From Candidatus Limicola stercorigallinarum (lineage in GTDB: Bacteria > Actinomycetota > Coriobacteriia > Coriobacteriales > Coriobacteriaceae), in the NCBI GenBank assembly GCA_018711625.1, contig DVID01000001.1, positions 4,610 to 68,609 on the forward strand: a stretch of 64,000 nucleotides of DNA, in the 5' to 3' direction. Below the pieces are notes generated by a model that made no database searches, was not told the origin of the DNA, and was given only the letters and a program-made list of their open reading frames with translations. A program made the position numbers and the translations under genes. Positions 1 to 64,000 of this stretch are shown here, one piece after another (the first letter of the stretch is position 1; every line of letters starts with the position of its first letter).

Positions 1-1
1 C

Positions 2-679
2 TGTGGGTACGTGTACGACGAGGAGGTTGAGGGAACGCCCTTTGCCGACCTCCCTGAAAGCTGGACGTGCCCTCTCTGCGGCGCGGCCAAGAGCGCCTTT
101 GAGCCCGAAACGCCGAGCGAGCCTGCCCCTCAGCATCACACTGTGATAGCGAACATGAAGCCCTCCTCAGAAGCAACAGCTTCTGAGGCAACCAACGCCA
201 CGCCGCTTGATAATCATGATCTTACCGAGCTCTCCCCCGGCGTGCTTGCCGCCATCTGCTCCAACCTCGCACGCGGATGCGAAAAGCAATACCACCCCGA
301 GGAGCAGGAGCTCTTTACGCAGCTCGCGGAGTACTATTCCGCACAAGTTGCCACGGTAGCGGAGCCCACGCTCGCAAATCTCGCCGAGCTGCTCAATCGT
401 GACCTCGCAGAAAACTACCCGGCGCTCCGCTCCACCGCCGAGAATGTACGCGATCGCGGAACCTTGCGCATCTGCACCTGGGGCGAAAAGGTAACGCGCG
501 CCCTGCTCTCACTTGCCCAGCGATACGAACGCGAGGGCGAGGCAATGCTCAAGAACACGCGCATCTGGGTCTGCTCGGTTTGCGGATTCACCTTTGTGGG
601 CGAAAAGCCACCGGCGCTCTGCCCCGTGTGCAAGGTACCCGACTGGAAGTTTGACGAGGTAACCGGGAGGGCCGCATGA
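2..679 (+). CDS. Rubredoxin-like domain protein (N-terminal rubredoxin, central helical region, C-terminal rubredoxin-like knuckle); 5'-truncated by the window edge
   Basis: Frame is open from base 2 (CGYVYDEE...[13 protein letters not shown], rubredoxin pattern); C-terminal WVCSVCGF...ALCPVCKVP. Confidence 0.8.
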
Positions 680-1395
680 TGACCAATCTGGATTCCACGC
701 CCACGCGCCTGGCCGTGCGCAACCTGCGCCTCTGCACTAAAGACTGCCTTTGCCTTTACGTATGCCCCACGGGAGCCTCGGACACCGAAAACAGCATCAT
801 CGACCCCGATAAATGCCTTGGTTGCGGCGCCTGCGCCGATGCCTGCCCCAGTAAGGCCATCTCGATGGTGCCCCTCGCTTACCCGCCACAGCAACCAAAG
901 GCGGCATCGGTTATAGATGCGAGCTTTGCCCTGGCTGAGCGAAAGGCAGAAGCTGAAGCGGTAGCAAGGCATCTCGCCGAAACAGCAGAGAACGAAGGCT
1001 TGGGTCGCCTGACAGCTGCACTGGCACGTGCGATTCGCCTGGTGCACGAAGACCTCATGCGCGAAAGCGGCTATATGCTGCCGCAGAGCAAAAACGCACA
1101 TGACCTGCTTCGTGCCATGCTCGCAGCACCCCAAGAAGATGGATTTCCCACTGAGGCGGCGAAGCGCCTATTTGAGCTCATCCCAGAAAACGAAAATGGA
1201 GGTGCCACGGAAGCTGCCGAAACGACGGAGCCCACAGCAGCCACGGCCGCAGAAGACACCCACCCGGCAAACGATGCCTCCGAGATGCGCACCTACAAAT
1301 GCCTCATGTGCGGCGCAGTCTTTAGCGTTGCCCCCGGAGTAACACCGCGGTGCCCTGTTTGCGGAGCGGGCGAAGAATACCTCGAGCTGCAGTAG
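676..1395 (+). CDS. 4Fe-4S dicluster ferredoxin-domain protein with C-terminal rubredoxin-like motif
   Basis: [12 protein letters not shown] and [12 protein letters not shown] motifs; C-terminal YKCLMCG...RCPVCG; start overlaps the upstream stop (ATGA). Confidence 0.8.
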
Positions 1396-1441
1396 GGCGC
1401 GAGGCGAGTAGCCCACAGCATTCCATAGCTCACAGAACACA

Positions 1442-1474
1442 GCGCGGCGCGAACCTCAAAGATTCGCGCCGCGC
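1442..1474 (+). terminator. GC-rich hairpin, probable terminator between convergent genes
   Basis: 12-bp inverted repeat gcgcggcgcgaa/ttcgcgccgcgc followed by gcgttt. Confidence 0.55.
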
Positions 1475-1543
1475 GCGTTTGGTGCAAGCACTATTCGATG
1501 TAAACGGTACCAGGCAAGAAGCGCGCCAGGCGCCTCCAGATTA

Positions 1544-1855
1544 TTACTGCCTCCGTCGCAAGGTTCCCATGTCCTCACCAAGGCCAATACGAGCCAGACG
1601 CACCGCCACTGCTGCAAAAACGATGGTTCCTACGATGCCGATAGCAATACCGTTGCCCATGATTACCATCGTAAGCGCCGTGTAGGCAGCACATGCTGCA
1701 AGGAACACCGCCCCCACGAACGAAAGCACGCGCTTCGCGGGAGAAGGCTTCCCCGCCTTTTGCAGACCGGCGTTCGTGCTGCTCTTCGTCTCCTTAGGCG
1801 TATCTGCGGCGTGTTCGCGTTGCTTGTGCCCCGCGCTGCGCTTTGCTTGTGCCAT
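1544..1855 (-). CDS. Small hypothetical membrane protein (2 TM helices)
   Basis: 103-aa ORF from ATG at 1855; basic N-terminus followed by two hydrophobic segments. Confidence 0.6.
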   Translation of the reverse strand: MAQAKRSAGHKQREHAADTPKETKSSTNAGLQKAGKPSPAKRVLSFVGAVFLAACAAYTALTMVIMGNGIAIGIVGTIVFAAVAVRLARIGLGEDMGTLRRRQ

Positions 1856-2079
1856 AGCGATCTCCCGACTTGCATAGGGGTCATCTGTCAGCACCATACT
1901 ACCCAGAAGGTACGCGTATGCCAAAGTCACATTTGTATTACGCATGACGTGCTGACAAGGACGGTGCAAGGGCAATAGGCCGATAACGCAACAAGCGCCG
2001 CCACATGGGCGACGCTTGCTAGAAGAACGGATTACATCACCGCGAGTGACCTGAGCCGCCACGGCAGGTTGCCGTTGCC

Positions 2080-3411
2080 CTACTCCTCGGAATTGTCCTC
2101 AGGAACAATAAGGTTCAGCAGGAAGCACACGATGAACGCCACCACGAGCGAACTACCAAAGATGTTCTGCGCAAGATCGGGCATGAACTGCAGGATGGTC
2201 GGCGCACCAGCAATACCTACACCAAGCGCCAGCGAAACGCCCACAATCATGCGGTTGCGGTAATTCAGAGGCTGCTCGCTAATGAGCTGAATGCCCGAAA
2301 GCGTGATGGCCGCGAACACCGTGATGGTGGCGCCACCCAGCACCGGCTGCGGAATGGTGGCCATAAGCGACATGAGCTTGGGGCAGAAACCCGCAATAAG
2401 CATGATGGCACCCACGATGGCAAACACCGGCTTTGCAACCACCTTAGTGGTGCAGATGAGGCCCACGTTCTGGCTGAAGGGGTCGGTGGGAAGGCCGCCG
2501 ATGAGGGCACCGATCATGCCGCAGATGCCCTGGCCCTTGATGGCGCCGCCCAGCTCTTTATCGGTGGCATCGCGGTCAAAGCCACCCATGGTGGTGGAGG
2601 ACACGTCGCCAATGGTCTGAACAGCCTGAACGATGTACATAAGGATCATCATCACGATGGCATCGGGATGGAACTCAAGCCCAAAGTGCAGCGGAATGGG
2701 CGCAGACACAAGCGCCGCCTCGGCCACCGGCGAGAAGTCGACGATGCCGCCCATGACAAGCGCAATCGCATACCCTACGGCAATGCCGATCAGCATGCCC
2801 GAAACCTTGATATAGCCCTTGCCAAACAGGCTGCACGCGAGCGTTACCGCCAGCGTCACAAGCGCGAGAATCCAGAACTGCGCCGAGCCAAACGTACCGG
2901 CAGCCTGCGCAGCAGAGCCACCACCAAAGTAATTGATGGCCGTGCTATAGAGCGAAAGGCCAATTGCCAACACGACGGTTCCGCACACAATAGGCGGGAA
3001 GAACCGACGAATGCGTCCGATAAACATACCGATGAAAATGGACACGAACGCGGCAACAAGCTGCGATCCAAAGATGGCCGAAATGCCATACTGCATACCG
3101 ATGGTGGTCAGGATGGGCATATACGCAAAAGCGACACCCATAACGCTCGGAAGCCCCATACCAAAACCCACGATGGGGAAAAGCTGCACCAGCGTGGTCA
3201 GGCCGCCAATGATCATGGCCGACTGCATAAGCATGGTTTGGTCGGCGGAGGAAAGGGCACAGGTGCCCGCAATAAGCATGGGGGGCGTGATATTGCCCAC
3301 CAGCATGGCCAGCACATGCTGCATGGCCTGCGGGAACGCCTCTCCAAATGTTGGCTTACCGTCAAGCTTGAACAGCTCGCCCCGCTCTGTTGTTACCGAT
3401 TGATTTGCCAT
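2080..3411 (-). CDS. NCS2 family xanthine/uracil/uric acid permease
   Basis: QHVLAM N-terminal motif, FSQNVGLICTTKV NAT-signature-like segment, about 12-14 hydrophobic segments; GGAG RBS. Confidence 0.9.
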   Translation of the reverse strand: MANQSVTTERGELFKLDGKPTFGEAFPQAMQHVLAMLVGNITPPMLIAGTCALSSADQTMLMQSAMIIGGLTTLVQLFPIVGFGMGLPSVMGVAFAYMPILTTIGMQYGISAIFGSQLVAAFVSIFIGMFIGRIRRFFPPIVCGTVVLAIGLSLYSTAINYFGGGSAAQAAGTFGSAQFWILALVTLAVTLACSLFGKGYIKVSGMLIGIAVGYAIALVMGGIVDFSPVAEAALVSAPIPLHFGLEFHPDAIVMMILMYIVQAVQTIGDVSSTTMGGFDRDATDKELGGAIKGQGICGMIGALIGGLPTDPFSQNVGLICTTKVVAKPVFAIVGAIMLIAGFCPKLMSLMATIPQPVLGGATITVFAAITLSGIQLISEQPLNYRNRMIVGVSLALGVGIAGAPTILQFMPDLAQNIFGSSLVVAFIVCFLLNLIVPEDNSEE

Positions 3412-3607
3412 ACGATCTCCCCTCTTGTAGTTCCCGGCACCGTATGCTTACCGGGACCATGAACAGATGCGGCCGCTTGCGCTCGGTAACGCCGAGAACC
3501 AAGCGGCCGCAACGTGATCGTTCAATTGTAAGAGAGATACGTGCTTAGCAGGGCAAGTATTTCCGGAGCTCAACTACTAAGCGGCGACAAGCAGCCAGGA
3601 GCTGAGG

Positions 3608-3985
3608 TTAGCGCTGAGCGATAGCTTCAATCTCCACCAAGCCGCCCTTGGGGAGCGCAGCGGCAGCAAAGCAACTGCGCGCCGGGAAGGGCTCGGGGAA
3701 GACCTCGGCATACACGGCGTTCACCGCGGCAAAGTCGTTGATATCCGCCAAAAGGACGGTGGTCTTGACCACGTTTGCATAGGTGAGTCCAGCGGCCTCG
3801 AGCAGCGCGCCCACGTTGGCAAGCGCCTGGCGCGCCTGCGCCTCCACATCCTCGGCGAGCTCGCCCGTTGCAGGATCGAGCCCCAGTTGGCCTGAAAGGT
3901 AGACGGTCTCACCGCAATCGATACCGGCAGAATACGGGCCAACAGCTGCCGGGGCGTGAGTAGTCGAAATAACGGTCTTAGTCAT
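3608..3985 (-). CDS. ridA: RidA/YjgF/UK114 family enamine/imine deaminase
   Basis: APAAVGPYS, YLSGQL, VVKTTVLL, FPARSC, LPKGGLVEIEAIA motifs; 125 aa from ATG at 3985. Confidence 0.9.
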   Translation of the reverse strand: MTKTVISTTHAPAAVGPYSAGIDCGETVYLSGQLGLDPATGELAEDVEAQARQALANVGALLEAAGLTYANVVKTTVLLADINDFAAVNAVYAEVFPEPFPARSCFAAAALPKGGLVEIEAIAQR

Positions 3986-4162
3986 AAGAAGCTCCTCACC
4001 TGGTAGAGAAAGGTTAGTGGCTGCGAACCGAGTCAGCAGCCACCTCACGCGTAGTGTATGGACAATCGTAGGAAGGCACACGCCGATTTGCAAGGAGAGG
4101 GAGCGACGACGCACAGGCGTAACAGCGTCCCTGCAGCCGTTCTCCCAGTGGGCTCAGGCCCG

Positions 4163-5227
4163 CTACAAATCCCGCGGGCGCTCGGCAAGAAAGATCCAAT
4201 GCTCCTGTTCGCGCGCCGCCTGCGGCAGCATGCGACCCACCGCACGCGCAGGAACGCCTGCTACAATCAGGTTTGCCAGCAGCGCCTTTGCATCATCCTC
4301 ATCAACCGCCATCATAAGACCGCCCGAGGTCTGCGGGTCAAAGAGCACGTCTTGGAGCGCAAGCGCTGTATCGCCCGGTGCAACGTGCGGCGCAGCATAC
4401 TGCCGATTGCGGTACACCGCCGAAGGCAAAATTCCCAGCGAAGCAAGGTCGAGCACGTCAGGAAGCAGCTCAAACGCCTCGGGCCAAATCTGGGCAGCAA
4501 GACCGGCCCCTTCAACCATCTCGAGCACGTGGCCCAGCACGCCAAAGCCGGTAATGTCGGTACAGGCGTGAACATGATGATTTGCCATAACCTCGGCAGC
4601 GCCACGGTTGAGCGTGCAAAGCGCCTGCACGGCCGCACGCTCAAGCTCTGGCGCGGCGATGCCACCCTGCAGAGCCGTAGACGCAATGCCCAGCCCCAAT
4701 GGTTTGGTGTAGATAAGCACATCCCCCGCCATAGCGCCATCGTTGGTGAGTATACGCTCAGGATTGATGACGCCTGTCACCGCCATACCATACTTAGGTT
4801 CGGCGTCGTAGATAGAATGGCCGCCCGCAAGCGAAGCTCCTGCCTCTGTCACTTTGTCCAAGCCACCGCGGAGCATCGCCCGCACCGTTTCCGCCGGCAT
4901 ATCTTCAGGCACAGCCATCACGTTGAGCGCCGTTATGGGTCGCGCACCCATGGCATACAGATCGGAAAGCGCGTTGGCCGCCGCCACCTGGCCAAACACA
5001 TAGGGATCGTCCACCATAGGCGGGAAGAAGTCCACCGTCTGCACGATGGCAAGCTCGTCGGCAAGCTTATAGACCGCCGCATCATCGGCATGGTCAAACC
5101 CCACAAGGAGATTAGGGTCGCGCGGCGCAGCAAACCCGTCAAAGAGCTGAGCCAGCATGCCAGCGCCCACTTTGGCCCCACAACCTGCACAGCTGGCAAG
5201 CTTGGTTAGCTTAACATTCTGCTCCAT
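4163..5227 (-). CDS. selD: Selenide, water dikinase (selenophosphate synthetase), Cys form
   Basis: LTKLASCAGCGAK, DDAAVY, QTVDFF, ANALSDLYAMG, TDITGFG, DPQTSGGL. Confidence 0.95.
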   Translation of the reverse strand: MEQNVKLTKLASCAGCGAKVGAGMLAQLFDGFAAPRDPNLLVGFDHADDAAVYKLADELAIVQTVDFFPPMVDDPYVFGQVAAANALSDLYAMGARPITALNVMAVPEDMPAETVRAMLRGGLDKVTEAGASLAGGHSIYDAEPKYGMAVTGVINPERILTNDGAMAGDVLIYTKPLGLGIASTALQGGIAAPELERAAVQALCTLNRGAAEVMANHHVHACTDITGFGVLGHVLEMVEGAGLAAQIWPEAFELLPDVLDLASLGILPSAVYRNRQYAAPHVAPGDTALALQDVLFDPQTSGGLMMAVDEDDAKALLANLIVAGVPARAVGRMLPQAAREQEHWIFLAERPRDL

Positions 5228-5318
5228 GACGCTCTCCCTTCGCCCGTTACTCTCCGTCCGCGCCCCGGCACAAATGTGACAAACATGCCGGGCACTTTTG
5301 TATCATGGCACCCTTATC

Positions 5319-5549
5319 TCATGCGAGCTCAAACCAGGCGGCAACGCGTACACGGCCTGCGCAGGCATGCTCGAACAAAGCGCGTGCCGAAGACTCGGCT
5401 GGCATGCGCCACGCCAGCCCACATTCGGCAGATAGGTGCGTAGGAAGCGGAATGATGCGCCCCGGCACCCCCGCCTCCCGACAGCAGCGCTCCGCCTCAA
5501 GCGCGTCAAACGTGCTCGCAAACGTGGCGACTGCATATCGCTCAGCCAT
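5319..5549 (-). CDS. DUF3343 family small protein (selenium-cluster associated)
   Basis: VATFASTFDALEAE...RIIPLPTHLSAECGLA pattern and position within the selD/yedF cluster. Confidence 0.75.
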   Translation of the reverse strand: MAERYAVATFASTFDALEAERCCREAGVPGRIIPLPTHLSAECGLAWRMPAESSARALFEHACAGRVRVAAWFELA

Positions 5550-5596
5550 GCCCCGCGCCTCCCCTCAATATGGACAATACGCCTGACGCCTTTGCC

Positions 5597-6742
5597 TCAC
5601 GCGCCCGCCTCATGTGCCAGGGTGCACACGGCATCCACGGCACAATCCACCTCGGCCTCAGTGGTGAACCAGCCAAACGAAAACCGTACCGCCCCCTGAC
5701 CGGTGGTTCCCAGCGCTGCGTGTGCCCGCGGCGCGCAATGCAAGCCCGCGCGCACCGCGATGCCAAACCGCTGGGCAAGCTCATCTGCCACCTGCGCAGA
5801 ATCCCTGCCGCCTATGTTAAGAGCAACCGTTGCCACATGCTCGCATCTGGGCACCTCGCCATAGATCGTAACGCCTGCACAAGCCGAAACACCCGCGACA
5901 AAGCGGCTCCTCAGCGCCCGCTCATGACGAGCAACCTCCTCTACGCCCGTCGTGGCAAGCCAGCGCGCAGCAGCTCCCAAACCAGCAATACCCGGCGTGT
6001 TGAGCGTACCCGCCTCTAGGTGCTCGGGGTACGTATCGGGCTGGCTTGGCAGCGCGCTCTGCACGCCCGTTCCGCCATACAGCAAAGGACACAGCGAAAC
6101 CTCAGGCGCCACAATCAGACCGCCTGTGCCCTGCGGCCCCATCAGTGCCTTGTGACCGGTGAAGCAGAGCACATCAACCCCCAGCTCTACCATATTCAGC
6201 GGAAGCACGCCCGCGGTCTGCGCCGCATCAAGTACCACAAACGCCCCATGCTCATGCGCCGCCTGAGCAACCTCACGCACCGGCAACACCACACCCGTGA
6301 GGTTTGATGCATGACTTATCACCACAAGGCGCGTATGAGGCTGGAATAGACTCTCAAGGCGCTCGAGTTCCAAGCGCCCCAATCGGTCTACCGGAATGTA
6401 TGAGGTCATTACACCCTGAGCCGCGAGCGCGTTGAGCGGGCGCAGCACCGAATTGTGCTCGTAATCCGTTGCGATCGCATGGTCGCCGGGCGCAAGCAAA
6501 CCAAAGAGCGCCGTATTGAGCGCCTGCGTGGCATTTGCACAAAAAACCACGCGTTCAGGATGGGTTGCGCCCAAACAATCAGCTACGGCAAGCCGGGCAT
6601 CGAAAACCGTGCGTGCCGCGTTTAAGTCTTGTTCGCTAGCCCCGCGTGATGAGCTGCCCGGGCTTTCAAGCGCCTGCAGCACAGCTTCCCGCACGCACGG
6701 GGGCTTCTGCGCTGAGGTTGCCGCGCAGTTGAGATATATCAC
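5597..6742 (-). CDS. Class V aminotransferase; cysteine desulfurase/selenocysteine lyase-like
   Basis: IYLNCAATS, EHNSV, SHASNLTG, DAAQTAG, FTGHKALMGPQGTG (PLP lysine), RAGLHCAP. Confidence 0.88.
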   Translation of the reverse strand: MIYLNCAATSAQKPPCVREAVLQALESPGSSSRGASEQDLNAARTVFDARLAVADCLGATHPERVVFCANATQALNTALFGLLAPGDHAIATDYEHNSVLRPLNALAAQGVMTSYIPVDRLGRLELERLESLFQPHTRLVVISHASNLTGVVLPVREVAQAAHEHGAFVVLDAAQTAGVLPLNMVELGVDVLCFTGHKALMGPQGTGGLIVAPEVSLCPLLYGGTGVQSALPSQPDTYPEHLEAGTLNTPGIAGLGAAARWLATTGVEEVARHERALRSRFVAGVSACAGVTIYGEVPRCEHVATVALNIGGRDSAQVADELAQRFGIAVRAGLHCAPRAHAALGTTGQGAVRFSFGWFTTEAEVDCAVDAVCTLAHEAGA

Positions 6743-7410
6743 AGCGTGACCGCCCTCCCCGGGCCCATGAGCGCTTGAGCAATCGCATAGAGGTTGGTGA
6801 CACCGCCCACCGCAAGTTTGTCACGTATACCCAGGTAATCAAGGCAGGTGCCACAGGTAAGCACCTCAGTGCCGCGGCGTTCGAGCGCACGAATATCGTC
6901 CAGCGTGGGAGCTCCCTCACTCGTGAGATAGGCGCCGGAGTTATAGCAAATCAAGCGCCGGGGCACCTCGGCGCCCTCCGCTAGCGCATAGATAACACCC
7001 CGCATGAGCACGCCGCCCAGCTCATCGTTGCCCCGGCCAAGCACGTTGCTTCCTATGAGCACGGTTGTGGTGGAGTCTACCTTGGCGTCACCGTCCGCAG
7101 CAACACCCAGGAACGCTTCGGTGTCCTGCGGCGTTTCGGCGACAGCTTCGGGAGCATCCAAGGCCGCTTTCTGGTCGGCAGCATCCTGAGCGGACACGCC
7201 CGAGAGGGTAACCGCCCAGCCACCAGACACTTCCTCTACCGTAATTGCAGCCTGTTTGCTCAAACCAAGGCGTTTAAGATTCTCAACGGCCACCTGGTTA
7301 TCAACCAACACGCGCACTGTGCCCTCAGCCACTGGATCTGCCAGAGCCTTCATAGCGCGAATCACCGGCTTGGGACAGGTTTCCCCGAATGCATTGAGCT
7401 CAATCACCAA
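6739..7410 (-). CDS. yedF: Sulfurtransferase-like selenium metabolism protein YedF (TusA/SirA + DsrE-like domains)
   Basis: GETCPKPVI (TusA CPxP motif), VLVDNQVAVENL, LTCGTCLDYLG, VGGVTNLY. Confidence 0.88.
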   Translation of the reverse strand: MVIELNAFGETCPKPVIRAMKALADPVAEGTVRVLVDNQVAVENLKRLGLSKQAAITVEEVSGGWAVTLSGVSAQDAADQKAALDAPEAVAETPQDTEAFLGVAADGDAKVDSTTTVLIGSNVLGRGNDELGGVLMRGVIYALAEGAEVPRRLICYNSGAYLTSEGAPTLDDIRALERRGTEVLTCGTCLDYLGIRDKLAVGGVTNLYAIAQALMGPGRAVTL

Positions 7411-7614
7411 AGACTCCCCTCGCGTTGCATACGCATGCTGCTTGCCCGCGCCACTACGTGCGCCGCGCGGCCACAGCCGTTCAGCTCCATACTACTATGC
7501 AACCAACTCGCGCACGCCGAAGCTCGCAACATATATGCACGGCGCGGCGGGGGGCGCGGCGCGGCGCAGCAGAGCGTCTTCCGGCCTTCGACCTGCCTGC
7601 GCGAAAGTCTGCCC

Positions 7615-8685
7615 CTAACGGCTCACCAAATGGATGCGACTCGCATCAAAATGCATGCGCAGCACGTCACCCGCCTGGGGAAGCTCCGCGCTATCCGCCC
7701 CCACCAGGTTAATCTTCCACTGCAAACGGCTCGGCGCGTCTGCCCGCGGGGGATCAAGCAGCACCAAGCGCTCAAAACGCGCATCGCTCACACGCGCCAC
7801 GTGAAGATCGTAGGTGTTGCGCCCAGGGGCACCCCGATTGTCACGATGGAAATACGACGCACGGACCCCCAGATACGCCACGTCATCGGGCACCGGACGC
7901 CCCACGTCAAAGGTCATACCCCAATCGAGCGCTTCAACCACCGTCTCGGCAACCTTGCGGGCAACCGAGGTGTTCTTGCAGCCCGTGAGCCGCAGCGCCG
8001 CCAACGTATGCGGGTTCCTCATAAGCTCGCGCGGCGTCCCCACTTCTTCCACGTGCCCGTTGTGCATCACACAGATGCGATCGCACAGGCGGCAGGCTTC
8101 ATCGATGTCATGGCTCACGTAGAGCACCGTGGCATCCACCGCATCAAAGATGTCGAGCAGGTTTTGCTCAAGCGAGCTTTTGAGATATGAGTCGAGCGCC
8201 GAGAACGGTTCGTCAAACATGTAAATGCCTGGATGCGCCGCAATCATGCGAGCAAGCGCCACTCGCTGTTGCTGTCCGCCCGAAAGCTGGGCAGGAAAGC
8301 GATCCGCAAAGGCAGCCATACCAAATATCGCCAGGTACCGGAGGGCAAGGTCGAGGCGCGCTTCTGCCGATAGACGCCCATCCATACCGGCGCACACGTT
8401 CTCACCCACAGTAAGGTTGGGAAAGAGCTGGTAGTTTTGGAAGAGCAGGGCACATTTGCGCTCTTGTGGCGAGAGGTTGATACCCGCCTCAGAATCGAAG
8501 AAGGTGATGCCGTTCACCACGATGCGCCCCTTGTCGGGCGTCTCAACGCCGGCAATGCAGCGCAGCGTGCAACTTTTGCCGCAACCTGAGGCCCCGAGCA
8601 GCGCCACGCGCTCCTCCCCGGCCTCAAGCGCAATATCAAGGGTAAAGCCCGGATAGGCTTTGGTGATAGCAAGCGAAAGCGACAT
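7615..8685 (-). CDS. modC: Molybdate ABC transporter ATP-binding subunit
   Basis: GASGCGKS Walker A, LSGGQQQRVALAR signature, MFDEPFSALD Walker B; start coupled to the modB stop. Confidence 0.88.
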   Translation of the reverse strand: MSLSLAITKAYPGFTLDIALEAGEERVALLGASGCGKSCTLRCIAGVETPDKGRIVVNGITFFDSEAGINLSPQERKCALLFQNYQLFPNLTVGENVCAGMDGRLSAEARLDLALRYLAIFGMAAFADRFPAQLSGGQQQRVALARMIAAHPGIYMFDEPFSALDSYLKSSLEQNLLDIFDAVDATVLYVSHDIDEACRLCDRICVMHNGHVEEVGTPRELMRNPHTLAALRLTGCKNTSVARKVAETVVEALDWGMTFDVGRPVPDDVAYLGVRASYFHRDNRGAPGRNTYDLHVARVSDARFERLVLLDPPRADAPSRLQWKINLVGADSAELPQAGDVLRMHFDASRIHLVSR

Positions 8686-10412
8686 CAAGCGCCTCCGTTT
8701 CGATGGCTTGGGCGCTGAGCTGGTGCATCGGTAGAAGCATCTTCGCTAGCTCCTGCGTGCGCGCCGTCTTGCGCCCCGCTACCAGCCGCACGTGCTACCG
8801 CATCTGATGAGGTACCCATAAGCTCGCGCAGCGCATCGCGATCGATGCGCAGAGCATCGCCGCCCGAATCTTCCAGCATGTCTCCCTGCACATCTGTCGC
8901 AGCAGCCCCATGCTTGCCCATAAGGCCCCGGCGCGGCATACCACCCCGCGCGCGATAACGCTGCGAGCGCGCCGTGTAGAGATTGATGAGCAAGATTACG
9001 CAGAAACTGAATAGGATGACCACAGACACCCAGAAAAGGGCGACATCGGTGTTGCCGCTCATCCATTCAAAATAGATGGCGATGGGGATGGTTTGCGTGA
9101 TGCCTGCGTAATTGCCAGCAAAAAAGAGCGTGCAGCCAAACTCGCCCATGGCGCGGGCGAAGGCAAGCACGGTGCCGGCAGCAATAGAAGGCCAGGCAAT
9201 GGGCATCATAAGACGGGTGAAGATGCGTCGCTCCGACCAGCCCAGCGTGCGCGCGGCGTCGAGCATCTGAGGATCGAGCGACTCAAAGGCACCAAGCGCC
9301 GTGCGGTACATGAGCGGAAAACTCACCACCACGGCGCTGATAACAGCAGCGGGCCAGGTGAACACGAGGGCAATGCCGTGGTCAATAAACCACCTGCCCA
9401 CCGGCGTTGCCCGACCAAAAAGCAGCAGCAACAGAAAACCGCACACCGTGGGTGGCAGCACCATGGGAATGGTGAAAACGGAGTCGAGCAGGCCCTTGAG
9501 GCGACTCGACGTTCCCATGGTTCGCCATGCGGCGACCAACCCAAGCGCAAAGGTAAGAACGAGGGCTACGGCGCTCGTTTTAATCGACACCCAGAAGGGC
9601 CGCATATCAACAGTTGCCAAAAAGGTTTGAACCTGCTCGAACATCGTGGGCGGATCAACCAGCGCCACCTCGGAGGCGCTCACCAAGGCACCGCTGTCGC
9701 ACCAAAGCGCCCCCGCTCCCAAGTCGAGCCCCTGCGCCTCAGCGGCCTGCGAAGGAGTTTCACCGGGCGCAAGCTGCGCCGGTTCAACCGCACAGTACGT
9801 ACGCCCATCTATGGCAAGGAAAAACCGATAACAATAGGCGCCCTCGCGATAGGTGTCCTCACTCGTAAACACCCAGGGTTTATCCGCCTCGGCAAGCAGT
9901 GCGCCGCCGCGCGAAGCCTCCTCATCAAGCCCCTCTATAAGAGAGCGCAGCTCCTCCGTATCCGAGGCATCAGCTGCATCAAACCCAGATGCTTCCGCCG
10001 CTTCGGGCTCAACGTATACCAGCACGCTTTCGGGCGTGCAGACAACTGCAAACGAAGCACCCTCAGCAATCGGGAACCGATATCCCACGTCCTGCGTGCC
10101 CACAGGACGCTCGGCACCCTTCTGGTAGCGGGTGAATCCATTGATACCAAACCCCGCCCCGTCGCTTACGGCAGATCCCTCAATAGGCTCAGACCCACCC
10201 GTAGCAGCATGGGCAGGTGTCGCAAGCATACAAAAAACAAGCGCAGCAAGCGCCACCAGCAAGGCCGCGCACAAGCGCGCTTCCACAAGCGGCAGCGGCC
10301 CCAGGGGGATACTGGGGCCGCTCTGCCCGTACGCGGTATGTCTCATCGTGTTGTACATACACTCGATTGTGCCATGGCATCTCTTGCTTGCGCACGAGAT
10401 GCGCCACCTCAT
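8685..10412 (-). CDS. modB: Molybdate ABC permease with long N- and C-terminal extensions (true start uncertain; ATG at 10358 or 10346 possible)
   Basis: PMVLPPTVCGFLLLLLFGR, VVSFPLMYRT, ARTLGWSE, FARAMGEFG core in the C-terminal half. Confidence 0.88.
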   Translation of the reverse strand: MRWRISCASKRCHGTIECMYNTMRHTAYGQSGPSIPLGPLPLVEARLCAALLVALAALVFCMLATPAHAATGGSEPIEGSAVSDGAGFGINGFTRYQKGAERPVGTQDVGYRFPIAEGASFAVVCTPESVLVYVEPEAAEASGFDAADASDTEELRSLIEGLDEEASRGGALLAEADKPWVFTSEDTYREGAYCYRFFLAIDGRTYCAVEPAQLAPGETPSQAAEAQGLDLGAGALWCDSGALVSASEVALVDPPTMFEQVQTFLATVDMRPFWVSIKTSAVALVLTFALGLVAAWRTMGTSSRLKGLLDSVFTIPMVLPPTVCGFLLLLLFGRATPVGRWFIDHGIALVFTWPAAVISAVVVSFPLMYRTALGAFESLDPQMLDAARTLGWSERRIFTRLMMPIAWPSIAAGTVLAFARAMGEFGCTLFFAGNYAGITQTIPIAIYFEWMSGNTDVALFWVSVVILFSFCVILLINLYTARSQRYRARGGMPRRGLMGKHGAAATDVQGDMLEDSGGDALRIDRDALRELMGTSSDAVARAAGSGAQDGAHAGASEDASTDAPAQRPSHRNGGA

Positions 10413-10418
10413 GAAACC

Positions 10419-11294
10419 TTACGCAAGCTCAAAGCCATACTCGGCCCAGATGGCAAGCGCGTCCTCATCACCCATGCAGAAGTCCAAAAAGTCCGCCGCA
10501 GCGCCGGCATTTTCCGAGCTTGTTGCCACAGCCCCGGGGTACACAATCGGCTTATGCGAGTCATCGGGGCAGGTATAGGCAACCTCAATACCCTCATAGC
10601 GATACACATCGGAGGTGTACACAAAACCCAGCGTGCAGTCGCCCGTGGACACATACTGGGCGGCAGTGCCCACCTTATCGGCAACTACCACACGGTCGGC
10701 AATCGACGCATCGTAGGTGCCATTCTCGCCCTCAGGCTCGCTGTAAAGGCCCACGCTCGCAAGCGCTTGGTTGGCGTACTTGCCAGCCGGGACAGCACCG
10801 GGCTCGCCAATGGCAATGCCGCCCTCGGTTGCGGTGATGTCTTCAAGGGAATTCACCGTCACGTCAGCGTTCTCGCCACGCACGATCACGAGCTCGTTCG
10901 TGAACATGTCTTGACGCGAGGAATCGTCAATAAGGCCCGCCTCCGACGCATCGTCCATGGTGCCCGAAGAGGCAGTGATGAGGATGTCCACGGGTGCACC
11001 GCCGCGCATCTGCTCAACGAGGTCACCCGAGCCCTTGTACTGGGTATCGGCAAAGGTAACACCGGTGCGCTCGGTATAGAGCGCCTCCACCTCGGGCATA
11101 GCCTTCTCGAGGGAGTTGGCTGCGAAGATCTGCAGCTCAACGGCGCTCGCGCTTCCGCCCTCGTCCTCCGCAGCGGCAGGAGCGCTCCCCGCCGAGCCCG
11201 CAGGCTTCTCAGCTGTGGTGCACCCAGCAAGCAAGCCAGTAGCTGCAAATGCCGAGGCTCCCACAAAGGCCCGCCGCGACATCATATTCTTCAT
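10419..11294 (-). CDS. modA: Molybdate ABC substrate-binding lipoprotein
   Basis: SRRAFVG twin-arginine-like signal with LLAGC lipobox; FAANSL, GSGDLVEQ, VPAGKYA, GFVYTSD, PIVYP. Confidence 0.9.
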   Translation of the reverse strand: MKNMMSRRAFVGASAFAATGLLAGCTTAEKPAGSAGSAPAAAEDEGGSASAVELQIFAANSLEKAMPEVEALYTERTGVTFADTQYKGSGDLVEQMRGGAPVDILITASSGTMDDASEAGLIDDSSRQDMFTNELVIVRGENADVTVNSLEDITATEGGIAIGEPGAVPAGKYANQALASVGLYSEPEGENGTYDASIADRVVVADKVGTAAQYVSTGDCTLGFVYTSDVYRYEGIEVAYTCPDDSHKPIVYPGAVATSSENAGAAADFLDFCMGDEDALAIWAEYGFELA

Positions 11295-11366
11295 CGGTTC
11301 CCCCTTCTTGCCCCATTGGAGCACGATGCCGGAAATCATGCCTATCTTGGCGAGACGTCCAGGTTA

Positions 11367-11414
11367 CAAACATTATTCTCAGACGTGATTATATCTACTT
11401 GAGAATAATGTTTG
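11367..11414 (-). promoter_or_regulatory. modA promoter (TTGCAA...TATAAT) overlapped by a 15-bp perfect inverted repeat (candidate operator)
   Basis: caaacattattctca (11367-11381) and tgagaataatgtttg (11400-11414) with an 18-nt spacer that carries TATAAT on the minus strand. Confidence 0.6.
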
Positions 11415-11441
11415 CAAGAAGAGATCTCTCGTTGGAGGGAA

Positions 11442-11915
11442 TCAATGGCCCCCGCCAAAGGTCATATGCACCGCATGCTCAAACTGGGATGCAACCGCCT
11501 CCCAGCACTCCCGCGCCGCCTTGGTGGAACCGGGAAAATTGATCACCAGGGTGGCACCGCGCTGCATGCATACGGCGCGCGAAAGCATGGCACGCGGCGT
11601 TTTGGTCATGGAGTAGGCACGCATGGCCTCGGCTATGCCCGGCACCTCGCGACTGCATGCCATGCGGGTTGCTTCGGGGGTTACATCGCGCAGCGACAAA
11701 CCCGTACCACCACAGGTGATCACAATATGGGCACCGTGCAAGTCCGCCGCCTCAATGATCGCATCTGCGATTTGGTTTACGTCGTCGCGCACCACCACAT
11801 GGCTCGCAACCGCCCAGCCCGCAGCACGGATGAGCTCCTCAAGTGCCGCCCCCGCCTCGTCCGAGGCAAGGTCGCGCGTGTCTGAGCAGGTGATAATCGC
11901 AATCGAAAGATCCAT
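11442..11915 (-). CDS. mogA: MogA/MoaB family molybdopterin adenylyltransferase
   Basis: IITCSD, VVRDD, TCGGTGLSLRDVTPEA, MLSRAV, INFPGS. Confidence 0.88.
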   Translation of the reverse strand: MDLSIAIITCSDTRDLASDEAGAALEELIRAAGWAVASHVVVRDDVNQIADAIIEAADLHGAHIVITCGGTGLSLRDVTPEATRMACSREVPGIAEAMRAYSMTKTPRAMLSRAVCMQRGATLVINFPGSTKAARECWEAVASQFEHAVHMTFGGGH

Positions 11916-12088
11916 GACACATCTCTTTCTGTGAGTGAATGGCGCGGGCGCCGTGTGGGAGGCATGGTTGAGGCTCAACAGCCGCGTCGCACGCGAGGAG
12001 ACGCGTATCGAGCAGCCCGCAAGACTGCCGTGACAGCATGCAAGCCCCGCCGGCTGAGCCGCACGCCCCCCTGACATACAGTCTGTCC

Positions 12089-13351
12089 TTAGAGCACCGC
12101 ACCCTCGGGAAGGTCGATGCGCACAACCTCAACCATATCGCCCGCGGCATAGCCCAGCAGGCCATCAGGAACAGTCAGCAGGCAATTAGCATGATGGAGC
12201 GTGCCCAAAAGCGCGGAGTTTTGTGAAGTGGCAGAGGTCACCGTAAGCTCGCCCGTCACAGCGTCACGCGCCACCGAGGCACGATCATAGAACCGCCGCT
12301 CTTGGCGCTTGGATACCTTGTGCGTGACCCGCGCCTGCTGACGCGGCCGCAAGCCCTGGGGGTATCCCTGCATGGCCCTGAGCATCGGGCGAGCAAGCAT
12401 CTCAAACCCCACATAGGCAGCAGCGGGATTGCCCGAAAGACCCAGATAGGGTGTCTCCCCCAACAGGCCAAAGGTGATGGCCTTGCCCGGACGCATCGAC
12501 ACGCGGTCAAAGAGCACCTGCCCCTCGCGATGCACGAGCGCCGTCACGTAATCGTAGTCACCCGCCGAGGCGCCGCCGCTCGTAATCACCAGGTCGCACG
12601 TTTGAGCGGCCTTACGCATGAGCGTGGCGATAGCTTCCTCGTCATCGGGCGCAATGCCAAAGAAGGTGGGCTCCGCACCCGCATCGAGCGCCTGCGCCAT
12701 CAGGGCCGACGAATTGGCATCGCGAATCTGCCCGCGATCAGGCTTGTCAGCAGGCGCCACCAGCTCCGTGCCGAGCGAGATAATGCCCACACGCGGCGCA
12801 CGGTACACGGAAAGCGTCTCGTGCCCAGCCGAAGCAGCAAGCCCGCAGCCGGCGGCGGTGCACACCTCACCCGCATGGAGCACCGCCTCGCCTCGGTGTG
12901 CTTCAAGGCCCGCCTCGCGAATGTTCTCGCCTACAGAGGCCGGCGCAGTGAAGGCAACCCGCGAGCCCTCGTTGCCGTCGCCTTCGCAAACCGCAACCAC
13001 CTCGTACTTCACCACGGCATCCGCCCCGGGCGGCACCGGCGCCCCCGTCATGATGCGCACGGCGGTGCCCGGCTCAACCGCGCCCGCAAACACATGGCCA
13101 GCCGCTTCGTGCCCCACTACCTCAAGCTCAACAGGGGTGTCCGCACATGCAGAAGCAAGGTCTTCTGCACGCACGGCATATCCGTCCATGGCGCTATTGG
13201 CAAAGGGCGAAAGGTCGATATCGGTGGTTACGTCGCCGGCAAGCACGCGGCCGGCAGCCTGCCACACCGGAACGGTCACGGCCTCGGTGCGCCGTGCATG
13301 AGCAAGCATGATAGCCTGCGCTTCTTCCACCAAAATCATCTTTTCTCCCAT
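12089..13351 (-). CDS. moeA: Molybdopterin molybdotransferase MoeA
   Basis: PFANSAMDGYAVR, RIMTGAPVP, SLGTEL, TSGGASAGDYD, MRPGK, LSGNPAAA. Confidence 0.93.
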   Translation of the reverse strand: MGEKMILVEEAQAIMLAHARRTEAVTVPVWQAAGRVLAGDVTTDIDLSPFANSAMDGYAVRAEDLASACADTPVELEVVGHEAAGHVFAGAVEPGTAVRIMTGAPVPPGADAVVKYEVVAVCEGDGNEGSRVAFTAPASVGENIREAGLEAHRGEAVLHAGEVCTAAGCGLAASAGHETLSVYRAPRVGIISLGTELVAPADKPDRGQIRDANSSALMAQALDAGAEPTFFGIAPDDEEAIATLMRKAAQTCDLVITSGGASAGDYDYVTALVHREGQVLFDRVSMRPGKAITFGLLGETPYLGLSGNPAAAYVGFEMLARPMLRAMQGYPQGLRPRQQARVTHKVSKRQERRFYDRASVARDAVTGELTVTSATSQNSALLGTLHHANCLLTVPDGLLGYAAGDMVEVVRIDLPEGAVL

Positions 13352-13534
13352 GGCTGCCCCTTTCTTCTCTGTTGAGCATAATAAAGAGCACGAACAACAC
13401 CCGTCAAGCACGGTAGAACGCATCGGCGAACTCCAAGGTGGGCGTATAATCAACGCCAAACTAAGGCCAACGGCGCCCTCATGGTGGCTTGGCCAAGCTT
13501 GTATCGATCCCTCTATTCCCATAGGAGTTTTCCT

Positions 13535-14893
13535 GTGCCACCCCTGCCCTCTTCCGTTGCCTCGGCCGCGCGCAAACAACTTGTACGTGGCGAACATATT
13601 GTTGCCTCAGACACCCGCCGCGACCTGCGCAACCTGCGTGAAAGCCTACGCCTGCTCGTCCTTGTTGTGGTGGTGGCAGCCGCTATGGGCGTGGCTGCCT
13701 GGGCCTTTTTGGCAAGTCTTGATGCGGTGGGCGCCTTCCGCGATGCGAACCGCATCATATTTCTTGGCCTGCCTGTGGTGGGCGTGGCAACCGCTTGGCT
13801 CTATCGCACGTACGGCAAAGGTGCGGCGCGCGGCAACAATCTGGTGATCGACTCCACCCTTGCCAACGCAACTGTACCTCTGCGCATGGCACCCTTCACC
13901 TTCGTGTGTTCTGTTGCCACGCATCTGGTGGGCGGTTCTGCCGGCCGCGAAGGCACCGCGGTGCAGATTGGCGGCACCATCGCCAGCACCGTATCGCGCC
14001 TGCTGCACCTCACCGGGCGCGACCACCAAGATCTTATGCTCTCAGGCATCTCCGCCGCCTTTGGCGCCGTATTTGGCACGCCGCTTGCAGGCACCTTCTT
14101 TGGCATGGAGATGTGCTTTGTGGGCAAGCTCCACTACAACGCCGGTATCTACTGCTTGGTGGCGTCCTTTGTGGGCGATATGGTGTCGCGCGCGCTGGGC
14201 ACCACACATGCTGCCTACGCTATCGCCGAGGTGCCCGCCCTTGAGCCCGCAACGGTTCTTATGGTTGTAGGCGCTGCGGTGATCTTTGGCCTTATGGCCC
14301 GCCTCTTTTCCTTTGCCATCCGCACCGTCAAGCGGTTTTGGGCCTCGCGCATCACCAACTACCTCACGGCAGCGCTTTTGGGATCGCTTCTGGTGTTGGG
14401 CGCGTACGTTGTCCTCAATGCCTATTCCTACGCGGGACTTTCCACCTGGCTTGTAACCTCGGGCCTTGAGGGGTCCACTTCGCTCATCGACCCCTTCATG
14501 AAACTCCTCATGACGGCGCTTACCCTGGGAGCAGGCTTCCAGGGAGGCGAGGTGACGCCGCTCTTTGGTATTGGCGCTTCGCTGGGAGGCTGGCTGGGTA
14601 CCGTCCTTTCAACGGAGCCCAGCTTCATGGCGGCACTTGGCCTGCTGGGTGTTTTTGGCGCAGCCCTCAACGTGCCCATCACCACCATCATGCTGGGTAT
14701 CGATCTCTTTGGCGGCAATGCGGTAGCCTACTTTGTTATTGTCTCGTTTGTGAGCTACCTCGTAGCGGGGCATCGCGGCGTGTATCCCGCGCAGCGCATC
14801 ATTATGCCCAAGCGCCGCTCGCTCGACGCCGACGAGAACCTTACGGTGGATGAAGCAATTGAGCGCCATCGCAACGAGACGGAGGCCTCATGA
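13535..14893 (+). CDS. CLC family channel/antiporter with CLC-F (fluoride/H+ antiporter) signatures
   Basis: GNNLV, GREGT and GEVTP motifs; AGGAG RBS before GTG at 13535. Confidence 0.85.
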   Translation: MPPLPSSVASAARKQLVRGEHIVASDTRRDLRNLRESLRLLVLVVVVAAAMGVAAWAFLASLDAVGAFRDANRIIFLGLPVVGVATAWLYRTYGKGAARGNNLVIDSTLANATVPLRMAPFTFVCSVATHLVGGSAGREGTAVQIGGTIASTVSRLLHLTGRDHQDLMLSGISAAFGAVFGTPLAGTFFGMEMCFVGKLHYNAGIYCLVASFVGDMVSRALGTTHAAYAIAEVPALEPATVLMVVGAAVIFGLMARLFSFAIRTVKRFWASRITNYLTAALLGSLLVLGAYVVLNAYSYAGLSTWLVTSGLEGSTSLIDPFMKLLMTALTLGAGFQGGEVTPLFGIGASLGGWLGTVLSTEPSFMAALGLLGVFGAALNVPITTIMLGIDLFGGNAVAYFVIVSFVSYLVAGHRGVYPAQRIIMPKRRSLDADENLTVDEAIERHRNETEAS

Positions 14894-15903
14894 CGGCCAC
14901 GATGCGCCAAGCCAACGCGCCAAGCGGCAAGACCCTCATCATTGCAAACCCGCTGGCACACTCGGGCAAGGCGGGTGAGGTGGCCGAGCGTCTCAAGCGA
15001 TTCTTGGGGCTCTATCACCACAGCGCATCTTCGTATGAGCTGGTATATACCGAGCGTCCACACCATGCCGAAGAGCTCGCTCGCCGCGCTCATGGATATG
15101 CAGCGGTGCTGGCACTTGGCGGAGACGGCGTGATTCACGAGGTGGCAAACGGCCTTATGGCGCACGACGCCGCAACGCGACCAGCGCTGGGGCTCATCCC
15201 CGTGGGCTCAGGCAACGACTACGCACGCACGCTGGGCATCGATCGCACCATCCGTGATGACTTTGCCCACCTGTTGCGATGGGAACCCACGCGCATGGAT
15301 GTGGGGCGTATCCAGGTGTTCGACCATCCGGTTGTGGATGTGTGTGACCCGGGAAACCTGCTGCATACCGAATACTTTGTAGAGACGTTCTCGTTTGGCC
15401 TGGACGCCGCAATCGCCCTGGATACCCAAGAGCTCCGTACCACCACACCGCTTACGGGAGACGCGCTCTATGTGGCAAGCGGCCTTAATGTGTTTGGCCG
15501 CAACTACCGCGCCTACCCCGCGCGCATTTCATGGGATGGATGTGCCGCACGCACGCTTGAGCCCTACCTCATGGCGGTGCAGCTTGGCCCCACCTATGGA
15601 TCAGGCTTTAAGGTGTGCCCCGATGCCGACCCTACCGACGGGCGCTTTGATGTGTGCTATGCCACAGCTCCGCTGCCCCGGGCCATCACGCTCCCCCTCT
15701 TTTTGCGCGCCCGCACGGGCAAGCACGTGAGCTCGCGCCACATCCATCTTTTGCAGGTGGAGCGCCTTCGCCTCGACCTTGCGGAGGATACCTACCCCCT
15801 CCAGGCAGATGGCGAGCGCGTGCGCGCCCAGCATATGACGGTGGAGGTGCTGCCTGCGGCCCTTACGGTGCTCAGGCCGGCGGCGCCGCAGGTAACGTCC
15901 TAA
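14890..15903 (+). CDS. Diacylglycerol kinase family (YegS/DgkB-like) lipid kinase
   Basis: IIANPLAHSG, GGDGVIHEVANGL, LIPVGSGNDYARTL, FSFGLDA, QADGE. Confidence 0.88.
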   Translation: MTATMRQANAPSGKTLIIANPLAHSGKAGEVAERLKRFLGLYHHSASSYELVYTERPHHAEELARRAHGYAAVLALGGDGVIHEVANGLMAHDAATRPALGLIPVGSGNDYARTLGIDRTIRDDFAHLLRWEPTRMDVGRIQVFDHPVVDVCDPGNLLHTEYFVETFSFGLDAAIALDTQELRTTTPLTGDALYVASGLNVFGRNYRAYPARISWDGCAARTLEPYLMAVQLGPTYGSGFKVCPDADPTDGRFDVCYATAPLPRAITLPLFLRARTGKHVSSRHIHLLQVERLRLDLAEDTYPLQADGERVRAQHMTVEVLPAALTVLRPAAPQVTS

Positions 15904-15988
15904 GCACCACGCTGCAACAGGGTATGCGGATAAGGCAGAGCTCCTGCTGCTGTTGCCTTCTCATGCGCCACCGGCACATAGCCAGCCG

Positions 15989-17173
15989 CTAGCGCATGCC
16001 CAACAGGAAGGCCATCGCTGCCAGCACCGCCAGAAACGCCACGTTCACCAGCGTAAACACAACCAAGAAGCGCTTGCGGGCACCCGGCTGCACCAGCGTG
16101 AGCTGCTTGTACGAGATAAGGCTTGCCATCGAGGCGATGAGCGTGCCCAGGCCACCTACGTTGGTGCCCACGATGAGCGCACTCCATGCACCGGTAAAGC
16201 CCGAGAGCAAAAGCGCCGCGGGAACATTGCTGATCACCTGGCTCGCCACCACCGAAACGAGAAACTCGCGGCCTTGCACAAGCGTGGCCAAGGCATCGTG
16301 GAACGGAGCGAACCGCTCGAGATTGCCCACAAAGATGTAGAAGGCCACAAAGGTGAGCAGCAGCCCGTAGTCAACCGAGCGAAAAAGCCCACGGTCTACC
16401 ACCAGCATCACGATGGCAACAATGCCCACGGCCACCAGCACATCAAGGATGCCGGCTACGCAGGCAAGGCACACCGCAAAGAGCGCCGTGTACAAAGCCA
16501 CGCGCGCCGCTGGCAGGCGCTCGCCCTCATCAAGCTGGGGCGCCACATCTTGCTCTCCGCGCGTAAGACCCACAAAAACGGCGAGCGTAAGCAGCACGGC
16601 AGACACCACCGTATAGGGAGCCATGAGGGCAATGAACGAGCCCATATCCATGCCCGAGACCGAGTACAGATAGAGGTTCTGCGGGTTACCCATGGGCATG
16701 GCCATACTGCCCAGGTTGGCCGCCACCGTCATAAGTGTCACCACCAGGCACGCGTTATCGTCAGCGCGCACCATGCCCAGCAACAGCAGCGCAAGCGGCA
16801 CAAAGGTCACGAGCGCCACGTCGTTGGTGATAAACATGCTCGAGAAAAAGCAGAGCCCTACAAGTACAAGAGCAATGCCCCTCAGTGAGCGCACACGCCC
16901 CAAAAGCACCGCCGCGATACGGCGAAAGGCTCCCACACGTTGAAAGCCCGCCATCACCAGCATGAGCGCGAAGAGCTTGCCGAGGGTTTCTAGATCGATG
17001 TAGGCGGCATACTGTGCGTCAGGTGGCACAAGCACGCACGAAACCGCCGCAAGTACGGCCGCGATAACAAGCACGGTCTCGGTGCGCACCAACGTGGCGG
17101 CGCGCCACCACAGGCGCTCCGCCACGCTCCAACCACGCCGGGCAATGCGCACAGCGCTATTAGTCTTCGGCAA
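15989..17173 (-). CDS. Anion permease, CitMHS/ArsB/SLC13-like family
   Basis: [65 protein letters not shown]. Confidence 0.8.
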
Positions 17174-17744
17174 AGATGAGCTCCCCCGTCTCCCCGTTCA
17201 TCGAGGCGATGCGCGCAAGCGATTCCACGCGCAGGCCACGCTCGCGCAAACGGTCGCCACCACCCTGATACGCCTTTTCGATGGCAATGCCGATGCCCAC
17301 TACCGTGGCACCAGCCATCTCGCACAGTCGCACCAAGCCTTCGAGCGCGCAGCCGTTGGCCAAGAAGTCGTCGATAATAAACACCTGGTCGCCTTCGTTG
17401 AGGAAGCGCCGGCCCACGATAACAGGAAATTCGCGCTGCTTCGTGAAAGAATAGATGGTGGTAGCCAGCTGGTCGCCGTCCAGATTGATCGAAGGCGCCT
17501 TCTTTGCAAACACCACCGGAGCGTTATCAAAATGACGCGCCGCAACGCACGCGATGCCAATGCCCGATGCCTCGATCGTGAGGATCTTGGTCACCGGGGT
17601 GCCCGCCATCCTGCGTGCCCACTCCTCGCCCATCTTGTCAAAGAGTTCAACGTCACATTGATGGTTCAAAAAGGCATCAACCTTAAGCACATCGCCCGGT
17701 TTTACCACACCATCTGCCCGAATTCGGTCTTCCAGAAGCTTCAT
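17160..17744 (-). CDS. xpt: Xanthine phosphoribosyltransferase
   Basis: [37 protein letters not shown] motif, IEKAYQGG. Confidence 0.93.
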
Positions 17745-17852
17745 GCCGCACTCCCCTTTTGCGACGTGCCCATATGACCTCGCCATTATATGCGAGAATA
17801 CCATCCGTTATTTCAACGGCACCAAGAAGCTACCAAGAACAGGAATTTACCC

Positions 17853-18317
17853 ATGAAGAGAGTCATAGAAGAGTTTGTAGCATTCATTAGCCGCGGCAAC
17901 GTGATCGATCTTGCCGTTGGCGTTATCATCGGCGGCGCCTTCACCTCGGTGGTGAACTCGCTCGTCAACAACGTCATCACACCGCTTATCTCGTTTCTCA
18001 CCGGCGGTACTCCCGAGGTTGGCGGGCTTACGCTTGTGCTTGGTGGCCAAGAGCTCAACTTTAGCGCCTTCATAGGCGACATCATCAGCTTCCTCATCAC
18101 CGCGCTTGCGGTCTTTGCCATCATCAAGGCCATGAACGCCGCGGCTGAGCTCAAGGAGCTTGCTGCCAAAAAGGCCGGCCTTGCCAAGGAGGCGGAAGAA
18201 AAGCCTGAGCCCCGTACCTGCCCCTTCTGCAAGCAGGAGATCGCCGATGATGCCACCCGTTGCCCGCACTGCACGGCTAAGCTCGAAGGATACGTTAATC
18301 CACAGGAAACAGCCTAG
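17853..18317 (+). CDS. mscL: Large-conductance mechanosensitive channel with C-terminal zinc-ribbon-like tail
   Basis: EEFVAFISRGNVIDLAVGVIIGGAF, IISFLITA; tail CPFC...CPHC. Confidence 0.92.
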   Translation: MKRVIEEFVAFISRGNVIDLAVGVIIGGAFTSVVNSLVNNVITPLISFLTGGTPEVGGLTLVLGGQELNFSAFIGDIISFLITALAVFAIIKAMNAAAELKELAAKKAGLAKEAEEKPEPRTCPFCKQEIADDATRCPHCTAKLEGYVNPQETA

Positions 18318-18441
18318 CGTCTTGTCGCTCCGGGCCTAGTTCACGACACCAAACCGCAGCGCACACTTTTGCGCAAGCTTGCCGTAAACCACGGATGCCC
18401 CGCTCGGCGCAGGGCATCCGTGATTCTTATATATCGCCTAT

Positions 18442-19290
18442 CTACACCTCGCGGAAATAGGCCACTGCGATGGCACCCGGGCCAGCATGCGTGCCAATGG
18501 TGGCACCAATGCTGTGGATGGGAAGCTCATCCTCTGCGATATGACCCTCCCACAGAGCGCGGTTATCGGCCAGATACTTACGAAGCAGTTTGCTCGAAAG
18601 GCCGGTGTAGCCCAGCGCGAGCGGCTTGGAGAAGTCGATGGCGCCGGTCTTCTCAATCTGTTGGTTCAGCAGGTTACGACCGTTTTTGGATCCACGCGCC
18701 TTGCCCAGGATGGCAACCTCGCCGTCTTCGATGGCGATAACCGGCTTAATGGAAAGCAGCTCGCCAATAGCACCTACCGTGGAGGGAATACGCCCGCCGC
18801 GACGCAGATATTCCAGGGTGTCCAGCAACGCCACGAGGCACACGCGCTCACGCTCCTCTTCAAGCGCCGCCGCAATCTCGGCGGCACTACGGCCCTCGTC
18901 TACGAGTTCAAGCGCGTAATCTACCAGGATGCGCTCGGCCACCGTAACATTTTTGCTATCCACCACGTATACGCCCGTAGTCTCAGACGCAGCAGCAACG
19001 GCGCTCTCATAGGTGCCCGACAACTTGGACGAAAGCGTGATCACCACAACCTCGCTGCCGTCCGCCTGGGCCGCCTTGATGGCCTCGCCGAAGGCAAAGG
19101 GTGTTACCTGACCGGTGGTGGGCAGCGTGTCACCCTCCACCAGCAGCTCGTAAAAGTGCTCGTGCGTAAGGTCTACGCCGTCGGAATAGGTGGTGGTGCC
19201 AAATGCAATAGAGAGCGGAACAACCGTGAGGTTATGATTCTGGGGGTTGACGATATCGCTTCCCGAATCGGTGATAATGCGTACAGACAT
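18442..19290 (-). CDS. DegV family fatty-acid-binding protein
   Basis: IITDSGSD, PTTGQ, LSSKLSGTY, VVDSK, LEYLRRGGRI, LSIKPVI, IGTHAGPGA. Confidence 0.92.
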   Translation of the reverse strand: MSVRIITDSGSDIVNPQNHNLTVVPLSIAFGTTTYSDGVDLTHEHFYELLVEGDTLPTTGQVTPFAFGEAIKAAQADGSEVVVITLSSKLSGTYESAVAAASETTGVYVVDSKNVTVAERILVDYALELVDEGRSAAEIAAALEEERERVCLVALLDTLEYLRRGGRIPSTVGAIGELLSIKPVIAIEDGEVAILGKARGSKNGRNLLNQQIEKTGAIDFSKPLALGYTGLSSKLLRKYLADNRALWEGHIAEDELPIHSIGATIGTHAGPGAIAVAYFREV

Positions 19291-19360
19291 GGGAACCCCT
19301 TTCGTATAGTGATGCCGCCGCAACATACCGCGGCGCGCTCTTAGCATGTATTATCGCGCG

Positions 19361-19819
19361 TTACCGCGATATGGTGCACAAACGATCGTAGATAAGGCAA
19401 AGCGAGCGGTACATCTGGCGGCGCTGGGAATCGCCCAGCTCGTTGCCAGCTTCGGTTACCACACGACGGATAACCTCGCTCGCCTGCACCATACTGGTCT
19501 GCCCCTTGGCGGTAAGCCGCATGGGAACACGGTAGCGCGTGGCATCGTCGTCCTCGGCGCAGGCCTCAACGTAGCCCTCGTCCTCCAGCCGGGCGAGTGT
19601 GCGCGATATCGCCGCACGCGTGACGTCCACCTCGCGGGCAAGCTCCGCGCCTGTGAGGCCCTCTTCATGCTGGCTCAGATAGTACAAGCACATTACGTCC
19701 GAGCCTTTGAGCCCAAGCTTCGCCGCCTCAACCGTCTTGATGCGCTGGACCTCTTTCGAGATCTTCGTGATGAGCCCCACAAAGTCCTCGAAGCGCGACT
19801 CCTCAATGGATTCTTCCAT
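19361..19819 (-). CDS. MarR family transcriptional regulator
   Basis: GLTGAELAREVDVTRAAISRTLARLEDEGYV wHTH, LTAKG. Confidence 0.85.
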   Translation of the reverse strand: MEESIEESRFEDFVGLITKISKEVQRIKTVEAAKLGLKGSDVMCLYYLSQHEEGLTGAELAREVDVTRAAISRTLARLEDEGYVEACAEDDDATRYRVPMRLTAKGQTSMVQASEVIRRVVTEAGNELGDSQRRQMYRSLCLIYDRLCTISR

Positions 19820-19933
19820 AGGCCTCCTTTCACAAACGCGTATGTTGCCCTAACCGCCCACAGTATGGCACGGAGGATACGCATTATGTTTACCACTCAA
19901 CATCTACATAGGGTCTACGCAGCGGTTATAAGA

Positions 19934-19970
19934 AAAGAGGATCCATCTGGTGTCCAGACAGATCCTCTTT
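19934..19970. terminator. Hairpin downstream of metY
   Basis: aaagaggatc / gatcctcttt inverted repeat with A/T-rich flanks. Confidence 0.5.
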
Positions 19971-20062
19971 CTCTTCAGAGCGGCAGGGTAATAGCCCTAA
20001 TAACGCTCCGTTAGCGCCCCTCGGAGCATCGGAAGCGCCGAATGCCGGTGCACGAGCAGCTT

Positions 20063-21343
20063 TTACGCCTTGTCGAGTGCCTGGGCAACGTCGGCAATGA
20101 GGTCATCGGTGTCCTCGATGCCGCAGGACAGGCGCACCATATCGGGAGCAACGCCTGCCGCCTCAAGCTCAGCGTCGTTCATCTGACGATGCGTGGCGTT
20201 TGCAGGGTGCAGCACGCAGGTGCGCGCGTCTGCCACATGGGTGGCAATCTGCGCGATCTTGAGGTTCTTCATGAACTCCTCGGCAGCAGGACGACCGCCG
20301 GTAAAGCCAAAGCTCACCACGCCACAGGAGCCGTTGGGCAGATACTTCTGCGCGAGCTCGTGATACGGGTCGCCGGGAAGACCCGGATAGCGTACAAAGC
20401 GCACCTTGGGATGACTGGCCAAGAACTCCGCCATGGCCTGACCGTTGGCGCAGTGCTGACGCATGCGCACATGCAGGCTCTCAAGCCCCATGTTGAGCAG
20501 GAAGGCGTTCTGCGGCGACTGAATGGATCCAAGGTCGCGCATCAGCTGAGCCGTTGCCTTGGTGATGAACGCACCGCCCTGGCCAAACTTCTCGGCATAG
20601 ACCACGCCGTGGTAGCTTTCATCGGGCGTGGTGAGGCCCGGGAAGGTCTCGGCATGGGCCATCCAGTCAAAGTTACCGGAGTCTACGATGGCTCCACCCA
20701 CCGCTGCGCCGTGCCCATCCATGTACTTGGTGGTGGAATGCGTCACGATGTCGGCACCCCACTCGATGGGCCGGCACATCACCGGCGTGGGGAAGGTGTT
20801 GTCCACAATAAGCGGAACACCATGGGCGTGGGCAGCCTGAGCAAACCGCTCAATATCCAGAACGGCAAGCGCGGGGTTGGCGATCGTCTCGCCAAAAACA
20901 GCCTTGGTGTTGGGCTGGAAGGCGGCCTCTAGCTCCTCGGGCGTGCAATCGGGACTCACAAACGTGCACTCCAGGCCCATACGCTGCATGGTGTGCGCAA
21001 GCAGATTGTACGTGCCGCCGTAGATGGCAGAGCTTGCCACCACATGGTCACCAGCACCTGCGATATTGAAGATCGCAAAGAAATTGGCCGCCTGGCCCGA
21101 GCTCGTGAGCATAGCAGCCGATCCACCCTCAAGCTCACAGATCTTTGCCGCAACGTAATCGTTGGTGGGGTTTTGCAGGCGGGTGTAGAAATAGCCCGAT
21201 TCCTCAAGGTCAAAAAGCTTGCCCATATGCTCGGACGTATCGTACTTCCACGTGGTGGACTGGTAAATGGGAATCTGACGCGGCTCGGCGTCTCCCGGAT
21301 GATACCCGCCCTGAACGCAGGTGGTCCCAATATGGTTCGTCAT
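20063..21343 (-). CDS. metY: O-acetylhomoserine aminocarboxypropyltransferase / sulfhydrylase
   Basis: PIYQSTT, YTRLQNPT, SSGQAA, FGETIANP, IVDNTF, HSTTKYMDGHG (PLP lysine), HPANATHRQ. Confidence 0.9.
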   Translation of the reverse strand: MTNHIGTTCVQGGYHPGDAEPRQIPIYQSTTWKYDTSEHMGKLFDLEESGYFYTRLQNPTNDYVAAKICELEGGSAAMLTSSGQAANFFAIFNIAGAGDHVVASSAIYGGTYNLLAHTMQRMGLECTFVSPDCTPEELEAAFQPNTKAVFGETIANPALAVLDIERFAQAAHAHGVPLIVDNTFPTPVMCRPIEWGADIVTHSTTKYMDGHGAAVGGAIVDSGNFDWMAHAETFPGLTTPDESYHGVVYAEKFGQGGAFITKATAQLMRDLGSIQSPQNAFLLNMGLESLHVRMRQHCANGQAMAEFLASHPKVRFVRYPGLPGDPYHELAQKYLPNGSCGVVSFGFTGGRPAAEEFMKNLKIAQIATHVADARTCVLHPANATHRQMNDAELEAAGVAPDMVRLSCGIEDTDDLIADVAQALDKA

Positions 21344-21513
21344 GAGGCCCTCCTTATCTTGGATGCCCGCGGCGTATGCCGGGTGCACCGTTTTTTGCAC
21401 ATCGGTTCCTCATGATACACCGCGCGCCCACCACCCTTTATGGCAGGCGCGTGTGTGAACAAGTTGCAACGATTGATAAAGAGGTGACGAACAAGCCAAG
21501 CATAAGCTTCGCG

Positions 21514-22149
21514 TTAAAACTCGGCGAAGCGTGCTTCCCCGCACACCACCTGCTCGCGGCCGGCCATAAACTCACGCAACCAGGCGCAGAAGGGCTCTTC
21601 CTCCCCCGCCTTAAAGATTGCATGGAGCATCACGCTATCGGTGAAGTCGCAGGTGGGAACCTTGCCTCCCCGATCCTCCAGGGCTTTACGCACCTGCTCG
21701 TAGGTTGCGTAGGGCACCTGCACATCTACAGGCACCACCGATGTCATCTCTACGAGCATGCCCTCGGCGCGCGCATGCTCCACGGCAGCCTGGGCGGCGG
21801 CGGTATAGGCCCGCACAAGTCCACCCGGGCCAAGCAAGGTGCCACCAAAATAGCGCGTGGTCACACAGCACACATCACGCAAACCAGCTCCGCGCAGCAC
21901 CTCAAGCGTAGGCATGCCGCTTGTGCGCTGCGGCTCGCCATCATCGCTTGCACGCTCACGACCATCAGCCAAAATCCACGCAGGAACATTGTGGCGCGCA
22001 TCAAAATGACGCGCGCGCATAGCCGCCAGATGCTCGGCGGCTTCCTGCTCGGTCTCTACATGAATGAGCTGCGCAATAAAGCGACTCTTCCGGTCAACAA
22101 ACTCCCCGGTTGCCTCAAAGCCCGCGCGCACCGTGATGTAGCTCTCCAT
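21514..22149 (-). CDS. YigZ/IMPACT family protein
   Basis: RKSRFIA, ARHNVPAW, SDDGEP, VTTRYFGGTLLGPGGLVRAY. Confidence 0.9.
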   Translation of the reverse strand: MESYITVRAGFEATGEFVDRKSRFIAQLIHVETEQEAAEHLAAMRARHFDARHNVPAWILADGRERASDDGEPQRTSGMPTLEVLRGAGLRDVCCVTTRYFGGTLLGPGGLVRAYTAAAQAAVEHARAEGMLVEMTSVVPVDVQVPYATYEQVRKALEDRGGKVPTCDFTDSVMLHAIFKAGEEEPFCAWLREFMAGREQVVCGEARFAEF

Positions 22150-22200
22150 AGACGCCTTTCCCCGCATCTCGTGTTCTGCATCGGGCGCGCGGCCGCGGAA

Positions 22201-22824
22201 CTAGTTGTTCTTCATGACAATGCTGTCGACCGTATCGGCCACGTTCTCAATGCAGTCTGCACAATACTCCAAGAAGGTGTAGACCTCGTGCCAGGCAAAC
22301 ACTTCCAGAGGATCGCTGCAGGTGGTGTGCAGGTTGCGCATAGCCTTGATATAGAGGTGGTCGGCCTCCTCCTCTATGCTATTGATGGCGATCACGTGGT
22401 CATGCAGCGTCTTGGAACGCTTGAAGTGCGGGAGCTCATCGAGGAGCGCCTTGAGTTCAGCGCAGCCGCGCACGATGACATCCACCATGGCGTCGGCATC
22501 GGGGCGCATCGTTTGAATGTTGTCGAAATAAACGCGATGAAGCACGCCCTCGATGCGGTCGGTCACATCGTCAAGGTGCTGGCTCAAAAGCGCAATGTCC
22601 TCGCGCTCGATGGGCGTCACAAAGGCGGTGATCAGCGCGTCGCGCACCTCATGCTTTTTCTCGTCAGCTGCCTGCTCGATGGTGTGCATCTCTTCAATCG
22701 CATCACCAATGAGCTCCGGCTGAAAATTCTTGGTCACACGAGACAGCAGCTGGGCCGCCTGATGCGAATACTCAGCGCAGGTGGAAAACGCCTCAAAATA
22801 GAACGAATCGTTCTTTCGTGCCAT
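22201..22824 (-). CDS. DUF47 family phosphate transport regulator
   Basis: IEQAADEKKH, FVTPIEREDI, LDDVTD, IEEEAD; adjacent to pit. Confidence 0.88.
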   Translation of the reverse strand: MARKNDSFYFEAFSTCAEYSHQAAQLLSRVTKNFQPELIGDAIEEMHTIEQAADEKKHEVRDALITAFVTPIEREDIALLSQHLDDVTDRIEGVLHRVYFDNIQTMRPDADAMVDVIVRGCAELKALLDELPHFKRSKTLHDHVIAINSIEEEADHLYIKAMRNLHTTCSDPLEVFAWHEVYTFLEYCADCIENVADTVDSIVMKNN

Positions 22825-22898
22825 TGCTTTTGCCTTCCCCTCGTTGGAGCTTGGTGCAACGAGACGCCTTGAGAGCGCCTCTCGGGCTATACGCCCGC

Positions 22899-23951
22899 TT
22901 AGAACCACATCATGAACAGCTTTGCCATCACAAAGCTAATAAGGCCGCAGCCCGGGAACGTAAACACCCACGTGAGCAGCATATCGCGCACAACACCAAA
23001 GTTGATGTCCGAGAGGCGCTTGACGGCGCCCACGCCCATGATCGCGCTCGTCTTGGTGTGCGTTGTAGATACCGGAATGCCAAAGACCGTGGAGAGCAGG
23101 ATGCAGATAGCACCCGAAAGGTCGGCGGAGAAGCCCTGGTAGCGCTCAAGCTTCACCATATCCATACCCACGGATTTGATGATCTTCTCGCCGCCCACGC
23201 TCGTGCCCAGGCCCATCACGGTACTGCAGAGCAGCATGAGCCAAACGGGGATGACGGCGCCAGAAACATCGGGCTGGCCATTGCAGAAAGCCACACCCAA
23301 AAACAAAACGCCAATGAACTTCTGGCCGTCCTGCGCACCATGCATGAAGCTCATGGCGGCAGCGCCAAAAATCTGGGCATACTTGAAGAAACGATTGGCC
23401 TCGCGACGATCCAGATCGCGGCAAATGAAAATCACAAATTTGCAGATAACCCAGCCAATGGCAAAACCCAGAACCAGGCTGAGCACAAGGCCGTAGATAA
23501 CCTTGACCCACTCTTCCATGTTCACGCCGTCAACGCCGCCCGAAATGGCAATGGCGGCACCGGTAAGGCCGGCAATGAGGCTATGGCTCTCGCTGGTGGG
23601 AATACCAAAGATGGAGGCACCCACGCTGTACACCACGATCGAAAACAACGCCGCACAGAGCGCCACCAACGCCATCTGCGTATTCGAGCCAAAATCGACC
23701 ATATTGGAGATGGTCGATGCGACCGACGAATTGAGATGGGTCATGATGAGCACGCCCAAGAAATTGAAGACGGCGCTCATGATGATGGCGGGACGAACTT
23801 TCAAACAACGTGTTGAAATGCACGTGGCGATTGCATTGGGGGCGTCGGTCCAACCGTTTACAAAAATCACCCCAAGGGTGAGTAAGACGGTGATGGCAAG
23901 AATGGGGTTTGAGGCCACCTCTTGCACAAACATCCCTAACGAAACGTCCAA
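22899..23951 (-). CDS. pit: PiT family inorganic phosphate transporter
   Basis: FVNGWTDAPNAIAT, IPTSESHSLIAG, HGAQDGQKFIG, PVSTTH; GGGAGAG RBS before TTG at 23951. Confidence 0.9.
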   Translation of the reverse strand: MDVSLGMFVQEVASNPILAITVLLTLGVIFVNGWTDAPNAIATCISTRCLKVRPAIIMSAVFNFLGVLIMTHLNSSVASTISNMVDFGSNTQMALVALCAALFSIVVYSVGASIFGIPTSESHSLIAGLTGAAIAISGGVDGVNMEEWVKVIYGLVLSLVLGFAIGWVICKFVIFICRDLDRREANRFFKYAQIFGAAAMSFMHGAQDGQKFIGVLFLGVAFCNGQPDVSGAVIPVWLMLLCSTVMGLGTSVGGEKIIKSVGMDMVKLERYQGFSADLSGAICILLSTVFGIPVSTTHTKTSAIMGVGAVKRLSDINFGVVRDMLLTWVFTFPGCGLISFVMAKLFMMWF

Positions 23952-24138
23952 GGTTTCACTCTCCCGAATGATGTGAACACTCCCCTGCCACAAGGCATCC
24001 CGCTGTCTGGGTACCTTACCTGGCCTGAGGGCGCTCTGCTCAGGATGCTGGCAAATTGACCTACTATCCTGCACATTTGCGCTTCAATAGGGTAACACTT
24101 TACGGTTTCCTAGCCAATGACTTACAGTGCATCTCGTT

Positions 24139-24155
24139 TGTAAGCATTCTGTAAG
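24139..24155 (-). promoter_or_regulatory. Tandem CTTACA repeat with 11-bp period (PHO-box-like) upstream of pit
   Basis: tgtaag at 24139-24144 and 24150-24155 (CTTACA-N5-CTTACA on the minus strand). Confidence 0.4.
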
Positions 24156-24286
24156 TTGATTGCAGACAATTTCCCACCCATACCACGAGCAAGTGGTCCG
24201 ACCGCGCGTGCATACATTCGCACGAGATGAGGAATTGCGCAACCACCTCCTCGTATAGTGCGACGTTCATGCTACAATGGCGCCTT

Positions 24287-24647
<361 letters not shown>

Positions 24648-24659
24648 CTCGTTTGACCA

Positions 24660-24697
24660 AAAAGCGCGCCATGAGGGTATCCCCATGGCGCGCTTTT
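24660..24697. terminator. Bidirectional terminator between rnpB and pspA
   Basis: aaaagcgcgccatg / catggcgcgctttt perfect stem. Confidence 0.75.
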
Positions 24698-24773
24698 GCA
24701 TCTGCTCTCTTGAGAGCCCTTCGTACGGCCTGTGCCCCCGCCTTGGGTTTGGCCCGGGCCCGGCCCTGAACGA

Positions 24774-25454
24774 CTACAGGCCCATCTCAGCCTTAAGCTT
24801 TGCCAGCTCATCGTCCACCGCCGCGGTGGATCCGGCCTCGGCATACTTCTTCTCAAGCTCTGCCGCCGCGTCCTGCGGGCTGGCGTTCAACTCGCTCATA
24901 GCGTTGGAGCGATCGAGCATCTCGTTTGCCTTGGCCTCCATGCGGTCAAAGGCGCTCATAGCTCCTGCCGCGCGGTCGCCTGCCGACGAAAGGTCGTTCA
25001 CCTTGTCCTGCGTCTTTGCAACCGCAACCTTGGCCTTGATGGCCTCGCGACGCCCACGCAGGCTCTCGATATCGCCCACAAGCTTGTCGTGCATCTGACG
25101 CATCTTGGACGCGTTCTCGTGCGCCGCGGTCGCCGCCTCGGCGAGGCTCTCGCCCTTTGCCACAAGCTGCTGCTTCTTGGCCAAGAACGTTCGCGCATCG
25201 TCCTCGTTGCCTGCCTTCAGCGCCTGACGCGCCAGGTCGTCGTACTTGGCAATGTTGGCGTTGTTCTCGTCTACCAGCCGCTGTGTGCGCGTCTCCTCCG
25301 CCATCACGCCGGCCGTTTCCTGCTTTACCTCAGCAAGAGACTCCGTAAGATCGCGCAGATATTGATCGACCATCTTTGCCGGATCCTCGGCACGGTCGAG
25401 CAGGTCGTTAACATTGGCTTTGACGATGTCGGCAAAACGATCGAGCATTCCCAT
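24774..25454 (-). CDS. pspA: PspA/IM30 family protein
   Basis: MGMLDRFADIVKANVNDLLDRAEDPAKMVDQYLRD, coiled coil, AFDRMEAK, VDDELAKLKAEMG. Confidence 0.92.
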   Translation of the reverse strand: MGMLDRFADIVKANVNDLLDRAEDPAKMVDQYLRDLTESLAEVKQETAGVMAEETRTQRLVDENNANIAKYDDLARQALKAGNEDDARTFLAKKQQLVAKGESLAEAATAAHENASKMRQMHDKLVGDIESLRGRREAIKAKVAVAKTQDKVNDLSSAGDRAAGAMSAFDRMEAKANEMLDRSNAMSELNASPQDAAAELEKKYAEAGSTAAVDDELAKLKAEMGL

Positions 25455-25598
25455 GGTGTTCTCCTTCATGTCTGTGCTCATGCGGGCGTCTGGCTATGCC
25501 CCGTCTGGCTGTCCCTTCAAGCCCGTTGCCAAGCTCTGCTTGGCACATTGAGGTTCTTCTACCCCATTTGCATGCCCGCCGCTCACTCGCGGTGGGTC

Positions 25599-26663
25599 CT
25601 ATTTCTTTGAGTACTTTTCTTCCAGATCGTCGAGCTCACGTTCACCAAAGGTTTCGAGCGGCGTGTTGAGCATCTCCTCCAGGTGCTCCTGCTCACGTTT
25701 GCGGGCAGCAGCGCGCTGGCGCACCACCACAACAACCACCACGGCAACCACAACCACAGCGCCACATATGGCAAGCGGCACCACGGGCGAGGTGGTAACG
25801 GACATGATGCGTTCGGCCGTATCGGCAAAGGCGCGCGAGAATATCTGCTCTTCTGAGAGCGATCGATCCTGGTAATAGCGGTCGATATAGTCTGCAAGAA
25901 TACCCAGCGCCTCTTCATCCATGATGGTTTTGGCCTGTGAGCCCACGGTGTATCCGCAGTTAAACGAACCATACCCGTCATCGCAGAACACGAGGAGGAA
26001 GTGCGCCTCATCGCTGAAAAGCTCACCATAGAGCTCGTCGGACATGCTCGTAAGCTCGGACACCGAGGTTACGCTGCCGTTGGGGAGAATGTACACGTAG
26101 GGCTGCACACCTGTAGCCTCGTAAAAGGCTTTCAGACCCTCTTCAAGCTCGCTGGCGTCGCGCACCCAGCCACCGTCGGCATCGGTATACCAGCCTGTCT
26201 CGGTCACCGCGCCCGCAGGAAGCGGCTCGCGTTCCACCGTAGACGCCGGAATGTCGAAGCTTGCCGTAGCCGAGCACGACGAGACGCTGCAGGATTGCAC
26301 GCCGCCAATAAGCGCGAAGAGCACCATCAAGAGCACTACGCCCACAATAACGCTCATGCATCCGCTGGTCCCACACCCGGCCGACCCGTTCGGCCCAGGG
26401 TTTCCGCCAGGCGGCACCGGGTCTGACGAAGATCGGCGTGCGGTGCTCCGCCCCACGCTCATGCCAACCAAGAAGGGCCAGAAGCTTCCACCTCCGCCAA
26501 GCGGTCGGCGCGGACGAAACGGGGAGCCGCCACCATGGCCGAAGCCCCCGCCAAAACCACCGCTCCTGCCGTGGCCGCCGCCTCCCGAGAAGCCGCCTGA
26601 GAAGCGTCCGCCTCCACCGAAGCCGCCGCTATGGCCACCGCCACCAGATCGTCCCACGAGCAC
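25599..26663 (-). CDS. Membrane protein with Gly-rich N-terminus and a TPM-like extracytoplasmic domain
   Basis: GGF-rich N-terminus, TM helix, GLKAFYEATGVQPYVY...FLLVF segment, second TM helix; upstream of pspA. Confidence 0.7.
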   Translation of the reverse strand: MLVGRSGGGGHSGGFGGGGRFSGGFSGGGGHGRSGGFGGGFGHGGGSPFRPRRPLGGGGSFWPFLVGMSVGRSTARRSSSDPVPPGGNPGPNGSAGCGTSGCMSVIVGVVLLMVLFALIGGVQSCSVSSCSATASFDIPASTVEREPLPAGAVTETGWYTDADGGWVRDASELEEGLKAFYEATGVQPYVYILPNGSVTSVSELTSMSDELYGELFSDEAHFLLVFCDDGYGSFNCGYTVGSQAKTIMDEEALGILADYIDRYYQDRSLSEEQIFSRAFADTAERIMSVTTSPVVPLAICGAVVVVAVVVVVVVRQRAAARKREQEHLEEMLNTPLETFGERELDDLEEKYSKK

Positions 26664-26923
26664 TCCCTTCTAGCAGCACCTCTCTCAAGATGTTTCACCG
26701 ATATGTTGTCTCGCCCATAGGGCGCGAATACCTACCATTATCCCCGCACAACCTGACGCCATGACCTTCAACCTTCGCCAATGCACTACGTTTCGGTCAT
26801 ATAAAGGCCAATTATTTGACCGAAAACTAGTGCATCGGTGAATGGGGACAGCGCAGAGGGCAGAAGCGCTGCGAGTCATGGCACGGCCGCGTGCGCACGC
26901 CAAGCGCCCCTATATACGCAAAA

Positions 26924-26947
26924 CGCCCCGAGCGGGTGCTCGGGGCG
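26924..26947 (-). terminator. Rho-independent terminator after divIVA
   Basis: cgccccgagc / gctcggggcg stem followed by TTTT on the minus strand. Confidence 0.7.
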
Positions 26948-27004
26948 CGCATCTGCTGGCTGCAAACGCATGCTGCAGGCCGGCATCTTGAGCATATAGA
27001 TGAA

Positions 27005-27643
27005 CTAGTCGAGGTCGTCCATGCCAAAGTTGTCAATCGGGGCAAAGGGATCGGCAACCGCAACGGGCTCCGGCTCGGGAGCAGGCTGCTGAGCAGGGAC
27101 GGGAGCAGAACCAACCGGCGTGGAGCTGTTAAGCAGCTCGGGCGGGAAGGAGTTCTGAGCATCGTCCATGAAGTGCTGGAGGAGCTTGAGATACTCGTTC
27201 TTGAACTCCTCGCGGGAAGCCTTGAGGCGATCGATCTCCTTGATCTCCTCCTGCTTCTCCTGCAGGGCCTGACGGATGACGTCGCGCGCCTTCGCATCGG
27301 CCTCGTTGCAGATGCGCTCAGCGTTCTGGTTAGCATCGTTCACGATGGCGTCGGCCGTCTGCTGCGCAGCAATGAGCGCGGCCGAGATCTGACGCTCGGA
27401 AGCGGTGATGCCGGGCTGCTGCACCGGTGCCGGAGTAGCGGGCTGGGCCGCGAGCTGAGCCTTGGCATCGGCAAGCTGCTGCTCGGTGGAGGTCAAACGG
27501 TTCTTAAGGTCAACAATCTTGGAAAGCATCGCGTCAACCTCAGCAGAGATCTGCTCGAGGAACACATCAACCTCAGCGGGATCATAGCCGCGCTTAGCCT
27601 CGGAGAAGGTCTGGGCCTGGATGTCGGCGGGGGTGATAGCCAT
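27005..27643 (-). CDS. divIVA: DivIVA/Wag31 family protein
   Basis: MAITPADIQAQTFSEAKRGYDPAEVDVFLEQI followed by coiled coil. Confidence 0.92.
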   Translation of the reverse strand: MAITPADIQAQTFSEAKRGYDPAEVDVFLEQISAEVDAMLSKIVDLKNRLTSTEQQLADAKAQLAAQPATPAPVQQPGITASERQISAALIAAQQTADAIVNDANQNAERICNEADAKARDVIRQALQEKQEEIKEIDRLKASREEFKNEYLKLLQHFMDDAQNSFPPELLNSSTPVGSAPVPAQQPAPEPEPVAVADPFAPIDNFGMDDLD

Positions 27644-27704
27644 GTCTAAACTCCTTTACACCACGCGTAAGCCGCATCTCCCTGGCGGCCCACGTCAACA
27701 CATT

Positions 27705-27974
27705 CTATACGATTACCGAAATAACGAACCGTGCAACGAGGTTCAGCGCAAGAATCGCAATAACCGGCGAGAAGTCCAAGCCTCCCATGGGTGGAATAAA
27801 GCGCCTGAACAGTTGCAGGAACGGTTCGCAGATAGACTGGAGCACCACTGCGATGTCGTAGGCGATGCCACCTTCACGCAGCGGGAACCAGCGCATGATG
27901 ATATACACGCAAATCAACCCCTCGTAGAAGTTAACAAGGGTGCTGATAAGCTGTGCGACGGAATAGGCGTTTAT
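27705..27974 (-). CDS. yggT: YggT/YlmG family membrane protein; probable non-canonical start (ATA at 27974 or ATC at 27977)
   Basis: IIMRWFP...ICEPFLQLFRRFIPPMGGLDFSPVIAIL; the frame is open up to an AGGAGG RBS. Confidence 0.85.
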   Translation of the reverse strand: MNAYSVAQLISTLVNFYEGLICVYIIMRWFPLREGGIAYDIAVVLQSICEPFLQLFRRFIPPMGGLDFSPVIAILALNLVARFVISVIV

Positions 27975-27991
27975 GATCGGAATCCTCCTGG

Positions 27992-28735
27992 TTATTTAAG
28001 GAAGCCGCTTTCGCGCAGCTTCTGCAGGTCGGACTGCTTAACCTCACAACCGGCCGGCAACACCATAAACACGCGGTCGCCAACCTCACGCACCGAGGCG
28101 CCAAGGCCGCACGCAAAGCCATAGCTAAAGTCGAGCACGCGCTTGGCAACTTCTGTGCGCACGCCCACAAACACCAGGGCAACCGGCTGCTTGGTGCGCA
28201 CACGACGCACCACGGTCTCCACGTCGTCGTAGCTCTCAGGACGCAGCATAAACGCCGGGAGCTGAGGCGTGTTGTTCAGGATGGAGCTGGCACGCTCGGC
28301 CGTCTCGGAGACAGGACGAGAGGTGGTGGCAGCGGCCGTGGTGTGCGAGCGCACCGACGCCGCATAGCTCGAAGGCGTGTCGTACGCACCCGGACGATAC
28401 CCTTCCTGCTCACGCGCAGGCGGGTTATAGAGCGAGGCATGGCGGTCGGCATCGCCCACAAGCTGGCCGGAACGCGTATACACAGCTACCGACTCCGCCT
28501 CGCCACGATGCGTCTGGCCCAAGATGCCGTTGGAAGACTGCTGGGGCGCAGCATAGCCCGAACCATATGCGTCGTCACCGTATGCGGCGCCACCGTCCTG
28601 ATAGGAGTCCGCATACGAGCCGTCGTCGTAATAGTCGTCGGCATAGCCGTCGTCCTGGCCGTAGCCGTCTTGGTTGTACCCACCCTGGTTCTGACCGAAG
28701 GGAAGCCTGCTCTTGATATCGTCTAAGAAGCTCAC
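27992..28735 (-). CDS. sepF: Cell division protein SepF
   Basis: RPESYDDVETV...PVALVF...AKRVLDFSYGFACGLG...VGDRVFMVLP C-terminal domain; position in the ylm cluster. Confidence 0.88.
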   Translation of the reverse strand: MSFLDDIKSRLPFGQNQGGYNQDGYGQDDGYADDYYDDGSYADSYQDGGAAYGDDAYGSGYAAPQQSSNGILGQTHRGEAESVAVYTRSGQLVGDADRHASLYNPPAREQEGYRPGAYDTPSSYAASVRSHTTAAATTSRPVSETAERASSILNNTPQLPAFMLRPESYDDVETVVRRVRTKQPVALVFVGVRTEVAKRVLDFSYGFACGLGASVREVGDRVFMVLPAGCEVKQSDLQKLRESGFLK

Positions 28736-28795
28736 GTTCTCAACCTCTCTGCGTGCCGCGTTAGGATATGCGTGCAGATTAGGCACGACTTTTTG

Positions 28796-29548
28796 CTATT
28801 CTAGCTCAAAGAGCGGGTTGAACACCACCCTGCCCAAGCGCACAAGTGTGGAACCCTCTTCGATGGCGATCTCGAAATCCTCACTCATGCCGCATGAGAG
28901 CTCGGGCAGATGCAAGTCTCCCTGATCGTGCTCCAACTCGTCGCGCAGCTCGCGCAAGCCCACAAAGGTCGCACGAACACGATCCTTATCCCCCCGGGGC
29001 GCCATGGTCATAAGGCCTGTAATGGTAATTCCACGAAGTTGCCGCAAGCTTTCAAGAGAGGCGCGCACCTCCTCGGGCGAAAAGCCCGATTTGCTTTCCT
29101 CGCCCGAAACGTTGACCTCCAAGAGCACGGGCTGGGGAGCATCGAGCATTCCCGCCTCAAGACGGCGTTCAACGCGCGAAGAGATTGCCTCGGCAAGGTG
29201 AAGTGAGCTCACCGAATGGATACACGTGGCGCGCCCCAGCACGATATTGATCTTGTTGGTTTGCAGGTTGCCGATCATATCGAAGCGCACATCGCCGGGA
29301 ACGTCTTCCACCTGCGCAAGCCCGTCGAGCTTACGCACCAGTTCCTGAGGCCTGTTCTCGCCAAAAAGGCGATACCCCACGCGCATGGCGGCGAGCACCT
29401 CATCAACACCCACCGTTTTGGAGACTGCCATCACCTGTACATCGGATAGTGAGCGCCCGCTGCGCTCGCATGCCCGCTCTACACGCGCTGCTATCTCATC
29501 GTAGCGGCGCTTCATATGCTCGCTATAGCTTGCTGCATCGACGTCCAT
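28796..29548 (-). CDS. yggS: YggS/PLPBP pyridoxal phosphate homeostasis protein
   Basis: MAVSKT, FGENRPQE, MIGNLQTNK, LEVNVSGEESKSG, GLMTMAP, LSCGMSEDFEIAIEEGSTLVRLG. Confidence 0.93.
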   Translation of the reverse strand: MDVDAASYSEHMKRRYDEIAARVERACERSGRSLSDVQVMAVSKTVGVDEVLAAMRVGYRLFGENRPQELVRKLDGLAQVEDVPGDVRFDMIGNLQTNKINIVLGRATCIHSVSSLHLAEAISSRVERRLEAGMLDAPQPVLLEVNVSGEESKSGFSPEEVRASLESLRQLRGITITGLMTMAPRGDKDRVRATFVGLRELRDELEHDQGDLHLPELSCGMSEDFEIAIEEGSTLVRLGRVVFNPLFELE

Positions 29549-29659
29549 CAGAGCCGTCCTTTCCCTCATAGCCCCATGGTAGCGCGAACGCGGCCCCGAA
29601 ACTTCGGGACCGCGTTCACCTCACAGCTCTTACGGGAAACGATGCGCGCGTTTCTAGCT

Positions 29660-30523
29660 TTAGAGCAGATCCTCGTCTTCGTCATCCTCATCGTCCTCGT
29701 CAACGGGATTCTCGATGAGGGTGCGCAGGGCCGGGGTGACCTCGTCCAGCGGAATGCGCGCCACAAAGGCAGCGTCAACCTCGGGCTTCAAGATAACGCC
29801 CTCGCCCGACGGCACACGGAGCGCTTCGAGCTCGTCAGCATCAAAGCCAGCGATGTCCACGGTGTTCCAACGCTGGCCGGTGAGCAAGAACATGATGCGC
29901 GTCGCGGCGTCGATGGCGTACTGGGCGCAGCGGTCGAGGTAGCGCGACACCATCACCACGCGGCGATAGTCGTCATAGGCCTTGTCATCGGTAAGCTCAA
30001 CGCCGGTGGAGCGGTTGAATGCACGGAAGAACTCCTCGTAGATGCCGTGCGTAGACTCCTCCTGGTCGTTCAGGGTGCGCAGCAGCGACAGGTCGTTAGT
30101 CACAAGCGTCGAAGCGACGGTGCCCATAACCTGATAGACGCTCGAAGCCTCCTGGTTCACAAGCTCCACGAGCTCGGAGGGAAGCTCGATATCACCCTTG
30201 GCCTTGAGCTTTGCGGCGCGCGCCACGCGGCGCACCTTGTCGCACATGCGCTGCAGGCAGAAATCGGTGTAGATGATGGTCTGAAGCAGGCGGAAATCGG
30301 ACGCAACCGGCGCCTGCGTGGCAATGAGGTTGTAGCACACGGCCTCGAGGTTGGCGCAGCGCGCGTCAATCTGCAGGGTCTTCTTCTTGGTCTTGGAGGC
30401 AAGCCTGCGGTCGCCCTCCACAAACGCACGAACGCCGTCGTGCAAAAGCAGGTCGAGCGACTCGTAGATGGAAAGCATCTCGTGACGCGCCTCAACAAGC
30501 TGGCGAGAATACAGTTTACGCAT
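29660..30523 (-). CDS. phoU: PhoU family phosphate uptake regulator with acidic C-terminal extension
   Basis: Two PhoU repeats: IATQAPVASDFR...LQRMCD and VSRYLDRCAQYA...RIMFLLTG. Confidence 0.85.
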   Translation of the reverse strand: MRKLYSRQLVEARHEMLSIYESLDLLLHDGVRAFVEGDRRLASKTKKKTLQIDARCANLEAVCYNLIATQAPVASDFRLLQTIIYTDFCLQRMCDKVRRVARAAKLKAKGDIELPSELVELVNQEASSVYQVMGTVASTLVTNDLSLLRTLNDQEESTHGIYEEFFRAFNRSTGVELTDDKAYDDYRRVVMVSRYLDRCAQYAIDAATRIMFLLTGQRWNTVDIAGFDADELEALRVPSGEGVILKPEVDAAFVARIPLDEVTPALRTLIENPVDEDDEDDEDEDLL

Positions 30524-30672
30524 GAACGCTCCAATCGATGGCGCACGGGCGCATGCCCGGGCATCAAAGCCGATGTATGCAACATGCGTCAGTGTACCAA
30601 CCGTGCGTAAGGCGCGTGTAAGGATGCCTACATGGCACGATAAAGCGCGCCTATGTACGGCGACTCACCCCG

Positions 30673-31488
30673 CTACTCGCCCGCCTTTTCGCGCATCACC
30701 GCAACGGCGCCATGGCGGCCACACCGGCCCGCCTCACCGCGGTATGAGAAAAACCGCTCGGGGGAACTCAAAGTGGAGAGCCCCAGATCGTGCACCGCTT
30801 CTGGCGCGAGGCCCGCTTCCTCAAGCGCGGAGCGAATGGCCAACGCAAGGTTGAGAAGGCGATCATGCGGCCCCGCGCTCGGAGCAGCAAGCACGGGGAA
30901 CTCCGCCACAAACTGGTCTTTGAGCTCTTGGGAAACCTCATACTCATCACCACGGATGTGAGGGCCGATGAAGGCCTCAATCGCGTGCGGAGACACGCCG
31001 GCCTCGCGGGCAAGCACCTCAGCGGCGCGCGCCGCGATGCGGGCATACGTGCCCTTCCAGCCCGAATGCACCACAGCAAACCCGCCGGGACACACAAGGA
31101 TCACTGGCACGCAGTCGGCAAAACAAAGCATCACCGGCACATCGGGAGTGACGCACACCACGGCGTCGGTGCCCGAAGCGAGCTCACGGCGCAGCTCATC
31201 CAAAGCCTCGGGATCCGGGGAGCGCACGCAAGCCACATGGTCACCATGCACCTGGTTGGGCACCAAAAGGCGCAGAAGGAGCTCCTCCGCATCGAGCGCG
31301 GCCAACACCCGCCGCCGGTTCTCTTCCACCGCCGCGGGGTCATCGCCCACATGGGAGCCCAGGTTGAGCGAAGCATAGGGCGCGGCCGACACCCCGCCCG
31401 TGCGCTCAGTAAAGCCAAACGTCACGCCATGCGCCGTTGCGCCAACCAACGTCACACCGTCTCGTGTCGCACGCGTAGCCTCGATCAT
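30673..31488 (-). CDS. pgeF: PgeF/YlmD/YfiH family (laccase-domain / purine nucleoside phosphorylase-like) protein
   Basis: FTERTGGVS, SLNLGSHVGDD, NQVHG, FADCVPVIL, HSGWKG, IGPHI, FFSYR. Confidence 0.9.
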   Translation of the reverse strand: MIEATRATRDGVTLVGATAHGVTFGFTERTGGVSAAPYASLNLGSHVGDDPAAVEENRRRVLAALDAEELLLRLLVPNQVHGDHVACVRSPDPEALDELRRELASGTDAVVCVTPDVPVMLCFADCVPVILVCPGGFAVVHSGWKGTYARIAARAAEVLAREAGVSPHAIEAFIGPHIRGDEYEVSQELKDQFVAEFPVLAAPSAGPHDRLLNLALAIRSALEEAGLAPEAVHDLGLSTLSSPERFFSYRGEAGRCGRHGAVAVMREKAGE

Positions 31489-31521
31489 GCTTTCCCCTCT
31501 CCTGCATTCTGGTAAGAAAAA

Positions 31522-31547
31522 CGCCCCCGCCGGAATGGACGGGGGCG
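31522..31547 (-). terminator. Rho-independent terminator after ftsZ
   Basis: cgcccccg / cgggggcg stem followed by TTTTTCTT on the minus strand. Confidence 0.75.
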
Positions 31548-31569
31548 CCTGCCTGACTTGTTGAAACGC

Positions 31570-32715
31570 TTAGAACGAGCCGCGCTTCAGGAAGTCCGGA
31601 AGCTCAAACTGGTCGTTGCCAAAGTTGGGAACCTCAGTGCCACCGATGTTGCGGCTCGGGGCCGACTGCGTTGCAGAAGGAGCAGCGTGCGAGCCGATGG
31701 CGTCGCGGTCAGAGGACTTCGAGGAGCTGGCCGCGAAAAGGTCATCCTGACGGTTGACATTGGAATCGGAGAAGCCCGTAGCAATGACGGTGATGCGCAC
31801 CTGATCGCCCAGCGACTCGTCCACCACGGTACCAAAGATAATGTTGGCCTCGGGGTCGACAGCGTTGGCAACGAGGTCGGCCGCGTCGTTGATCTCCTGG
31901 ATGCCCAGGTCCTTGCTGCCGGCAATGGAGAGCAGCACGCGGGTGGCACCATCGATGGAGCTCTCGAGCAGAGGACTCGAGATGGCCTGCTGGGCAGCGT
32001 CGACCGAGCGGTTGTCGCCCGAAGCGGTGCCGATGCCCATCATGGCGGTACCGGCCTGCTTCATGATCGTCTTCACGTCGGCAAAGTCGAGGTTGATGAC
32101 GCCCGGAACGGTGATGAGGTCGGTGATGCCCTGCGTACCCTGCGAAAGCACGCCGTCGGCGTTGGAGAAGGCCTCGAGCATGGTGGTCTTCTTCTCAGCG
32201 GTTGCGAGCAGGCGGTCGTTGGGGATGACGATGAGCGTGTCAACACTCTGGGAAAGGGTGCGGATGCCCTCCTCAGCAGCCTGACGACGCTTGCGTCCCT
32301 CGAAGGTGAAGGGCTTGGTGACCACAGCAACGGTGAGCGCGCCCACGTCGTTCATGGCGATATCGGCAACAATGGGAGCAGCGCCCGTGCCGGTGCCGCC
32401 GCCCTCGCCCGCCGTGATGAAGACCATATCGGCACCCGCGAGCGCCTCGGCAATGTCGTCGCGCGACTCGTCGGCAGCCTTGCGACCCACCTCGGGGTTG
32501 GCGCCTGCGCCCAGGCCACGCGTAAGATCGGTACCAATATGGACCTTGATGTCGGCATCCGAGATCGCAAGCGCTTGCGCGTCGGTGTTGATGGCAACAA
32601 ACTCAACGCCGCGGATACCCTCCTCGATCATGCGGTTCACCGCATTGGTACCGCCACCGCCGACGCCGACCACTTTAATGACGGCAAGATAGTTGTTGAT
32701 CTCGTTCTCGTGCAT
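31570..32715 (-). CDS. ftsZ: Cell division protein FtsZ
   Basis: [26 protein letters not shown] tubulin signature, INLDFADV, C-terminal LPDFLK. Confidence 0.99.
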
Positions 32716-32909
32716 GTCGGCCCTCCGATAAACGGTACGTTGGGATATATCAAACTTTAACCCTCAAGTTTACAGTAAACATAGAGGTAAACCGCCTTAT
32801 CTTTGCATAAAATGCAGGTACAGGTCAAATCACAGACCACAAAAAGCAAAATACCTAACACTTGCGCAGGTAATCGGTTCAACCGTTCACCGAATCGTTT
32901 ACACGAGGG

Positions 32910-34586
32910 CTATTCTGCGCTGCGGAACGTGTAGTTGTCGGGCGTGCGCACGTTGATATAGGTGACCCCCTGCTCCTGCCCGAGCAGGCGCGTGATGACC
33001 GTCTCCTTGAGGGAAATATCCTCCGGCTCGCCAAGCAACACCTCTACGCCTGAGGTGAGATTAGCCGAGATGGCCTCAAGCGACGAGAGGGAGATGTCTT
33101 TAATCTGCTCGATGAACGAGGGCGAGAAACCACGTGCGTACTCAAGGCCAGCAAGAATCACATCGGAGGTGACCTCGCGCCCCGAGGCAGCATCAACGTC
33201 AGCCGCAACATCGATGAAGAGCACAGCCCCATCACGGCGGGCAAGCGCCAAGGCAGCGTCCACACCGCTCAGTTGCTGCGTGCCGTCGGCTGCAGGTTCG
33301 GTGGTGTCTCCCCCGGTTGCCGCCGTGCCGTCCGCCTGAGCGTTGGCGTCTCCCGCTTGCGTGCCATCACCGGCGGCAGAACCGTCGGCGCCCGACGTGG
33401 CATCTCCCGAGGCAGCGTCACCCGCATCTGTATCTCCGGTATCCGTTGCGCCGTCCGTAGCCGCAGGGTCCTTTGGCAAGGTCGCAGAGCCCGTGGCAGA
33501 CGCGCCATCCGAGACAATCGCGCCCGAAGCGTCAACTGTCACCGCAAGCGACATGGGCGAAATCCAGGTGTTGTCCGAGCCGATTGCCCAGGCAATATCG
33601 CTCGCACCAATGTAGGCGATAGCGGCAACCTCACGCTCCTTTGGCGTGATAATAAGGGTGTCGGGGAAGCTGCGCTCCACGGTAACCCCCGCAATCCAGG
33701 GGTTGGACGTGAGCGACGCCGCTATGGCGTCCTCGTTCACATTGAGCAAGGTGGTGCCCGCAGGAATGTCGATGAGCTGTTCCACCGTTGCCTGGGGCAC
33801 ATGCTCGCTTCCGTTGATTATGATGGTCGAGGGCGTGAAGAGCGCCGAATTCACTACCACGGCAGCCACAATACCCACAACAACCACGCAGGAAACAGCT
33901 GCTGCGAGCACCTTTGCGGGAATCTTGGGCACGGGAATGTGAATGCTCGACACCGCACCGGCAAGTGCCGCCAAGGGCGCCGGCGCCTTGTGGGGTTTGC
34001 GCGGAGCCGCGGGGTGCGTGGGACCAGCAACCGATGTGAGCGAACGACCGGGCGTCATACGGGGGCTCAGGCGCTTTTTCGATACGCCCTTTGCCGTAAC
34101 ACGCCTGACTGCACCTGAAGAAGACGCGGGTACCGGTGCAGCCTTCTTGCCTGCTACAGGACGAGACGAAACCGCCCCACCAGCGCCGCGCTGCTTAGCA
34201 GCCGTTTTGGTACGAGCAGAGGCCACAGAAGGCGCAGTAACCTTGGACGCCGTACGGCGAGGGGTTGAGGTAGAAACCGGATTGGCAACGCTTCGCTGGG
34301 CGGCAGAGGCAGCCACAGGCTTAGCGGTACCCCGCCGCGCGGGCTTTGTGCCGGCAGGACGCGCCACAGTGCGTTGCTTGGTGGCAAACCCTTTGCCTGG
34401 CGTTGCGGTGTAGGAGCCTATGGTGTGTCGCGAAGCTGCAGGTTTAGACGCCTTGGCAGCAGCCGTGCTCCGCGGCGTGCGCGAGGCCGCTGAGGAGCTC
34501 CGCTTGCTTGCAGTGGCACGACGAAACGTGGGCTTCGCGGCATTAGAACCCGAGGAATTTAACTTCCGGTTGGAGTTCGATGCCAT
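32910..34586 (-). CDS. ftsQ: FtsQ/DivIB family protein with very long basic N-terminal tail
   Basis: Single TM helix, POTRA domain (IIINGSEHV...NPWIAGVTVERSFPDTLIITPKER), C-terminal YINVRTP; lies between murB and ftsZ. Confidence 0.85.
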   Translation of the reverse strand: MASNSNRKLNSSGSNAAKPTFRRATASKRSSSAASRTPRSTAAAKASKPAASRHTIGSYTATPGKGFATKQRTVARPAGTKPARRGTAKPVAASAAQRSVANPVSTSTPRRTASKVTAPSVASARTKTAAKQRGAGGAVSSRPVAGKKAAPVPASSSGAVRRVTAKGVSKKRLSPRMTPGRSLTSVAGPTHPAAPRKPHKAPAPLAALAGAVSSIHIPVPKIPAKVLAAAVSCVVVVGIVAAVVVNSALFTPSTIIINGSEHVPQATVEQLIDIPAGTTLLNVNEDAIAASLTSNPWIAGVTVERSFPDTLIITPKEREVAAIAYIGASDIAWAIGSDNTWISPMSLAVTVDASGAIVSDGASATGSATLPKDPAATDGATDTGDTDAGDAASGDATSGADGSAAGDGTQAGDANAQADGTAATGGDTTEPAADGTQQLSGVDAALALARRDGAVLFIDVAADVDAASGREVTSDVILAGLEYARGFSPSFIEQIKDISLSSLEAISANLTSGVEVLLGEPEDISLKETVITRLLGQEQGVTYINVRTPDNYTFRSAE

Positions 34587-35454
34587 ACGTTTCCCGTACC
34601 TTCCCATAGACGTGTCGGATAACGGCAACCACGTCCGAGGCGGTGGCCGTGCCGGTGTTGATGATAAAGTTACCGTGAACTTGCGAGACTTCTGCCCCGC
34701 CGATGGAAAAACCCTTCAATCCACAGTCCTCTATCATCTTTCCTACACTTCCCTCGGGCGGATTTTTAAAGACCGATCCGCACGAGGCGGTGCCCATGGG
34801 CTGCGTATGCCTGCGGCGCGCCAGGTAATTTTCCATGCGCGCACGGATATCGCCCTTTTCGGCCGGCGTAAGGCGAAGCGTCACCTCAAGCACAATCTCG
34901 TCACGCGGAAGGCTGCACGCGCGATAATCCCACGCAAGCTCAGACCCCGCATAGTGACGCATACCCACGCCCGGCTTGTAGGTCACAACATCCTGCACAA
35001 GCGACCCGATCCACTCGGTACGGGTGCCTGCGTTCATAGAGATGGCACCGCCCACTGTGCCTGGAATACCCATGGCAAACTCCAGACCCGAAAGGCCTTT
35101 GGCGTACATCTCGTTCACCAGGCGGGCAAAAATCACACCTGCGCCCGCCGTCACCGTCACGCCGTCATCCGCCACCACCGTACGCGAAAACTCGCGCCCC
35201 AGCGTCACCACAGCCCCCTCATAGCCCTCATCGGCCACGAGTAAATTGGAGCCGCGACCAATGATTACCCAGGGAACCTGCTCATGGTCGAGCGTCTCAA
35301 TCGCCCGGCGCAGCGCATGGTAGCTGTGACAGGTGATGAAAAGCGACGCCTTGCCCCCGATGCGATACGAGGTATGGCGTGCAAGGCGCTCATGTTCCGA
35401 GACATCGGTATCGATTGCGCCCGAAAGGGACATGACGGCGTTAAAGAGTCCCAT
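34543..35454 (-). CDS. murB: UDP-N-acetylenolpyruvoylglucosamine reductase
   Basis: HTSYRIGG, IGRGSNLL, GIPGTVGGAISMNAG, CGSVFKNP, HGNFIIN, EVKFLG. Confidence 0.95.
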   Translation of the reverse strand: MGLFNAVMSLSGAIDTDVSEHERLARHTSYRIGGKASLFITCHSYHALRRAIETLDHEQVPWVIIGRGSNLLVADEGYEGAVVTLGREFSRTVVADDGVTVTAGAGVIFARLVNEMYAKGLSGLEFAMGIPGTVGGAISMNAGTRTEWIGSLVQDVVTYKPGVGMRHYAGSELAWDYRACSLPRDEIVLEVTLRLTPAEKGDIRARMENYLARRRHTQPMGTASCGSVFKNPPEGSVGKMIEDCGLKGFSIGGAEVSQVHGNFIINTGTATASDVVAVIRHVYGKVRETYGIELQPEVKFLGF

Positions 35455-35460
35455 AGGGGT

Positions 35461-36879
35461 TTACTCGGCCTTCTCGGAGAGATACGCGATGAACTCAGGA
35501 CCTACCTGGGTCACGTCGCCCGCGCCCATGGTGATGAGGAGGTCACCCGCATCGACCAAGGCAGCAAGCTCGCGCGGCAGCTCCATGCGATTATCTACAT
35601 AGAACACCTGCTTCTCGGGGTGCTTCGCGTGCACCTTGTCGGCAAGCATCTTGCTCGTAACACCCGGAATGGGCATCTCGCCCGCCGAGAACACGTCGAT
35701 GAGCACCAAACGATCCGCCTCGGCGAAGGCATCGGCAAAGTCGTCGGCCAGCGCCTGCAGACGTGAATAGCGATGCGGCTGGAACACCACGTCAACATGG
35801 TTGAAACCAAGCGTCTTTGCTGCCGCCAGGGTGGCCTTGATCTCGGTGGGATGATGGCCATAGTCATCAACCACCGTGATACCGGCCACATCGCCCACAT
35901 GGGTGAAGCGACGGCGCACGCCATCAAAGGTGGAGAGCGCCTCAGCCGCAGCCTGGGTATCGAGCCCCAAAACCGATGCCACGGTAAGCGCGGCGGTGGC
36001 GTTGAGCAGATTATGGATACCCGGGTTGCTCTTGATGGTGATGGAGCGCTCCTCGCCCCCAGCAAGACGCACCGTGCAAGAGCTCGAAAGCGCGTGGCTC
36101 CCCTCCTGCGGCGTGCATACCACATCGTTAGCGGCATCAAGGCCGTAGGTCACCACGGCACGCCCGCTCGAACGCGCAAGCTCGGCCGTGCGGGGGTTGT
36201 CGCCGCACACCACCACGTACCCGTCCTCACCCACAAGCTTCATGAACTCAACGAAGGTGCGCTCAATCTCCTCAAGCGAACCATAGTGATCAAGATGGTC
36301 GGCCTCGATATTGGTGACCACTGCCACATGGGGCTCCAGATAGAGGAAGGAGCTATCGGACTCGTCAGCCTCGGCTACAAAGTAGGTGCCCGAGCCATTG
36401 CGCCCGTTGGTGTCGTAGCCCTCCACAATGCCGCCGATGAGGAAGCTTGGATCGCAGCCCATGCGGTCGAGCATGGTGGCGCACATGGAAGACGTGGTGG
36501 TTTTGCCATGGGTGCCGGCAACGGCAACAGTGGTATAGCCGTGGCCCAGGGCGGCGAGCATTTTCGCGCGCGGCCACACGGGGATGCCCAGCTCGCGCGC
36601 CCGCACCAGCTCGGGGTTGGTCTCGGGGATGGCGGTGGAAACCACCACCACATCGGGCGTGACCTCATCGATGGTCTCGGCACGATGGCCCACGCGAATA
36701 TCAACGCCGGCGCGCAGAAGCTGCCGGATGTAGCGCGACTGCTTAAGATCCGAGCCGCTTACCACGTAGCCACGCTCATGAAGCACCAGAGCGATGCCAC
36801 TCATGCCCGCGCCGCCGATGCCGATAAAATGCGCCCGACGAAACGTATGTGTCTGGGTGGCGTTGGAAATGCCTGCCAT
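35461..36879 (-). CDS. murC: UDP-N-acetylmuramate--L-alanine ligase
   Basis: HFIGIGGAGMSG, AGTHGKTTTS, EADESD, TNIEADHLD, DDYGHHPTE, FQPHRYSR. Confidence 0.97.
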   Translation of the reverse strand: MAGISNATQTHTFRRAHFIGIGGAGMSGIALVLHERGYVVSGSDLKQSRYIRQLLRAGVDIRVGHRAETIDEVTPDVVVVSTAIPETNPELVRARELGIPVWPRAKMLAALGHGYTTVAVAGTHGKTTTSSMCATMLDRMGCDPSFLIGGIVEGYDTNGRNGSGTYFVAEADESDSSFLYLEPHVAVVTNIEADHLDHYGSLEEIERTFVEFMKLVGEDGYVVVCGDNPRTAELARSSGRAVVTYGLDAANDVVCTPQEGSHALSSSCTVRLAGGEERSITIKSNPGIHNLLNATAALTVASVLGLDTQAAAEALSTFDGVRRRFTHVGDVAGITVVDDYGHHPTEIKATLAAAKTLGFNHVDVVFQPHRYSRLQALADDFADAFAEADRLVLIDVFSAGEMPIPGVTSKMLADKVHAKHPEKQVFYVDNRMELPRELAALVDAGDLLITMGAGDVTQVGPEFIAYLSEKAE

Positions 36880-37046
36880 GCCGATGCTCTCCCTCGCGTT
36901 GCGCTGTTGCAAATTCAGTAGGAAGACACCGATTCAAGGCTTTCGCGCCTCATGGGTGCGTGGCGCGGCATGCTTTGACCAGTGTCTCCCTAGGTACTTT
37001 ACCGCAACTTGCGCACCCCTGCAGCGGCCAGGTTTGAGCCTCGACG

Positions 37047-38180
37047 TTAGGCTTGTGCCACAAGCGCCTCAAGACGATCAGCCAGGCGCACGGCAGCCTG
37101 GTCTTGCCCCAGGCCTTGAGCGGCACGGCGCATGGCAGAGCGCGCCTCTTTATCGCTCAGCAGGCGCGTAAGTTCCTGGGCAAACGCCGCATCGTCAATG
37201 GATGCGTCGGCAAACATCACCGCCGCCCCGGCGTCCACCAAAAAACGCGCATTGGTGGTTTGGTGGTCGGCCGTGGCAAAGGGATAGGGCACGAGCACAG
37301 CAGGCACCGCAAGCGCAGCAATCTCGGCAATTGAGGACGCACCCGAACGCGAAAGCACAAGGTCGGCCGCGGCCAGCATATCGCCCATGTTTTCGATATA
37401 GCTCAGCACCTGGTAGCGGCGTTCCTGCTCGGGCGTAAGCGCAAGCGCCGCCTTTGTTGCCTCAAAGTCTTCGGCTCCCGTGGCGTGCACCACGTACACC
37501 CCCGGCATGGTCAAAAGCTCGTCTTTGAGCGCCGCCATGCGCATGTTGAGGTGGTGGGCTCCCAGCGAGCCGCCAAACACCAAAAGGAGGGTAGCGTCCT
37601 CAGGCACACCAAGTGCCGCACGGCCACGAGTGCGATCGCCCGCGAGCACCGAGGGGCGCACCGGGTTGCCCACCTGGGCGATTGCCTGGGGCTTTGCCCC
37701 TTCATGCTCAAAAACCGTGGCTACGCTCGGCTGTGCAATGGCGATGAGGCTTGCATGGCGAGCTGCCTGCTTGTTGGCAAGGCCCGGCACCGAGTTTTGC
37801 TCGTGAAGGACATAGGGGATGCCAAGCTTTGCCGCAGCACGTACGAGCGGAAGCTCTACATAGGCACCGAAGCCAATGGCCACATCGGGCTTGAGCGCAG
37901 CATCGCTTTGGAAGGCGTGCACCAGCCGGCGCTCCTCACGCGCCAAGCGCACCAGAGCCGTGATGAGCGTCCAGGGACGCTGACGATCGAACCCCGTTAC
38001 GTTGATGGGATGGAAGGCAAAGCCCGCCTGGGGCACTAAACGTCCCTCCAGGCGGTTGGTCTCGCCAAAGAAGCGCACGTTATGGCCGCGAGAACGCAGC
38101 TCCTCAGCCAAGGCAAGAGCCGGGTTAACGTGCCCTGCCGTACCGCCGGCAGCGATAGCAATGTTGAGCTTAGCGGTCAT
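37047..38180 (-). CDS. murG: Undecaprenyl-PP-MurNAc-pentapeptide GlcNAc transferase
   Basis: GGTAGHVNPA, HEQNSVPGLAN, GNPVR, GGSLGA, SRSGASS, HQTTNA. Confidence 0.96.
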   Translation of the reverse strand: MTAKLNIAIAAGGTAGHVNPALALAEELRSRGHNVRFFGETNRLEGRLVPQAGFAFHPINVTGFDRQRPWTLITALVRLAREERRLVHAFQSDAALKPDVAIGFGAYVELPLVRAAAKLGIPYVLHEQNSVPGLANKQAARHASLIAIAQPSVATVFEHEGAKPQAIAQVGNPVRPSVLAGDRTRGRAALGVPEDATLLLVFGGSLGAHHLNMRMAALKDELLTMPGVYVVHATGAEDFEATKAALALTPEQERRYQVLSYIENMGDMLAAADLVLSRSGASSIAEIAALAVPAVLVPYPFATADHQTTNARFLVDAGAAVMFADASIDDAAFAQELTRLLSDKEARSAMRRAAQGLGQDQAAVRLADRLEALVAQA

Positions 38181-39789
38181 AGCGGCCCCTTCCCCGTGTA
38201 GATTGAGCGCGCGTGCGCCCGGTGGACCCATTCGATCCGTAGCGCGCCCGCACAACCGTGTCGCGGCTACGGAGGCGGTCCGCAGCATCATCGTGCATAT
38301 CGACGCGTCCGTATCCGCCACCGCTTCCAAAACCGCCGCGACTGCGGGCAGTAGAGGAACGGCGAGAAGTCTCGGCACTTGTGCGGTCGCGACCCAAGCG
38401 ATCGCGACCCATGCGGCTCGTGCCACCGCGCGGCGGGCGCGTATCTCCCCCGCCGTCCAGTACGGTAAATCCGCGCGAACGCGAGGAGCGCGGCGTTGCC
38501 TCACCCGCCGTGCTTTCGTCGAGCACGGCAAAGTCGTCGCGCCGCACGTCGTAGATGGTGGTGGGGTTGCTCTCGAGCGACACCCTGAGTATCAGGCCCA
38601 TAAGCGCAAGCGAAGCGATCATGGAGGAGCCACCGTAGGAGATGAACGGCAAGGTTTTACCCGTCATGGGCGTAATGGCCAGAATGCCGAGCATATTCAC
38701 CAAGAACTGGAAGGCAATGAGCAGGGCCGAACCCGAGGCTATGAGGCGCCCCTGGATGGAGGGCGATTGCCAGGCGATCTTGAACGCCGCGTAGATCATA
38801 AGCGCAAAGACGGCAAAGAAGATGATGGTGCCCACAAAGCCAACCTCCTCGCCGATGATAGCGAGGATGTAGTCGTTATGCGCCTCGGGCAGATAGTGGT
38901 ATTTCATGGTGGAGTTGCCAATACCGCGACCAAAGAGGCCGCCCGACGCAAACGCCATAATGGCAAGCGTTGCCTGGTACCCGTCGCCATACTGATCTTC
39001 CCAGGGGTCGCCCAGCAGCAGGCGCTCCACGCGGTAGGGCGAGGAGAAAATGAAAATCAGCGCCACCAGGCCGCCCACTAAAAGCACCATAAGCAAAAAC
39101 TTGCGGTTAAAGCCCGCAAAGAAGCACATGGCAAAAACGGTGCCAGCGATGATGAGGCAGGTGCCCATATCGGGCTCCGCGATAATTTCAAGCAGTGGCA
39201 CGACCACGCAGCCGCCCAAAAGCCCCAGGAATTGGGCTGTATTGATGGAGCGCTCCTCGTAGTACTCGAAAAACACCTTGGCCGCCGTGACAACAACCGC
39301 CCACTTGGCAAACTCAGAGGGCTGAAATTGCTGTCCGGCGATGATGATCCAGCGACGGGCGCCACCAACCCTGCGGCCCGCCACCAGCACAAGGAACAGC
39401 AGGAGCACAAAGACGAGCCATACCACCCATATAATGTCTGAGCGCAAAACCGAAAGGGGCATAGCTGCCACAATCGCCATGAGCACAAGGCCTGCAAGGA
39501 TGAACGCAGCCTGCTTCTGAAAATAGTAGACCGAGCTACCGGTTTCCTTCAGCGCTTCAACGGAGGATGCGGAATACACCATGAGCAAGCCGAACAGCAG
39601 CAGCGCGGCAAGGCATACCAAAAACACGATGCGCGGGCGCATCACGCGCGCCGGAACGCCCGCGATGAGTTTCTCTTCCCAAGATGTGCGCTCGCCCGAG
39701 CGACGGGAGCTGCGGCTCAAAGAGTGCCCCTGGGCTGTTTCTGTATTGCTTGCGTCACGCGTACGCCCGAATGCACGCACAAAGATCAC
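38170..39789 (-). CDS. ftsW: FtsW (SEDS) with long R/G/S-rich C-terminal tail
   Basis: GLLMVYSAS, GARRWI, QPSEFAK, EPDMGT, LPEAHNDYI, LPFISYGGSS. Confidence 0.95.
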   Translation of the reverse strand: MIFVRAFGRTRDASNTETAQGHSLSRSSRRSGERTSWEEKLIAGVPARVMRPRIVFLVCLAALLLFGLLMVYSASSVEALKETGSSVYYFQKQAAFILAGLVLMAIVAAMPLSVLRSDIIWVVWLVFVLLLFLVLVAGRRVGGARRWIIIAGQQFQPSEFAKWAVVVTAAKVFFEYYEERSINTAQFLGLLGGCVVVPLLEIIAEPDMGTCLIIAGTVFAMCFFAGFNRKFLLMVLLVGGLVALIFIFSSPYRVERLLLGDPWEDQYGDGYQATLAIMAFASGGLFGRGIGNSTMKYHYLPEAHNDYILAIIGEEVGFVGTIIFFAVFALMIYAAFKIAWQSPSIQGRLIASGSALLIAFQFLVNMLGILAITPMTGKTLPFISYGGSSMIASLALMGLILRVSLESNPTTIYDVRRDDFAVLDESTAGEATPRSSRSRGFTVLDGGGDTRPPRGGTSRMGRDRLGRDRTSAETSRRSSTARSRGGFGSGGGYGRVDMHDDAADRLRSRDTVVRARYGSNGSTGRTRAQSTRGRGRYDR

Positions 39790-39837
39790 CGCCTACTCTA
39801 CAAACTGGCTGCCATCGCTCAAAGGTAGTACGCCTGC

Positions 39838-41250
39838 CTAGCGGGCCTCATCTTCCTTAGCCGAACGAAGCTCGTTGAGGTACGCCTTGAACACGCGACC
39901 GCGCTCCTCAAAGCCTGAGAACTCATCAAAGCTCGCGCACGCGGGAGAAAGCAGCACCACGTCACCACGCTCGGCCAGGTTGCGCGCCACATTAAGCGCA
40001 TCGCGCAGGTTCTCGGCAGAAGCGATGTTCAGGCTGTGCATGGCATCCGCCTCAACAAAGGTTTGCAAAAAGCGCTCGCGCGCCGCCCCAAAGCAGACCA
40101 CGGCCTCAACCGACGAGGCGCACACCCGCGCCGCGAAGTCCTCCAGCGGCGTACCCTTGTCGCTTCCGCCCAGAAGCAGCACCACCCGATCGTTAGGAAA
40201 GGCGGTAAGCGCTTTTTCCACCGCATCGGTATTCGTGGCCTTGGAATCGTTGTAGAAGCGCACGCCATCCACCGTGCCGCAAGGCTCAATGCGGTGCTCA
40301 AGCGCCGTAAAATCCTTAAGACCGCGGCGCACCGCAGAGGCGGGAACGCCCACAAAGAGCGCCGCCGAGGCTGCGGCGAGAGCGTTCATCATGTTGTGCT
40401 TGCCGGCGAGCGCCATCTCGTCCTCACGCACAAGCTTGCACTCCTCGCCCGCCAGACGCACCACGAGTGCGCCCTCGCGCATAAAGGCAGCGTCGGCGCT
40501 ACCCGTATCCTCCGCAGAAAGCGCAAGCACACGGCGGCCGGGAGCCACAATATGATCGAGCACGGCGCGCACGCCCTCGTCATCCACATCCACAATGGCA
40601 AGGTCACCCGCGTCGAGGTTACGGAACAAGCGGCATTTGGCGAGCGCATAGCGCTCATGCGAGGTGTGCCATGCCAGATGGTCGGGCGTGATATTAAGCA
40701 GGATCGCCACATGCGGGTGAAGATACTCGGTGGTGGCAAGCTGGTAGCTCGAAAGCTCGGCTACAAACCAGCTGGAATCCGTGCGGTCGTCTACGCGCGA
40801 GATGGCCGTGTCACCAATATTCCCCACGGCATACGCACCCATGCCTGCCACCGAGAGCAGATGATGCGTAAGCGCCGTCGTGGTGGTTTTGCCGTTGGTG
40901 CCCGTGATGCCAATCCAGCGCTCGGGCGAGAGGCGGAAGGCAAACTCCGGCTCACCCATAATCTGGGTGCTATGTTCGCGGGCGGAGGCAAAAAAGGCAG
41001 AGAACTCAGAGATGCCCGGGCTTGCCACGCATACATCAAAGGAGCCCTCAACCTCCTCCGTACCCAGCACCACGTTAACACCCGCCGCCTCAAGAGCACG
41101 CGTATCCTCGCAAGGCGTGGCCTTGGCACCACCATAGAGCGTGATGGAGGTCACGCGTTCAGGCATATGGGCGCAGGCCCAGCGGCACACGTCGAGCCCC
41201 GTAGCACCCTGGCCCAGCACAAGCAGACAAAACTGTTCAGGAAGATACAT
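39838..41250 (-). CDS. murD: UDP-MurNAc-L-Ala--D-glutamate ligase
   Basis: ITGTNGKTTTT, ELSSYQL, LNITPDHL, NDSKATN, LLSPACASFDEF. Confidence 0.96.
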   Translation of the reverse strand: MYLPEQFCLLVLGQGATGLDVCRWACAHMPERVTSITLYGGAKATPCEDTRALEAAGVNVVLGTEEVEGSFDVCVASPGISEFSAFFASAREHSTQIMGEPEFAFRLSPERWIGITGTNGKTTTTALTHHLLSVAGMGAYAVGNIGDTAISRVDDRTDSSWFVAELSSYQLATTEYLHPHVAILLNITPDHLAWHTSHERYALAKCRLFRNLDAGDLAIVDVDDEGVRAVLDHIVAPGRRVLALSAEDTGSADAAFMREGALVVRLAGEECKLVREDEMALAGKHNMMNALAAASAALFVGVPASAVRRGLKDFTALEHRIEPCGTVDGVRFYNDSKATNTDAVEKALTAFPNDRVVLLLGGSDKGTPLEDFAARVCASSVEAVVCFGAARERFLQTFVEADAMHSLNIASAENLRDALNVARNLAERGDVVLLSPACASFDEFSGFEERGRVFKAYLNELRSAKEDEAR

Positions 41251-41259
41251 GAAAGATCA

Positions 41260-42291
41260 CTATCCCAGCTGGAAAAAGAAGGCAAGGCCCAGGGCACCAA
41301 AGGCAGCCGCGATGATCCAGAAGCGAATGACCACCTTTGTCTCGGCCCAGCCCATCTTCTCAAAATGATGATGAATAGGCGCCATCAAAAAGACGCGCTT
41401 GCCGGTGGCCTTGAAGCTCACCACCTGGATCATGACGGAGAGCGCCTCGCAGATAAAAAGACCGCCCACAATGAGTGAGGCCACCTCGGTGTTAGTCATA
41501 ATCGCCAGGCAGGCGAAGGCCGTGCCCAGGGCAAGCGAGCCGGTGTCGCCCATAAAAATGCTCGCCGGGTAGCAGTTGAACCACAAAAAGCCCAGGCAAG
41601 CGCCTGCACAAGCCGTAGCGAACACCACCAGGTTGGCATCGCCATGCAAAAAGGCGATGGCGCCCATGATGAGCATGGCGATCATGGACGTGCCACCAGC
41701 AAGGCCGTCAAGACCATCGGTGAGGTTGACCGCGTTGGACATGCCCGCAATGAGCAACCACGTAAAGATGACGTAGAGCCACGGGATAACAAAGGTCTCG
41801 CCACCAAGGTTGAGCGTGGTGGAGAGCACGCCAAGGTCAATGGCAAACCCACCCGGGAAAAGGACCACCGGCACCACGCCACACCAGTTAACCGCCAAGA
41901 GGCAGAAGGTGACGCAGATGAGCGTGAGGCCGATCATCTTGGCGTGGGGCGTGAGACCAAGCGAGCGGCCATGCGTGACCGATGTGGCATCGTCGATAAG
42001 GCCCAGCACGCCGGTAGCAAGGGTTGCAAGCAGTACCAGGAGCATCTCGGTAGTGAGTTTGCCCATAAGCAGGCAGGTGATGGTGACCGAGATGAGAATC
42101 ACCACGCCTCCCATGGTGGGAGTACCCTGCTTCACCAAATGGCGCTGAGGGCCATCGGCACGCACCTGCTGGCCAATTCCTTCAACCTTGAGCAAGCGAA
42201 TCCAGAACGGCATGAGAATGGCTGCAATCACCGCTGCCACGCCGAGTGACAAAAAGGCTTGATAGGTGGGATAGGCGCTATTTCCGAACAT
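41260..42291 (-). CDS. mraY: Phospho-N-acetylmuramoyl-pentapeptide transferase
   Basis: KQGTPTMGG, GLIDD, NAVNLTDGLDGLA, IFMGDTGSLALG, MAPIHHHFE. Confidence 0.97.
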   Translation of the reverse strand: MFGNSAYPTYQAFLSLGVAAVIAAILMPFWIRLLKVEGIGQQVRADGPQRHLVKQGTPTMGGVVILISVTITCLLMGKLTTEMLLVLLATLATGVLGLIDDATSVTHGRSLGLTPHAKMIGLTLICVTFCLLAVNWCGVVPVVLFPGGFAIDLGVLSTTLNLGGETFVIPWLYVIFTWLLIAGMSNAVNLTDGLDGLAGGTSMIAMLIMGAIAFLHGDANLVVFATACAGACLGFLWFNCYPASIFMGDTGSLALGTAFACLAIMTNTEVASLIVGGLFICEALSVMIQVVSFKATGKRVFLMAPIHHHFEKMGWAETKVVIRFWIIAAAFGALGLAFFFQLG

Positions 42292-43729
42292 CGGCGCACA
42301 CCCCCTCAACAAAGCGATCGAGCCCCACAAAGCGCGAGCCCTTCACGAGCACCAGGTCGGTGGGAGCAAGCACACTCCCCCAGCGCGCAAGGGCCTGCTC
42401 GGTGGTTGCCATATGCGAGATGTTCTGCTCGGGCATGCCCATGAGCTTTGCAGCGCGCGCCATCTCGGCCGCACCGTCTCCGCCTACGCACACCATAAGG
42501 TCGAGCTTCTTGGCGGCTGCGTAGGCACCCACCAATGCGTGCAGGCGAGCGGCATCGTCGCCAAGCTCGCCAATCTCGCCCAGGATGGCAATGCGGGAGC
42601 CGGCACAATCAAGCCGTGTGAGCAAATCGAGCGCGGCTGCCATCGACTCGGGGCTTGCGTTATACGAGTCGTCGATCACCGTGGCGCCCGAAGTGGCGTG
42701 GCGCAGCTCCTGGCGGCGCCCCGTGATGGCAAGCTTATGGAACACCTGGTCAATCTCGTACTGGGCGATGCCCATACGGCTGGCGATAGCCGCAGCGTAC
42801 AGGGCATTTTGCACCGATTGAGCGCCCGGAATGGAAAGGCCCGTGTGGTACTGCGAGCCGTTCTCAAGCGTGATGTCAAACTCGGGGCACCCGTCGGCAC
42901 CCACCTCAATATTGCGTGCGCACACGTCGTCATCTTCCGAGGTGCCCGCAAGAAGCACGTCCACACCTGCGGGACGCGCGAACGTGTCAATGATGAAGGG
43001 GGTGTAATCGTCCTCGCCGCCCAGCACAAGCACCGAATGGCGACCCTCGAAGTTCTCGGCCGACGGCGGCATACCCACCAGAATCTCGGCCTTAGCACGG
43101 GCGATGTTTTCACGGCTGCCGAGCATGCCAATGTGCGAGGTGCCAATCTTGGTGATCACGCTATAGGTGGGTTGCGCGCACTTTGAAAGACGCTCAATCT
43201 CGCCAAACGAGTTCATGCCCATCTCCAGCACGAGCACCTGCGTGTCTTTGGGAGCAGACAGGATGGTGAGCGGCATGCCGATGAGGTTGTTGTAGTTGCC
43301 CTGCGTGGCGTGCACGCGATAGCGCACCGAGAGCAACTCGGTCAAGATGTCTTTGGTTGTGGTTTTGCCAATGGAGCCCGTGATGCCCACCACCGTGCAG
43401 TGCATACGCGAGCGATACCCCTGCGCCAGATCGAGCAAGAACTGCTCAGCGTCTGCGGTAACAAAAACGGCGCATTCGTGGTCGTCGGCCAGACGGATAA
43501 GCTTGCGCGAGGGCTCCTTGGTAAGAATCACCGCGGCAGCACCCGCCTCAATGGCCTGCGGGGCAAACTCGTTGCCATCAACCCGCTCGCCTGAGAAGGC
43601 TACAAAGATGTTATCGGCCTCAACCAGGCGCGAGTCGATAACGCATCCACGGCACATGCGGTTCGCATTGCCCGTATAGGGCTGGGCGCCGGTAACCCGT
43701 TCAATATATTTCACTGCAATCTCTATCAT
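42278..43729 (-). CDS. murF: UDP-MurNAc-tripeptide--D-Ala-D-Ala ligase
   Basis: ITGSIGKTTTK, NYNNLIGMPLT, LEMGMN, IDDSYNASPES, LVKGSR. Confidence 0.95.
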   Translation of the reverse strand: MIEIAVKYIERVTGAQPYTGNANRMCRGCVIDSRLVEADNIFVAFSGERVDGNEFAPQAIEAGAAAVILTKEPSRKLIRLADDHECAVFVTADAEQFLLDLAQGYRSRMHCTVVGITGSIGKTTTKDILTELLSVRYRVHATQGNYNNLIGMPLTILSAPKDTQVLVLEMGMNSFGEIERLSKCAQPTYSVITKIGTSHIGMLGSRENIARAKAEILVGMPPSAENFEGRHSVLVLGGEDDYTPFIIDTFARPAGVDVLLAGTSEDDDVCARNIEVGADGCPEFDITLENGSQYHTGLSIPGAQSVQNALYAAAIASRMGIAQYEIDQVFHKLAITGRRQELRHATSGATVIDDSYNASPESMAAALDLLTRLDCAGSRIAILGEIGELGDDAARLHALVGAYAAAKKLDLMVCVGGDGAAEMARAAKLMGMPEQNISHMATTEQALARWGSVLAPTDLVLVKGSRFVGLDRFVEGVCADVRK

Positions 43730-43847
43730 GCAGGACTCCTTACCACCTCGACTGCAGCAGTTCATTGTATCGTAGCCTACGCATGCTCGCCCTCAGCCCT
43801 TGTAAACATCAAACCACACGTTGTGTCTCAGAACATCAGATGAATGT

Positions 43848-45716
43848 TTAGCGCGTAGGCCGTATGCCGAGCGTGGTGAGCGCACTCGACATAATGGTTC
43901 TAAATGGAATCGCCGCCGCGTCCGAGCCGCTCGGCGTGCCGTCGAGGGTGATGTAGACCGCAGCCGCGGGCGCCGACGCTGGAGCAAAGCCCAAGAATGA
44001 CGACATGTAGTTATTTGCCAGATAGCCGCCCGATTCGCTCGCGCGTTCCGCCGTACCGGTCTTGCCCGCTACGTCGTAACCCGCAACCTGGCCACCCTTA
44101 CCCGTGCCCTCATCCACAACGGTAATCATCATAGACTTCACCTGCTCAGCGGCGTCTTCGCTAATCACGCGCACCTCACCGTCCGACCAATCGGCCTCCA
44201 CACCTTTGCTCGATTTCAAGAAGTGCGGCGTTTCGCACACGCCTTTGTTTGCCATGGCACACACCGCGCGCATGACCTCGATAGGAGCAACGGCAATACC
44301 TTGGCCAAAGGACATAGAACCCAAGCTCGAACCGTCGTACTCTGAGCGCTCTCGCACAATGCCCGTGGATTCACCCGGGAAGTCGATGCCCGACTTATGC
44401 CCGATGCCGTAGGTATCCAGGTATTCCGCAAAACGATCGGCGCCGATCTTCTCGCCCACCAGCACCATGCCGGTGTTAGACGAACGGCGCATAATCTCGC
44501 GCAGGTCCATCGTCATGCCGTAATCGCGCTTGTCGGCGTCACTCACCCAGTCATCGCCCACCTGCACCTGGGCCGGCACCTGGAAGGTAGTGTCGGTGGT
44601 CACCAGACCAAGGTCGATAGCCATGCCCGCCACCAGCGTTTTGAATACGGAACCAGGCTCGTAGGCATCAGTCACCGAACGCAGATTCATATCAGCCGCA
44701 TTGGTGTTGGCCAAATCTAGCTGGTTGTAGGTGGGGCACGAGCACGCCGCAAGGATTTCGCCCGTAGCGGGATCGGTTACCAGAGCCGAGCCGTAATGGG
44801 CAGAGGTCTGTTCAACCGAGATGGCAAGCGCCTCCTCGGCCACGCGCTGAATATTGATGTCAAGCGTGAGCACAATGTCGGTGCCATCCTGAGCAGGCAC
44901 CTTTTCGTAGGCGCCGCCCGCAATATAGGAACCATCACGGGCGCGCTCACGCATAATGGAGCCGTTAACGCCCATAAGCACCTCGTTGTACTCTTTCTCC
45001 AGGCCCGAAAGACCTTCGTTGTCGATATTCACCACACCAAGCACCTGAGAGGCCAGGTTGCCATACGGGTACACGCGCTTGATGGCTGGCTCAAAGCCGA
45101 TGCCTGCAATCTCAAGCTCCTGCAGCTCGGTGGCAACCTCTTCGTCTACCTGGCGTTTGATATAGGCAAAGGAGGTGTCGCGCTCAACCTTTTCGCGGCA
45201 CTCCTCCTCGTCCACGCCCAAAAGGCGCACAAGCGCTTCCACCGCATCGTCCTTCTCTGTCACGAGCTGTGGATTTACGTATACGTTTTGGCACTCAACG
45301 CTCGACGCGAGCACGTTGCCGTTGCGGTCGTAGATAGTACCGCGCTTAGCGTAGAGCGTCTGGCTGGTCAGCCGGCGCTGATCGGCGCGGCGGCGATATT
45401 CACCCGCATTGATAATCTGGTAATCCGCGAGACGCGCAACGCCCACGGCGCCGGCAACGCCCAGCACGCCTAAGGCAAACGTGCGGCGTGAGATACCCTC
45501 GTGCTCCATATCGCTATGGAAGAGATCGTTTTGAGGCGCATCGGAGCGATACCCGCCGTAGCGCGACGAGCCACGGGAGCCATATGAGGATGCTCCTGAG
45601 CGCATATCGCGCCCACGCGGGGCGCGATACGAGTTTCGTCCATTTGATTGGGAACCAGAGCGACCTGTACCGCCCCTACCGCGGCGGTCGGACCCTCTAT
45701 ATCCATCATGGGGCAT
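43848..45716 (-). CDS. ftsI: Class B PBP (FtsI/PBP3-like) with RG/Y-rich N-terminal tail
   Basis: RGTIYDRNG, YEPGSVFK (SxxK), SSN, AGKTGT. Confidence 0.93.
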   Translation of the reverse strand: MPHDGYRGSDRRGRGGTGRSGSQSNGRNSYRAPRGRDMRSGASSYGSRGSSRYGGYRSDAPQNDLFHSDMEHEGISRRTFALGVLGVAGAVGVARLADYQIINAGEYRRRADQRRLTSQTLYAKRGTIYDRNGNVLASSVECQNVYVNPQLVTEKDDAVEALVRLLGVDEEECREKVERDTSFAYIKRQVDEEVATELQELEIAGIGFEPAIKRVYPYGNLASQVLGVVNIDNEGLSGLEKEYNEVLMGVNGSIMRERARDGSYIAGGAYEKVPAQDGTDIVLTLDINIQRVAEEALAISVEQTSAHYGSALVTDPATGEILAACSCPTYNQLDLANTNAADMNLRSVTDAYEPGSVFKTLVAGMAIDLGLVTTDTTFQVPAQVQVGDDWVSDADKRDYGMTMDLREIMRRSSNTGMVLVGEKIGADRFAEYLDTYGIGHKSGIDFPGESTGIVRERSEYDGSSLGSMSFGQGIAVAPIEVMRAVCAMANKGVCETPHFLKSSKGVEADWSDGEVRVISEDAAEQVKSMMITVVDEGTGKGGQVAGYDVAGKTGTAERASESGGYLANNYMSSFLGFAPASAPAAAVYITLDGTPSGSDAAAIPFRTIMSSALTTLGIRPTR

Positions 45717-45732
45717 GAGGACATCCTACCTA

Positions 45733-46212
45733 TTACTGAGCCGCATCGGTGCTTGCGGCGCCAGATGCCGGCGTGCTCACGTCGAGCGTGACCGTCTCGG
45801 AGGGTTCAACCATGCCGAGCGTGCTGGTAGCGAGGTCGCGAATGCGCGTATCGGCACCATAGACCGAACGCATGACCTCGAGGTTCTTCGACGTGTCCTG
45901 AGCGCTTTCGAGGGAGGCTGTGGTGGTGGCAGAGGCGTTCAGGGCAGCCGCGGTGGCGCTTGCGATGGTTACACGCGCGACACCGATGGCAAACACCAGG
46001 GCAACAAGCACGCAAAAGACCTTGACCACGTGCGTGAACATGGGGCTCACAATCTGGTTGGTCTCGCGGCCGGCGCCGGTGTAGACATCAAAATGCGGGC
46101 GTTCCCCGGTTTGCGGCGCGCGCGGTGCCGCTACCGGGGATCCCGGTGCATATGCGGCATGCATGTCATAGGCGATAGCTGCGTTTGAGGTGTGGATACC
46201 CATGATATGCAT
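45733..46212 (-). CDS. ftsL: FtsL-like cell division protein
   Basis: Single TM helix plus coiled coil (RIRDLATSTLGMV) between rsmH and ftsI. Confidence 0.7.
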   Translation of the reverse strand: MHIMGIHTSNAAIAYDMHAAYAPGSPVAAPRAPQTGERPHFDVYTGAGRETNQIVSPMFTHVVKVFCVLVALVFAIGVARVTIASATAAALNASATTTASLESAQDTSKNLEVMRSVYGADTRIRDLATSTLGMVEPSETVTLDVSTPASGAASTDAAQ

Positions 46213-46283
46213 GCCTCCCCATCCTGCGGATGTTTGCTACGGTTCTGCTGCGTTTATGCGGGATGAGGCCTCGATACGTCACT

Positions 46284-47261
46284 TCATGGTTCAAGCCGTT
46301 CGGCGACGCGAATCTTGGCTGATCTCGCCCGCGGGTTGCGCTCAACCTCATCGGCGCGCGCAACAAGCGGTTTTCGGGTGATGACCTTGAGTATCGGCAC
46401 GTTACCGCACACGCACACCGGAAGATCCGGCGGGCAGGTGCATCCCTTGCTGTCCTCCTGGAAGCGGTGCTTTACGATGCGATCTTCAAGCGAGTGGTAC
46501 GAGATGACGCACAGGCGCCCTCCCGGATTGAGCCAGCGCACTGCCGCCTCTAGTCCCCGCTCAAGCACATCGAGCTCGTGATTGACCTCGATGCGAATCG
46601 CCTGGAACGTCTTGCGCGCCGGATGATGGCCGTGACGCCGTGCCGCGGCGGGGATCGCCGCTTTGATGACGTCTACCAACTCACCAGTGGTGCGCAGTGG
46701 CTCCTGACTCCTGCGGCGGCAGATTTCGCGCGCGATCTGGCTCGCGAATTTCTCCTCGCCGTAGACGCGAAGAATCCGGGTGAGGTCGGCTTCGGTGTAG
46801 GTGTTGATGACCTCAGCTGCGTTTAAGGGATTGTTCCCCGGATCCATCCGCATATCGAGGGGGGCATCTTCGTTGTAGGAGAAGCCCCTGCCAGGAATAT
46901 CCAACTGCGGACTTGAGACACCCAAGTCGAACAGGAAACCATCGACACCGGGCACCTCGGCCGCGCAGAGCAGCCGATCAAGGTCTCCGAAGTTGCCCTT
47001 CAGAAGCCTGTGCGGGGTACCTGGCGCCTCGCGATCGAGCCGCTTGCTCGCGGCGTTGAGCGCCATATCATCCTGATCGATACCAATGAGCAGGCCGGTG
47101 CTGCCGATGGCCTGCGCCATAGCTGCTGAGTGTCCAGCTCCGCCAAGCGTGCAATCGCACACGACGGCGCCTTCGTGAAGCTCGAGTGAATCGAGCACTT
47201 CCTGGAGCATGACGGGTTCATGCCGATATTCTGGTGTCAAACTTCCCTCTCCCATACGCAT
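46284..47261 (-). CDS. rsmH: 16S rRNA m4C1402 methyltransferase
   Basis: HEPVML, DCTLGGAGHS, FDLGVSSPQLD, PLDMRM, FQAIRIEVN, ISYHSLEDR, NPRARSAK. Confidence 0.97.
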   Translation of the reverse strand: MRMGEGSLTPEYRHEPVMLQEVLDSLELHEGAVVCDCTLGGAGHSAAMAQAIGSTGLLIGIDQDDMALNAASKRLDREAPGTPHRLLKGNFGDLDRLLCAAEVPGVDGFLFDLGVSSPQLDIPGRGFSYNEDAPLDMRMDPGNNPLNAAEVINTYTEADLTRILRVYGEEKFASQIAREICRRRSQEPLRTTGELVDVIKAAIPAAARRHGHHPARKTFQAIRIEVNHELDVLERGLEAAVRWLNPGGRLCVISYHSLEDRIVKHRFQEDSKGCTCPPDLPVCVCGNVPILKVITRKPLVARADEVERNPRARSAKIRVAERLEP

Positions 47262-47282
47262 CTCCCTACCAGGCCGCTTTGA

Positions 47283-47720
47283 CTAGTTGCCAAAGAAGTC
47301 GGCAAGGACGTCCGTCATGGCAGACTTGCGTGCCTCGTGCGTCGCACGATCCCAAACCTCAAGGTGATCGTCGTTGCCAACGATACGAACCTCGCGGTCG
47401 AGATGCGCCTTCGCGCGATCGGCCTCAGGGAGGCTGATGCGGGCGGCGGAGTCTATTTCAAGTGTGGTTGCCGCACCGTTCAGCGCCTCTTTGACCATGC
47501 GATGCTGAGGGTTGGTGGGGTCGTACCCACCCTTGGCCTCAAACACCGACGCAAGCCAAGCCTTGAACGTGTCCTCGGTGAACACGTACAGGGCGTCGAC
47601 TTCCTTTTCAGGAGCAGGGAGCACACGTACTTGATCGTCGAGCTGCTTACGGAAGGCAGGCGGCAAGGAGAGACGGCCCTTGGCATCGAGATTTCGATCA
47701 TAAGAACCGGTCAAATACAC
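47283..47720 (-). CDS. mraZ: Transcriptional regulator MraZ
   Basis: LDAKGRLSLP and IDSAARISLP repeats, VGNDDHLEVWD. Confidence 0.92.
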   Translation of the reverse strand: MYLTGSYDRNLDAKGRLSLPPAFRKQLDDQVRVLPAPEKEVDALYVFTEDTFKAWLASVFEAKGGYDPTNPQHRMVKEALNGAATTLEIDSAARISLPEADRAKAHLDREVRIVGNDDHLEVWDRATHEARKSAMTDVLADFFGN

Positions 47721-47800
47721 CGCTGCACCCCCTTAGGCTTCTCTCAGGGAACGTACGGGAGCCACCCCGCTGTCGACGCTTTTCATTCTATGGTCGCGCT

Positions 47801-47860
47801 CCCCCAATCGCAACACTTTTTCCCACTTTCTCCCCCAACGGGCCACACCTTCCCCCAAAC
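47801..47860 (-). promoter_or_regulatory. MraZ-binding boxes: six (G/T)GGGG/GTGG-type motifs at 10-bp period upstream of mraZ
   Basis: Plus-strand decamers cccccaatcg, caacactttt, tcccactttc, tcccccaacg, ggccacacct, tcccccaaac; matches the known 10-bp-spaced GTGG repeats of mra promoters. Confidence 0.7.
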
Positions 47861-48065
47861 GTTGAAGCAACTTCCACGGGGCAGCTGAAGGGCTGCCACA
47901 AGATATGGTGTTCGCGGCGCAAAAACGCCACCACCTGTCGAAATGAGGCGGGATTTGGTCACCTTCAAGTTGAACTTGAACCGATTTTGAGAGGCGCTGC
48001 CGCAGTTGTGACGAAATAAAGAACCTGCAGGTCAGCGCGGTGGGAACCAGTGGGAAGGGTCAGGT

Positions 48066-48234
48066 GGGTCAGTTGGGGACGTGTTCCATTCGACCCATTC
48101 GGATACTCAAGCGCGTGGGTGCGCCGCCAGGTCAGATGGGGACGTGTTCCATTCAACCCATTCCATTCGGGGTCAGTTGGGGACGTGTTCCATTCGACCC
48201 ATTCGGATACTCAAGCGCGTGGGTGCGCCGCCAG
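48066..48234. repeat. 65-bp direct repeat (48066-48130 and 48170-48234) including the last 24 bp of xerD, with a degenerate third partial copy between them
   Basis: gggtcagttggggacgtgttccattcgacccattcggatactcaagcgcgtgggtgcgccgccag occurs twice; the middle copy is ggtcagatggggacgtgttccattcaacccattc. Confidence 0.9.
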
Positions 48235-49188
48235 ATACACCTCTTGCAGCTGCGTGCGATCGAGGTGCGTGTAGATCTGCGTTGTGGAGATGTCCGCATG
48301 GCCCAAGATCTCTTGCAGCACGCGCAAATCGGCCCCGCCCGCAAGCATATGGGTCGCAAAAGAATGGCGGAGGGTATGGGGATGAAGCCCTTCAATTCCC
48401 ACAAAGCGGCCGTACCGCTCGCAGAGCGCGTGCACCGATTGGCGGGAAATACGTCCGCCGCGGTTGTTGAGAAACACCGCCGCCCCAGCACCGCCCCGCG
48501 CATGGCTCGCAAGCTCCTCGCGCGGCGCCGCAAGGTAGGCAGCCAGCGCGTCGTGCGCCGAGCCCACAAGCGGCACCACACGCTCCTTTGAGCCCTTGCC
48601 CACCACGCGCACATACTCGTCTGCCAGATAACAATCATGAAGGTCAAGGCCGGTGAGCTCGCTTACGCGCAAGCCGCAACCATAGAGCATCTCAAGAATC
48701 GCACGGTCACGCGCTCCCGCCGCCGTCGCGGGAAATACCTGCTCAAGCAGGGCGCGCGCCTCGTCGATGGAAATCACATCGGGCAGATGCTCTGCCTTTT
48801 TGGGAAGGCGCACCGAAGCCGCAGGATGCGTCTGCGCCCTCCCCTCGCGCACCAAGAAGCGATGAAACCCCTTAACAGCCGAAAGTGCTCGCTCAATGGA
48901 TGCGTCCGAATAACCGCCCGTGCGGCGCTCGGCAACAAACGCCTCGATATCGGCGCGGGTCACATCGTCCGCACGCACCTTGCCCCGCTCGGCCATGAAC
49001 GCACCATAGGTGGCAAGGTCGCGCCGGTAGCCATCGATAGTGTTGTTGGAAAACCCGCGCTCCACGGACAGGTGGTCCAGATAGAGCGCAGCGTCGATTT
49101 CCAGCGGGGTCGCAGAAGGGGCATCCCCCCGCGCGGCCTTATCCGCACGAGGGGACACCGGTTGTTGATGATGAGACGTTGAGGCCAC
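48211..49188 (-). CDS. xerD: Site-specific tyrosine recombinase XerD
   Basis: [69 protein letters not shown]. Confidence 0.9.
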
Positions 49189-49196
49189 GCGCTCCC

Positions 49197-51014
<1,818 letters not shown>

Positions 51015-51220
51015 CTATTGCCGAGATTCGCGCCAGCCTTACCTCTACGGCCTCTCGGTCTTGTTGGTATGCCGAACTCGCCGCGTTGGTGTGGACTTTG
51101 TCAAAAACAGCGGTCCGTTTGGAGAGAAAACGGGCTTTTGGCATACCAAAGAGCGAAGTGAGCCATACCGCAGCTGAATCTGCGGACAAGACGGCGTGCA
51201 CAACGAGCCCTCAAGTAGCG

Positions 51221-51415
51221 TCATGATCCCCAAACGAGCAGCATCCCGATCAAAAACACCGCCACAGCAAGGCACATGAGCGCACATCCGCAACTGCAGC
51301 CGCCCGAATCGTCACTCGTGCCGCCGCCTCCGCCGCGACTACGTCGCATGGCTTCAACGGCAACCTGCCCCTCGATGGGGCCCACGTGGCCGTCGTTGTT
51401 AATATCAGGAACCAT
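51221..51415 (-). CDS. Small hypothetical membrane protein (64 aa, CSCGC motif before the TM helix)
   Basis: ORF with a Gly/Ser linker and a C-terminal hydrophobic helix; weak RBS. Confidence 0.45.
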   Translation of the reverse strand: MVPDINNDGHVGPIEGQVAVEAMRRSRGGGGGTSDDSGGCSCGCALMCLAVAVFLIGMLLVWGS

Positions 51416-51612
51416 AGAACCCGCCTAGGTGGTAGCTGCAGAGCAGCAACGAGGAGTCGAGGCGCCCGTTACCGCCCGCACATCGGCCAGGGCCTCGGGT
51501 AACGCGCCACGGAGCGTTGGCATCCCCTGATTCTACACGAGATGCACATTTGCCAACATACGAACAGCGTGCCGCCGGCATCGCCCAATCACGCCTGTGA
51601 CATGATAGCGCT

Positions 51613-51800
51613 AGGCCCAATGACGAGCTGTCGCTAAAAGAAATCAAGCGGCTTTTCGCTGACACCTACCGGAGGATGACGCCTTCGAGATGACAGAGGA
51701 GTCGGTGGAAAGACCTTCCTCCTTCTAAGAAGAAGCGTTGGTGGACGCGATCTTCATGAATGTGTATCGCGTGCTTGAGGAGGCGAGCAACATCATAGTT
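51613..51800 (+). pseudogene. Degraded fragment resembling the N-terminus of a HepT/DUF86 HEPN ribonuclease toxin
   Basis: Reads RPNDELSLKEIKRLFADTYRR / frameshift / DDAFEMTEESVERPSSF* EEALVDAIFMNVYRVLEEASNI; the last segment resembles the DUF86 DAxxxNxxxxxEAxxxI helix. No R-x4-H segment follows. Confidence 0.35.
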
Positions 51801-51863
51801 GACGTTTGGCGCCCGCAATTGCTTCTCACCGGGCGCCGATAGCTGCGTGGGCACGCAAAGAAA

Positions 51864-51901
51864 CGCCTCCCTTGGCCGAGACGCATCGGCCAAGGGAGGC
51901 G
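51864..51901 (-). terminator. Terminator after the SLH protein gene
   Basis: 16-bp stem cgcctcccttggccga / tcggccaagggaggcg followed by TTTCTTT on the minus strand. Confidence 0.8.
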
Positions 51902-51942
51902 AAATAATCACCGGTGCCATCACGCGGGGCCCCGCGCGGGGG

Positions 51943-54534
51943 TCACGCCATGCGCATGAGCACGGTGGCGAGCTGGGCGCGGGAGAGCACGCCGCCCGGG
52001 GCGAGGGTGCCGCCGCCGAGGCCGGAGAGGACGCCCTCTCCCACGGCCCACTCGAGGGCGGGCACGGCGTAGGAGGAGGCGTCGTCCCCGTCGGGGTACC
52101 CGGAGAGGTCGCCCGAGCCCCCGGGCTCGCCGGCGGCGCGCCAGAGGATGGTGGCGAGCTGCTCGCGGGTCACGGGGTCCTCGGGGCCGAAGTTGGCGCC
52201 GTCGCCGTAGCCCTCGACGATCCCCTGCTCGGCCGCCCACGCCACGGCCTCGGCGTAGAAGGCCCCCGGGTCGCAGTCGGCGAAGCTGGGGCCGCCCTCG
52301 GCCTCGGGCTCGCCCGCCTGGCGCCAGAGCACCGTGGCGAGCTGGGCGCGGGAGAGGGCGCCCTCCGTGCCGAACGCGCCGGAGCCGTCCCCGTAGCCCG
52401 CCATGAGGCCCGAGAGCCACGCCCACCGCACGGCCTCGGAGTACCACTCGCCCTCGATGGCGTCCGGGAAGGGCAGGGCGTGGCTGCGGGAGTCGAGCGC
52501 CACGAGCCACTCCGAGGCGTGGTCGATCGGCAGGCGCGCCGCGCCCCCGCCGTCGACCCGCGCGGACGCCTCGTACCCCAGCGACCCGGCCTCCTCGTCG
52601 TAGCGGTAGAGGTTGGCGACGAGCCCCGCGGCGTCCTTTCCTAGCGGCGCCACGAGCGTGAGCTCGAAGCCGAAGGGGCCGTCGTGCCCGAGCGACACCT
52701 GCACGGAGCCGGACTCGCCGGTGACGAGGTTCACCACGTCCGCGGGGATGGCGTCGCCGCCGAGCGAGGCGCCCAGGTCGGTGTCGCCGTGCCCCGCGCC
52801 CTCGGGCACGTCCCCGCCGTAGATCTCCCAGGAGACGCCGCCGCCCATGTCGAGCGCGAGCGTCACGTCGCGGCCGGCGAGCTCGTCCAGCACCTCGCCG
52901 GGCAGCACGGTCTTGCCGTCCATGTCCACCGTGACCGTGGACCCGGGCTCGGCGCCCACGATGTCGTCCGCCACGTCGCCCCAGTCGGGCCCGGTCGGGC
53001 GCGGCGGAATATAGACACCCGTGACGGTCACCAGACAGGTTGCCGTCATGCCACCATCCGCAGTGGTGACGACAATAGTGGCAGTGCCGGGCGACACGGC
53101 GGTCACGTTGCCGCTGCTGTCCACCGTGGCAACGGACGAGTTATCGCTCGTCCACGTCACGTTCTTGTTGGTGGCGTTGGCGGGAGCCACCGTAGCCGTG
53201 AGGGCGAGGGTGTTGGGGGTACCGTTGTAGTACAGGTGCGCCTGAGTCTGGCTGAGGGTCACTCCGGTGACAGAAACCGTCGCAGCAGTCACGGTGACGG
53301 TGCAGACGGCTTTTTCTTCGCTGCCGTCCGCAACGGTGACGGTGATGGTAGCTGTGCCCGCGCTCACGGCGATCACTTTGCCGCTTGTGTCTACCGTGGC
53401 GACACCGGGGGCGCTGCTTTCCCAGGTCACGGATTTTTCGGTGGCGTTGTCCGGCGTTATAGTGGAGATAAGGGTTTCTTCGTCGCCCACATCAAGGGTC
53501 AAGCTGGTCTTGTTCAGCTCAACTTTGGTGACTTTGTAAATCACGCTGTCGCCCAAACTTTCCGCAAGGCTCTCGCCCAGCGTGCCGCCATCCACGATTA
53601 CCTTGTGGCCATTGGCGTCCAGACTTGCTCCATCGCCCGGCGTCAGGCTCTCGTCCTCGCCGATGGTCAAATTCTCCTGCAAGGTCGCATCGCCGTACAC
53701 GGTGCCGGTGCCGTTATCAAAGACGATACCAACACTGTCATCAGCAGGGGAAACTTTCTTGAGATCTTGTAGCAATCCGGCACCGATCCCACCCCCTCTT
53801 GCGTCCACGATGGCACTGTTGCTGATGGTTAAGGTCGTAGTATTAGGAACGGTACCACTGCCGCTAGAATCATATAGAATCCCTGGAGACCCGCTGGCAG
53901 TCAGGCTGCCGCCATCCACAGTCAGAGCGGCGGTCGAACTATTGCTGGATTGCACATTGACACCATAACTGGTCCCCGTTGCTTCAACCTTGGCGTTCTG
54001 GATAAACAAAGCGGCATCGCCGTTGTTGCTCTGAACCCAGATTCCTGGATTACTAGAGCCGCTGGCATCCAGACTGCCGCCGCTTTCGCTTGTGATGGTC
54101 AGGGTGGCTTCGCCAGTAGAACTGGCCAACACATAGATCCCCTTGCCGACCTCTGCGATTGTATTGGTGCCCTCCAATGTGATGGTCAACTCCGCAGCGC
54201 CGTTCTGATTGTGCACGCCAATGGCAGCGCCAGCGACATAAGTGCTGGTATTTAAGGGTACTTCCTCTTTAATCGTGGCGTTGTGCAAGGTCAGGGTATT
54301 ATTCGCTACGTCATAATGGATATAGTTGTCCGTCGGTGTGTCTCCGCTTGTGTATGCGGTGACATTTCCATCACTGTCCGTTGTCCAGTAGCCGGTAGAA
54401 GAGATTTTTACACCGCCGACATAAATCACCTGGTAATCCGGCGCAGCCGCCAGCGCCGTGGCGGGGAGCATCGTCAGGAACATCATCATCGTCGCCAGAA
54501 GCGCGCCGACCTTCCACCACGTTCTTCTCGCCAT
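51943..54534 (-). CDS. Secreted S-layer-homology (SLH) anchored surface protein: signal peptide, beta-rich passenger, two Big_2 Ig-like domains, linker domain, three SLH repeats
   Basis: Signal MARRTWWK...ALA; two VTxVxL...VTWxSS...VATVD.SG.V.AVS.GTATI repeats; three repeats of type WYSEAVRWA...G...SRAQLATVL. Confidence 0.88.
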   Translation of the reverse strand: MARRTWWKVGALLATMMMFLTMLPATALAAAPDYQVIYVGGVKISSTGYWTTDSDGNVTAYTSGDTPTDNYIHYDVANNTLTLHNATIKEEVPLNTSTYVAGAAIGVHNQNGAAELTITLEGTNTIAEVGKGIYVLASSTGEATLTITSESGGSLDASGSSNPGIWVQSNNGDAALFIQNAKVEATGTSYGVNVQSSNSSTAALTVDGGSLTASGSPGILYDSSGSGTVPNTTTLTISNSAIVDARGGGIGAGLLQDLKKVSPADDSVGIVFDNGTGTVYGDATLQENLTIGEDESLTPGDGASLDANGHKVIVDGGTLGESLAESLGDSVIYKVTKVELNKTSLTLDVGDEETLISTITPDNATEKSVTWESSAPGVATVDTSGKVIAVSAGTATITVTVADGSEEKAVCTVTVTAATVSVTGVTLSQTQAHLYYNGTPNTLALTATVAPANATNKNVTWTSDNSSVATVDSSGNVTAVSPGTATIVVTTADGGMTATCLVTVTGVYIPPRPTGPDWGDVADDIVGAEPGSTVTVDMDGKTVLPGEVLDELAGRDVTLALDMGGGVSWEIYGGDVPEGAGHGDTDLGASLGGDAIPADVVNLVTGESGSVQVSLGHDGPFGFELTLVAPLGKDAAGLVANLYRYDEEAGSLGYEASARVDGGGAARLPIDHASEWLVALDSRSHALPFPDAIEGEWYSEAVRWAWLSGLMAGYGDGSGAFGTEGALSRAQLATVLWRQAGEPEAEGGPSFADCDPGAFYAEAVAWAAEQGIVEGYGDGANFGPEDPVTREQLATILWRAAGEPGGSGDLSGYPDGDDASSYAVPALEWAVGEGVLSGLGGGTLAPGGVLSRAQLATVLMRMA

Positions 54535-54660
54535 ACGACACCGTCCCTTCCGCCTGCGCCGCAATGCGGGCGCGAAACGCAGCTTGACCTCCCCATTGTT
54601 GTTTAGGAGCTGAGGAGGGCCTCTACCCGGCGAGACGGTGGGTTTGGGGAGGGTCGCGCC

Positions 54661-55880
54661 CTACGAGAGCAGAAAGCGGCCGAGCTCCTTGCGGCTGCTC
54701 ACGCCGAGCTTCTTCAGGGACTTGGAGATGCACTCCTTCACGCGGTTGACCGAGATGCCCATGTGCGCCGCGATCTCGGCGTTGCTCCACCCGCGCGCCG
54801 CGAGCATGCAGGTCGCGAACTCGGTGGTGGTGAGGTTGTCGGCCACGTCGTCGCCGGTGGCGGGGTTGTGAACGCGGCGCCATCCGGCGGAGAAGCGGTA
54901 GGTGATGTCGATGATGCGGCGGAAGTCGTCGGGCCAGGCGGGCTTGATCGCCGCCTCGAGCATGCCGCCGAGGAGGCCGTGGTGCTCGGCCAGCGGCTCG
55001 ATCAGGCCGTCGGGGCGGGCGAGGTCCCAGGCCGCCAGCAGGTGCTCGCGCGCCTCGTCCGCGCGGCGCCGCGCCATGAGGTCCATGACGGCGACGAGGT
55101 GCAGGTAGATGGCGGGGATGGGATAGGAGTCCTCCTGCATGGCGAAGGCGCCCAGCACCAGGCCCAGGCTCGTCTGGTGCTCGCCCTCCAGATAGAGGCG
55201 GTGCGCCTGCACGTAGCAGGCGAAGAGCCTCAGGCCCGGCGGCAGGAGGGGCAGCGCCTCGCCCGCGGGCGGCAGGCCCTCGGGCTCGGGGATGTGCAGA
55301 AGCACGCTCGCCGTGCGCGCCACGAACGACGCCGCGGCGGCCGCCTCAGGGGAGGACCCCCCCCGATGGGCTTCTCGATGCCGGCGCGGGCGCGCGCGAG
55401 GGCGGAGCGGGCGTCGTTGATGCGGTCGAGGGCGAGGCTCGCGTACGCGCAGATGAGGCAGGCCGAGAGGCGCGCTCCTGCGTCCTCGCTCGCAAGGAGC
55501 GGACGCGCGAGGGCGGCCGCCCGCGCGGCGTCGCCGGTGAAGTAGGCGAGCTCGGCCAGCGCCACGTCGCGGCGCGGGCCCTCGGGGAGCGACTCCGCGT
55601 ACTCGCGGGCATGGCCGGGGGCAAAGGGCGCGTTCATGAGGGGCATGAGGGTGTCGCACGACCCCTGCCGGCGCCGGGGGACCGGGGGCCTCTCGTCCCC
55701 GGGGGCCGCCTCGTTGCGGGAGCGCCGCAGGTCGGCGGGCTTGACGGCGCCCTCCGGCACGCGCCAGACGCGGCCCACGCGCTCGGCTCCCGGGACGCGA
55801 CCATGAGCGCACATGAGCTGCACGGCGCGCGGCGTCACGTGCCAGCGGCGCGCCGCCTCCGCGGCAGAGATGAACTCCAT
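54661..55880 (-). pseudogene. HTH (excisionase-like N-terminus) + C-terminal LuxR HTH regulator, frameshifted in a G8 tract (plus-strand C8 at 55357-55364)
   Basis: Frame A: MEFISAAEAARRWHVTPRAVQLMC...IEKPIGG; frame B continues SSPEAAAAASFV...LTTTEFATCMLAARGWSNAEIAAHMGISVNRVK. G9 or G6 joins them (G9 gives 406 aa). Confidence 0.85.
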
Positions 55881-55994
55881 GTGGCACCCCCATTCACATA
55901 CATCGATAGCTTACCAGAGCCGCACCGGGGCATTCCTTCGCTCGTGCGAAGACTTGGACAGGGATTTTGGGAAGTTTTTTGCGCTGGACGGCGG

Positions 55995-56221
55995 CAGGCG
56001 GCGCGGAGGTCGCAGATTACTACGGGCTCGACCTCTCGTCCGTGACCCGCGCGTTCTACAAGCAGATGGTCAACACTCGGCGCATCCCGCTCACGTTCGC
56101 CCCGGAGGAGCCCAACGAGGAGAGCCTCGCCGCAATCGCTGAGGGGGACGCCTTTCTTGCGTCCGGCCAGAGCGGACGATTTGCGAACGGTCACGACCTG
56201 ATAGAGGCGGCGACGGCCTGA
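55995..56221 (+). pseudogene. RelB/DinJ-like antitoxin lacking its N-terminus
   Basis: AEVADYYGLDLSSVTRAFYKQMVNTRRIPLTF...EPNEESLAAIAE; no convincing start or RBS, and the DNA-binding strand is missing. Confidence 0.65.
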
Positions 56222-56262
56222 TGGCCAGGCTCGCCGCCGACTTCTCGTCTGCCTTGAAGCCG
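56221..56262 (+). pseudogene. First ~13 codons of a putative RelE/YafQ-like toxin, then truncated
   Basis: TGATG coupling to the antitoxin stop; MARLAADFSSALK followed by unrelated lower-GC sequence. Confidence 0.4.
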
Positions 56263-56294
56263 CCCTCTTCCTGGAATTGCGGCCCCCTTTGCAT

Positions 56295-56362
56295 AGTTGC
56301 GGCTCCTATATGTCAATCACAGCCGAAAATCGGCGTTTGGATGACATATAGGAGCCGCAACT
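56295..56362. repeat. 21-bp perfect inverted repeat forming a 68-nt hairpin
   Basis: agttgcggctcctatatgtca (56295-56315) / tgacatataggagccgcaact (56342-56362); inner gccga/tcggc stem. Confidence 0.9.
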
Positions 56363-56551
56363 CACCTGTGGCAGCAGGCTTCGAGGGGTGTAGACCAATT
56401 ATCATGGCGTCAAGCCTCCGATTGAGAAATCCACAATGAAAGTGGCGGAAAATCCTCAATGCTTTTGTCGTAAAATCATCAATAAGTATTTGGGGAAATC
56501 CCCAGAGGGACAGAACCCTTGCCACAGGAAGACCAGTGATAGAGGGGTATC

Positions 56552-57862
56552 ATGACGTCAACGAAGGACATCAGGCCCGAGGGCTACATCCCTCGCATAG
56601 TGGACGCAAAAGTCGAGCGGTTCCTTCGCGTGTTCGGCGCCGTCGAAATCGCAGGGACCAAGTGGTGCGGCAAAACATGGACTGCGCTTGAGCACGCCCA
56701 AAGCGTAAGCTACGTGGATACCTCGCTTGCCCTTGCACGGGATGACCCCTCGGCGATGCTTATTGGCGAGCGACCACACGTCATCGACGAGTGGCAACGC
56801 GTGCCGGCAATATGGGATGTTGTACGGCACGAGGCCGATCGCGTGCGTGGCCTCAGAGGCGCATGGATACTCACGGGCTCTTCGACCCCTCTCCCAAGGG
56901 ATGCGAAAAGTCCGGACGAGCAGCCCAGCCACAGCGGCGCGGGCAGGATCGGCCAGGTGAGGATGCGTCCGATGACCCTCTCTGAATCGAGAGATTCCAC
57001 GCGTGCCGTATCCCTCTCTGGGCTCTTCCGCGGCGAGTTCGCACCTTCCCAAGTTGAGACAAGCGCGACGAAACTCGTTGACCTCGCCTGTCGAGGGGGC
57101 TGGCCGGAAGCCGTCGACCTTTCCGCCGAGGACGCCCAACTCATCGCTCGAGAATACCTGCGGCTGCTGCGCCGTGAGAGCATCCCCAAGCAGGGCAAGC
57201 GCGGAGACGTAGCGGAACGCCTGCTCTTTTCGCTTGCTCGCAACCTCGGTCAGTCTGCCACCTACAAGACCCTCATTGCGGACATGAGCGACGCCTCGGC
57301 AGCGGGCATGGTCTCTGAGAACACGCTCGTATCCTACCTTGCGCTACTCAAGAGCATGTACCTGCTCGAGGAGGTGCCCGGCTGGCAGCCTCCGGCGCGA
57401 GCGGCCGGTCGCGTGCGCACCAAACCTAAGCGCTACCTGGCCGATCCATCCCTTGCCGTGGCCGCGCTGGGAATGTCGCCTTCGGCCCTGCTCGACGACT
57501 GGCAGACGTTTGGGATGGTGTTCGAGGCCATGTGTATGCGTGACCTGATGGTCTATGCCGACGCACTCGACAGCGCAGCAGACGTGCCGGTGCGTTACTA
57601 TCGCGACGACTCAGGCCTTGAGGCCGACGCTGTGGTCGAGCTATCCGACGGACGGTGGGCCGCCTTCGAGTTCAAGGTTAGCGAGGCGCGCACGGAGCAG
57701 GGCGTGGCGAGCCTCCGGCGCCTGCGGGAGCGCGTCTGCTCCAACCCCTCCGCCCGAATCCGTCCGCCCGAGTTCATGGCAGTCGTCACAGGGGTGTCCC
57801 ACTACGCACGGCGCGTGGAGGACGACATCTACGTAGTGCCTCTGGCAGCGCTTACGGCATAG
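56552..57862 (+). CDS. AAA_14-type ATP-binding protein with C-terminal DUF4143 domain
   Basis: YIPRIVD, AGTKWCGKTWT P-loop, HVIDEWQ Walker B, ILTGSS, RMRPMT, KRYLADPS, YYRDDSGLEADAVV...FEFK. Confidence 0.85.
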   Translation: MTSTKDIRPEGYIPRIVDAKVERFLRVFGAVEIAGTKWCGKTWTALEHAQSVSYVDTSLALARDDPSAMLIGERPHVIDEWQRVPAIWDVVRHEADRVRGLRGAWILTGSSTPLPRDAKSPDEQPSHSGAGRIGQVRMRPMTLSESRDSTRAVSLSGLFRGEFAPSQVETSATKLVDLACRGGWPEAVDLSAEDAQLIAREYLRLLRRESIPKQGKRGDVAERLLFSLARNLGQSATYKTLIADMSDASAAGMVSENTLVSYLALLKSMYLLEEVPGWQPPARAAGRVRTKPKRYLADPSLAVAALGMSPSALLDDWQTFGMVFEAMCMRDLMVYADALDSAADVPVRYYRDDSGLEADAVVELSDGRWAAFEFKVSEARTEQGVASLRRLRERVCSNPSARIRPPEFMAVVTGVSHYARRVEDDIYVVPLAALTA

Positions 57863-58027
57863 GGCTCGCTGCGGGGCAGGCGCCCGCAGCGATCGCCCAC
57901 CCCGCAGCAAAACGGGTAGGGGCACGCCCCGAAGACCGGACGCTCCCCTACCCGTCACGTTGTCGTTGGCTCTCGCGTGCCGAGGCGTCCGTCTGCCCCG
58001 GCGCTTCCCTGCCAGCCTGTCGCCGCG

Positions 58028-59509
58028 CTACTTGTGGTAGTAGCTGCTGCGCTCAAACTTGGGCTCGCAGCACACGTTGATGCCGAGTTTCTTCAGGAGC
58101 GCCTCGTCCGTGGCCGAGATGATCACCGAGAAGAACGCGTCGCAGCCGCGCAGCTTGGGCAGGCCCGCGAGCACGCGCGCCGCCACCTCGCTTGTAGCCG
58201 AGGTGATGGAGAGCGCAATGAGCGTCTCGTCCGGATGCAGGCGCGGGTTGCGGCTTCCCAGCTGCGAGGTCTTAAGGCGGCTGATGGGCTCGATGGCCTC
58301 GTTGCTGATAACCTCAAGCTCCAGGTCCACCCCGGTGACCGTCTTGAGCGCGTTCATGATGAGCGAGCTCGCAGCACCCAGGCGCGTCGAGGTCTTACCG
58401 GTGACCACCGTGCCGTCGGGCAGCACCATGGCACCCACGGGCGCCCCTGTGGTCTCCTCCTTGAGGAGCGCCGCCGAACGCGCCGGTGAGAAGTCCTTGG
58501 TGACGCCGGCCTTCTTCATGATCATCTTGAGCTTGTCTACGTGATCCTGCCCCATGCCGGTGCGCTTCACGTTCACGGCCGCCGTGAAATAGCGGCGCAC
58601 AATCTCCATGAGGGCGGCCTCACGGCACGCCTCGTCATCGGTGATGGCAAAGCCCACCATGTTCACGCCCATATCCGTAGGGCTTTGGTAGGGGCTCTCG
58701 CCAGAGATCTTCTCCATGAGTGCGCGCACCACGGGGAACGCCTCAACGTCGCGGTTGTAGTTCACCGTGGTCTTGTCGTAGGCCTCCAAGTGGAAGGGGT
58801 CAATGATATTGGAATCGTCCAGGTCGACCGTCGCCGCCTCGTAGGCGATGTTCACCGGGTGCTTGAGCGGCAGGTTCCACACCGGGAAGGTCTCGAACTT
58901 GGCGTAGCCGGCGGCCACGCCGCGGCGATGCTCGTGGTAGAGCTGCGAGAGGCAGGTAGCGAGCTTGCCCGAACCAGGGCCGGGTGCCGTCACCACCACA
59001 AGCGGGCGCGAGGTCTCCACATACTCGTTCTTGCCGTAGCCGTCCTCCGAGACGATGAGGTCGATATCGTGCGGATAGCCCTCGATGGGATAGTGCAGCT
59101 TGCACACAATGCCCAAATCTGCCAGACGGCGGCGGAACACATCGGCCGCAGGCTGGCCCGCATACTGGGTGATCACCACAGCCGCCACGGCAATGCCGTT
59201 TGTGCGGTAGATATCCGCAAGGCGGAGCACGTCCTCGTCGTAGGTGATGCCCAAATCGCCGCGGGCCTTGTTCTTCTCGATGTCGTTGGCGTTGATGGCG
59301 ATGATCACCTCGACGTCCGCCGCGAGGCTCTTGAGCATGCGGAACTTGCTATCGGGAGCAAAGCCGGGGAGCACGCGGCTCGCATGGTAGTCGTCAAAGA
59401 GCTTTCCGCCAAACTCCAGGTACAACTTGCCACCAAACTGCGCAATACGTTCCTTGATGCGCTCAGCTTGCAGCTCGATGTACGTATCGTTGTCGAATCC
59501 CTTACGCAT
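58028..59509 (-). CDS. DUF1846 domain-containing P-loop protein
   Basis: LYLEFGGKLFDDYHASRVLPGF, VVTAPGPGSGKLATCLSQLY, YAKFETFPVWNLPLKHPVN, QSPTDMGVNM. Confidence 0.9.
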   Translation of the reverse strand: MRKGFDNDTYIELQAERIKERIAQFGGKLYLEFGGKLFDDYHASRVLPGFAPDSKFRMLKSLAADVEVIIAINANDIEKNKARGDLGITYDEDVLRLADIYRTNGIAVAAVVITQYAGQPAADVFRRRLADLGIVCKLHYPIEGYPHDIDLIVSEDGYGKNEYVETSRPLVVVTAPGPGSGKLATCLSQLYHEHRRGVAAGYAKFETFPVWNLPLKHPVNIAYEAATVDLDDSNIIDPFHLEAYDKTTVNYNRDVEAFPVVRALMEKISGESPYQSPTDMGVNMVGFAITDDEACREAALMEIVRRYFTAAVNVKRTGMGQDHVDKLKMIMKKAGVTKDFSPARSAALLKEETTGAPVGAMVLPDGTVVTGKTSTRLGAASSLIMNALKTVTGVDLELEVISNEAIEPISRLKTSQLGSRNPRLHPDETLIALSITSATSEVAARVLAGLPKLRGCDAFFSVIISATDEALLKKLGINVCCEPKFERSSYYHK

Positions 59510-59616
59510 GGGGTAAAGCTCCTCTCAGGTAGCACTCGGTCGCGCGTCCTCAATAACCCGTCAAGTATAGCCGAGCATGCCGCCGCACGTTTGTGCAAGG
59601 CCTCAAAACATCACGA

Positions 59617-59645
59617 CCCCCTCCCGCGCACGGAACGGGAGGGGG
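59617..59645 (-). terminator. Hairpin terminator after the arc operon
   Basis: ccccctcccg / cgggaggggg stem. Confidence 0.6.
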
Positions 59646-59730
59646 CGAAAGGTAGGGTCTCACCAGGTACGAACGTTTAGTGCGCACCCGGCTAGACGAT
59701 AACGGGTGTGGGGACAGACCCCGCGTGCGG

Positions 59731-61305
59731 CTAGATCAGCATGAGCGCCGCGGTGCAGATGATGATAGACACCACCGAGAGCACCACCACGAGCTTCAAG
59801 GCGAACTTGAGCCAGGTGGTCCACTCAATACGCGCCAGCGCAAGGCCACCCATGATGGCTCCCGAGGTGGGCGTGAAGAGGTTCACCACGCCAATGGCGC
59901 TCGAGAAGATCATGACCATGACCTCGGGCGAGAAGCCGAGGGCAGAGGCGAGCGGACCCATGATGGGAATGGAAACCGTAGCCATGCCGGAGGTCGAGGG
60001 GATGAGGAAGGAGAGGCCGAAGTAGATGAGCCAAGCAAGCGGCGCAAAGAGGATGCCCGAGACACCAGCAAGCGCGTCGGCGGCGGCATTGAGCACGAAT
60101 ACGTCGAGGCCCGTGGACGCCATGAGCACCGAGATGCCACGCGAGAGGGCGATGATGAGAACGACGCTCATCATGTCGGCAGCACCGGTGATGAAGGTGT
60201 TCACAATCTGCTTCTCAGAGAGGCCACCCACGATACCGATGACAATGGCCATGACGAAGAACCACGTGGAAGCCTCATCGAAGTACCACTGACCAATGGG
60301 GAGACCCGTTACGAAGGCAGACCAGCCCTGCGAGGTCTGAACCTCGGAGGTTGCGACACCCTCAACGGAGCCCTCGACCACGGTGGTCGAGCCGTTGGCA
60401 TCGTCATAGGCGGCTACAAGGTCGTCGGTGGTGACGGGGGTCTCAACCGTTTCGTAGGAAGCACCCGCGTCGAAGAAGTTGGCAACATCGGCATTGAGGT
60501 CGGCAATGGGGATGAAGCCCAGAATCATGACAACAAAGGTGAAGGCGAAGACAATGAGGCAGCCCTTCTGGCGACCGGTGAGCTTGACTTCCTTGGCGGC
60601 CTCGGCAGCAGCTGCGCCGTGAGCCTCCTCGGCGTTCTTGAGCTCCTGCTGGGAAAGGAACGTCGAACCCTTGTCGGCCTTGACCTTCTTGGCATAGTTC
60701 ATCACGAAGATGATGGAGATGACCGTGGTCGCGAGCCAGAGCACCGCACCCAGGCCGATGATGATGGTCTGGTCAGCCTCGATGCCCACACCGCGCAGCG
60801 CATCAACTGCAGCGCCAACGGCAAACGGGTTGACCGTGGAGCCCAGGCAGCCGCAGCCAGCGCCCAAAAGGACGGTGGCGGCACCCACGAGGGGGTCAAA
60901 GCCCGCAGCCATCATGGTCGCGGTAAGCAGCGCGTAAAACGGTACGGTCTCCTCGCACATGCCATAGGTGGTGCCACCCAGCGAGAAGATGAGCATGAGA
61001 ACCGGAATGATCCAGATCTCTTTGCCCTTGAGTTTCTGAACAAGCACGGCAATGCCGTTGTCGAGGGCGCCCGTCTCGGTCATCATCCCCAGGAAACCAC
61101 CGAGGATCATAACGAAGAGACAAACAGGCAAGGCGTCGGCGAAGCCCTTCACCGGAGCGGTAAAGAAGTCGCTGAACGTTGCGGCCGTGACGTCAGGCGC
61201 AAACCCGGCGACGATTGCGGTGATGATGGCAACGATGCCAAGCAGGATAAGAAGAATGGTGAAAGAAGATAGCATCCCGCGCTTTTTCTTCTCAGCAGCA
61301 GCCAT
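59731..61305 (-). CDS. YfcC/DcuC family basic amino acid antiporter (arginine/ornithine, ArcD role)
   Basis: FSLGGTTYGMCEE, STVNPFAVG, FLIPSTSGMA, NLFTPTSG; located in the arc operon. Confidence 0.88.
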   Translation of the reverse strand: MAAAEKKKRGMLSSFTILLILLGIVAIITAIVAGFAPDVTAATFSDFFTAPVKGFADALPVCLFVMILGGFLGMMTETGALDNGIAVLVQKLKGKEIWIIPVLMLIFSLGGTTYGMCEETVPFYALLTATMMAAGFDPLVGAATVLLGAGCGCLGSTVNPFAVGAAVDALRGVGIEADQTIIIGLGAVLWLATTVISIIFVMNYAKKVKADKGSTFLSQQELKNAEEAHGAAAAEAAKEVKLTGRQKGCLIVFAFTFVVMILGFIPIADLNADVANFFDAGASYETVETPVTTDDLVAAYDDANGSTTVVEGSVEGVATSEVQTSQGWSAFVTGLPIGQWYFDEASTWFFVMAIVIGIVGGLSEKQIVNTFITGAADMMSVVLIIALSRGISVLMASTGLDVFVLNAAADALAGVSGILFAPLAWLIYFGLSFLIPSTSGMATVSIPIMGPLASALGFSPEVMVMIFSSAIGVVNLFTPTSGAIMGGLALARIEWTTWLKFALKLVVVLSVVSIIICTAALMLI

Positions 61306-61429
61306 GTTCTCATCCTCCTTTCTTGTTGGAGAGCTCTGCACTTCCCTGCCCCGCCGTGCCGTGCTCTCAAGACAGGGGGTGCATTAAGCGGGCCGTCGGT
61401 TGCGCCGACGGCCCGTGACAACCAATGGG

Positions 61430-62425
61430 TTACTTGAGCGTTGCGTACATGACGGCCTTGATGGTGTGCATGCGGTTCTCAGCCTCATCAAAGACCTTGG
61501 ACTGCGGGCCCTCGAAGACCTCGTCGGTGACCTCCATCTCGGTGACACCAAACTTCTTGGCGATGTCGGCGCCAATGGTGGTGTTGGTGTCGTGGAAGCT
61601 GGGCAGGCAGTGCAGGAAGATAGCCGAAGGATCGGCGAGGTTCATGAGCTCCTGGGTAACGCGATAGGGCTCGAGCTGGTTGATGCGCTCGGTCCAGACC
61701 TCGTCGGGCTCGCCCATGGACACCCACACGTCGGTGTAGATCACGTGGGCGCCGGTGCAGGCAGCCTTGGGATCGGTGGTGAGGGTGATGGTGCAGCCGT
61801 TAGCCTCGGCGATGGGGGTGCAGGCCTCGATGACGTCGGAGGCGGGCATGCACTCCTCGGGGCCGCAGGCAACAAAGTTCATACCGAGCTTGGCGCACAC
61901 AACCATGAGGGAGCGCGCGACGTTGTTCTTAGCGTCGCCCATGAACACCAGGGTCTTGCCCTTGATGTCGTAGTTGAAGTTCTCCTGGACGGTCAGGATG
62001 TCGGCGAGCATCTGGGTGGGATGCCAGAGGTCGGTAAGGCCGTTCCACACCGGCACGCCAGACTTAGCGGCCAGCTCCTCAACGTCCTCCTGGGCAAAAC
62101 CACGGAACTCGATGCCGTCATACATGCGGCCAAGCACGCGGGCGGTGTCCTCGATGGACTCCTTCTTGCCCATCTGCGAGCTGCCCGGATCGAGGTAGGT
62201 TACACCCATGCCCAGATCCATTGCGCCCACCTCAAAAGCGCAGCGGGTGCGCGTGGAGGTCTTCTGGAAGAGCAGAACGATGTTCTTGCCCTCAAGGTAA
62301 CGATGCGGGGTGCCCGTGCGCTTGAGGTCCTTGAAGTTCTTGGAGAGCTTGAGCATGTACTCGATCTCTTCCGTGGTGAAGTCGAGGAGCCTCAGGAAGC
62401 TACGGCCGGAGAGGTTAACACCCAT
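61430..62425 (-). CDS. arcB: Ornithine carbamoyltransferase (catabolic)
   Basis: FQKTSTRTRCAFE, NGLTDLWHPTQMLAD, YTDVWVSMGE, FLHCLPSFH, AENRMHTIKA. Confidence 0.97.
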   Translation of the reverse strand: MGVNLSGRSFLRLLDFTTEEIEYMLKLSKNFKDLKRTGTPHRYLEGKNIVLLFQKTSTRTRCAFEVGAMDLGMGVTYLDPGSSQMGKKESIEDTARVLGRMYDGIEFRGFAQEDVEELAAKSGVPVWNGLTDLWHPTQMLADILTVQENFNYDIKGKTLVFMGDAKNNVARSLMVVCAKLGMNFVACGPEECMPASDVIEACTPIAEANGCTITLTTDPKAACTGAHVIYTDVWVSMGEPDEVWTERINQLEPYRVTQELMNLADPSAIFLHCLPSFHDTNTTIGADIAKKFGVTEMEVTDEVFEGPQSKVFDEAENRMHTIKAVMYATLK

Positions 62426-62543
62426 CGTGGTTCCTTTCTATATAAATACATCCGTGCTATCGGGGCGTTGTGGATGCACGTGCATCCCGATACGAACGAG
62501 ACCGGCGCCCCGCCCCGGAGGCGCCGTCTCAAAAAATGTGATG

Positions 62544-63791
62544 TTACCAGACAACATCCTCGCGCCAGAACGGCATGCTCATGCAGCGCGGGCCGCCACG
62601 ACCACGGGACAGCTCTGCCGAAGGCACCACGAGCAACTCCATGCCCTCCTTGTAGAGCACGTCGTTGGTGACCGTGTTGCGCTGATAGACGCAGATCTTG
62701 CCCGGGGCGACGGCGAGGGTGTTGGAGCCGTCGTTCCACTGCTCACGCGCAGCCGCGATAGGATCGCCACCACCGCAGGGGATGAGCTTCACCGCATCGA
62801 TGCCCAGCGCCTTCGCAAGGATGTGCTCGAGGGTGTCGCTGATCTCGACAATGTCCACCTCGCCGGGGTTGGTGCCCGGAGTGAGCTTGTACACGTGCAG
62901 CGTGCCCATGATGGCGGGATGAATGGTGAACTTGTCACGGTCGATCTGGGTGAAGACCGTATCCAGGTGCATGAAGGCACGGGAGACCGGGATGTCGAAC
63001 GCCAGGATGGTGTCGATCTTCGAGTCGGAGTTCCAGAACATGTTCTGGGCCATGACGTCGATAGCGGCAGCCTGGGTACGCTGAGAGATGCCCACAGCGA
63101 TAGTGTGCTCGTTGATGTTGAGCACGTCGCCGCCCTCGGTGTGGAAGGAGGAATCGCGGCGGAAGTACAGCGAGGTGTCCTTGTAATCAGGATGATACTT
63201 AAAGATGTACTTGCCGTAGATGGTCTCGCGGTTACGGGTGACCGAGTACATACGGTTGAGGTTGACGCCATTGCCAACCACGGCGAACGGGTCGCGCGTG
63301 AAGTACAGGTTGGGCATGGGGTCAACGAGCAGGTCGGACTCGCTCTCGGTGTTCACGAGGGAGTCGAGCGTCACCGAGCTGGTGAGCGGAAGCTCAACCT
63401 CGGCCTTGGTGATGCCGGCCATGGTCTTCTTCACAAACTCAAGGTTGTCCGGAATGGCCTCAAGAAGCTCACGGACGGCGGCAGGGGCGATGCGGCCCTT
63501 CATGCCAGCCTCAGCGAGCCACTGGTCGAGGAACTCGGCGCGCGCCTCGGGCACGGCGTCGAACGCCTCGGCCACAAGCTGCTCAAGGTAAAGCACCTCG
63601 ACACCCTGGTCACGCAGGATCTGCGCAAAGGTGTCATGCTCCTGCTGAGCAACCTCGAGGAACGGAACGTCATCAAACAAGAGGCGCTCGAGCTCATCGG
63701 GCGGAAGGTTGAGCAACTCATCGCCCGGCCTGTGCAAGCACACCTTTTTGAGGGTTCCGATCTCGCTTGTTACATGCAAGCCCTTGGTCAT
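62544..63791 (-). CDS. arcA: Arginine deiminase
   Basis: SEIGTLKKVCLHRPG, LLFDD, PMPNLYFTRD, TEGGD, FMHLDTVFT, ELSRGRGGPRCMSMP. Confidence 0.97.
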   Translation of the reverse strand: MTKGLHVTSEIGTLKKVCLHRPGDELLNLPPDELERLLFDDVPFLEVAQQEHDTFAQILRDQGVEVLYLEQLVAEAFDAVPEARAEFLDQWLAEAGMKGRIAPAAVRELLEAIPDNLEFVKKTMAGITKAEVELPLTSSVTLDSLVNTESESDLLVDPMPNLYFTRDPFAVVGNGVNLNRMYSVTRNRETIYGKYIFKYHPDYKDTSLYFRRDSSFHTEGGDVLNINEHTIAVGISQRTQAAAIDVMAQNMFWNSDSKIDTILAFDIPVSRAFMHLDTVFTQIDRDKFTIHPAIMGTLHVYKLTPGTNPGEVDIVEISDTLEHILAKALGIDAVKLIPCGGGDPIAAAREQWNDGSNTLAVAPGKICVYQRNTVTNDVLYKEGMELLVVPSAELSRGRGGPRCMSMPFWREDVVW

Positions 63792-64000
63792 CGTCCTCCT
63801 ACCTTTCTTACGGGGCCGCAAGCGGCCCATGGTTTCACGTCCTCCGTGTGGACGTTGTGTACCGACATCCATAGATATATCCATTTTTGCCCCTTGCGTC
63901 ACCGTCATCCGCCAACGGTATAAAAGCGCGGGGGAACGGTATATCTCGAAACAATTGCCATGGTGTACTCCTATTTGATAAAGCATTTTTACGTGCGGAA

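Follow-up and report, generated by a model that had tools for sequence, protein, structure and literature searches.

How does a single gene come to be built from parts of such different base composition? The gene considered here encodes a surface protein of Candidatus Limicola stercorigallinarum, a member of the Coriobacteriaceae, and lies in a window of 64,000 nucleotides, which is the whole stretch of DNA that was analysed. An earlier note, made from the letters alone, described a low-GC passenger set between a high-GC signal peptide and a high-GC SLH anchor and took this to indicate shuffling of domains between phyla. Is the compositional contrast genuine? From where do the GC-rich parts derive? 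Is the passenger exchanged between phyla, and can simpler explanations be set aside?

Gene architecture and composition

The modules run in the order signal peptide, beta-helix passenger, two Big_2 domains, an uncharacterised beta-sandwich and three SLH domains (Table 1). The ATG start is backed by homologues, which begin MARRTWW. There is also an alternative TTG at 54564, from which the protein would be ten residues longer. The putative signal peptide was recognised by eye, no predictor being used, from a basic n-region, a hydrophobic core and the ALA-AAP sequence; it is 90-97% conserved among Coriobacteriia alleles. Pfam assigns Big_2 (E 5e-30) and SLH (4e-25) to the protein, and over the SLH region three segments match PF00395 (E 4.4e-25; 87.8 bits, the cut-off being 20.8). 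The Big_2 region varies among alleles, with I-set or He_PIG inserts replacing Big_2 in some. The pre-SLH beta-sandwich is 79-92% conserved among alleles and was modelled with a pLDDT of 89.9; in a Foldseek search of the PDB this model had no match at E <= 0.001, and its fold remains unplaced. The hairpin beyond the stop codon is likely to be a terminator, a function that is inferred.

Table 1. Features of the locus, with positions given in the numbering of the window
Feature	Position	Strand	Basis
Perfect 16-nt hairpin, 42 nt past the stop codon (likely terminator)	51864..51901	(-)	Inverted-repeat search
Surface-protein gene, 863 aa	51943..54534	(-)	ORF and translation, Pfam
Three SLH domains, GC3 0.995	51946..52464	(-)	Pfam, module identities
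Two-gene island (regulator and SLH gene), 4.3 kb	51947..56267	.	Nucleotide identity to Atopobiaceae
Pre-SLH beta-sandwich, no Pfam family	52465..53010	(-)	Module identities, model
Two Big_2 Ig-like domains, GC3 0.70-0.88	53017..53529	(-)	Pfam, codon-position GC
Exchangeable beta-helix passenger cassette, GC about 0.54	53641..54468	(-)	Nucleotide identity to L108-L111, model
3' junction block, 66 nt, GTVYGDATLQENLTIGEDESLT	53641..53706	(-)	Junction alignment, codon identity
5' junction block, 57 nt, LPATALAAAPDYQVIYVGG	54412..54468	(-)	Junction alignment, codon identity
Putative signal peptide, Sec-type, aa 1-30 ending ALA-AAP	54445..54534	(-)	Sequence inspection and per-module identities
Regulator: HTH_17, TPR-like middle, LuxR/GerE HTH	54664..55880	(-)	Domain search, relatives
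Perfect 21-nt inverted repeat, 26-nt loop, just beyond the left edge of the island	56295..56362	.	Inverted-repeat search

The GC content of three 60-nt lines is 0.767 (52021-52080), 0.433 (53821-53880) and 0.450 (54241-54300), exactly the hand counts of the earlier note. The sharp switch that it placed near 53005 is also found: GC3 steps from 0.72 to 0.992 at the counting window 53007 (codon 510), within VYIPPRPTGPDW at 52981-53016, and of the 354 codons from there to the stop codon 351 have G or C in third position (0.992). GC3 is 0.75-0.82 in the signal peptide, 0.50-0.60 in the beta-helix and 0.70-0.88 in the Big_2 pair, and the claimed rise in the signal peptide, within an intact reading frame of 863 aa, is confirmed. 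The upstream regulator has GC3 values of 0.935 and 0.974 in its two frames. For the host genome (GC 0.603) a survey of whole open reading frames gave a median GC3 of 0.68 and a 99th percentile of 0.84, so that anchor and regulator, at 0.93-0.99, are indeed GC-richer than the host. That survey took the longest reading frames and is crude, being contaminated by shadow frames in GC-rich DNA.

A 100-codon window with a GC3 of at least 0.95 occurs in only 14 of the 1386 long reading frames of the genome, and just two of these, the present gene and a further SLH gene (C23:47240-50242), combine it with a stretch of approximately 0.4-0.5. The contrast is far beyond chance for this genome. The true compositional outliers are the GC3-saturated parts, the passenger (GC 0.543) being only mildly under the host. 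The same mosaic composition is seen in all alleles and homologues, from several genera, and on that ground a single recent transfer confined to this gene was rejected. The C-terminal GC3 of 0.99 is slightly above that of the other alleles (0.93-0.97) and an additional GC-raising force acting on the anchor is not excluded.

The GC-rich island and its regulator

The regulator and the SLH gene form a unit that is 87.7% identical in nucleotides to Thermophilibacter mediterraneus (L034) and, in two blocks, 82.4% and 96.3% identical to Olsenella sp. An293 (L039). Overall the identity to Atopobiaceae is 82-99%, with housekeeping DNA at 69-75% against those genomes. PyrG shares 75% of its amino acids with An293, 92% with a genome of the same genus and 87% with C. 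tanakaei; the C-terminal half of the regulator is 98% identical in amino acids to that of An293 and 74% to Coriobacteriaceae copies. Native genes of An293 have a GC3 of 0.91-0.95, host pyrG 0.83 and the island 0.93-0.99. The An293 values were taken from pyrG and clearly coding reading frames because a longest-frame survey was contaminated by shadow frames. Judged by these identities and by composition, the island would be a horizontal acquisition from high-GC Atopobiaceae, and the high GC3 of regulator, signal peptide, pre-SLH domain and SLH domains would reflect the native composition of that source. The GC-rich chassis of the earlier note is thus real, with the correction that it appears itself to have been imported as a 4.3-kb Atopobiaceae island. 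The neighbours of the island are AAA_14/DUF4143 and pyrG/xerD, and no direct repeats, integrase or att site were found at its borders (51947 and 56267).

The regulator is frameshifted at a G8 tract (a C run at 55357-55364 on the plus strand) and intact in relatives, where it has 405-423 residues. The tract is G8 here (off), G9 in L034 and L011, G6 in L031, L032 and L017, G8 (off) in L016 and absent from L012. With a position that is kept and a length that differs from one relative to another, it qualifies as a putative phase-variable tract. Contigs from three chicken-gut runs are all G8 (contigs drop minority variants). Expression of the surface gene is probably gated by this poly-G tract, which is out of frame here.

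The SLH anchor

Two allelic SLH types occur (87-96% or 62-65% amino acid identity), which differ from each other by about 37% of residues, and many relatives of the passenger are without SLH. Where the triplet is present the conserved beta-sandwich is always N-terminal to it. The genome also encodes a CsaB-like pyruvyl transferase (PF04230, 87.5 bits, above the cut-off; G000:C37:2666-3481), the gene adjoining another SLH gene. PF04230 is a broad family and the match is therefore only supportive of a wall-polymer ligand. The best explanation is that the protein is, as read from its sequence, Sec-exported and SLH-anchored at the cell surface; binding to a pyruvylated secondary cell-wall polymer is only presumed. 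Like the SLH proteins of Bacillota (Bacillus anthracis Sap and EA1, Paenibacillus, Clostridia), this one has its three SLH domains in tandem at one end, and its host encodes a CsaB-type pyruvyl transferase. Unlike in those systems, the host is a member of the Coriobacteriia and an extra beta-sandwich precedes the triplet. A literature search gave two papers that mention both SLH and this class, neither of them with a title on SLH proteins of Coriobacteriia.

Paralogue or biased gene conversion among the approximately 14 SLH genes of the genome was considered as the cause of the GC3 of about 1 and rejected, the others having values of 0.60-0.86 and the best of them only 60% amino acid identity.

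The passenger fold

No Pfam family matches the passenger at E <= 1, and NCBIfam matched only the SLH part of the protein. The AlphaFold model (pLDDT 96.4) is nearly all strand with one short C-terminal helix, and is predicted to be a right-handed parallel beta-helix, a three-sheet beta-solenoid of the pectate-lyase-like or adhesin kind. Foldseek found nothing in the PDB at E <= 0.001, and the model was placed by an exhaustive VIA-align search only, in which 25 chains have a Z of at least 8. Among the matches listed most are beta-helix proteins, with a few left-handed beta-helix acyltransferases. The best is Cthe_2159 of C. thermocellum (4phb, Z 14.1); the binding region of the SRRP of Limosilactobacillus reuteri (5nxk) scores 11.2 and UpaB (6bea) 10.0. 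All three share with the modelled passenger a right-handed parallel beta-helix at the cell surface, although at only 14-18% sequence identity, and neither a ligand nor catalysis is established for the passenger. For this part of the protein, taken to face outward, a role resembling that of adhesins or polysaccharide-binding proteins is inferred from the predicted fold alone. The family of such heads comprises 2627 clusters at 50% identity, and our literature searches found no description of the passenger family or of its exchange.

Cassette identity and junctions

The cassette is 95-97.6% identical in nucleotides to four other loci (L108-L111) over 825-910 nt. The longest exact run is 519 nt (53947-54465), compared with 190 nt to the sister strain L030. 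Outside the cassette both flanks fall to 35-65% identity, and the signal peptide, Big_2 region, anchor and neighbour genes of the partners are all different. To which organism do the partners belong? The DnaE linked to L111 is 99% identical to that of the Evtepia MAG G138, as opposed to 37-46% across 116 Coriobacteriales genomes, and a 4.9-kb flank of L110 is 98% identical to G138. On this linkage the host of L110 and L111 is identified as Candidatus Evtepia excrementipullorum, of the Clostridia. In G138, the representative Evtepia MAG, no more than 116 nt of the cassette are present, where a contig begins, so the assignment rests on L110 and L111 themselves and does not extend to L108 and L109. 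The flank DNA of L109 gives weak paralogue matches in four Clostridia genomes (three labelled Oscillospiraceae, and Evtepia) and almost none in the host genome (G000).

The 5' junction block is common to the Coriobacteriia alleles and the Evtepia genes; over 70 sequences its codon identity is raised to 0.67, where the background is about 0.54. The 3' block is near-identical across all alleles and phyla (codon identity 0.71-0.76), and it contains the columns that are best conserved in alignments A1 and A2. The blocks are likely to be the upstream and downstream crossover sites, respectively. No silent donor copies were found by tblastn of the passenger and mid domain in G000, which returned only the gene itself, and comparison of the passenger with INPHARED, PLSDB and IMG/VR revealed no phage, plasmid or viral-contig carrier.

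A probable pool shared between phyla

The passenger family is represented by 72 loci in three phyla. Over 58 loci, again from three phyla, passenger GC is 0.532±0.030 for a flank GC of 0.355-0.713 (slope 0.06), and on the passenger tree the phylum label has to change 16 times, where shuffled labels average 16.8. One phylogeny for both the helix and the SLH modules is rejected by AU tests (p = 6e-47 and 6e-5). A cultured pair from different phyla, C. tanakaei An791 and Lachnoclostridium sp. An131, shares 87% amino acid identity in the passenger, and the passengers of the sister strain L030 and of the Atopobiaceae locus L034 fall in the same clade, 79-82% identical in amino acids to Evtepia. Alleles at one chromosomal locus are 93-99% identical in nucleotides over the regulator and signal peptide, their passengers 38-82% in amino acids. 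In other genera the regulator accompanies the passenger family, not the SLH module. Many of the cross-phylum partners are MAG bins in which mis-binning is possible; isolates and DnaE-linked contigs answer for some pairs only.

A clostridium of the gut carries nearly the same cassette DNA, and it therefore appears that adhesin-like heads come from one pool to which gut bacteria of different phyla have access. The best explanation is a pool that spans Actinomycetota, Bacillota and Bacteroidota, mainly of the chicken gut. Its cassettes stay at a GC of about 0.53 regardless of host, and for that reason the present one looks GC-poor in this genome.

These results uphold the central proposal of the earlier note, that a swappable passenger has been shuffled across phyla to give a diversifying locus of surface display, and its expectation that passengers at one locus would vary between conserved flanks. 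The junction homology for which it suggested a search is present, and neither result that it named as a refutation was obtained: the homologues are mosaic rather than uniform, and the module phylogenies are incongruent. Two of its descriptions need to be narrowed. The chassis of signal peptide, SLH anchor and regulator is fixed with respect to signal peptide and regulator at the locus, but the SLH part is of two types and is often absent. The passenger, termed clostridial in type, is near-identical in Evtepia but is not simply clostridial, belonging instead to the pool of constant GC in three phyla.

Origin of the mosaic

We consider it likely, with good confidence, that two nested horizontal events explain the mosaic. 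In the first, a regulator-plus-gene unit of Atopobiaceae type (51947-56267) would have landed in a Coriobacteriaceae genome of 60% GC. The second would be a recent exchange of a cassette of approximately 830 nt with Clostridia, both Ca. Evtepia excrementipullorum and other hosts. Homologous recombination is the likely mechanism, acting at two blocks conserved in DNA, the signal-peptide c-region and a GTVYG..TLQE..IGE.ESL motif with which the helix ends. The composition, identities, junctions, host assignment and incongruent trees are observed; the recombination mechanism is inferred, as is the direction of both transfers, the latter from composition only.

Might the mosaic instead be an artefact, the assembler having crossed into a co-resident Evtepia gene at the shared blocks and back again? 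The genome is a MAG of 49 contigs, and with their 57-66 nt both blocks could mislead a de Bruijn graph. The summed depth of the cassette is raised in run X3, and about 40% of sampled words recur in many further runs from chicken gut, a share approximately equal to that of the cassette in the 1301-nt query. At the 5' junction, however, a Logan k=31 contig of 604 nt from run X2 (54310-54913, no mismatch) joins the cassette with the signal peptide and regulator of the Coriobacteriia gene at a depth of 24-26, matching the 26-28 of the flanks. No independent contig bridges the 3' junction, where the Logan unitigs end in a k=31 branch node at 53643-53672, and a path switch of the MAG assembler at that point is therefore not formally excluded. 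Nevertheless the L030 and L034 passengers belong to the same clade as those of Evtepia, and isolates of different phyla share passengers at the 87% level, which makes the phenomenon independent of this contig. We regard a chimera as improbable.

Vertical descent of a gene long resident in Coriobacteriia, with the GC3 contrast generated by local forces only (biased gene conversion or codon selection in the conserved parts, and AT-biased mutation in a fast-evolving head), would be consistent with a gradient present in all homologues of several genera, with a GC3 that tracks conservation from regulator through mid domain to passenger, and with an anchor whose GC3 exceeds that of other alleles. 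It cannot account for 519 identical nucleotides in a clostridial genome whose DnaE is 40% identical, for a regulator closer to another family (98%) than to its own (74%), or for a passenger whose GC is indifferent to host GC over 0.36-0.71 and whose tree is scrambled by phylum. As sole explanation it is already contradicted, and we give it very little credence. That two-gene units do move is indicated by several Clostridia loci in which regulator and passenger occur together (64-68% amino acid identity in the C-terminal half of the regulator), and transfer of the whole gene followed by uneven divergence, without any sub-genic exchange, might be proposed. Yet at both ends of the cassette identity, 97-100% inside it, is down to 35-65% a few tens of nucleotides further on, the signal peptide, Big_2 region, anchor and neighbours of the partners differ, and the helix and SLH data each reject the grouping of the other; whole-gene transfer alone seems very improbable.

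Comparison with known systems

Recombination is expected to drop steeply with sequence divergence, and near-identical DNA in different phyla is regarded as rare and known mostly for whole resistance genes on mobile elements. Mosaic ribosomal-protection genes of the tet(O/W/32) type are sub-genic recombinants that circulate among gut phyla, with near-identical segments in unrelated hosts. The present locus resembles them in having near-identical sub-genic segments in gut hosts of different phyla. The tet genes, though, are cytoplasmic, drug-selected and on known mobile elements, whereas here one domain of a surface protein lies between two conserved blocks and no vector was found among phages, plasmids or IMG/VR contigs. 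In the slpA cassette switching of C. difficile, the sap homologues of Campylobacter fetus and pneumococcal PspA/PspC, a conserved secretion or anchor end is combined with a hypervariable exposed part that is swapped at a fixed locus by homologous recombination, and the same pattern is shown by the alleles of the AAA_14 - regulator - gene - pyrG locus. To our knowledge such exchanges occur within a species or genus, or from silent copies in the same genome; in the present case there is no second copy in the genome and the partner is in another phylum. An intragenomic antigenic-variation system of the pilE/pilS or vlsE type was rejected, there being no silent copies in G000.

Mosaic tetracycline-resistance genes are a topic of PMC12904643 and PMC7693602. 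PMC10989005 describes circulation of a beta-lactamase gene between phyla, with near-identical DNA in hosts of different phyla, and reports such events to be rare. That case concerns a whole gene, and here it is a gene fragment that is shared.

A broader reading is that the blocks, beyond being conserved protein motifs, are kept as anchors for recombination in a 'plug-and-play' system across phyla, in which gut hosts of at least three phyla graft heads from the common pool onto their own secretion signals and wall anchors, continual exchange keeps the pool-specific composition and, in Coriobacteriia, a phase-variable regulator acts as the switch. This is possible but we advance it tentatively, and rather doubt that it holds; selection for surface diversity is inferred.

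There is a caution for work with MAGs in that assemblies and bins break at exactly the places where such cassettes lie. What makes the locus of interest is a single domain whose DNA an actinobacterium and a clostridium share at 97-100% identity, flanked on either side by a short conserved block. If the interpretation is correct, this would be a concrete and testable example of a community-level pool of gene fragments shaping the surfaces of gut commensals, and it would offer a handle on their surface ligands and on the selection, whether by host antibody, phage or a shared glycan, that drives turnover.

Protein architecture and fold

The ATG was taken as the start of the 863-residue surface protein since MARRTWW opens all close homologues. 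Its domains run as follows: a putative Sec-type signal peptide, approximately 300 residues without a Pfam family (the passenger), two Big_2 domains, approximately 180 residues again without a Pfam family, and three SLH domains. The passenger models as a right-handed β-helix with AlphaFold, from a 46-sequence alignment at pLDDT 96.4. Foldseek found no significant match to this model; exhaustive VIA-align comparison ranks Cthe_2159, which is polysaccharide-lyase-like (Z 14.1), the L. reuteri SRRP adhesin (11.2) and UpaB (10.0) ahead of tailspikes and pectate lyases. The second unassigned part models as a β-sandwich (pLDDT 89.9), for which neither the copy of Pfam used has a model nor the PDB a significant match. 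This domain directly precedes the SLH triplet in 120 of the 120 proteins listed, from 1555 matches to a query of the middle and SLH regions, and their N-terminal parts differ, SGNH lipases, LRR and Flg_new_2 being among them. A CsaB-type pyruvyl transferase is encoded in the genome, consistent with SLH anchoring.

Features of the locus and of related loci
Feature	Location	Strand	Remarks
Surface-protein gene	51943-54534	minus	protein P0001
Region lacking the DUF2207_C gene	51045-51940
Island, probably imported	51947-56267		regulator and surface-protein gene
β-Sandwich	52465-53010	minus	P0001 residues 519-700
GC3 step	53007		within VYIPPRPTGPDW linker
Assembly query	53400-54700		1301 nt
Cassette matching L108-L111	~53570-54478
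Downstream junction block	53641-53706		66 nt, encodes GTVYGDATLQENLTIGEDESLT
Bridging Logan contig, run X2	54310-54913		604 nt
Upstream junction block	54412-54468		57 nt
Regulator	54664-55880	minus	HTH_17 and LuxR
Poly-G tract	55357-55364		G8
Inverted repeat	56295-56362		21 nt, perfect; 26-nt spacer
Second SLH gene (L018)	C23:47240-50242
GC3-rich stretches	C38:24451-26610; C3:39563-41722
DUF2207_C gene	L031:7246-8418; L032:7807-8979		390 aa
Small upstream ORF	L110:4693-5004; L111:4693-5004; L108:4829-4999		103 or 56 aa
Passengers with in-frame stop	L072:3001-3849; L082:3001-3912

Base composition

The earlier note described a low-GC passenger set between a GC-rich signal peptide and SLH anchor. 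Its three hand counts of GC are exact on recount and the passenger, at GC 0.543, does lie below the host (0.603), but only modestly; the true outliers are the GC-saturated parts. GC3 is approximately 0.8 in the signal peptide, 0.50-0.60 in the helix, 0.70-0.88 in the Big_2 pair and 0.992 (351 of 354 codons) from codon 510 to the end. The regulator, split between two frames by a frameshift at the G8 run, is as saturated as the SLH part (0.935 and 0.974 in the respective frames). A crude ORF survey puts the median GC3 of the genome at 0.68 and the 99th percentile at 0.84; its remaining SLH triplets lie at 0.60-0.86. Forty-seven genome stretches reach a GC of at least 0.72 in a 300-nt window; the two longest are both at this locus, the SLH half of the gene and the regulator.

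A second SLH gene of this genome, truncated by the contig end, has a like mosaic, with approximately 650 codons at GC3 0.42-0.58 followed by 0.84-0.96 over Pectate_lyase_5-like, Flg_new_2 and SLH parts. Further GC3-rich stretches (0.9-1.0), on contigs C38 and C3, are probably other imports from GC-richer donors; GC3-rich stretches of this genome encode an rve integrase, a metallo-β-lactamase-fold protein and a Prim-Pol/VapE primase.

A cassette nested in a probably imported island

Two nested transfers are evident, an island moved between families and, inside it, a cassette moved across phyla. The island is 87.7% identical in nucleotides to Thermophilibacter mediterraneus (L034) and, to Olsenella sp. 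An293 (L039), 82.4% over 52010-56000 and 96.3% over 56002-56267, with position 56267 and the stop codon as the limits of both alignments. Both organisms are Atopobiaceae. Housekeeping DNA of An293 is only 69-75% identical to the window (PyrG, 75% in amino acids), whilst the C-terminal half of the regulator is 98% identical to An293 and 74% to copies in C. tanakaei and a same-genus genome, the latter also holding 92-94% fragments at contig ends. By its named relatives the host belongs to the Coriobacteriaceae and to the genus of 'Collinsella sp. An2'; its PyrG is 92% identical in amino acids to that of An2 and 87% to that of C. tanakaei. The relationship of the island therefore contradicts the species tree. 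Native An293 genes have GC3 of 0.91-0.95, like the chassis, and we infer an Atopobiaceae-type origin, the direction resting on composition only. No integrase or att repeats were found at the island borders. The inverted repeat lies 28 nt beyond the left edge, in a divergent promoter region; an operator, a terminator and the end of a mobile element are all possible readings.

The closest passenger proteins in a collection of 5.8 billion occur in other gene contexts with other downstream domains. Against four such loci (L108-L111) the cassette is 95.0-97.6% identical in nucleotides, with exact runs of 519 (L109, L110), 460 (L108) and 290 nt (L111); for the sister strain L030 the figures are just 89% and, as longest exact run, 190 nt. 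Beyond the cassette, identity to L108-L111 drops to 35-65% within tens of nucleotides. Two of these matches lead to Evtepia (Bacillota, class Clostridia). At L111 a dnaE gene lies 2.2 kb upstream, its product 99% identical to that of a Candidatus Evtepia excrementipullorum MAG and 37-46% across 116 Coriobacteriales genomes (40% for the present one), and that MAG also matches the 4.9-kb downstream flank of L110 at 98% identity. The L110 and L111 proteins (P0127, P0149) are found on 24 and 13 contigs, respectively. At L108, L110 and L111 the end of a small ORF, without a Pfam match, overlaps the surface-protein start codon.

Alleles and junctions

Related assemblies keep the order AAA_14/DUF4143, regulator, surface-protein gene, pyrG, xerD, except L033, a short contig with the gene alone visible, and T. 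mediterraneus, which has other neighbours. The GC3 mosaic is present in every allele and in more distant homologues of other genera, so is no peculiarity of a single gene. Compared with the window, the alleles are 93-99% identical in nucleotides over the regulator and signal peptide, 50-98% and patchily so in the passenger, 85-94% in the pre-SLH domain and approximately 89% in the SLH region, or approximately 65% for a second SLH type. The modules are plainly incongruent: among homologues, P0019 has 82% amino acid identity in the helix and 63% in SLH, P0010 38% and 87%. AU tests reject a common tree (SLH data against the helix grouping, p = 6e-47; helix data against the SLH grouping, p = 6e-5), with the caveat that the groups were picked post hoc, identities already seen. 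Beside the island, L031 and L032, of the same species, have a DUF2207_C gene separating the SLH gene from pyrG; it is missing from the window and L030, an indel polymorphism.

The junction homology sought in the earlier note exists. Upstream, the window resembles the Coriobacteriia alleles through the signal peptide and the Evtepia genes from the LPATALA codons on, and both groups have the upstream block in common. The downstream block is near-identical in all sequences compared; past it, the window tracks L030, L034 and L108, and L111 departs. Over 70 sequences the two blocks have the highest amino acid conservation, and codon identity at consensus residues is 0.67 and 0.71-0.76 as opposed to approximately 0.54 elsewhere. 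The blocks are observed; their use by recombination is inferred.

A pool shared between phyla

Scanning a single genome for each species gave 72 passenger loci, mostly from chicken gut, in Coriobacteriia, many Clostridia (Oscillospiraceae, Lachnospiraceae, Butyricicoccaceae, Peptococcaceae), Erysipelotrichaceae and Bacteroidota, the last being Parabacteroides, isolates among them. A passenger tree of 70 rows requires 16 phylum-label changes, where shuffled labels require 16.8; passengers do not group by phylum at all. Passenger GC is 0.532±0.030 (58 loci) over flanks of 0.355-0.713 (slope 0.06, r 0.17). The cassette thus has a relatively low GC in GC-rich hosts and a relatively high one in AT-rich hosts, as expected of continual exchange without amelioration, and this constancy accounts for the low-GC passenger of the window. 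A profile search gave 2627 clusters at 50% identity, 302 with E ≤ 1e-30, and in most the domain immediately follows a signal peptide. Homologues in two Clostridia MAGs (L072, L082) carry an in-frame stop codon and may be pseudogenes or sequencing errors. One locus, L037, labelled 'uncultured Eggerthella sp. UMGS1142', has a GC of 0.48, far from usual Eggerthella composition, and that label is doubtful.

Could such patterns be artefacts of assembly or binning? A chimeric join in the window would find some support at the 3′ junction, which falls on a branch node with no bridging contig. The 5′ junction, however, is bridged in run X2 by a contig with zero mismatches and depth equal to its flanks, which places the cassette on one sequence with the signal peptide and regulator of the Coriobacteriia. 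Of the assembly query, 93-95% is present in three chicken-gut runs from a single study and approximately 40% in other runs, about the share of the query that is cassette. We consider a chimera very improbable, and even a real one would leave the family-wide result intact. Nor can mis-binning be the whole explanation, since the cultured isolates C. tanakaei An791 and Lachnoclostridium sp. An131, of different phyla, have passengers 87% identical in amino acids.

The regulator

In other Coriobacteriaceae genera and at some Clostridia loci the passenger family is likewise found with the regulator, which is absent beside proteins having only the SLH module in common. Its poly-G tract occupies one conserved site in seven genomes of several genera: G6 at L031, L032 and L017, G8 in the window and L016, G9 at L034 and L011; L012 has none. 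The reading frame is broken in both genomes with G8, and the contigs of the three runs uniformly read G8. Such length variation is typical of slipped-strand phase variation, so expression is probably phase-variable, with the LuxR half untranslated in this genome.

Implications

We propose that the exported protein is anchored to the wall through SLH-polymer binding and displays the β-helix as a binding head; export, anchoring and binding are all inferred. Heads may be replaced once foreign DNA is taken up, the two blocks serving as sites of homologous recombination, and selection on the exposed surface would drive their turnover. Surface-protein genes of mosaic structure are already known, as are cassette switching at S-layer loci, gene flow between phyla in the gut and, for tet genes, sub-genic inter-phylum mosaics. 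Literature searches found no description of this head family or of its exchange. What is new is an uncharacterised head domain, exchanged across phyla as a near-identical fragment, bounded by blocks conserved at the DNA level and nested within an inter-family island.

Follow-up and report, generated by a model that had tools for sequence, protein, structure and literature searches.

The regulator gene that precedes an SLH surface-protein gene in the window (the whole 64,000-nt stretch of DNA that was analysed) is broken by a frameshift that falls in a run of eight G's, and we consider it probable that this run is a slipped-strand contingency switch, making the regulator phase-variable, with the window captured in the OFF state. 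Specifically, the combination of a length-polymorphic tract, purifying selection on the coding sequence downstream of it and a conserved pairing of the regulator with a surface protein fits such a switch caught OFF. A phase-variable switch in its OFF phase had also been the proposal of an earlier sequence-only reading of this DNA. The frameshift in the G run, the ON and OFF lengths among relatives, the selection downstream and the conserved pairing speak for that proposal, whereas its further description of the locus as a mobile module is not supported. The features of the locus are listed in Table 1.

Table 1. Features of the regulator and surface-protein locus, in window coordinates
Feature	Position	Strand	Description
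AAA_14/DUF4143 ATPase gene	56552-57862	(+)	just upstream of the regulator
Inverted repeat CTTCGC-N4-GCGAAG	55936..55951		56-71 nt upstream of the regulator ATG; candidate operator
Regulator gene	54661..55880	(-)	winged HTH_17-like domain, linker, TPR-like helical repeats, LuxR/GerE HTH; 406 aa if G9, frameshifted here
216-aa ORF of the present state	55230..55880	(-)	winged HTH, linker, first helices of the repeat domain, 41-aa out-of-frame tail
G8 homopolymer, coding strand (plus-strand C8)	55357..55364	(-)	Gly-Gly-Gly loop, codons ~173-175; site of the -1 frameshift
Out-of-frame C-terminal part	54661..55356	(-)	remainder of the TPR-like domain and LuxR HTH; intact, with dN/dS indicating purifying selection
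Regulator-SLH intergenic region	54535..54660	(-)	blocks and ribosome-binding site conserved where surface proteins differ
Surface-protein gene	51943..54534	(-)	intact; signal peptide, two Big_2 Ig-like domains, three SLH repeats; presumed target
Intrinsic terminator-like hairpin	51864..51901	(-)	16 pairs, T-rich tail; closes the two-gene unit

The regulator is spread over two minus-strand frames. The first begins at the ATG at 55880 and ends as the 216-aa ORF; the second is open from 55893 to a stop at 54661 and carries the GerE/LuxR HTH at its C-terminus. Upstream of the tract, the translation of the second frame is rich in Arg, Pro and Gly and matches nothing, and its long open stretch there is explained by the high G+C content. 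When both frames were aligned to an intact 406-aa homologue (P0004), residues 1–174 and 174–406 showed 96.6% and 96.1% identity, respectively, in frames -1 and -3, with the junction exactly at the G8 run and no further stop or shift in the gene. The sequence-only reading was therefore right that both halves are otherwise intact and that the G8 run is the sole break. It was equally right that one added G restores a 406-aa protein, as the gene measures 1220 nt and 1221 nt correspond to 406 codons and a stop. The ORF and the profile matches likewise agree with its description of the present state, in which a 216-aa product retains the N-terminal HTH while the C-terminal LuxR domain lies out of frame.

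With respect to the tract itself, homopolymers are prone to error and the source genome (G000; 1.96 Mb, 60% G+C) is a 49-contig assembly derived from chicken-gut metagenomes, so that a sequencing or assembly artefact hiding a true G9, a possibility that the sequence-only reading had itself named, has to be weighed. Logan contigs from three separate runs of the source study (X1, X2 and X3) nonetheless cross the tract with 0 differences, at word depths of 19.6, 17.5 and 8.9, and all give G8; as these contigs are consensus sequences from which minor variants are dropped, G8 stands for the majority length in each sample. The exact 216-aa product is also present on 9 ENA contigs, which together with the three run assemblies makes a consensus error very unlikely, and many unrelated assemblies, at 15-18x coverage, also show OFF lengths. 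An artefact is thus nearly excluded, and G8 is the real state of this strain.

In terms of architecture, the C-terminal GerE/LuxR HTH (PF00196; residues 353-405 of the C-terminal frame) is detected at 28.4 bits against a cut-off of 23.5, whereas the N-terminal HTH_17 match (PF12728; residues 4-45) is weak at 21.7 bits, under its cut-off of 27, and the precomputed HTH_17 matches of homologues are weak or faint. The LuxR/GerE part of the dual-HTH architecture put forward earlier is accordingly firm, while its excisionase-like part is less so. An AlphaFold model of P0004 (pLDDT 88, pTM 0.77) places a strand, two helices and a beta-hairpin at residues 3-42, consistent with a winged HTH, followed by a disordered linker (~50-75), an all-helical repeat domain (80-338) and a LuxR-type HTH (352-405). 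The loop encoded by the tract (residues 167-177) connects two helices and has the lowest confidence inside the fold, which points to a site where sequence can vary freely. A sequence search of the PDB matched the LuxR domain alone, to DNA-binding domains of the NarL/VraR type, and the TPR matches that Foldseek returned, to APC subunits, AimR and Rap, were weak (E ~0.01-0.02, TM 0.3-0.45; TM 0.36-0.45 for AimR). Judging from the model, the middle domain is TPR-like and probably binds a ligand or partner; because the structure matches are weak, we assigned it to no solved family.

The regulator belongs to a large family (2974 matches among the candidates scored) centred on Atopobiaceae and Coriobacteriaceae names, namely Olsenella, Thermophilibacter, Enorma and Collinsella, among which we found no characterised member. 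Its closest likeness in layout is to regulators of the MalT/LAL and RRNPP types, which combine a helical-repeat domain with a DNA-binding HTH, and MalT shares the C-terminal position of the LuxR/GerE HTH. Unlike these types, the regulator described here has no NTPase domain and carries a second, N-terminal winged HTH, its fold matches to the RRNPP proteins AimR and Rap are weak (E ~0.01, TM 0.3-0.45), and no peptide gene was noticed. LuxR regulators of the MalT-like kind are usually activators.

We compared the tract among relatives on the coding strand, directly after the codon ATC or GTC, in a close clade (79-99% amino acid identity to the window), a second clade (~73%) and a third clade consisting of other genera of the family. 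G9 (406 aa) and G6 (405 aa) are in frame, and G8, G10 and G5 are out of frame. Within the close clade, the G8-TCC of the window (OFF) stands beside a G9-TCC with identical flanks (ON) in L175 and L176, whose protein (P0148, labelled Thermophilibacter mediterraneus) matches the two halves of the window's regulator at 171/173 and 224/229 residues (98-99% amino acid identity). Other ON alleles of this clade are G9-TTC (run X7 and the T. mediterraneus type strain), G6-TTC (Olsenella sp. An293), G9-ACC (L003 and Collinsella ihumii GD8) and G6TTGG (L001 and L002). Other OFF alleles are G10-TTC (L004 and P0157), G6-TCTCC (G001, a same-genus genome whose product is labelled Enorma phocaeensis) and G8 (L035 and L036). 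The second clade is divided between G9 in four samples (L042-45, ON) and G10 in five samples, including an Atopobiaceae MAG (L037-41, OFF). In the third clade, G003 has G9 (ON), another genus has G8 (labels G014 and L009, OFF) and G009 carries GGGAGGGG (ON).

The comparison of tract length among homologues, suggested as a check by the sequence-only reading, thus yielded G5, G6, G8, G9, G10 or an interrupted run at one and the same codon. Its worry that homologues might have no G run at all is dispelled by the G8, G9 and G10 alleles of the relatives. The tract is not universally kept, as several lineages have shortened or interrupted it; the interrupted tracts (L001, L002 and L011) are all ON, and paralogues and outgroups have no tract at the corresponding site. 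The protein database further holds 10 N-terminal truncated products that end just past the tract-encoded glycines. When genome contigs were searched with a looser flank-plus-tract pattern, the matches came mostly from unrelated genomes, with 4 relevant loci among the matches listed, and the flank-plus-tract pattern had no match in JGI metagenome contigs. No pair of strains identical but for tract length was found, the nearest ON alleles having 98-99% protein identity.

The history of these alleles was examined on a maximum-likelihood tree of the regulator genes from which the tract region had been removed. Every OFF allele has an ON sister on this tree, and there were therefore at least five independent frameshifts, all at the tract. 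Pairwise dN/dS ranged over 0.19-0.57 in the N-terminal half and 0.10-0.31 in the half that follows the break, where pairs of OFF alleles gave 0.15-0.18. By these ratios, purifying selection acts on both halves of the regulator, and the low values of a half that goes untranslated in OFF alleles argue that no drift has occurred there and that the OFF states are recent or transient.

These data bear directly on the main alternative, namely that the window holds a plain pseudogene: the G run would be a mutational hot spot, the regulator lost for good, and the other OFF alleles independent losses without adaptive value, to be purged gradually. Three samples and 9 contigs agree on G8 as the consensus, so the OFF state is stable in the window strain at the level that is visible, and a consensus of G8 in every sample leaves room for a fixed pseudogene in this particular strain. 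The interruption of the tract in some lineages and the genuine decay of one related lineage (L171-174), in which a G5 tract is joined by a ~120-nt deletion in the regulator and the surface gene is missing in several samples, also lean this way. Against permanent loss, however, no second stop was found in either half of the 5/5 OFF alleles for which both halves were analysed, their untranslated halves are as constrained as the OFF-OFF ratios above indicate, and the surface-protein gene, the likely target, is intact in OFF strains. Moreover, GGG makes up just 18% of the Gly codons in these regulator genes, yet eight to ten G's have been kept by three clades separated by dS of ~0.5-0.9, G9 among them, and the genome as a whole avoids runs of six or seven G's while keeping eleven of eight to ten. 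On balance we regard a plain pseudogene as an unlikely reading, if one to be taken seriously for this strain, and the pattern across the family speaks for a tract that functions as a switch.

In the decaying lineage, a DUF4143 fragment takes the place of the surface gene, beside a HepT/MNT toxin-antitoxin pair (L171-L174; e.g., L171:987-2942). The joint loss of the surface gene and decay of the regulator in this lineage fits a functional tie between both genes, albeit as a single case. Many 227-aa products of the P0005 cluster were considered as separate OFF alleles and rejected as such, since the DNA of P0162 proved to be that of the decayed lineage, with G5, the deletion and the missing surface gene. 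The remaining 227-aa products of the cluster are probably the same as P0162 and were left out of the event count for that reason.

A further alternative is recoding, in which the G8 run would be read through by -1 ribosomal frameshifting or by RNA-polymerase slippage, giving both the 216-aa and the full-length products. A run of eight G's does have the form of a slippery heptamer, and homopolymers of ~8 nt can support transcriptional slippage (see reference 44 in PMC9187656). Programmed frameshifting was nonetheless set aside, as no stable RNA structure follows the tract (z = -1.07), and no fixed geometry is conserved among the relatives, the closest of which are simply in frame (G9 and G6) while others are shifted by +1 (G10). 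Recoding is accordingly very improbable in our estimation, and we return to slipped-strand switching as the preferred account of the tract.

Turning to the gene that such a switch might control, the SLH gene (ATG at 54534) lies 126 nt downstream of the regulator and is co-oriented with it, no terminator was found between the two, and a strong terminator follows the SLH gene (51901-51864). This agrees with the earlier statement that the regulator sits directly upstream of the SLH gene in the same orientation. The same order, a regulator followed on the same strand by a secreted Ig-like surface protein, was found in 16/16 intact loci examined (L001, L003, L035 and L175; both tandem units of L037 and of L042; An293; T. 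mediterraneus; and, among species representatives, G003, G008, G014, G021 with two loci, and G040). The partner proteins carry Big_2, He_PIG, I-set, InlB-B-repeat or GDSL-lipase domains, with SLH repeats in most loci and none in those of G014, G021 and G040, and the intergenic region and signal peptide are conserved even where the passenger domains differ. As the regulator lies upstream of a surface protein in every intact locus, the switch most likely sets the expression of that protein, and control of the SLH gene by the regulator in the window is proposed from this gene order.

The genome encodes ~15 SLH proteins and a single copy of this regulator. A search of the 95%-complete assembly found no paralogue, and compensation by a second copy was rejected on that ground. 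Upstream of the regulator, the inverted repeat of Table 1 is conserved in L001 and L003 and occurs once in the window against 0.05 matches expected; we propose it as a candidate operator. Tandem arrays of two regulator and SLH surface-protein units each are present at L037:1124-9822 and L042:601-8808. In these arrays, the first regulator (396 aa) lacks the G tract and is followed by a GDSL-lipase/SLH protein; the tract is found in the second regulator, which is followed by a large Ig-like/SLH protein.

The chromosomal setting of the pair speaks against a mobile element. On the minus strand of the window, genes for arginine deiminase, OTCase, a DcuC-type carrier and DUF1846 come ahead of the regulator, with the AAA_14/DUF4143 gene on the opposite strand between DUF1846 and the regulator, and pyrG, a XerC/D-type recombinase, mraW and a PBP gene lie past the SLH gene. 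The module occupies the same chromosomal place in relatives, including L003, L035, L124 and Collinsella ihumii GD8, and no integrase or transposase is attached to it, the sole recombinase nearby being the XerC/D-type gene beyond pyrG. A mobile genetic element was rejected on these grounds, namely the housekeeping flanks (DUF1846 and pyrG), the shared site and the lack of attached mobility genes; the mobile character ascribed to the module by the sequence-only reading is accordingly not supported.

Sequence identity along this region is uneven. The regulator (window 54659-55980) is 90-93% identical at the nucleotide level to L003 and Collinsella ihumii GD8, and the flanking pyrG and DUF1846 regions (50080-50884 and 58049-59528) are 81-85% identical to the same genomes. 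The greater likeness of the regulator may reflect recombination between species at a variable chromosomal locus. In L001 and L175, the regulator is flanked by the AAA_14/DUF4143 gene together with a YafQ-like toxin gene.

To place the tract among the homopolymers of its genome, G/C runs in G000 were counted by length. Their distribution is bimodal, with 1774 runs of 5, 99 of 6, 4 of 7, 5 of 8, 4 of 9 and 2 of 10, and the 11 runs of at least 8 compare with ~0.2-0.3 predicted by the decay rate. Across the order, long runs of G are common, and they are frequent in 24 relatives, so that part of the excess may reflect mutation bias rather than selection.

Two of the other long tracts lie at genes for surface proteins. 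A G9 tract at C23:47207-47215 (L031:3001-3009) sits between TTGAC and TAACTT boxes ~80 nt upstream of the gene for a 1001-aa SLH protein and is, by its position, a candidate promoter-spacer tract for phase variation. Another G9 tract, at C47:139543-139551 (L033:3001-3009), lies in the 5' end of a gene for a 1457-aa FctA/SpaA/DUF7601 pilin-like adhesin; in the assembled sequence, the frame of an upstream ATGATG runs into a stop just past the tract, and G10 would join the ATG to the signal peptide. This pilin-like gene closely resembles the G-tract switches of Bifidobacterium breve pili. Orthologues of the genes with the C23 and C47 tracts were not found in 16 relatives. The remaining long tracts noted in G000 are in the 3' end of an Acyl_transf_3 gene (C10:7286), in the 5' ends of an MFS transporter gene (C48:4575) and a Band_7 gene (C11:56269), and upstream of a serine dehydratase gene (C5:18281).

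The mechanism that we propose for the regulator tract is as follows. The poly-G run, which encodes a Gly-Gly-Gly loop on the surface of what would be a dedicated transcription regulator, would be hypermutable, gaining and losing G's through slipped-strand mispairing during replication, a process that we expect to be reversible within a clone. With G9 or G6 the frame is kept and the full protein (406 aa) results, whereas with G8 or G10 translation meets an early stop past the tract, and the product lacks the LuxR domain as well as the C-terminal half of the sensor-like repeats. The window strain, with G8, would be OFF. The switch would set the expression of the adjacent Ig-like surface protein, possibly through activation of this neighbour by the full-length regulator, and its likely role, with a possible benefit to the cell, is to diversify a surface that faces pressures from, for instance, phage, immunity or adhesion in the gut.

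Pathogens provide the best-known cases of phase variation through homopolymer slippage; Bordetella bvgS is an example of frameshift switching at a poly-C homopolymer in a regulator gene. The closest counterpart to the present locus is mga of group A Streptococcus, where the M protein encoded next to the regulator is no longer made once a poly-C tract (c.1571C[8]) has lost one C (Lei et al. 2023, PMC10330708). Reversion has been observed in mice, and database genomes include both ON and OFF lengths (PMC10330708). In both cases, a homopolymer lies inside a stand-alone regulator, slippage by one base shifts the frame, and the gene of a surface protein is adjacent. The likeness is mechanistic only, as the families are unrelated: Mga has PRD domains and the present regulator HTH_17, TPR-like repeats and a LuxR HTH, with no Pfam or NCBIfam match to Mga-type HTH or PRD domains. 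The tract of mga is near the 3' end of the gene and that described here is mid-gene; mga belongs to a pathogen of the Bacillota, in contrast to a gut commensal of the Actinomycetota; and switching and its effect on the target have been shown experimentally for mga, whereas the present locus is known from sequence.

A second likeness is to Bifidobacterium breve UCC2003 and other bifidobacteria, in which intragenic G-tracts in sortase-dependent pilus genes undergo replication slippage (Penno et al. 2022, PMC9187656). These are also high-GC gut Actinomycetota with coding G-tracts of at least 8 nt whose length differs between strains, and slippage there turns a surface structure ON and OFF, but the tract is in a structural pilus gene instead of a regulator. 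Homopolymer frameshifts in the regulators flgR and flgS of Campylobacter jejuni (Hendrixson 2006, 2008, reviewed in PMC8355987) likewise occur in a gut coloniser, in which they switch a surface structure or regulon. The flgR/flgS tracts are short A/T runs and, by the account of the review, not truly reversible (PMC8355987). Both flgR/flgS and bvgS are two-component systems that control a whole regulon, compared with one adjacent gene here.

With respect to novelty, the sequence-only reading knew of no such system in Coriobacteriia, and our literature search likewise found no published report of such tracts in Coriobacteriia or Collinsella; the mechanism as such is well known elsewhere, as in mga (PMC10330708). 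We view the locus as a real and well-supported candidate contingency locus that operates by a mechanism already known.

A broader and more tentative picture, which we hold to be possible but rather doubtful, is that in the Atopobiaceae and their relatives each HTH_17-TPR-LuxR regulator is hard-wired to one variable Ig-like, usually SLH-anchored, surface protein, with a subfamily of these regulators toggled singly by poly-G slippage. Taken together with the poly-G tracts that other surface genes carry in promoters or at 5' ends, they might make up a 'phasome' of the whole lineage, through which a gut commensal could vary its surface combinatorially. Because the N-terminal winged-HTH protein continues to be made from OFF frames, the tract might even alternate between two DNA-binding proteins instead of simply between ON and OFF.

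For gut commensal Actinomycetota, the literature that we found holds an experimental demonstration for bifidobacterial pili only, and the present locus would extend homopolymer phase variation to the Coriobacteriia and to a regulator rather than a structural gene. A large uncharacterised regulator family, with thousands of homologues, would gain a testable target in the adjacent SLH or Ig-like surface protein. In practical terms, 'frameshifted' genes of this kind should neither be annotated as dead pseudogenes nor 'corrected' as homopolymer errors, and strain-level metagenomics of such tracts could show which surface proteins come under positive choice within the host, as the ones selected there.
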